Source: Promethearchaeota archaeon | GTDB taxonomy: Archaea; Asgardarchaeota; Thorarchaeia; Thorarchaeales; Thorarchaeaceae | Length of the DNA: 9,188 bases | Direction of reading: 5' to 3' | Assembly: GCA_027031765.1 (NCBI GenBank) | Contig: JALVPN010000200.1 | Coordinates: 1-9,188, forward strand | In this document: piece after piece, positions 1 to 9,188 of the stretch | How positions within the stretch are numbered: position 1 is the first letter of the stretch | Layout: the number at the start of each line of letters is the position of its first letter | Made by a program: the position numbers and the translations under genes | Notes under the pieces: model-generated | What the model was told of the DNA's origin: nothing | The model's input: only the letters and a program-made list of their open reading frames with translations | Database searches by the model: none

Positions 1-1
1 T

Positions 2-547
2 ATGAAGTCTGCTAGGGTATCGCACCTGAGGCTTGAAGATGTCCGTGTGCCGCCAGGACAGGTGCTCGGCGAGCCCGGCCAGGGCTTCCAGATCCTGATG
101 GACGAGCTCGACAGCGAACGGACAGCCATCGCAGCCGAGGCCATTGGGTACGCCCGGACACCATACGAGATTGCAGTACGGTATGCGGCGGAACGACAGC
201 AGTTCGGGCGCCCAATCAGGATGTTCGAGGGTGTGAGCTTCAAGATTGCCGATATGGCCGTGAAGCTGGAGGCGGCGCGTGCACTGACCCTCACCGCAGC
301 ACGGATGCTCGACAGGGGTCTCAAGGCCACAAAACAGGCCTCCATTGCCAAGCTCTTTGCCACTGAGGCCGCCATCCAGATGACCAATGACGCCCTCCAG
401 GTCCTCGGTGGTGTCGGCTATACGACAGAGTACCCCATCGAGAGGTTCCTCAGGGATGCACGCCTCATGACCATTGGCGGCGGTACCGCCGAGATACTGC
501 GCTTCCTCATACAGAGGGAGGTCTACCGGGAGTTCTTTCCCAAGTGA
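2..547 (+). CDS. Acyl-CoA dehydrogenase, C-terminal part (5'-truncated by window edge)
   Basis: ACAD motifs in the translation: LEDVRVP...LGEPGQGF, YAAERQQFGRPI, VSFKIADM, ASIAKLFATE, ALQVLGGVGY, ERFLRDARLMTIGGGTAEI. The Met at 2 is internal by homology. Stop TGA at 545-547. Confidence 0.96.
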   Translation: MKSARVSHLRLEDVRVPPGQVLGEPGQGFQILMDELDSERTAIAAEAIGYARTPYEIAVRYAAERQQFGRPIRMFEGVSFKIADMAVKLEAARALTLTAARMLDRGLKATKQASIAKLFATEAAIQMTNDALQVLGGVGYTTEYPIERFLRDARLMTIGGGTAEILRFLIQREVYREFFPK

Positions 548-549
548 AC

Positions 550-582
550 TGGGGCCCTCTGAGAGAGGACAGGACAGCCCCA
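550..582 (+). terminator. GC-rich hairpin just after the ACAD stop (possible 3' end structure)
   Basis: TGGGGC 550-555 pairs with GCCCCA 577-582 and encloses CCTCT 556-560 / AGAGG 564-568. No U-tract follows. Confidence 0.35.
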
Positions 583-838
583 CTCAGTAGCACCGGGGGC
601 GGTCACACGGCAGTGGCCCGGGTGGTCGTAGTGGGGGCACGGTCAGGACAGGCATGCCCCTGAGCATCACCGGTCACAGTATTATTGCATGCACTTGTCC
701 ATCCATTCGACAGCCAAGGGTCGCGGAGTGGGTCAACACCGCGTCACGTATACCCTTCATGTCGCATCCATGAACGGATGCTGTCTGCCCCATCCGGACG
801 GGTGGACAGCCTGTGTTGCCGGCTCGGTATCTCAATGC

Positions 839-844
839 TTAATA
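839..844 (+). promoter_or_regulatory. Candidate archaeal TATA box (TTAATA) for the longin-like gene
   Basis: AT-rich hexamer in a GC-rich context, about 28-37 nt upstream of the GTG starts at 872/881. Confidence 0.45.
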
Positions 845-880
845 GCGGCGTGAGGACTGGTGGGCAGTGGTGTGTTCTCA

Positions 881-1441
881 GTGACAAAGATCGAGTACCT
901 GATGGTCTACACTCATGGCGGCCTCCCTATCTACAGCAAATGTTTCGGACACTTCTGCCAGACCGCATTCAAGAACCCCGAGTTGTTGACCGGCCTACTT
1001 TCCGCCCTCGAGTCAATCCCTCCGACCCTTGGTGACGGCCTGTCTCTTGAAGCCGTGAAGATGGGCTACACGACAATGCGGTTCTCAAAGGTCATGCCCG
1101 GTGGTCAGTCCGTCGTGATCGGGCTGTCTGAGGACGACCTTGCCACGGCGGAGGCCGTGTTCAATGGTGTCAAGCAGCTGTTCGAGCTTGACAAGTTCAA
1201 AGACGTAGACTGGGGTTACGTCCGCCGTGATATCGTGGACGCGTTCACCCAGGAGCTGGTCGACAGGGTACTTGTGGACGTAATGCACGAGAGGGGTGGC
1301 TTCCACGACGAGTGCCCCTTGGGTGACATGTGCCCGATGCACACGCGGGCCGACACTGCGGACAGCCGTGGGATCTGGAGTATCATCCGGTCAAAGTATG
1401 ACGAGTTGCGGCGCAGGATGCGGGCAAAAATGGGGGAGTGA
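881..1441 (+). CDS. Longin-fold-like protein (Asgard eukaryotic-signature type) with C-terminal Cys/His extension, 186 aa; alternative GTG starts at 872 and 860
   Basis: Segment order fits the longin beta-beta-alpha-beta-beta-beta-alpha-alpha fold: IEYLMVYT-HGG-LPIYSKCF, NPELLTGLLSALESI, LEAVKM, TMRFSKV, SVVIGLS, LATAEAVFNGVKQLF, VDAFTQELVDRVL. The N-terminus resembles the 'I..l.I...gGl.iy.k.f' start of TRAPP/AP-sigma-type longins. GGTG at 869-872 could be an RBS for 881. Recognised by eye only. Confidence 0.72.
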   Translation: MTKIEYLMVYTHGGLPIYSKCFGHFCQTAFKNPELLTGLLSALESIPPTLGDGLSLEAVKMGYTTMRFSKVMPGGQSVVIGLSEDDLATAEAVFNGVKQLFELDKFKDVDWGYVRRDIVDAFTQELVDRVLVDVMHERGGFHDECPLGDMCPMHTRADTADSRGIWSIIRSKYDELRRRMRAKMGE

Positions 1442-1451
1442 CCCCGGGACC

Positions 1452-1514
1452 GTTGTTGGGCTGCGTGCTGCCCGCACAACCCTGTCTTACCAAGGCTGAC
1501 ACGTCGTCCTTGGT
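1452..1514. terminator. Two hairpins between convergent genes (possible bidirectional terminator or 3' end stabiliser)
   Basis: GTTGTTGGGC 1452-1461 pairs with GCCCG-C-ACAAC 1470-1480 (one G-U, one bulge). ACCAAGG 1489-1495 pairs perfectly with CCTTGGT 1508-1514. Confidence 0.5.
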
Positions 1515-1515
1515 G

Positions 1516-3288
1516 TCAGAGCACCTCAAAGGCGACAATCCTGTACTCGTCGTCCATCTGCTGGAGCACGGCGTGGAAGCCGTCGCCAACACGTACAGAC
1601 AGCAGCTCGTACCAGTCATCAAGAGGCATCCACTCCCTCGTGCCCTCAATCCACTCGTACGTGGAGTTGTCTGTCCGGAGGACAATGTGGGTGTCACCCT
1701 CGTACACGTAGGAGCTGATATTGAGGACGGTTGCACTGAGCTCCACGGTACCTGTTGAGGGGTGGAGTGCATCCCTCACGGTCTGGACGTACCCCTCACG
1801 CACCTGTCTCACAAGGACCTCCCCCGTGACCGTGCCCCCACGTGTGAGCAGGTACTTTATCGTGGGGTCTTGCGCGTCGGCGATGGCGAAGGCGTGGAGC
1901 CGGATGTCAGTGATATAGTACTCTTCTGCGTCCGAGTCATAGTAGCCGTCGTACCAGTAGATTGGGCAGTACCATGCGTAGCGCATGACCCCCGGTGCTA
2001 TCTCGACCGGGTACAGCAGCGGCATGGCCCCAAAGTACGACCCGGAGGTCGGGTTCGGGAGCCCCTTTATGACCTCGTTGGTTGCAGCCTCACCGCTGAT
2101 CAGTGTTCCATTCGGAAAGGTGTGGAAGAATATCCCATCACGAGTGGCACGCATGATCCCGCTCAGGGTCAGGCTCGTTGACTCCGGTGGGTTCACCGCT
2201 ACAAGTGCCTCGACCCGCCCGTTGTCGGGGTTGATTATGTACCTCGTGTCCTCCGTCATCTCGAGCCTGTCCCTTGACGGCTGGACGACCCACAGGAAGC
2301 CCCCTGCGAACAGGTCGAAGCCGTCACCGCGTCTGTAGGCGCCCCACCTGTTGACCTGGCGTTCCAGCCACTCTTCACTGTAGACCTGTGAAACCCACGT
2401 TGGCGTTTCCTCTATGGTCGCATATCTCCTGACAGTGCCGTTCGAGCAGTATATCACCGGGCCCAGTGGCCGTTCCACCAGGTCCCAACCAATACTGGTC
2501 CTTGTCTGGATGTATACAAGGTTCCCCGCGGGGTCCCATGTCGGGTAGGCATACTCGTACAGCTCTGTCATGTCATTGAGGTAGTTCCTGAAGTGTATGT
2601 TCTGGTCCCAGAACAGGCCCTCCCCGGGCATCGTTGTCGGGATGTCCTCTATCACTTCTATCATCGCGGGGTCGTTCGCATCGACGACAACGAGGCTCTG
2701 GATGTAGTTCTCGGCCAGCACATTGGTGGAGACGACCACGCAGACCCAGACCAGCCGCCCATTCCGTGTCGTTATGTGGGTCGCGGCCACCTCGACATTG
2801 GAGCCTATCCCTGCAAAGTACTGTCTCGCAACAAAGGCCGCGTACTCGCCGGTGACCAGTCGTACCATGTTGTCTGGTATCGGACTGTTGAACAGTGGCT
2901 CGTCGGTCACCGTGATGAACGTGTCCACTGACTCGGCATTGGAGAGGCCTGATGTCCAGACAGCGATGCTCGTGAATGTCGGCAGTGTGACAATCATGAC
3001 CATTGCCACGCACATCACCGGGGTCTTGAAGTGCCTCAGGGAGGGTGGTCTCTTGCGTGGCATCCCGCTTATCAACAGCAGTACCATCCATCCATAGGCA
3101 AGCCCTACCACAGCCCACGGCAGTGTGGTCATTGTGGCCACAGTGGTCAGGGCCCAGACCAGCACCGCCCACAGCAACCTCAACGGCAACCAACGGATCA
3201 GCCGGCCAAAGCTCAGCATCCCGTCCTGATACGGGAACGGCATGCTGTACACGACAATGCAGACGAGGAGAAACAGTAGCATGTTCAA
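1516..3288 (-). CDS. Uncharacterised membrane-anchored protein, 590 aa: about 4 N-terminal TM helices and a large extracytoplasmic domain
   Basis: Long ORF with a TTG start 7 nt after GGAGG (3300..3296); an in-frame ATG at 3282 is an alternative. The first ~112 aa are hydrophobic, with a basic loop (PRKRPPSLRHFK) before the last TM. Four N-x-S/T sequons in the soluble part (NGT twice, NIS, NST). Confidence 0.88.
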   Translation of the reverse strand: MNMLLFLLVCIVVYSMPFPYQDGMLSFGRLIRWLPLRLLWAVLVWALTTVATMTTLPWAVVGLAYGWMVLLLISGMPRKRPPSLRHFKTPVMCVAMVMIVTLPTFTSIAVWTSGLSNAESVDTFITVTDEPLFNSPIPDNMVRLVTGEYAAFVARQYFAGIGSNVEVAATHITTRNGRLVWVCVVVSTNVLAENYIQSLVVVDANDPAMIEVIEDIPTTMPGEGLFWDQNIHFRNYLNDMTELYEYAYPTWDPAGNLVYIQTRTSIGWDLVERPLGPVIYCSNGTVRRYATIEETPTWVSQVYSEEWLERQVNRWGAYRRGDGFDLFAGGFLWVVQPSRDRLEMTEDTRYIINPDNGRVEALVAVNPPESTSLTLSGIMRATRDGIFFHTFPNGTLISGEAATNEVIKGLPNPTSGSYFGAMPLLYPVEIAPGVMRYAWYCPIYWYDGYYDSDAEEYYITDIRLHAFAIADAQDPTIKYLLTRGGTVTGEVLVRQVREGYVQTVRDALHPSTGTVELSATVLNISSYVYEGDTHIVLRTDNSTYEWIEGTREWMPLDDWYELLSVRVGDGFHAVLQQMDDEYRIVAFEVL

Positions 3289-3338
3289 TGGTGGGCCTCC
3301 GCAGCAGGTGTGACTGTCCCTTTGGGGTCGGGAGGCTA

Positions 3339-3350
3339 CTTATACGTTTG
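3339..3350 (-). promoter_or_regulatory. Candidate BRE/TATA element (CAAACGTATAAG) for the 590-aa membrane protein gene
   Basis: Minus-strand TATAAG at 3344..3339 preceded by A-rich CAAACG, about 50 nt upstream of the TTG start, leaving a short leader that contains the GGAGG RBS. Confidence 0.5.
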
Positions 3351-3520
3351 TCATCTGTCATCTCATCTATGTTGGCCGTTCCGGGTGTCCCCCGCAGTAC
3401 CTGCCGTTGGAACGGGCCACAGCATGTCCAGGGGTGGGACACACTGTCAGGGCCGTACTGGTGGGCGTCCCGTATGTGGGGGTCTGTTGGCCGGGGCGTC
3501 TGTCATGCTGCGGCCACCCC

Positions 3521-4060
3521 TCAGTCGGTGCCCTCCTCTATGGCCTCCCAGTCCATGCCGCCGTCGGCAACGAACTTCTCGACTGCCCCGCCAGCTCTGA
3601 GGAGCCCCATCAGGAACGGTGGGAGCGGTTCGAACTCCAACGGTTCGCCCGTTTCCACGACGACCGCATACCCTTTCTCAGGGTGGACTTCAAGTTCTGC
3701 ACCCTCTGCCACCAGGGGTGCTGAGTAGTGCAGTGCAAAGGCCGGCAGGCCCACATTGATGGCGTTCCTGAAGAATATCCTTGAGAACGTCTCGGCGATG
3801 ACGCACGATATCCCGAGCTCACGGAGCACCATCGGGGCCTCCTCCCTCGAAGACCCGCTGCCGAAGTCCCGTCCTGCAAGGATGATGTCACCACGCCTGA
3901 CCTCGGACGCAAAGTCGGGTCTCAATGGCTCCATTGCGTGCCTTGCCATCTCCGAGTAGTCCAGTATTGTGAGGTAACGGCCGGGGATGATCTGGTCGGT
4001 GTCCACATTGTCACCGAAGAGCCAGACCCGGCCACGGAGCACATGCAGGTCCCTCATCAC
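3521..4060 (-). CDS. leuD: 3-isopropylmalate dehydratase / homoaconitase family small subunit (archaeal-type LeuD/HacB), 179 aa
   Basis: GRVWLFGDNVDTDQIIPGRYL, AGRDFGSGSSREEAP, VIAETFSRIFFRNAINVGLP. GTG start at 4060 overlaps the leuC stop (GTGA); ATG at 4057 is an alternative. GGAG RBS at 4070..4067. Family is secure, substrate is not. Confidence 0.92.
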   Translation of the reverse strand: MMRDLHVLRGRVWLFGDNVDTDQIIPGRYLTILDYSEMARHAMEPLRPDFASEVRRGDIILAGRDFGSGSSREEAPMVLRELGISCVIAETFSRIFFRNAINVGLPAFALHYSAPLVAEGAELEVHPEKGYAVVVETGEPLEFEPLPPFLMGLLRAGGAVEKFVADGGMDWEAIEEGTD

Positions 4061-5325
4061 ACCACACTCCTGGGGTCTGTTATCTTCCCTGTGACTGCGC
4101 TGGCGGCCACAGTCGCCGGCGATGCCAGGTACACCTGTGACTCCCTGTCCCCCATCCGTCCCCTGAAGTTCCGGTTGGAAGTGGAGATGCAGACCTCATT
4201 CCCGGCCAGCACGCCGAGGTGTCCACCCACGCAGGCACCACAGGTCGGGTTCGTGACCACAGCCCCAGCCTCTGTGAGGGCCTCGATGTAGCCGGCCCTG
4301 AGGGCCTCCAGATAGACCTCTCTGCTCGCTGGCGTGACGATGAACCGCACACTGCGGTGCACCCTGTGTCCCTCCATCACCTGCGCGGCAAGTGCTATGT
4401 CCTCGAGCCTGCCATTGGTACAGGAGCCGAGGAAGGCCTGGTCTATCCGTATCCCCTCGTAGACGGAGACCGGGCGCACGTTGGTGGGGAGGTATGGCCC
4501 CGCCACCATGGGCCCCAGCTCCTCCTCAGACAGGTCTATCCTCATCACCCTGTAGTACTCGGCGTCCTCGTCCGGCTCAACAGCGTCCCAGTCCGCCCCC
4601 GGGGCCCTCCGTTTGAGCCACTCCCGCACGGCATCGTTCACACCCATCATTGCCGTCTTTGCCCCCGCCTCCACGGACATGTTGCACGTGGTCATCCGGG
4701 AGGCCACGCTCATCCTGTCCACCAGCCCTCCGTGGAACTCCACCGCCATGTAGTTGGCCCCATCAGTACCGAGCTCTCCGATGACCCGCAGGATGAGGTC
4801 CTTGCTGGTCACCATCTCGGGGAACTCCCCCTCTATCTCAACACGGATGCTCTCTGGCACCCTGAACCAGCACTTGCCGGTGGCAATTATCACTGCGGAG
4901 TCAGTGGCCGCAAGACCCGTTGCAAAGGCATTGAACGCACCATACGTATTGGTATGGGAGTCACAGCCTACGATGAGCTCGCCAGGTCGTGCCAGCCCCG
5001 CCTCAGGTAGCACCTGATGGCATATCCCCTTTCCCACGTCAAAGAAGTGGGGGATGCCGTGTTCGCTGACAAACTGGCGGTTGCGGCGGTGGATCACTGC
5101 GCTCCTGATGTCCGGTGCCGGCGCCCAGTGGTCGTTGACGACAACAATGTCCTCCGGGTCCCAGACCCGCGTGACGCCCATCCTGTCGAGCAGTGGGATG
5201 ACACGGGAACCGAGCACCTCGTGCACCATCAGCCTGTCCACCCTCGCGACTATGAACTTGCCCGGACGGACAGTCCCCCGTACAACGTGGGACTCCAGGA
5301 CCTTCTCGGCCATCGTCTGTCCCAA
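4057..5325 (-). CDS. leuC: 3-isopropylmalate dehydratase / homoaconitase family large subunit (LeuC/HacA), 422 aa
   Basis: TTG start at 5325 gives the canonical MGQTMAEKVL N-terminus, 6 nt after GGGTGAT. Motifs DHWAP, GICHQV, GCDSHT, and the three [4Fe-4S] cysteines in FLGSCTNGR and PTCGACVG, plus STSNRNFRGRMG and YLASPA. The ORF-track extension to 5514 overlaps leuB and is rejected. Confidence 0.93.
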   Translation of the reverse strand: MGQTMAEKVLESHVVRGTVRPGKFIVARVDRLMVHEVLGSRVIPLLDRMGVTRVWDPEDIVVVNDHWAPAPDIRSAVIHRRNRQFVSEHGIPHFFDVGKGICHQVLPEAGLARPGELIVGCDSHTNTYGAFNAFATGLAATDSAVIIATGKCWFRVPESIRVEIEGEFPEMVTSKDLILRVIGELGTDGANYMAVEFHGGLVDRMSVASRMTTCNMSVEAGAKTAMMGVNDAVREWLKRRAPGADWDAVEPDEDAEYYRVMRIDLSEEELGPMVAGPYLPTNVRPVSVYEGIRIDQAFLGSCTNGRLEDIALAAQVMEGHRVHRSVRFIVTPASREVYLEALRAGYIEALTEAGAVVTNPTCGACVGGHLGVLAGNEVCISTSNRNFRGRMGDRESQVYLASPATVAASAVTGKITDPRSVV

Positions 5326-5332
5326 GACAGCA

Positions 5333-6490
5333 TCACCCTTCAACCAGCACTGACACCCTCTCCGCAATGGCACGACCAACAGCACTGGTGCTTGAGGGCT
5401 GTACTGCAGCCCACGGCCCCCTGCACAGGTCTGCAGTCCTGACCTGCCCTTCGCGGAGGACATCGGCCACTGCGCGTTCGACAGTTTCAGCAGCATCCCA
5501 GCATGACCTGTCACCGTGTCGGTCGCCCAGCCAGCGGAGCATCATTGATGTGGCGAGGACTGCGGCCACAGGGTTGGCGGTGCCCTGGCCGGCATGACGC
5601 GGTGCTGACCCATGGACTGGTTCGAATACACCATGCCCGTCCCCTATGTTGGCCGCGGGTGCCACACCCAGGCCGCCCTGTATGGCCGCACCAAGGTCTG
5701 TGATGATGTCACCAAAGGCGTTGGGGGCAACAACCACATCGTAGAACTGGGGCCTGCGCAGACACCACTGTGTCCATGCGTCGACGTATGCATAGTCCAC
5801 AGACACACCGGGGTACTCTCCTGCCACCTCGTCGAAGACCCGTCGGAAGAGCTGGCAGCCTGCGAGCAGGTTGCTCTTGTCAACACATGTCACGCGCCGG
5901 ACGCCGTCCAGTGGCGCACCGTTTCTCTCCATGCTCAGCCTGAACGCCTTTCTGATGACCCTCAGGGCCCCATGGCGGGTGATCACTCGCGTGTCTATTG
6001 CTATCTCCTCGACACCGCCCCTCTTCATTATCCCCCGTGTCGGTGTATATAGCCCCTCTGTGTTCTCCCTGACTATCACCATGTCGATGTCCTTGTGTGT
6101 GACCCCATAGAGCGGTGTTGGCACGCCCTCGAAGAGCCTTACTGGGCGGACGTTCGCGTAGAGGTCCAGGCCAAAACGGAGCCCGAGGACAATGTTATAC
6201 CCGGCAAGGTTCCCGTCCGGGAGGCGCACTGGCTGTCCGGACGCGTCCTCGGCACCCACAGCACCCAGGAGCACTGCGTCCGCCTGGCGCTTTGTGAACT
6301 CCTCCGCCTCCTCTGTCCACTCCTTTCCAGTCCTCACATAGTACTGGCCGCCACACTCGAACTCGTGCACCTGGAACTCTGCCCCCCGGAGTGCGTCCTG
6401 TGCAGCACGCAGCACACGCAGCGCCTCAGTCACGACCTCCGGGCCAATCCCGTCACCCGGGAGCACCGAGATGCGGTATGTCCTGGTCAC
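5333..6490 (-). CDS. leuB: Isocitrate/isopropylmalate (beta-decarboxylating) dehydrogenase family protein, LeuB-like, 385 aa
   Basis: LPGDGIGPEV, LRFGLDLYANVRP, VRENTEGLY, VDKSN, NAFGDIITD, FEPVHGSAP. GTG at 6490 lies 6 nt after GGTG (6500..6497); alternative starts at 6499 and 6496. Family is secure, substrate and cofactor are not. Confidence 0.9.
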   Translation of the reverse strand: MTRTYRISVLPGDGIGPEVVTEALRVLRAAQDALRGAEFQVHEFECGGQYYVRTGKEWTEEAEEFTKRQADAVLLGAVGAEDASGQPVRLPDGNLAGYNIVLGLRFGLDLYANVRPVRLFEGVPTPLYGVTHKDIDMVIVRENTEGLYTPTRGIMKRGGVEEIAIDTRVITRHGALRVIRKAFRLSMERNGAPLDGVRRVTCVDKSNLLAGCQLFRRVFDEVAGEYPGVSVDYAYVDAWTQWCLRRPQFYDVVVAPNAFGDIITDLGAAIQGGLGVAPAANIGDGHGVFEPVHGSAPRHAGQGTANPVAAVLATSMMLRWLGDRHGDRSCWDAAETVERAVADVLREGQVRTADLCRGPWAAVQPSSTSAVGRAIAERVSVLVEG

Positions 6491-6499
6491 CCGCACCAC

Positions 6500-6832
6500 C
6501 TAGTAGTTCCCAAGCCACCCGAGGTCATTCCCGTGGTCGTCGATGATACTCACCACTGTGTCTACCCGCTCGCCGTCGACGTACCGTGTCTTGCACCTGA
6601 TAGTGAACTCCCTCCCACACCTTTCACAGCGCACACGCCAGTCCTCGACCACAGGTTCCAGTCCGTGCCCCTGCAGCTCCTCCTCCGGTGTACGGGTCAC
6701 ACCGAGTAGGCTGAGTTCCTTCCCGTCACACGCGTATGTGCACTCCTTCAGTGGTATTGGCTCCATACCCCTCCTACCGAGGGGCACGAACACCTTGTCT
6801 GGTAGTTCATCAAGGCTCCTCTGTCCGTTCAC
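6500..6832 (-). CDS. Small hypothetical protein with putative zinc-ribbon (C-x3-C ... C-x2-C), 110 aa; alternative GTG starts at 6841 and 6850
   Basis: ORF fills the gap between leuB and the divergent promoter region, and its TAG stop overlaps the leuB RBS. AGGTG (6843..6839) lies 6 nt before GTG 6832. Contains CTYAC, CERC and one further Cys. Confidence 0.78.
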   Translation of the reverse strand: MNGQRSLDELPDKVFVPLGRRGMEPIPLKECTYACDGKELSLLGVTRTPEEELQGHGLEPVVEDWRVRCERCGREFTIRCKTRYVDGERVDTVVSIIDDHGNDLGWLGNY

Positions 6833-6856
6833 TGACCACACCTGTGGCACCTAGAC

Positions 6857-6882
6857 TACCAGTACGGATAAATCCGCTGGTA
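6857..6882. promoter_or_regulatory. Palindromic element with central TATA-like core between divergent transcription units
   Basis: TACCAG-TA-CGGAT-AA-ATCCG-CTGGTA. The centre reads ATAAAT on + and ATTTAT on -, and it is the only AT-rich patch in this intergenic region. Confidence 0.6.
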
Positions 6883-6896
6883 TCGTAGTGGGGCAC

Positions 6897-7835
6897 ATGC
6901 GTCTGATAACATACTCCCGGCTTGGGGTCCCATCCATTGGTGTCGAACTGGATGGGGGCGTGCTCGATATTCCCGAGGCCGCCTCCTACTTTGGGAGGCG
7001 GTACCATGTCCATGGTCACAGCTTCCCACGTACCATGCTCGACCTCTTGGACTGGGACGCTGGAGTGTCCGTTGTCCGTCAGATACTCGACCGCTACCTC
7101 TCTGCTGGTCCTGATGGGCGTCCAATGGTGTACCCATGGTCTGACATCCGCCTCGAGGCACCTGTCCCACGTCCACGCAAGGTCGTCGGTCTGGGCCTCA
7201 ACTACCGTGACCACGTAGAAGAGGCCGGTCTGGAAGTGCCAGAGTTCCCAGTCATCTTCGCAAAGTTCCCGTCAAGTGTGGTCGGTCCCGACGCGGACAT
7301 CGAGCTGCCGGAAGTGACGCGGGCCCTCGACTGGGAGGTGGAGCTCGGGGTCGTGATTGGACGTACATGCAGACGGGTATCCGAGTCAGACGCACTCGAC
7401 TACGTGGCAGGCTACACGGTGGTCAACGACCTCACGGCCCGCGACCTGCAGGCCAGCGATGGTGGTCAGTGGGTGCGTGGCAAGTCCCTTGACGGCCTCT
7501 GTCCCATGGGCCCGTGCATTGTCACTGTCGACGAGCTGGGTGATGGCTCCGGCCTGAAGATGTACACCAAAGTAAATGGTGTGGTCAAACAGGAGTCGAA
7601 CACCGCCAACATGATGTTCAGCGTCCCACAGATCGTATCCTACCTCTCACACTCTTTCACTCTTGAGCCCGGCGACGTGATTGCCACGGGGACGCCCTCG
7701 GGTGTAGGGTACAGGCAGAGCCCTCCCGAGTACCTGCAACCAGGGGACTCGGTCGAGCTCTACATTGAGCGGATTGGGCACCTCCGGAACCGTATCGTCG
7801 CACCTGCAGGCCCTAGTCTGGCCCAGCGTAAGTGA
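6897..7835 (+). CDS. Fumarylacetoacetate hydrolase (FAH) superfamily protein, FAHD/HpcE-like, 312 aa
   Basis: MRLITY start; PRKVVGLGLNYRDHVEE (lid H-x2-E), PVIFAK, DWEVEL (two metal Glu), NDLTARD (metal Asp), GKSLDG, GDVIATGTPSGVG. Alternative GTG start at 6888. Confidence 0.94.
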   Translation: MRLITYSRLGVPSIGVELDGGVLDIPEAASYFGRRYHVHGHSFPRTMLDLLDWDAGVSVVRQILDRYLSAGPDGRPMVYPWSDIRLEAPVPRPRKVVGLGLNYRDHVEEAGLEVPEFPVIFAKFPSSVVGPDADIELPEVTRALDWEVELGVVIGRTCRRVSESDALDYVAGYTVVNDLTARDLQASDGGQWVRGKSLDGLCPMGPCIVTVDELGDGSGLKMYTKVNGVVKQESNTANMMFSVPQIVSYLSHSFTLEPGDVIATGTPSGVGYRQSPPEYLQPGDSVELYIERIGHLRNRIVAPAGPSLAQRK

Positions 7836-9188
7836 CCCTGATGGTCTGCCCCCTCTTGAACACTCCCGCCACCTGCGTCACCTCGCCTGTCAGGGGCGTT
7901 GCAGACACCTCCCCCTCGTCACTCCTGACACTGGTGAGCGTCATGCCGGGCCCGTGCACCACGAAGAGCCGCTCCACGCCCCGTGAGCCCCTCGCCATGA
8001 CAATTTCAAGCTCGCCCTGTGTGCCGTGCCATGTTTCCCGTTCAATCTCGACAGCACCCTGTGTGAAGTGCATCGTTGTGCCTACAAGCGATGGGTGTGG
8101 CCTCTCCGGACGCAACGACAGCAGCCGGCACGAGTGGGGTGCAACGTCCTCCAGGGTGACCTCCGACTCTGACAGGCCGAGGTACTGTGAGTCCCAAAAC
8201 TCGAAGGTATGCTGCGGCCCCTCCAGGCCTAGGTCATCAAGGTCAAGGGTTACGTCACGGGCCCTGTCTGTGGTATTGACCGCAGCGACAATGGCCCAGC
8301 TCCCACATGCGGTCTCCACCCTCTGGTAGAGGCACGTGGGCTCGTCCGTGTCGAACATGTCCGGCGAGGACGCGCCATGTCCATAAGGCGGCAGTATCTT
8401 CTCCAACACCCTGAGCCCATCGTCGTCCAGCCTGCTGATGCGGTCACCCAGGACGACGACTCCCCCGCTCATTGCCACCACCGAGAGCCAGAGCCGCGTC
8501 TCGTCGGGGGTCAGAGAGTTATTGTCACCACTCACGAGGACTGCGTCCGGACAGCACAGCCACAGTCTGCCGTTGACACTCGACTGCACAAGGGTACTCA
8601 CTACCTTCTCACGTATCCCGCCTCCCCACTCGTCAGCCCACACAGGGATGGTCTCACGGCTGCCATAGACCACGTCCACAAGCCCAGTGCATATCCCCAC
8701 TGGTGCCCTGCTTGCCATCACCAGTGCGTCACCAACCGCAGCCCTGATTGTCTCAAGGCCTGTCCTCAGGGCCTCTGCTGGGGCCCGCGACATGTCGTGG
8801 CGTCTGCCGGCTACCATGGCATCTGCAAGGTAGTCTACCTTGAACAGGTCGTAGCCGTCCTCAACAAGCCCTCTGAACACGCTGTCGATGTGTCCCAGTA
8901 CCCGGGGGTGTGTGAGGTCGAGTGCATAGTAGTCACCCAACCAGAGCGCCTCCGAACCCGCGACCACAGGTCTGTTGTCATCGTCCCTGACGAACCAGTC
9001 CGGGTGGTCCCTGAACAGTGCTGACCTGCGGGACGCGACAAAGGGCGCAAGCCAGATCCCGGGACGCAGCCCGTGCCGTCTGACCATTGTTGCAAGCTGG
9101 CCGAGGCCCCCTCTGAAACGGGGCCCAGCAGTCCAGTCGCCCACGGCGGCCTCGTAGCCGTCCTCAACGAGTACCCACCCCACACGAC
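7813..9188 (-). CDS. GH36 (clan GH-D) alpha-galactosidase-like protein with divergent active-site motifs, 5'-truncated by window edge
   Basis: Frame is open to the window edge. It resembles Thermotoga-type GalA: VEDGYE..VGDW, PGIWLAPF, FRDHPDW, YALDLTHP, GYDLFKVDYL, GLETIRAAVG, RLW..PD, followed by a GH27/36-type C-terminal beta-sandwich. Stop TAG at 7815..7813 gives a 23-nt convergent overlap with the FAH gene. Confidence 0.88.
   Translation of the reverse strand, partial: RVGWVLVEDGYEAAVGDWTAGPRFRGGLGQLATMVRRHGLRPGIWLAPFVASRRSALFRDHPDWFVRDDDNRPVVAGSEALWLGDYYALDLTHPRVLGHIDSVFRGLVEDGYDLFKVDYLADAMVAGRRHDMSRAPAEALRTGLETIRAAVGDALVMASRAPVGICTGLVDVVYGSRETIPVWADEWGGGIREKVVSTLVQSSVNGRLWLCCPDAVLVSGDNNSLTPDETRLWLSVVAMSGGVVVLGDRISRLDDDGLRVLEKILPPYGHGASSPDMFDTDEPTCLYQRVETACGSWAIVAAVNTTDRARDVTLDLDDLGLEGPQHTFEFWDSQYLGLSESEVTLEDVAPHSCRLLSLRPERPHPSLVGTTMHFTQGAVEIERETWHGTQGELEIVMARGSRGVERLFVVHGPGMTLTSVRSDEGEVSATPLTGEVTQVAGVFKRGQTIRVTYAGPD

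Follow-up and report, generated by a model that had tools for sequence, protein, structure and literature searches.

A longin-like protein with a conserved cysteine-bearing tail from an uncharacterised Asgard subfamily

Introduction

Longin domains form the core of eukaryotic membrane-traffic regulators, and their relatives in Asgard archaea serve to reconstruct the origin of that machinery. In Asgard archaea, 130 asCOGs of the Roadblock/LC7 superfamily, longins included, have been catalogued, and one family, described as an NPRL2-like longin plus a small C-terminal domain, occurs in most Thor MAGs (Liu et al. 2020, 10.1101/2020.10.19.343400). The longin and roadblock genes of these archaea are rarely found in operons with GTPases, and in Thor-TRAPPC3 a Zn(Cys)4 site was experimentally seen (Tran et al. 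2024, PMC10933270). Hardly any Asgard longin has a known partner or regulatory input.

Here we analysed a longin-like gene in a stretch of DNA, referred to as the window, which is a whole 9,188-bp contig (C200) of a 2.95-Mb assembly that is 95% complete. Its product belongs to the same phylum and the same superfamily as the catalogued Asgard longin and roadblock proteins. We read it, with a probability of roughly 0.6, as a cytosolic single-domain longin of an uncharacterised Asgard subfamily, which carries a metal-tied tail, acts in trans as an adaptor or regulator, and is encoded by an accessory gene that probably has its own promoter.

Results

Gene model and homologues

The open frame on the + strand extends over 860-1441 and would encode 193 aa if counted from a GTG at 860. 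The start was placed at GTG 881 (MTKIEY...), as set by the N-terminus M-[T/P/V]-[K/I/R]-[L/I]-E-Y-L shared by the orthologues.

881-1441, + strand: CDS of the longin-like protein, 186 codons and a stop (ORF translation, orthologue N-termini and 62 homologues)

The coordinates 881-1441 proposed in an earlier note on this DNA are borne out, since GTG 881 agrees with the N-termini of all orthologues, and both motifs quoted there were found (GGLPIYSK, nt 917-940; LLTGLLSAL, nt 983-1009). No other segments of the family are better conserved, and G17, P19, C24, C29 and L43 are fully or almost fully invariant. A word-indexed search with the 186-aa protein, run against 5.8 billion proteins, recovered 62 homologues with lengths of 175-214 aa and 44-65% identity, all of them annotated as hypothetical proteins; every named source is Asgard, for the most part Thorarchaeota, and the closest relative outside the source genome has an E-value of 5e-69. 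With an exhaustive HMMER search, 58 of 1.84 billion cluster representatives were matched, which widened the family to 25-35% identity. The best sequence relatives overall belong to Thorarchaeota, Lokiarchaeota and Heimdall/Hodarchaeota. Two giant repetitive proteins (4710 and 3325 aa) among the HMMER matches were rejected as spurious repeat matches. Because of these 62 homologues and 58 cluster representatives, 881-1441 is a real, conserved gene, far beyond chance. The Asgard origin suggested earlier also holds, with Thorarchaeota as the source group, as the nearest sequence relatives are Asgard and a 13-kb block of conserved gene order is common to the source and Thorarchaeota assemblies.

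Fold of the encoded protein

890-1288, + strand: longin domain, beta1-beta2-alpha1-beta3-beta4-beta5-alpha2-alpha3, model residues 7-139 (AlphaFold2 secondary structure, Foldseek, VIA-align and Atlas)

The AlphaFold2 model of the window protein was built on 32 homologues (pLDDT 78, pTM 0.75), and its DSSP assignment gives strands at residues 7-13, 19-24, 61-64, 67-73 and 80-85 and helices at 27-47, 90-110 and 119-139. The resulting order in the model, b-b-a-b-b-b-a-a with no N-terminal helix and with two C-terminal helices, is that of a longin. In a Foldseek search against the PDB, 50/50 of the matches listed were longin-domain proteins (best E 3e-4, TM 0.43-0.63; TM by target 0.54-0.63), including AP sigma/mu, COPI zeta, TRAPP longin subunits, Sec22b, VAMP7, Ykt6, Mon1-Ccz1 and Fuzzy-Inturned. 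VIA-align against 48,161 chains placed sedlin (Z 9.6, 133 residues aligned, rmsd 3.6) and synbindin (Z 9.6) at the top, followed by Sec22 (8.8) and VAMP7 (8.5), these matches spanning model residues 1-143, and next by Fuzzy (8.4) and then by the SRX domain and AP sigma (7.9), while all roadblock scores were below 5.7 (MglC 5.6, MP1-p14 4.8). Values of 8-10 for longins barely exceed the best-hit background of 7-8 stated for this tool, so the longin call from VIA-align depends on the near-unanimous longin matches and not on the score alone. In the ESM Atlas, a Sybindin cluster came first by shape (TM 0.53/0.67), and the Atlas feature search returned Asgard clusters, one of which had 22% Fuz_longin_1.

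At the sequence level, Fuz_longin_1 (PF19036) was matched by 16/29 distant family members, with a best E-value of 1.5e-6, and three relatives bear precomputed weak matches to it. The window protein itself matched no Pfam family at E <= 0.1, Fuz_longin_1 included, and it was not matched by Fuz_longin_1 in a six-frame search of the genome either. No family was found for it in NCBIfam, and sequence and profile searches of solved structures gave only chance-level matches (interferon, coronavirus spike; E >= 0.07). Sedlin_N (PF04628) and Sybindin (PF04099) matched neither the window protein nor any of the 29 relatives (E <= 0.1), and NPR2 (PF06218) matched neither the window protein nor the source genome, although control genomes gave no match either. 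Because the protein has no Pfam, NCBIfam or solved-structure match of its own, its longin membership rests on the predicted structure and on its relatives, whose profile matches place the subfamily nearest to the FUZ/MON1/HPS1 first-longin family.

The lack of a direct Pfam match and the modest structural scores (Foldseek E ~3e-4, TM 0.43-0.63) are what would be expected if the protein were not a true longin but a roadblock/MglB-type, profilin-like or unrelated alpha/beta sandwich that AlphaFold shaped like a longin, and roadblock, longin and profilin folds do have a core in common (PMC10933270). However, the order of elements at both ends is that of longins and not of roadblocks, roadblock proteins score at least 3 Z units under the longins, and relatives match Fuz_longin_1 by sequence, which together make such a protein highly improbable. 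We therefore accept the modelled fold as longin, not roadblock, and the earlier assignment stands with the model, with the Foldseek, VIA-align and Atlas matches, and with the Fuz_longin_1 matches of the distant members.

Conserved cysteines and the C-terminal tail

Beyond the longin core, the protein carries a tail with the following features, to which a cysteine pair within the core is added.

941-958, + strand: first cysteine pair, C-x4-C (TGT 941-943, TGC 956-958), where beta2 ends and alpha1 starts (Cys in 95/98 and 94/98 members)
1289-1372, + strand: post-alpha3 loop with D-x-C-P-L-G-D-x-C-P-x-H (TGC 1313-1315, TGC 1331-1333, CAC 1340-1342; Cys in 84/98 and 93/98)
1373-1432, + strand: basic amphipathic helix predicted at the C-terminus, spanning model residues 168-187 and containing a near-invariant Trp (AlphaFold2; W169 in 84/98; hydrophobic moment 0.50)

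An extension of about 55 residues had been proposed earlier. An extension is present, but it is shorter, 46-50 residues, since the longin core ends at model residue 139-143 of 189. It consists of a loop of 28 residues after alpha3, modelled with a pLDDT of 60-84, and the helix of 20 residues. The window protein has exactly four cysteines, the first two within S-K-C-x4-C and the other two in the loop. In an alignment of distant members at 22% mean identity, C154 is the sole invariant column, and in most relatives that lack the third cysteine, a His takes its place or stands next to it. Both pairs are kept in 89/95 members; one member lacks both pairs together with the tail, and another is missing one cysteine of each pair. 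The longin paralogues in the source genome have the core motifs G-x-P-[IL]-[YF]-S ... L-x-S-A-L, but neither the cysteine pairs nor the tail. The sequences thus show what is expected of a structural zinc site, namely four conserved Cys/His ligands, a tolerated exchange of Cys for His, and joint gain and loss. Because the four cysteines are conserved, the third is swapped for His and the pairs are kept or lost together, we infer a single Cys4 metal site (Cys3His in some relatives), for which structural zinc is the likeliest occupant. A co-fold of two copies with two zinc ions, run without controls, scored 0.00, which is below the mark and uninformative on dimerisation.

Cys-Pro motifs act as Fe-S or heme ligands. 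Each tail cysteine here precedes a Pro, and a His follows at a distance of three residues, which recalls ferredoxin-type and heme-regulatory motifs. The motif C-P-L-G-D-x-C-P-x-H has the Pro after C154 in 75/98 members and His157 in 55/98, and the gene belongs to an anaerobe sampled in a hydrothermal vent metagenome. The cysteines might thus bind an iron-sulfur cluster or heme instead of zinc, which would make the protein a cofactor-bearing sensor. However, the spacing C-x4-C ... C-x5-C is no canonical Fe-S signature, the swap of Cys for His is most typical of zinc sites, and His157 and Pro149 are not kept in distant members, so that we give a cofactor of this kind only a slim chance.

The tail also invites comparison with longins that adopt a closed conformation. 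The alignment with full-length Ykt6 (6j74_C, Z 7.8) spans model residues 5-187 and takes in the tail helix, this helix is amphipathic with a basic character, and several distant members extend past it into a further tail that is aromatic/hydrophobic and rich in Lys/Arg. These properties would suit a Ykt6- or VAMP7-like longin that targets membranes, in which the tail folds back and the amphipathic helix is released to a membrane or partner, with a SNARE- or tether-like role and not GTPase regulation. On the other hand, the Ykt6 alignment has a high rmsd (5.5), the tail helix has about 20 residues compared with about 55-60 for a SNARE motif, neither a transmembrane segment nor a lipidation motif is present, and the Thorarchaeota orthologues stop right after the helix. 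A membrane-targeting role is therefore quite improbable, its chance slimmer still than that of a bound cofactor, and a tail held to the longin domain by a structural metal remains the preferred reading.

Peroxiredoxin fusions in distant relatives

The exhaustive HMMER search was the only one to reveal fused relatives; relatives of the window protein that are longer through fusion were also sought directly, and none turned up, although this is weak evidence. In a distant branch, two representatives end in a peroxiredoxin of the AhpC/TSA (Bcp/PrxQ) type (AhpC-TSA E 4.9e-38), and a further 14 clusters, named as Heimdall-, Hod- or Promethearchaeota peroxiredoxins, share the fusion. The two representatives are collinear over their full length and only 34% identical, which indicates an ancient fusion that has since been retained. 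The fusion gene of a closed 4.9-Mb genome lies among genes for rubrerythrin, nitroreductase, rubredoxin, a standalone paralogue of the same longin family, a thioredoxin-reductase-like protein and another pyridine-nucleotide disulfide oxidoreductase; this layout recurs in a second genome. A second fusion locus has a non-redox context. The Cys-Cys-His-Cys ligand set is kept in the fusions.

The fusion is the only functional hint from domain architecture, and it points to redox chemistry. The metal centre could accordingly be imagined as a redox-sensitive zinc-thiolate (or dithiol) centre whose oxidation frees the tail and alters longin binding, with a peroxiredoxin or thioredoxin as partner instead of, or besides, GTPases. 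What speaks for such a switch is the old, collinear C-terminal fusion in one branch, its further clusters in Heimdall/Hodarchaeota, its recurrent placement inside a redox gene cluster and the retained ligands. Nevertheless, the Thorarchaeota orthologues are unfused and do not lie beside redox genes, the fusions are confined to one sub-branch with one locus in a non-redox context, and the conservation is explained equally well by a structural zinc site. We rank this explanation second because the fusion points to redox chemistry, and consider it unlikely for the window protein.

Locus, promoter and presence/absence of the gene

Two putative signals were read from the sequence upstream of the start codon.

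838-845, + strand: A/T-rich TATA-like box CTTAATAG, 36-43 nt 5' of the start codon (putative)
868-871, + strand: GGTG, Shine-Dalgarno-like, 9 nt 5' of GTG 881 (putative)

Most orthologues have A/T boxes 35-55 nt and GGAG/GGTG-like motifs 6-12 nt upstream of the start. The distance from the stop codon of the dehydrogenase gene to the longin start is 40-151 nt in orthologues and 333 nt here, mostly with a hairpin; this GC hairpin follows the upstream gene and lies ahead of the A/T box and the GGAG/GGTG motif. Since hairpin, A/T box and GGAG/GGTG motif precede the start in most orthologues, it is plausible that the longin gene has its own promoter.

The window is the right-hand part of a block conserved in Thorarchaeota. 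In eight Thorarchaeota loci, the order begins with genes for an Arf-like GTPase and for 186-aa, 122-aa, 465-aa coiled-coil and 113-aa proteins; nearer the longin stand a ChsH2-like OB-fold protein, in some cases a 114-aa protein, and an acyl-CoA dehydrogenase, and then the longin itself. Downstream and convergent with this block are genes for a 590-aa membrane protein, LeuD-like, LeuC-like and isopropylmalate/homoisocitrate-dehydrogenase-like proteins and a 109-aa protein, beyond which a fumarylacetoacetate hydrolase gene is transcribed the other way. Among the eight loci, one is without the 186-aa and coiled-coil genes, and another is without the LeuD/LeuC/dehydrogenase genes.

The longin gene is present in 22/43 genomes of the family to which the source belongs. 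In 4/4 longin-less genomes examined, the genes for the acyl-CoA dehydrogenase and the 590-aa membrane protein abut with a gap of 50-277 nt that contains only the GC hairpin, and tblastn at E 10 detected no gene remnant in longin-less genomes. In one genome of the same family and in all other Asgard families that carry it, the longin gene lies in unrelated gene contexts. The longin gene is accessory: at a junction of convergent genes it is either cleanly present or cleanly absent, and for this reason its neighbours are poor guides to function. A functional link with the 590-aa membrane protein encoded convergently, or with the leucine/homoaconitase-like operon, was considered and rejected, as the block is intact without the longin and the longin lies elsewhere in other lineages; the gene is not part of the surrounding metabolic operons.

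The earlier note had also found no GTPase or roadblock gene in the window. Pfam searches of all large ORFs agree with this for the 9.2-kb window, but part of the reason for the absence is that the contig is short: in relatives and, as contig overlap indicates, in the source genome too, a cluster with an Arf-like GTPase is located some 5 kb upstream. In the eight Thorarchaeota loci, this cluster is 2.5-5 kb upstream of the longin. In the source genome, it is split over two contigs that both adjoin C200: C91, with the Arf-like GTPase orthologue (C91:36539-37417, 82% identity) at its end, and C34 (2.2 kb), which holds the 113-aa gene, ChsH2 and the start of the dehydrogenase gene (its first 250 residues) and overlaps the left end of C200. 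Two metabolic genes separate the cluster from the longin, and in other lineages the cluster is not near the longin. Because of the intervening genes and the unrelated contexts of the longin elsewhere, the linkage between the longin and the Arf-like GTPase cluster is loose. An AlphaFold2 model of the Arf-like GTPase from a 9-orthologue alignment, aimed at whether its 115-residue N-terminal part is a longin or a roadblock, reached a pLDDT of only 43.5 and was unusable, and an Atlas feature search with this N-terminal part gave no usable match.

Discussion

Asgard longins are already known to be common and are well documented, and what is new here is the probable metal-stapled tail on a longin. 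Judged from the pattern of conservation, the four conserved cysteines probably tie the tail to the longin domain via a metal ion, and the putative site would fasten the 46-50 residues, which end in the basic amphipathic helix, back onto the longin core. By analogy with solved longins, such a small adaptor or regulatory subunit would pair in trans with another longin/roadblock protein or with a small GTPase, and the source genome offers several candidate partners, including the Arf-like GTPase cluster about 5 kb upstream. The suggestion made earlier that the protein acts in trans or has another role thus still appears, on this analogy, to be the right reading, and we tentatively assign the protein a role as a longin adaptor or regulator that acts in trans and may be gated by a metal or by redox state. 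A more elaborate version can be proposed in which an autoinhibitory tail is pinned to the longin platform by a Zn(Cys)4/Cys3His centre, oxidation frees the tail and toggles partner or membrane binding, and the fused peroxiredoxin relays the oxidation in Heimdall/Hodarchaeota. If this were true, the gated switch would connect oxidative stress to eukaryote-like GTPase/longin regulation in Asgard archaea, but we consider it speculative and unlikely as a whole.

In the literature searched, whose coverage was incomplete, we found no description of the subfamily, of a cysteine/metal site on a longin, or of a longin-peroxiredoxin fusion. The longin protein described here is of moderate weight, as it is one more member of a large catalogued class and half of the genomes in its own family do without the gene. 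It has, however, two beneficial features for further work. First, the probable metal site that ties the tail to the longin platform offers a biochemical handle. Second, the peroxiredoxin fusion in Heimdall/Hodarchaeota, taken together with the metal site, leads to testable ideas on the control of archaeal longins.

Compared with known systems, the subfamily shows the following likenesses and differences. The only curated family matched by the sequences of its relatives is Fuz_longin_1, the first longin of FUZ, MON1 and HPS1, which are tri-longin Rab GEF subunits. The beta2 motif G-x-P-[IL]-[YF]-S and the alpha1 motif L-S-G-F-L-S-A are held in common with this family, and among solved structures the model matches Fuzzy (7q3d_C, Z 8.4) and Mon1/Ccz1 (Z 6.1-7.3). 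In contrast, the window protein has one longin domain in 186 aa, whereas FUZ, MON1 and HPS1 are tri-longin proteins of 400-600 aa, and none of them is known to have a cysteine-bearing tail. The best structural matches are the TRAPP subunits sedlin/TRAPPC2 (2j3w_A) and synbindin/TRAPPC4 (2zmv_A), with Z 9.6 each over 120-133 residues at rmsd 3.0-3.6. The longin subunits of TRAPP are of similar size and single-domain, as here, but their sequence identity is only 9-12% and the likeness is structural only; the Cys4 site and the tail are absent from sedlin and synbindin, and no Bet3/TRAPPC3-like gene was seen adjacent to the longin gene.

The R-SNARE longins Sec22b, VAMP7 and Ykt6 match the fold at Z 8.8, 8.5 and 7.8, and the fold-back proposed for the tail resembles their closed conformations. 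However, a SNARE motif, a membrane anchor and a lipidation motif are all absent here, and the domain is instead followed by the cysteine loop and the 20-residue helix. The NPRL2/NPRL3-like longins of GATOR1 differ in that the protein has no NPR2 match and that GATOR1/SEA chains reach only Z 5.4. The subfamily may nevertheless be the same as the NPRL2-like longin family of Liu et al., though the Pfam NPR2 family gave no match. Roadblock/LC7 proteins such as MglB and LAMTOR (alpha-beta-beta-alpha-beta-beta-beta) begin with a helix, whereas the window protein has no N-terminal helix and its beta1 starts from residue 7. A Roadblock-Longin structure from Lokiarchaeota (8yqg) matches the model at Z 6.4 with its chain 8yqg_B. 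Finally, Thor-TRAPPC3 has the Bet3/V4R fold and a metal site that was seen, unlike the longin and its inferred site described here, but it provides a precedent for Zn(Cys)4 in a Thorarchaeota protein of a eukaryotic trafficking-type fold.

Conserved genes downstream of the longin gene

On the far side of the longin gene, the window carries a membrane protein gene and an operon, both of which recur in other Thorarchaeota.

1516-3288, minus strand: 590-aa protein combining several membrane helices at its N-terminus with a large outer domain
3521-6499, minus strand: operon of isopropylmalate/homoisocitrate-dehydrogenase-like, LeuC/HacA-like and LeuD/HacB-like genes
6500-6850, minus strand: 116-aa protein with zinc-ribbon-like C-x3-C and C-x2-C...C motifs

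The 590-aa protein, for which Pfam and NCBIfam returned no family, was kept in every Thorarchaeota locus examined at 51-70% identity, and in these loci its gene was always convergent with the acyl-CoA dehydrogenase gene or, if present, with the longin gene. By language-model features it resembles Bacillota clusters of 560-577 aa, whose names ("CvpA family", "cell shape-determining protein") are automatic. In longin-bearing and longin-less genomes alike, the stop of the acyl-CoA dehydrogenase gene is followed by a GC-rich hairpin (G5-6 ... C5-6), which looks like a terminator common to the convergent genes. It was located in four loci of other genomes.

L048, 3283-3335: hairpin
L049, 3283-3335: hairpin
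L050, 760-809: hairpin
L031, upstream of the longin gene: hairpin

The 116-aa protein, also without a family, heads the operon in all syntenic Thorarchaeota loci (56-59% identity). The operon enzymes scored below the equivalog cut-offs, and therefore the choice between isopropylmalate and homoaconitate as the predicted substrate is undecided. The LeuC-like frame as listed has 485 aa, an N-terminal excess of about 65 residues over its orthologues (420-421 aa).

The G+C content of the window (1-9188) is 58-64%, versus 41-57% in the syntenic loci of other Thorarchaeota, and the source genome lies at the high end of the Thorarchaeota range. The single DNA run containing this stretch is a hydrothermal vent metagenome.

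Gene clusters around the longin gene and its relatives

A conserved Thorarchaeota cluster is located upstream of the longin gene, at a distance of about 5 kb. In the source genome's assembly it is split over three contigs, which are joinable via the acyl-CoA dehydrogenase overlap.

Source genome, C91:36539-37417 and C34:1-2168: Arf-like GTPase cluster
L001 (another genome), 2191-5777: Arf-like GTPase cluster

Its first member is a 293-aa Arf-like GTPase, whose N-terminal domain of 115 residues is uncharacterised, followed by 186-aa, 122-aa, 465-aa coiled-coil (faint ATG16/crescentin-like matches) and 113-aa proteins.

One same-family genome, L040, has the longin gene at another place, where its convergent neighbour is a TPR protein.

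L040, 7924-9729, plus strand: 601-aa TPR protein

The top Pfam match of this protein was SNAP (soluble NSF attachment protein; E 1.7e-15), and because TPR models cross-match easily, a SNAP identity is only a lead.

In Heimdall/Hodarchaeota, longin proteins are found in an oxidative-stress cluster.

L015 (closed genome CP070695.1), 3886-9528; also L036 (second genome): oxidative-stress cluster

In both genomes, this cluster comprises rubrerythrin, nitroreductase, rubredoxin and a 182-aa longin paralogue, together with a longin-peroxiredoxin fusion, a thioredoxin-reductase-like gene and a second pyridine-nucleotide disulfide oxidoreductase.

Follow-up and report, generated by a model that had tools for sequence, protein, structure and literature searches.

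Four cysteines of a longin-fold protein encoded in the window (the whole 9,188-nucleotide stretch of archaeal DNA analyzed here) are, on balance, the probable ligands of a putative Zn(Cys)4 clamp, which would pin a C-terminal extension to a longin core of the Mon1/Fuzzy type and which may be redox-labile. We propose that C28 and C33 together with C152 and C158 would provide a tetrahedral site for a single metal ion, with Zn(II) as the likeliest candidate, and that this metal clamp would staple the C-terminal extension, with its conserved amphipathic basic helix, onto the longin core. For this the four Cys residues would meet in space, and the His residues would be non-obligatory ligands. A metal- or redox-responsive longin had been described in the sequence-only reading of the window as unfamiliar among the characterized longins. 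This impression is shared by the literature searched, in which no description of such a protein and no report of a metal site in any longin was found.

The gene of interest (881..1441, forward strand) was delimited from the list of open reading frames, the translation and the N-termini of the homologues. The maximal open reading frame extends from a GTG at 860 to position 1441 of the forward strand and encodes 193 amino acids. The start codon is likely to be GTG 881, which gives a protein of probably 186 amino acids, since the N-termini of the homologues align to the residues encoded from this codon; a GGTG is located about 9 nt upstream of it. The residue numbers used here (C28, C158 and others) are counted from GTG 860. 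Translation of 860-1441 places the only Cys residues of the protein at positions 28, 33, 152 and 158, with codons at 941-943, 956-958, 1313-1315 and 1331-1333, and H149 and H161 at 1304-1306 and 1340-1342, respectively. This confirms the coordinates and the count of only four Cys that had been read from the sequence. The window protein (P0001) has no match in Pfam at E<=1 and none in an NCBIfam search. When the PDB was searched with the sequence profiles A1 and A3, only chance matches came up, for example interferon and spike.

The fold of the protein is evident from structure prediction. An AF2 model built from 41 homologues (mean pLDDT 78, pTM 0.78) contains the strands 11-17, 23-28, 63-68, 71-76 and 84-89 and, in the core, the helices 31-51, 94-108 and 123-143. 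This strand-strand-helix-strand-strand-strand-helix-helix topology with its five-stranded sheet is that of the longin superfamily. The best Foldseek matches to the model are AP sigma, sedlin, Ykt6, VAMP7 and Sec22b, and the top 50 are mostly longin domains, together with some roadblock/LC7 chains. Exhaustive comparison with VIA-align gave Z scores of 9.0 for synbindin, 8.9 for sedlin, 8.3 for SRX, 7.9 for both VAMP7 and Sec22, 7.6 for CPLANE and 6.8 for Mon1-Ccz1. All the longin matches, from synbindin to Mon1-Ccz1, cover the model residues 5-147, and ESM Atlas searches agree with the longin fold. The early description of the protein as longin-like is therefore borne out by the AF2 topology, Foldseek and VIA-align, and the longin core comprises residues 10-147 (887..1300, forward strand).

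The five-strand, three-helix fold is common to the window protein, the first longin domain of Mon1, Fuzzy and HPS1, synbindin/TRAPPC4, sedlin/TRAPPC2, SRX, VAMP7, Sec22b and AP sigma (Z 6.8-9.0). The helix-1 motif LL[ST]GFL[ST]A is likewise common to the window protein and other Asgard longins. Among the relatives, P0081 scores 27.1 bits against PF19036 (Fuz_longin_1; gathering cut-off 26.1 bits), P0115 and P0072 score under the cut-off, and two proteins of the sister family discussed below, P0199 and P0200, carry a precomputed PF19036 annotation. Judged from the model, the gene product is likely to be a free-standing protein with a longin fold of the type seen in the first longin domain of Mon1/Fuzzy. 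Unlike PF19036 members and eukaryotic longins, it continues into an additional tail with a helix (residues 148-193) and possesses a conserved four-ligand Cys/His site. A tri-longin Rab GEF (Mon1-Ccz1, Fuzzy-Inturned, HPS1-HPS4) was considered and rejected, since the window protein consists of one longin core and a 46-residue tail within 193 amino acids. Identity as a longin SNARE (Ykt6, VAMP7, Sec22) was rejected as well: the protein has no synaptobrevin/SNARE Pfam match, and its tail runs from a Cys loop into a basic helix of 20 residues.

The putative ligands form two pairs. The first one, C28-x4-C33 (CFGHFC; 941..958, forward strand), is located where strand 2 passes into helix 1. The second one, C152-x5-C158 with the semi-conserved H161 (CPLGDMCPMH; 1313..1342, forward strand), lies in the loop behind the final helix of the longin core. 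The modeled strand 23-28 and helix 123-143 agree with the earlier placement of the clusters right after beta2 and just after the last longin helix. The window protein has 62 homologues at E<=1e-3, of which the best full-length ones are hypothetical proteins of Thorarchaeota with 45-60% identity. A further set of relatives, 22-45% identical and from Heimdallarchaeota, Hodarchaeales and Heimdall LC_2, came from an all-against-library HMMER search. The Cys-cluster longin family is found in Thorarchaeota and in Heimdall/Hodarchaeales; among 400 Asgard genomes, those with full-length matches belong to the family of the window (39/85) and to four others. The genome to which the window belongs contains one full copy and three weaker longin paralogues.

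The counts of conservation cover about 145 distinct homologues, the most divergent of them 22% identical. Both C28 and C33 are present in 145/147 and C158 in 140/142, while C152 is kept in 126/141 and is replaced by His in nine. These four are the best-kept positions across the Thor and Heimdall homologues at 22-60% identity. In an alignment of 35 sequences with a mean column identity of 28%, the only invariant columns are G21, C28, C33 and C158. G155 is kept in 120/136, P159 in 110/142 and P153 in 61/126. H161 is kept in 80/142, with Cys in its place in 10, H31 in 4/147 and H149 in 8/142. Because H31 and H149 are unconserved, they are not regarded as ligands. The metal site that had been drawn from two distant Cys/His clusters thus loses these two residues, including the H149 that opened its H-x2-C-x5-C-x2-H cluster, and H161 is only semi-conserved. 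Its four Cys are retained: the two pairs are conserved together, and the exchange of their ligands fits a shared site.

C-x4-C and at least two Cys/His residues of the tail occur together in 133 of the 134 sequences that span both regions. The sole exception, P0042, has lost both C33 and C158. On the strength of these alignments, the four-Cys pattern is far more than chance. That the arrangement is fortuitous or specific to a lineage, with no joint function, is hardly credible given four near-invariant Cys across two Asgard classes at 22-60% identity and the loss of two of them together in P0042. Very improbable as well is the idea that heme binds transiently to the two Cys-Pro dipeptides of the tail, which would then be heme-regulatory motifs. 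The CP dipeptide does occur twice, a His is found three residues past the second Cys and P159 is present in 110/142 homologues, but P153 is kept in just 61/126 and H161 in 80/142. A heme-binding role would also leave unexplained the invariant N-terminal C-x4-C and the C2H2 site of the sister family.

The ligands of the tail come in several forms. The form C-x(2-8)-C (class A) is found in 113 sequences, with the spacing x5 in 101/113 and a range of 2-8. The form H-x3-C-x2-C (class B) is found in eight sequences, joined by two with H-x4-C-x2-C. His with one Cys (H..C) occurs in seven sequences and C-x-C-x3-C in five. At least four Cys/His ligands are kept in 133/134 sequences as C4, C3H or C2H2 variants, a degree of ligand conservation consistent with a Zn(Cys)4-type site. 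In the Cys-free longin paralogues of the window's genome, a gap of four residues falls exactly at the position of C-x4-C.

A related set of ligands was observed in a sister family, the loci of which were picked from the weaker genome matches by rank of E-value and not by motif. In 19 of the 20 fetched loci, longins of about 156 amino acids were found with C-x5-C-x2-[HRN]-P-[DE]-H at the strand 2-helix 1 junction and no Cys in the tail; an example is encoded at L072:393-863 on the reverse strand, and others are among L058, L064-L080, L082 and L083. An independent homology search that started from one sister longin retrieved 58 proteins from Heimdall/Hodarchaeales. C-x5-C-x2-H-x2-H is present in 56/58 of them, and 54/58 contain just two Cys in total. 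The sister tails carry an [LM]-G-D loop, which MAFFT aligns to the L-G-D between C152 and C158 of the window protein, and in this family too the loop is followed by a basic W-containing C-terminal helix. The two families (P0153 and P0156 exemplify the sister family) share the loop position of the first two Cys. They differ in that all four ligands of the sister family are local (C2H2), with none of the tail Cys, whereas the window family would complete its site with Cys from the tail. The sister family is not in Pfam as such. It is placed on a long branch with 100% support in a quick maximum-likelihood tree, which is provisional, has long branches and places generic longins unreliably. As aligned, the same position on the predicted longin surface carries a candidate four-ligand Cys/His set in two related families.

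The ligand exchange in the tail, the local C2H2 set of the sister family and the gap in the Cys-free paralogues are the reasons why one tetrahedral site, most likely Zn, is proposed. Interchange between Cys and His (C4, C3H, C2H2) is often seen at Zn sites and would be out of the ordinary for Fe-S clusters. Fe-S had been put forward earlier as an alternative to Zn; nothing was found in its favor over Zn, and the Cys/His interchange with the C2H2 sister favors Zn. Iron more generally is an unlikely occupant. The four Cys would then form a rubredoxin-like Fe(Cys)4 center or a [2Fe-2S]/[4Fe-4S] cluster, making the longin an electron-transfer or O2/NO-sensing module. Such a role would suit anaerobic organisms, four Cys of which two are followed by Pro, a C-x5-C-x2-H reminiscent of the final three ligands in the cluster motif of IscR, and relatives that adjoin genes for rubredoxin, rubrerythrin and rubredoxin reductase. 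It does not suit homologues in which Cys is freely swapped for His, a C2H2 sister family, a tail spacing that varies from 2 to 8 or a dispensable H161, and the window protein contains no canonical Fe-S motif (C-x2-C-x2-C type) and no match in Pfam or NCBIfam.

The likeness of the second cluster to the tail of CCCH zinc fingers, which the sequence-only reading had pointed out, holds in part. The window protein shares the C-x2-G-x2-C loop followed by a His. The finger (C-x7-8-C-x5-C-x3-H in a unit of about 25 residues) was nevertheless rejected, as no Cys is in range upstream, the protein has no more of the motif than C-x5-C-x2-H, and Pfam gives no zf-CCCH match. The His spacing is x3 in the CCCH finger and x2 in the window protein, where the His is dispensable and two of the ligands are about 120 residues distant.

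The second Cys cluster sits in a 46-residue add-on beyond the canonical longin domain. The add-on contains an amphipathic basic helix, which the AF2 model places at residues 172-191 (1373..1432, forward strand), starting at W173. The helix has a hydrophobic moment of about 0.5 and a net charge of +4 to +5, and W173 is kept in 126/138. The pLDDT of the tail is 77-87 as against 49 for a surface loop, with 82-87 over residues 141-160, and the model has a predicted bridge of two residues, 162-163. In VIA-align, the model matches full-length closed Ykt6 (6j74_C; Z 7.0, 149 residues) along its entire length, from residue 9 to 191. The model suggests that the tail is folded back on the longin core. 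The likeness to the closed conformation of Ykt6 (6j74, 3kyq) consists in this whole-length alignment, which includes the C-terminal helix of the model. In Ykt6 the fold-back is held by the lipidated C-terminal Cys and the SNARE helix, whereas here the putative metal site would be the holder, and the tail of the window protein has no sequence homology to that of Ykt6. Prediction of a homodimer, with two copies of the protein and two Zn, gave scores of 0.00 and 0.03 (mark 0.42).

A further extension of the C-terminus was seen in the Heimdall proteins P0068, P0078, P0084, P0090, P0104 and P0130, in which a hydrophobic aromatic stretch is followed by a polybasic run. From its sequence, this extension looks like a membrane-binding tail.

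Several relatives of the window protein are linked to redox proteins. In the representatives P0098, P0115 and P0116, which belong to three lineages, the Cys-longin is fused to an AhpC/TSA 1-Cys BCP peroxiredoxin (Prx), annotated in the sources as 'peroxiredoxin Q/BCP'. The fused Prx domains have kept the peroxidatic Cys, and the resolving Cys at +5 is absent. No description of longin-peroxiredoxin fusions was found in the literature searched. The three fusions do not group together in the provisional quick tree, which fits more than one fusion event or repeated fission. An operon in a closed Heimdall genome (L038:4886-10528) begins with genes for rubrerythrin, nitroreductase, rubredoxin and a 182-aa Cys-longin, and continues with a Cys-longin::Prx fusion, a TrxR-like flavoprotein and a second pyridine-nucleotide disulfide oxidoreductase (Pyr_redox_2). 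The cluster recurs in two more genomes of the same genus (L060, L061) with some gene orientations changed. The class A protein P0152, which belongs to a clade adjoining the Thor clade in the quick tree, is encoded in an oxidative-stress island (L058:1-9577) with genes for rubrerythrins, an Lrp regulator, a 1-Cys Prx, ferritin, rubredoxin reductase, rubredoxin, a flavodiiron protein and BCP. The island also holds an acyl-CoA dehydrogenase gene, and a C2H2 sister longin is encoded at L058:11254-11745.

These associations might be taken to mean that no metal is bound at all and that the Cys pairs are redox dithiols, forming disulfides and serving as the resolving or reducing partner, or as the acceptor in an oxidation relay, of the peroxiredoxin. 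The absence of a resolving Cys at +5 in the fused domains would fit such a function, as would the TrxR-like gene that follows the fusion, the lack of any thioredoxin Pfam family among the called neighbors and the C-P-x-C motif of the class B tails. We consider it improbable, however, because the third position can have His in place of Cys, no such disulfides can form in the C2H2 sister family, the Thor proteins lack both the fusion and a neighboring Prx, and longin folds are not known to act as thiol oxidoreductases. The C4/C3H/C2H2 interchange at the site is incompatible with a purely disulfide role.

With Zn as the preferred metal of the site, the genomic context of the relatives makes a redox-labile Zn-thiolate switch in the Cys-longins plausible. 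Oxidation of the all-thiolate site would release Zn together with the tail, as in known Zn-thiolate redox switches, and we speculate that the released state has an altered binding to membranes or small GTPases. Such a switch is known from the zinc-binding anti-sigma factors (ZAS), for example RsrA of Streptomyces coelicolor, of which H-x3-C-x2-C is the signature (PMC3177212, PMC4960319, PMC2877774). The class B longins share with RsrA the exact H-x3-C-x2-C with an upstream Cys, a parallel of motif and not homology, and their genes are tied to those of Prx and TrxR-like proteins. The logic of RsrA, in which oxidation frees Zn and alters partner binding, is proposed for the longin by analogy. 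A ZAS domain was rejected for the window protein itself, which has C-x5-C-x2-H in a longin fold, with H-x3-C-x2-C being confined to the class B relatives. ZAS is a helical anti-sigma domain, whereas the window protein is a longin with no sigma factor involved.

The redox-responsive longin imagined in the sequence-only reading therefore finds backing in the Prx fusions and the oxidative-stress clusters of the relatives, but not in the surroundings of the window's own gene. The redox-switch reading rests on relatives, since the window gene and its Thor orthologues have no redox neighbors. A more specific version has a rather low probability: the Cys-longin would be a Zn-thiolate peroxide/redox switch to which Prx, fused in Heimdall/Hodarchaeales and free in Thor, relays oxidation, so that Zn would be lost, the tail with its amphipathic basic helix freed and the binding to membranes or small GTPases altered.

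The neighbors of the window gene are metabolic. This gene and at least 24 Thor orthologues are located between an acyl-CoA dehydrogenase gene and the convergent gene of a 590-aa membrane protein, which is followed by LeuD/C/B. In the window, this predicted membrane protein is encoded at 1516-3288 on the reverse strand, convergent to the longin gene, and has no Pfam or NCBIfam match. At 24 or more loci in Thor, with 47-63% identity, it is paired with the longin. Neither this pairing nor the order acyl-CoA dehydrogenase, longin, 590-aa protein is kept outside Thor, and the other Heimdall copies of the longin gene have unrelated neighbors. The conserved Thor gene order may be inherited synteny rather than functional linkage. 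Of about 18 contexts, 6 have a small GTPase gene at a distance of 3-8 kb. This proximity was not counted as evidence because Asgard genomes are rich in GTPases and the frequency is not clearly above background.

Two further features of these regions are recorded here. In two Thor relatives, an Arf-family GTPase of 293-300 amino acids is encoded about 5 kb upstream of the longin orthologue (L001:191-1072 and L002:2589-3491) and precedes several small proteins that match nothing in Pfam; L001 also encodes a 465-aa protein with only faint Pfam matches of coiled-coil type. The equivalent region falls off the 9.2-kb contig of the window. Within the window, a 116-aa open reading frame upstream of leuB (6500-6850, reverse strand) contains two Cys pairs and gives weak Pfam matches to IBR_1 and CpXC (E 0.01-0.14). 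Its product is probably a small protein of the zinc-ribbon kind.

In eukaryotes, membrane traffic and the regulation of small GTPases have longin domains among their core components, and many such domains are encoded in Asgard archaea. A crystal structure of a Lokiarchaeota longin domain is available in the PDB (8yqg), and no biochemically characterized Asgard longin was found in the literature searched. The conserved putative metal site provides an experimentally tractable handle on one Asgard longin family. If the site is only structural, it still gives a clean definition of a new subfamily that is missing from Pfam. The Prx fusions and the O2/ROS-defense clusters of the Heimdall group hint that redox chemistry became linked to a regulatory fold of the eukaryotic type in the lineage nearest to the eukaryotes. 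If the Cys-longins were indeed peroxide/redox switches, they would represent a redox-gated regulator of the trafficking type that predates the eukaryotes.

Follow-up and report, generated by a model that had tools for sequence, protein, structure and literature searches.

A LeuCD/LeuB operon head-to-head with an FAH-family gene in a Thorarchaeota family, and its possible place in 2-oxoacid chain elongation

Genes for homologues of LeuB, LeuC and LeuD are read as leucine biosynthesis in Asgard metabolic reconstructions. In a thorarchaeal stretch of 9,188 nt, all of which was analysed and is called the window below, such genes follow a small cysteine-containing protein gene and face an FAH-family gene, raising the question of what these enzymes do together. 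A sequence-only reading of the window had proposed a pathway in which the FAH enzyme feeds LeuCD and LeuB, and had doubted that the genes serve plain leucine synthesis. The features of the window are as follows.

1516 to 3288, minus strand: 590-aa membrane protein, downstream of leuD, no Pfam match.
3521 to 4060, minus strand: leuD-like small subunit of an aconitase-family hydro-lyase, 179 aa, PF00694.
4057 to 5313, minus strand: leuC-like large subunit, 418 aa from the ATG at 5313, PF00330.
5333 to 6499, minus strand: leuB-like beta-decarboxylating dehydrogenase, 388 aa, PF00180.
6500 to 6832, minus strand: four-Cys all-beta protein, 110 aa, first gene of the operon, no Pfam or NCBIfam match.
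6833 to 6896, no strand: putative divergent promoter region, 64 nt, common to the operon and the FAH gene, from a six-genome alignment.
6897 to 7835, plus strand: FAH-family enzyme, about 312 aa, monocistronic, PF01557 at 264 bits.
7813 to 9186, minus strand: GH36 melibiase-like gene, truncated by the window end and convergent with the FAH gene, PF02065 and PF17801.

The four operon genes are closely packed, with 0 nt between the small gene and leuB, 19 nt between leuB and leuC (whose open frame extends up to 5514) and a 4-nt overlap of leuC and leuD. The five genes were all found intact, confirming the tight small-protein-leuB-leuC-leuD operon head-to-head with an intact FAH gene. The intervening region had been described as tiny and palindromic. 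It is indeed short, but it is only quasi-symmetric, and a repeat finder reported no formal inverted repeat in the 64-nt spacer. Alignment of six genomes reveals a conserved core (TCATTTATCCGTAATGG-like) with a TATA-like box at window positions 6868-6872, lying 25 nt away from the FAH start codon (ATG at 6897) and 36 nt away from that of the small gene (called as GTG at 6832), and this TATA-containing region would be expected to act as a promoter. At its other end, the FAH gene overlaps the convergent melibiase-like gene, which is kept in most relatives and missing in L007. Downstream of leuD, a 232-nt spacer containing a TATA-like CGTATAAGTA precedes the gene for the 590-aa protein, which is probably a separate transcription unit. 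This protein has hydrophobic segments near its N-terminus, and we rejected it as a pathway member: it is a membrane protein without a Pfam match and with its own TATA-like element, and L024 has an unrelated gene at the corresponding place after leuD.

The divergon is kept in L005, L007-L011, L023 and L037, and in 16 of the 17 genomes of the Thorarchaeota family that hold both genes. Conservation of the FAH neighbour stops at this family: two other Asgard lineages (L024 and G029) have orthologous leuBCD genes that lack the FAH and small-protein neighbours. Both neighbours are thus specific to one Thorarchaeota family. Adjacency in 16 of 17 family genomes, together with the common TATA box, makes a functional tie between FAH and the operon possible.

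Both aconitase-family subunits pass subfamily models and miss the curated equivalogs. The LeuC-like protein exceeds the cut-off of NF001614 (573 bits) and is below that of the LEU2 equivalog TIGR02083 (489 vs 611), and the LeuD-like protein exceeds that of the LeuD/DmdB subfamily TIGR02087 (181 bits) and is below that of the leud equivalog TIGR02084 (162 vs 246). Cys298, Cys358 and Cys361 of the LeuC-like protein are invariant and align with Cys347, Cys407 and Cys410 of E. coli LeuC, three 4Fe-4S ligands. The best solved relative of the LeuD-like protein is the small subunit of the M. jannaschii isopropylmalate/citramalate isomerase (3vba, 159 bits). The specificity loop of the LeuD-like protein, GRYLTILD, has no Arg, and reads YLTI where the isomerase has YLVY and homoaconitase (2pkp) has YLRT; the LeuD copies of Asgard lys clusters carry KYKYDT. 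Thr is the usual key loop residue, replaced by Lys in L010 and by Ser in G029. M. jannaschii LeuCD (MJ0499/MJ1277) is likewise a two-subunit hydro-lyase with three Cys ligands and an uncharged residue at the key loop position, but the thorarchaeal enzyme differs from it in the loop itself, in missing the LEU2 and leud cut-offs and in residing in a host without IlvC and without IlvD.

The LeuB-like protein shares its fold and all catalytic residues with isopropylmalate dehydrogenase (IPMDH) LeuB and with DmlA; R108, R118, R144, Y151, K208, D240, D264 and D268 are unchanged in LeuB, DmlA and Icd of E. coli. It reaches no NCBIfam equivalog cut-off, the best score being that for PRK03437 (329 vs 393); the D-malate/tartrate dehydrogenase model TIGR02089 (271 vs 470) and TIGR00169 (251 vs 353) are missed as well. 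Its substrate loop reads LAGYNIVLGLR, placing Tyr at -7, Val at -4 and Leu at -3 counted from the conserved Arg. Two IPMDH-type rows have Glu at -8, at or beside the position of this Tyr. Arg occupies -7 in the rows of HICDH-like proteins and of E. coli Icd, and Icd in addition carries Ser (-6) and Asn (-4). The corresponding residues of Thermus IPMDH are Glu87, Leu90 and Leu91, and the Glu plus Leu-Leu pattern is seen in the leu-operon rows. The LeuB-like protein retains hydrophobic Val and Leu at the Leu90 and Leu91 positions, but has Tyr in place of the IPMDH-type Glu. Judging from the LeuD and LeuB loops, which disfavour homocitrate or citrate, the substrate probably carries a small or hydrophobic, uncharged side chain, as in isopropylmalate, citramalate or D-malate.

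In the LeuB tree, the thorarchaeal clade is sister to a clade whose Thermoplasmata members sit in synthase-leuC-leuD-leuB operons, and the thorarchaeal protein shares a loop insertion, LPDGNLAG, only with a Thermoplasmata/Poseidoniales/Myxococcota clade. These Thermoplasmata operons (L038, L040 and L044) encode the nearest non-Asgard LeuB proteins (53-54% identity); for LeuCD the identity to the thorarchaeal proteins is 42-48%, and for the synthase 42-44%. Ketol-acid reductoisomerase (KARI, IlvC) is missing from Thermoplasmata G033 and G034 too, the only two searched, which hold L038 and L040. The operons differ from the thorarchaeal one in having the synthase inside the operon and neither the small Cys protein nor an FAH neighbour.

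We examined the genomes for paralogs and for pathways that might supply or consume its product. In the genome that holds the window (G000), the leuC-like gene is the sole aconitase-family (PF00330) gene and the leuB-like gene the sole Iso_dh-family (PF00180) gene, so that the window holds the only set of the genome; nearly all family genomes have one gene of each kind. IlvC and IlvD occur together in none of 18 family genomes, with KARI in three and IlvD in two, and neither a true KARI nor IlvD was found in G000. LysW and a true LysA were not found in any of the 18. Sixteen of them, and G000 itself, have a class IV aminotransferase. Since the Ilv pair, LysW and true LysA were not found, no known pathway consuming the product is evident in the family. 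The doubt about plain leucine synthesis is therefore well founded, resting on the single LeuBCD set, these missing partners and the aromatic residue of LeuB at the place of Glu in IPMDH and of Trp in DmlA/TDH.

The same reading had drawn on the lack of a leuA, cimA or homocitrate synthase gene. While there is no HMGL-family synthase within the window, 16 of the 18 family genomes have an unlinked LeuA/homocitrate-synthase-like gene in one short copy (421-427 aa, HMGL and HCS_D2 domains, about 260 bits as HMGL-like), and the supposed lack does not hold for the family. Synthase and LeuCD occur together across the 31 Asgard genomes sampled, and in a tree the synthase forms a clade distinct from those of LeuA, CimA and lys-cluster HCS. 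It was not found in the G000 assembly and was not detectable in G010. However, the two genes that neighbour it elsewhere lie in G000 at the ends of contigs C93 and C222, with C93 (1533 nt) stopping 44 nt past the upstream neighbour gene, which indicates that the synthase site is an assembly gap. The nearest synthase reference for this gap has 73% DNA identity. Scanning metagenome contigs for the exact sequence of the C93 end gave no match, and cluster look-ups of both neighbour proteins returned the same two contigs only. Read on the expected strand, the last 36 nt of C222 give VVFDVICGTAPH-stop, a 6-residue likeness to the synthase C-terminus that is too short to be significant, and a 26-residue likeness at the end of C93 was rejected as out of register. 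A weak HMGL match on C91 was also rejected as a hidden synthase, as it is a carboxyltransferase of the pyruvate carboxylase subunit B or oxaloacetate decarboxylase alpha type; its gene adjoins a carboxyltransferase gene. A practical caution follows, in that a synthase "absent" from a MAG can be an assembly gap.

The best reading, to which we give about even chances, is that the operon encodes one half, the isomerase and the oxidative decarboxylase, of a module for 2-oxoacid chain elongation, the synthase of which is encoded elsewhere and, in G000, falls in the assembly gap. In such a module, the synthase would join acetyl-CoA to a 2-oxoacid, LeuCD would shift the hydroxyl group via an alkylmaleate intermediate, and LeuB would oxidise and decarboxylate the product to a 2-oxoacid one carbon longer. 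The input may be 2-oxoisovalerate or pyruvate from peptide fermentation; as the family has no common Ilv pathway, it would not come from de novo valine synthesis. Chain elongation is favoured by the single PF00330 and PF00180 genes, the synthase in 16 of 18 genomes and its co-occurrence with LeuCD, as well as by the sister clade of LeuB in synthase operons, the loop residues and the aminotransferase. The orthologous leuBCD without FAH in L024 and G029, and small-protein homologues that lie away from leuB, point the same way. It is weakened by the unrecovered synthase of G000, by G010 and by the missing consumer of the product; the variable key residue of LeuD and the separate synthase clade also count against it.

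The FAH gene is the only FAH-family gene in G000. The closest solved relatives of the enzyme (205-234 bits) are the C-terminal domain of HpcE, the YisK-type 8sky and LRA6 (8gsr). Like the FAHD1/Cg1458/YisK/HpcE/LRA6 branch, it combines PF01557 with Glu-x-Glu and Asp metal motifs, the acidic metal-binding motifs WEVELG and NDLTARD aligning with HpcE and 8sky, and it has an N-terminal extension as do YisK and LRA6. However, it reaches no equivalog cut-off, including that of the LRA6-type hydrolase (247 vs 500). These similarities are best read as those of a housekeeping enzyme of FAHD1/Cg1458/HpcE type, belonging to the oxaloacetate or acylpyruvate class. We infer that its adjacency is lineage-specific synteny, independent of the module, and not a demonstrated pathway.

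FAH could nonetheless be tied to the operon without feeding LeuCD, either as a soluble oxaloacetate decarboxylase or tautomerase giving the synthase pyruvate, or by decarboxylating or tautomerising the 2-alkyl-3-oxosuccinate or enol product of LeuB. FAHD1-type enzymes are oxaloacetate decarboxylases and tautomerases (PMC12176266). In actinobacterial MAGs L082 and L101, FAH genes with an Rv2993c-like N-terminal domain and PF01557 end ilvC-leuA-leuCD-leuB-ilvE-cimA operons, and their products are 44-47% identical to the thorarchaeal FAH, which as the sole FAH of its genome would also suit such a role. Yet this arrangement is found in just two of 80 loci, the role is undocumented, and the adjacency is missing in other Asgard lineages. 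Moreover, in G030 the FAH gene adjoins an IlvD/Edd-family dehydratase gene, suggesting sugar-acid metabolism there. We therefore regard such a tie as unlikely.

Improbable, in our estimate, is the route originally proposed for the locus, in which FAH splits an acylpyruvate-type diketo acid to give a (substituted) maleate, LeuCD hydrates this to a D-malate derivative and LeuB turns that into a 2-oxoacid by oxidative decarboxylation. Such a route would be the anaerobic counterpart of a gentisate-degrading branch of Pseudomonas alcaligenes formed by HbzF, HbzIJ and D-malate dehydrogenase, which joins the same three enzyme families (FAH, LeuCD-like and LeuB-like) in one route and whose HbzF is, as cited in PMC5658364, a direct maleylpyruvate hydrolase (Liu et al. 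2013). The conserved divergon with its common TATA box and a family without Ilv and Lys pathways are consistent with it. So is the LeuB loop, which lacks Glu and has Tyr where E. coli DmlA (D-malate/3-isopropylmalate dehydrogenase) has Trp, although this aromatic residue at -7 is the sole feature that the two share beyond family traits. E. coli DmlA lies in a different clade of the LeuB tree and, with the low TIGR02089 score, assignment of LeuB to the DmlA/TtuC type fails by clade and by score. The thorarchaeal FAH matches the maleylpyruvate hydrolase 6jvv at 117 bits, much lower than its HpcE, YisK and LRA6 relatives, and no result links it chemically to LeuCD. In Pseudomonas the branch runs aerobically on the products of ring cleavage; a comparable feeder was not seen at the thorarchaeal locus, and the source of a maleyl-type substrate was not identified. 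A synthase exists and co-occurs with LeuCD, and the FAH neighbour is limited to one family while orthologous leuBCD genes persist without it.

A surrogate branch of the citric acid cycle, with the synthase as Re-citrate synthase, LeuCD as aconitase and LeuB as isocitrate dehydrogenase leading to 2-oxoglutarate, seems to us distinctly improbable. No other aconitase-family or Iso_dh-family gene is available for these steps and G000 has no Si-citrate synthase; citrate-synthase-like genes in 10 of 18 relatives are also counted on this side. Against it, the LeuD loop lacks Arg, LeuB lacks Ser/Asn or Arg at the third-carboxylate positions, and relatives in the LeuB clade (Thermoplasmata, Poseidoniaceae and Myxococcota) coexist with a true aconitase and a second Iso_dh gene.

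The small four-Cys protein belongs to a wider Asgard family with four invariant Cys. We found 57 homologues, nearly all from Thorarchaeota, and only Asgard hypothetical clusters in the Atlas; the distant homologues lie in unrelated contexts, none beside leuB. Its AlphaFold model (pLDDT 88) gave no Foldseek match in the PDB at E <= 0.001, and the best Z in a wide VIA-align search, 5.3, was within noise. A predicted complex with LeuB scored 0.00 and counts for neither side. That it stands in for LysW in a variant alpha-aminoadipate lysine synthesis, with the module making 2-oxoadipate, is highly improbable: in its favour are the missing LysA and LysW, an HCS_D2 domain in the synthase and, in one relative, Lys as the key residue of LeuD, but the protein ends in a conserved GWLGNY and not an acidic tail, does not match TIGR01206 and has distant homologues away from lys genes (except for one RimK neighbour), the synthase is outside the lys-cluster clades, and LeuB lacks the HICDH-type Arg.

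In the literature on Thorarchaeota or Asgard archaea with aconitase, isopropylmalate or citrate synthase, we found no treatment of this module. Such genes are labelled "leucine biosynthesis" or "isocitrate/isopropylmalate dehydrogenase" in Asgard reconstructions and counted towards prototrophy or the TCA cycle, yet here they stand by themselves, as searches of the lineage did not turn up the Ilv pair, LysW or true LysA. Their loops match no characterised enzyme, and the dehydrogenase falls in a clade that also occurs in other KARI-less genomes. We tentatively suggest, while considering it doubtful, that Thorarchaeota, and with them a wider clade of LeuB-like enzymes from KARI-less genomes (Thermoplasmata, Poseidoniales and Myxococcota), have retained a LeuA-like/LeuCD/LeuB module whose product is none of de novo leucine, lysine and coenzyme B, joined in Thorarchaeota by an Asgard-specific four-Cys beta protein and co-regulated with the sole FAH. 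If true, this would amount to a 2-oxoacid or hydroxyacid pathway not described before. Assigning the substrate of the module would correct Asgard reconstructions and might show 2-oxoacid elongation chemistry put to a new use.

The window carries an FAH-family gene head-to-head with an operon of a small gene, leuB, leuC and leuD, an arrangement referred to here as the divergon:

3521-4060, minus strand, leuD-like gene
4057-5313, minus strand, leuC-like gene
5333-6499, minus strand, leuB-like gene
6500-6832, minus strand, gene for a 110-aa protein
6897 (ATG) to 7835, plus strand, FAH-family gene

The five genes and the divergon are confirmed. The tight operon and divergent FAH gene described in the sequence-only reading of this DNA are borne out by coordinates, strands and spacings, with 0 nt between the small gene and leuB, 19 nt between leuB and leuC, and a 4-nt overlap of leuC with leuD. 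The monocistronic FAH gene is convergent with a GH36 melibiase gene and overlaps it with its 3' end. A gene for a 590-aa membrane protein lies 3' of leuD after a 232-nt spacer, and because this spacer carries its own TATA-like element, the gene is probably a transcription unit separate from the operon. Between it and an acyl-CoA dehydrogenase gene lies ~1 kb (548-1515) that contains a 193-aa ORF (860-1441, plus strand) with no Pfam or NCBIfam match; the same interval measures 55-222 nt in relatives (loci L005, L007, L010 and L023). Alignment showed that LeuC retains its three Fe-S cysteines, that LeuB retains all catalytic Arg, Tyr, Lys and Asp residues common to E. coli LeuB, DmlA and Icd, and that the FAH metal-binding motifs align with those of HpcE and the YisK-type protein 8sky. 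Judged by these residues, all three enzymes look active. The parent MAG (G000; 2.95 Mb, 95% complete) consists of 229 contigs, of which C200 is the window. Homologues of the window proteins are almost always labelled Thorarchaeota, and the single DNA match in public sequencing runs is a hydrothermal-vent metagenome.

The FAH gene and the small gene are separated by a 64-nt spacer, the core of which is almost invariant in an alignment of six genomes. Within this core is a TTTAT box (6868-6872). Its distance is 25 nt to the ATG of FAH and 36 nt to the GTG called as the start of the small gene; an alternative in-frame GTG at 6841 is 29 nt from the centre of the box. The spacer would thus contain one archaeal TATA box common to the two divergent units. 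It had been described as palindromic, a description that we do not retain: its flanks show only loose symmetry (CCA...TGG), and a repeat finder reported no inverted repeat in the 64 nt.

The order FAH, small protein, leuB, leuC, leuD, membrane protein, acyl-CoA dehydrogenase is repeated in related contigs, in which the small protein is 58-75% identical, and the arrangement is also found in L037. Both FAH and LeuC are held by 17 of the 18 other genomes of the family and lie ~2.5 kb apart in 16 of these 17; in G012 alone they are on separate contigs (C9 and C22). Conservation of the divergon therefore stands within the family, but the link is broken outside it. A Promethearchaeia contig (L024) encodes leuB-leuC-leuD 52-62% identical to those of the window, but both FAH and the small protein are missing there. 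The orthologous operon of G029 (LeuB 57%, LeuC 53% and LeuD 42% identical) is preceded by a GlcD-like FAD oxidase and a CCG iron-sulfur protein, with FAH on another contig, and in G030 FAH adjoins an IlvD/Edd-family dehydratase. Moreover, synteny in the family spans the whole 15-kb neighbourhood, and so conservation of the divergon alone says little about function. At the G029 locus, which belongs to another Asgard family (L033, G029:C22, 7206-14155), the CCG/4Fe-4S and GlcD-like FAD-binding oxidase genes are on the same strand as leuB-leuC-leuD; these are the parts of a D-2-hydroxyacid dehydrogenase, which hints at hydroxyacid metabolism.

The 110-aa protein has no Pfam or NCBIfam match. Because its N-terminal stretch is conserved, the alignment indicates that the protein is indeed 110 aa long and does not start at an internal ATG. 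A profile search defined a wider family, restricted to Asgard archaea, whose members are ~110 residues long, carry a GWLG tail and keep four cysteines without exception (C-x2/3-C ... C-x2-C); Atlas matches were likewise to Asgard clusters only. The AlphaFold model is confident (pLDDT 88) and all-beta, and a fold search found no convincing solved relative. Identity with LysW was ruled out by the lack of a TIGR01206 match and by the different tail. Distant members lie beside CBS-domain genes (L019) or beside genes for a large GNAT acetyltransferase and a RimK-type ATP-grasp protein (L020). Since none of them adjoins leuB, the small protein is a lineage-specific addition to the operon and no general partner of LeuB. 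Two family members are larger: P0190 (221 aa) carries a longer, fused N-terminal part, and P0212 forms the C-terminus of a 379-aa protein.

The operon had been thought to lack a synthase. An HMGL-family search of G000 gave one weak match, which was rejected as a pyruvate-carboxylase-B-type carboxyltransferase. However, 16 of the 18 family genomes each carry one strong match (~260 bits, 421-427 aa) with HMGL and HCS_D2 domains, a condensing protein of the LeuA/homocitrate-synthase family. In G009 it lies ~45 kb from leuBCD. In both G009 and G004 it has a nitroreductase-like gene and one encoding 185 aa upstream, and a convergent 247-aa gene downstream. In G000, contig C93 is 1533 nt long and is taken up by the two upstream neighbours, with 44 nt left after the second; on C222 the downstream neighbour points outward and stops 211 nt short of the contig end. 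Because the neighbours sit at these contig ends, gene order would place the G000 synthase in an assembly gap between C93 and C222, which searches of public data did not close. On C91, a pyruvate carboxylase subunit B/oxaloacetate decarboxylase alpha-like frame (G000:C91:24660-25451; L014 4637-5575) is 317 aa long against ~530 aa in relatives. The next ORF contains an unread base, so a gap in the sequence, and not gene truncation, probably accounts for the short frame. In a quick tree, the Thor synthase and one stand-alone Asgard homologue form a clade apart from LeuA, CimA and lys-cluster synthases.

Published mutational work is the basis for reading the LeuD and LeuB loop residues as substrate-specifying. 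The LeuD loop is YLTI, in contrast to YLVY in the M. jannaschii isopropylmalate/citramalate isomerase, YLRT in its homoaconitase and KYKYDT in Asgard LeuD copies from LysW clusters; one relative has Lys in place of this Thr, and G029 has Ser. Seven residues before the conserved Arg (-7), LeuB has Tyr. E. coli DmlA has Trp there, and both the lys-cluster homologue and Icd have Arg, Icd also having Ser at -6 and Asn at -4; leu-operon LeuB proteins have Glu at or beside -7. Both hydrophobic positions are retained, as Val and Leu. These residues suggest an uncharged substrate side chain, to which homocitrate or citrate would be a poor fit.

The paralog count proposed in the sequence-only reading gave one leuBCD set: G000, like nearly every family member, has a single aconitase-family and a single Iso_dh-family set. 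True KARI is present in three of the 18 family genomes and IlvD in two, the two never together, which upholds the doubt already raised about plain leucine synthesis. LysW was found in none of the 18, and LysA gave no match at the cut-off in G000 or the family genomes; weak LysA scores there came only from 610-630-aa PLP-decarboxylase frames. Of 18 relatives, 10 carry Si-citrate-synthase-like genes, of which G000 has none; a class IV aminotransferase is present. The same searches gave clear matches in controls and other Asgard genomes, and the method therefore detects the genes searched for. On gene content, ordinary leucine synthesis is a poor fit for the leuBCD operon, and judged by known routes the family seems to be broadly auxotrophic.

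We placed LeuB in a quick tree of 80 loci from a scan in which each species was represented by one genome, a set biased by its selection with two peptide patterns. Four Thor-type Asgard sequences form a clade (98% support), sister to a clade of Thermoplasmata, Poseidoniales and Myxococcota (93% support) whose members share the PxG..AG loop insertion and have no Glu. E. coli DmlA falls in another group, contrary to the proposed DmlA-like role. In the three Thermoplasmata members of the sister clade, LeuB lies within synthase-leuC-leuD-leuB operons. KARI was not found in five sister-clade genomes (Nannocystis pusilla, a Poseidoniaceae MAG, two Thermoplasmata MAGs and one Myxococcota MAG), and for this reason the whole clade nearest to Thor LeuB may have a role different from making leucine de novo. 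Each of the five has a second Iso_dh gene and a true aconitase. They are G031-G035 (of loci L049, L042, L038, L040 and L047), and the N. pusilla genome is 12 Mb.

The FAH gene is the only one of its family in G000. Among solved proteins it is closest to the HpcE C-terminal domain, 8sky and L-2,4-diketo-3-deoxyrhamnonate hydrolase, whereas maleylpyruvate hydrolase scored much lower; no NCBIfam equivalog cut-off was reached. The suggested route, in which FAH releases a substituted maleate for LeuCD and then LeuB, is unsupported and a less likely alternative, because most of the family's genomes hold a synthase and the FAH neighbour is limited to this one family. FAH may be functionally tied to the leu module in another way, for instance as an oxaloacetate decarboxylase/tautomerase, activities described for FAHD1 (PMC12176266), since FAH is co-located with leu genes a second, independent time: Rv2993c-like FAH genes, 44-47% identical to that of the window, end ilvC-leuA-leuCD-leuB-ilvE-cimA operons in two actinobacterial MAGs, labelled Actinomycetota and Thermoleophilia (L082 11664-12428 and L101 12080-12793). 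However, this occurs in only two of the 80 loci. The best reading, which we hold to be about evenly balanced between right and wrong, is an orphan 2-oxoacid elongation module, with a probably uncharged substrate, that has its promoter region in common with a housekeeping FAH enzyme. Searches of the lineage did not turn up the Ilv, LysW and LysA genes, and the point of interest is what this module produces there.

Follow-up and report, generated by a model that had tools for sequence, protein, structure and literature searches.

The DNA analysed here (9,188 nucleotides, hereafter the window) is one entire contig, C200, of a Thorarchaeota-like Asgard genome; the host assembly (2.95 Mb in 229 contigs, 95% complete) was obtained from a hydrothermal vent metagenome. 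Two convergent genes occupy the end of the window: a fumarylacetoacetate hydrolase (FAH) family gene on the plus strand at 6888..7835 (Pfam match E = 9e-79), and on the minus strand, at 7813..9188, the C-terminal part of a GH36-like gene (ORF 7813..9186, open off the contig end), their 3' ends overlapping by 23 nt (7813-7835). According to the ORF and its translation, this C-terminal part consists of 457 codons and a stop, and spans barrel strands beta2-beta8, followed by a pair of C-terminal beta domains. The N-terminal part, the first 320 codons, was found in the same genome on contig C80 (positions 1-960, minus strand). The full gene, whose recovery the first-pass annotation had proposed, could thus be assembled as a 774-aa GH36 protein encoded by 774 codons with zero stops. 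The ends of C200 and C80 have 11 nt (ccccacacgac) and the peptide RVG in common. The stretch was found in a single sequencing run, a DNA run of a hydrothermal vent metagenome, and in no RNA run; the Logan contigs of this run matched it with no differing letters and were fragmented, with a word depth of only 3-9, which explains the splitting of the GH36 gene over two contigs. The last matching Logan contig ended at the same base as the window, and the join of the two contigs was made on the end overlap and the gene order.

On the joined contigs the genes were ordered as ACAD, two ORFs without Pfam match, a LeuD/LeuC/LeuB-like cluster, a small ORF, FAH, GH36, two successive TPR genes and two conserved ORFs. 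This order was collinear with that of two relatives on both sides of GH36, that is, on both contigs, and across the archaeal family GH36 is flanked by FAH and a LeuC-like gene. The FAH neighbour was therefore used by us as a synteny anchor as well as a rate control. Neither a second GH36 copy nor a GH27 was found in the genome, giving a GH36 copy number of 1. Together with the syntenic flanks, this indicates that the gene is the orthologue itself and not a spare paralogue, and the idea that a canonical second GH36 or GH27 copy had freed this gene to change was rejected.

Sequence homology assigns the protein to GH36 (clan GH-D) of the T. maritima GalA (TmGalA) type. It matched Pfam PF02065 (Melibiase) with 41.3 bits against a cut-off of 27, the match to Melibiase_C being weak, and phmmer against the PDB aligned it to TmGalA (1zy9, 5m0x) with E = 2e-35. 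The extent of Pfam coverage was considered as a discriminator and turned out to be uninformative, since canonical orthologues match Melibiase over the same short span. The AF2 model had a pLDDT of 94.3 and a pTM of 0.92, a confidence driven by the canonical homologues that made up the alignment behind it. A Foldseek search with this model returned the TmGalA and TtGalA structures as top matches (TmGalA E = 8e-23, rmsd 2.7 A over ~308 columns). The predicted fold is a (beta/alpha)8 barrel flanked by beta-sandwich domains, which is the GH36 architecture. TmGalA (PDB 1ZY9, 5M0X, 5M12, 6GVD), in which the barrel and beta-sandwich are likewise present, was thus the best match in both sequence and fold; our protein exceeds it by ~220 aa, having a larger N-domain and one more beta domain at the C-terminus, as the archaeal orthologues do. 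For the N-terminal piece no usable PDB match was found, and the numbering of W190 and Y191 was accordingly taken via a canonical orthologue. The TmGalA numbering given in the first-pass annotation, with D327 as nucleophile, R383, and D387 as acid/base, was right, provided that the 1zy9 chain is counted with its 12-residue tag.

The closest database proteins are of ~765 aa, are labelled alpha-galactosidase, come from Candidatus Thorarchaeota and other Asgard archaea, and reach at most 45% identity. No match above 45% identity was found in 5.8 billion clusters, and none above 42% in 1.84 billion representatives. The canonical archaeal orthologues (for example P0003 and P0005, Candidatus Thorarchaeota, labelled alpha-galactosidase) occupy the same locus, have 763-795 aa and the same domain order, and share with our protein the C-terminal HFTQGAVE motif and 38-45% identity over the window part. 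In contrast to our protein, none of their catalytic or galactose-binding motifs is altered, and they match TmGalA with E = 1e-63.

In TmGalA, D327 acts as nucleophile and D387 as acid/base (PMC5132143, PMC6089974). The published ligand contacts are D387 to the glycosidic O and O2, R383 to O2 and O3, Y191 to O3, K325 to O3 and O4, D220 to O4 and D221 to O6, with W257 making a weak contact to O4 and stacking, and W190 stacking (PMC5132143). The corresponding positions on the minus strand of the window show a mixture of kept and changed residues. At 9154..9168 VEDGY stands for IDDAY (TmGalA I219-Y223), where Glu (9163-9165) replaces D220 and D221 is kept (9160-9162). The motif GIWLAPF (9040..9060) keeps W257 of the hydrophobic platform (9052-9054). 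In FKVDYL (8827..8844) both K325 (8839-8841) and the nucleophile D327 (8833-8835) are kept; the KVD motif, residues 116-118 of the window ORF, therefore still reads K-x-D, and its flanks are conservatively altered (I to V, F to Y). MASRAP (8701..8718) takes the place of LGCGAP/LGCGSP, with C368S (8710-8712) and G369R (8707-8709), each codon being one nucleotide from the canonical one. VYGSRET (8650..8670) takes that of MRIG(P/T)D(T/I), with R383Y (8665-8667), P386R (8656-8658) and D387E (8653-8655), so that the acid/base Asp and its partner Arg, R-x-x-x-D in the canonical motif, are replaced by Y-G-S-R-E. Finally, WLCCPD (8545..8562) stands for W(L/I)NDPD; it keeps D427 and has a vicinal Cys pair, N424C/D425C (8551-8556), for which two nucleotide changes are needed in each codon.

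Outside the window, on contig C80, GWCSWY reads VWSTWH, which gives Y191H, and the N-domain motif NGFxSW, invariant in the archaeal family, reads LPRSTA. These two changes add to the list in the first-pass annotation, whose own readings (IDDAY to VEDGY, KIDFL to KVDYL with the nucleophile retained, LGCGSP to MASRAP, MRIGPDT to VYGSRET with the acid/base Asp changed to Glu, and WLNDPD to WLCCPD) were all reproduced in the phmmer alignment to TmGalA. Of the nine published ligand contacts, four are altered (Y191H, D220E, R383Y, D387E), which leaves the galactose-contact set of W190, Y191, D220, D221, W257, K325 and R383 incomplete at Y191, D220 and R383; W190, D221, W257, K325 and D327 are kept. 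Compensated frameshifts were considered as a source of the odd motifs and rejected, as the other frames contained no canonical motif and the codons differed by point changes. Both lost Asp residues, D220 and D387, became Glu; the chance of this at two sites under random single-step replacement is ~6%, which is suggestive only.

We then asked how widespread the changed residues are. Among the 25 orthologues of the archaeal family that were read (19 from related genomes and six added), DDGY, KIDF, MRIGxD and ND(P/G)D were kept in 25/25, and NGFxSW, GWCSWY and GCGAP were also kept, bar slight drift in two copies from genus g6. In an alignment of 224 wider homologues, including 150 representatives from the library of 1.84 billion, our protein was alone in having Glu at D220, Tyr at R383, Glu at D387 and Cys at N424/D425. 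The D220 position was Asp in 212 of the 224 homologues, and the R383 and D387 positions were Arg and Asp in 220 each; all three were canonical in 19/19 orthologues. Closer relatives with the same residues were found neither in the 5.8 billion clusters or the 1.84 billion representatives nor in the 85 family genomes. A conserved clade defined by these substitutions, which the first-pass annotation had put forward as a check of its reading, was thus absent from the 25 orthologues and 224 homologues, and the changes belong to a single genome. The nucleophile D327 was Asp in 224/224 homologues, some of which have Ala as their acid/base residue, so its retention is no proof of catalysis. The two genus-g6 copies, L035 (G063:C140) and L036 (G058:C5), showed partial drift (GWTSWY/GWSSWP and IVGSGAP/ILACGAP), and retained R383, D387, D220 and N424/D425. 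Genus g6 has mostly lost GalT, and judged by their motifs these copies may represent an intermediate stage of motif drift.

The rate of change was next compared between GH36 and its FAH neighbour. GH36 identity was 35% between this genome and its relatives and 50% among the relatives, whereas for FAH the corresponding values were 64% and 62%. In the maximum likelihood trees the terminal branch of GH36 measured 1.61, against 0.36-0.72 for single-genus tips, and was about 3-4x longer than those of relatives, while that of FAH (0.19, against 0.22-0.55) was typical. Both trees placed this genome beside L016 and L003, which speaks for vertical inheritance at an increased rate; for the same reason, replacement by a horizontally acquired foreign gene was not favoured. 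All four domains were accelerated (identity ratio 0.65-0.81), the barrel being the fastest, a pattern that also fits a general relaxation.

The changes were not evenly spread over the conserved positions. Near-invariant columns were kept in 96 of 144 cases, compared with 90-100% in other family members, and the altered ones were over-represented close to the nine published contacts (within 2-4 residues; odds ratio 3.5-4.4, p = 0.002-0.004). About 40% of the invariant residues near the pocket were kept; away from it the figure was 85/117 (73%) with windows set by the published contacts, and 80/100 (80%) with wider motif windows. In the latter, 28 of 44 columns were altered near the pocket against 20 of 100 elsewhere, a comparison whose windows were partly picked with the changes already in view. 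The more conserved a column, the better the protein agreed with the consensus of the family, up to a plateau of 62% at columns at least 95% conserved; there, family members kept 96-99%, and an order-level homologue whose variable sites are more divergent still kept 84%. The lower plateau in the less divergent protein fits an altered function-specific constraint and not mere age. The first-pass annotation had named changes unique to this genome under relaxed selection as the outcome that would speak against it; the uniqueness was indeed found, but the relaxation was partial: strong around the pocket, mild in the scaffold.

The main new context for these changes is the apparent absence of galT and galK, the genes through which alpha-galactoside catabolism would be coupled to the Leloir pathway. 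The galactokinase signature PF10509 had no match in this 95%-complete genome and matched in 16/16 sampled relatives, and GalT (PF01087), likewise without a match here, was matched in 14 of the 16. In the relatives, galT sits directly upstream of galK, whose 385-aa product passes the TIGR00131 galactokinase cut-off, and the genomes of the canonical orthologues mostly carry the pair. A tblastn search of this genome with the relatives' GalT and GalK recovered only a distant GHMP kinase. Moreover, at C55:14007-16769 the genes that flank galT-galK in relatives (L033, G014:C51; L034, G001:C1) adjoin, with no room for the pair. The evidence for a deletion at this place is good but not conclusive, as gene order varies somewhat between the two relatives compared, and the two genes could reside in the 5% that this 229-contig assembly, at 3-9x, is missing.

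Across the 85 family genomes, GH36 was found in 42 and is thus often lost. Both GH36 and GalT were present in 37 genomes, neither in 34, GH36 only in five and GalT only in nine, counts that are inflated by shared ancestry and incomplete MAGs. Most likely, GH36 feeds galactose to GalK and GalT in this family, and genomes without the pathway have usually lost GH36 as well. The co-distribution thereby places the canonical orthologues, so far annotated only automatically, in a functional context. In one genome (G052, C4:82309-83551) GH36 was split into two adjacent frames and is likely a pseudogene, and in another (G007:C57:13948-16522) GalT was in two pieces with an internal TAA. Since galT and galK were not found in our genome, its GH36 enzyme has probably given up its former task and been retained for another.

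We consider that the protein is a TmGalA-type orthologue released from alpha-galactosidase duty and still under selection as an altered enzyme or binder, an explanation that in our judgement has an even chance of being correct. On this explanation, selection for galactoside hydrolysis would have lapsed in this lineage, in whose genome galT-galK was not found. The -1 sugar pocket would have been rebuilt at the O2/O3/O4 binders R383, Y191 and D220, at the acid/base D387 and in the second shell (C368, G369, N424, D425), while the full-length, folded, three-domain protein would have stayed under purifying selection. Judged from its sequence, the protein is then predicted to be no longer an efficient alpha-galactosidase and to be kept for another ligand. 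We lean towards a retaining glycosidase or transglycosidase whose substrate sugar is unlike galactose at C2-C4, with D435 (equivalent to D327) as the proposed nucleophile and E495 as the proposed acid/base; R477, from an adjoining strand, may replace R383. The paired Asp-to-Glu changes and the new Arg residues on strands adjacent to the lost R383 make us lean slightly toward a working pocket, but we give nearly the same likelihood to a protein that only binds sugar and does not catalyse. In its most specific form, this would be a GH36 with a new -1 subsite, a Glu acid/base, an Arg supplied by another strand (G369R or P386R), a Cys pair in the pocket and a non-galactose sugar, possibly anionic or modified at C2-C4, in an Asgard archaeon that has ceased to run the Leloir pathway; so detailed a picture is tentative, and we regard it as somewhat improbable. 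Several points count against the explanation as a whole. The new residues occur in no close relative, which places dN/dS on the new state beyond reach, and the frequent loss of GH36 in the family, with the split copy in G052, is a further one.

A precedent for such a change within clan GH-D is provided by the GH27 beta-L-arabinopyranosidases (SaArap27A, GsAbp, CpArap27 and Arabidopsis APSE), in which replacement of one conserved pocket Asp by a bulkier Glu, Ile or Tyr switches the alpha-galactosidase scaffold to another sugar (PMC4598101, PMC5853685). Our protein likewise carries Glu in place of one Asp of its DD pair; PMC4598101/PMC5853685 do not state which of the two is switched in GH27, so that the parallel is no more than a lead, and in TmGalA D220 binds O4 and D221 binds O6. 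Unlike our protein, the GH27 enzymes retain the Arg and have Asp as acid/base, and differ at one or few positions.

Alternatively, hydrolysis may have been lost and the scaffold retained for a role other than catalysis, such as the binding of a sugar or another ligand, regulation or structural partnership. This possibility deserves serious weight, though we hold it to be less than probable. Besides the acid/base, three more of the published substrate contacts are altered, and in TmGalA the D387A mutation alone costs ~3100-fold in kcat/Km (PMC5132143/PMC6089974, the TmGalA structure papers). The loss of NGFxSW, the failure to find the partners galT and galK, the conserved scaffold and the intact ORF would all be expected of such a protein. 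However, the lost Asp residues did not become neutral and were both replaced by Glu, K325, D327, D221, W190 and W257 were kept, and the gene context points to no partner or binding function. In GH18 chi-lectins the fold and a polar pocket remain after loss of the ancestral activity, and the catalytic carboxylate is lost outright; in our protein, by comparison, both catalytic positions still carry carboxylates.

The protein could also be a relic drifting toward loss after the galactose pathway had gone, and caught before its frame was broken. We think this unlikely, although the changes are confined to one genome, every domain is accelerated, the gene is repeatedly missing in the family or split, as in G052, and early motif drift (GWSSWP, IVGSGAP) is seen in the GalT-poor genus g6. 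Given a stop/nonsynonymous neighbour ratio of 0.041, more than 10 stops would be expected, together with frameshifts, if the excess changes were neutral; no stop was seen in the 774 codons, and internal indels did not exceed 2 aa. The invariant scaffold was kept at 73-80%, and the climb of agreement with column conservation described above speaks in the same direction. Polar effects cannot account for the open frame, as GH36 is the last gene in its transcription direction and lies tail-to-tail with FAH. Pure decay is therefore unlikely on these sequence grounds, in agreement with the first-pass annotation. Its broader reading stood with respect to the intact ORF, the TmGalA fold match and the retained nucleophile, and did not stand with respect to a conserved clade.

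Much less probable, in our view, is an ordinary alpha-galactosidase in which backbone shifts let E495, Y491, R494 and R477 restore the canonical geometry. The fold, the nucleophile, K325, D221 and both Trp are kept, carboxylates occupy both altered Asp positions, and the new Arg residues lie on adjacent strands; still, the same states occur in no other of the 224 homologues, 4/9 direct contacts differ, and the genes to use released galactose were not found. Lastly, an assembly artefact, with a contig of the low-coverage MAG being chimeric or full of errors, is suggested by the depth of 3-9x and by the spread of the gene over two contigs. It is hardly credible when independent Logan contigs agree letter for letter, dozens of codons are substituted in frame, and the neighbouring genes on the two contigs show ordinary identity and gene order.

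Returning to the preferred explanation, a TmGalA-type orthologue released from its old duty and still under selection, the gene has been neither deleted nor broken; its scaffold is conserved, and its sugar pocket and acid/base have been rewritten. As the ancestral state is fixed by dozens of syntenic orthologues, the case, which rests on one low-coverage genome from a hydrothermal vent metagenome, shows a possible fate of an enzyme gene whose pathway has disappeared. An active protein would widen the specificities known for GH36 and show a Glu acid/base to be workable in clan GH-D; an inactive one would represent an unusually clear birth of a pseudoenzyme without duplication in an Asgard archaeon. 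Should the new-subsite form of the explanation hold, a new specificity or chemistry in clan GH-D would have been born from an orthologue, again without gene duplication.

Two further features were noticed elsewhere in the window. An ORF of 590 aa without Pfam match lies at 1516-3288 (minus strand), and has counterparts of 53-56% identity at the same position in two relatives. The LeuD/LeuC/LeuB-like cluster at 3521-6499 (minus strand) encodes aconitase small and large subunits and an isopropylmalate/isocitrate dehydrogenase family protein. Its LeuC-like ORF, as listed, has 485 aa and overlaps the upstream gene by ~180 nt; relatives match it only from about residue 60, and these two observations suggest that its true start probably lies further downstream.
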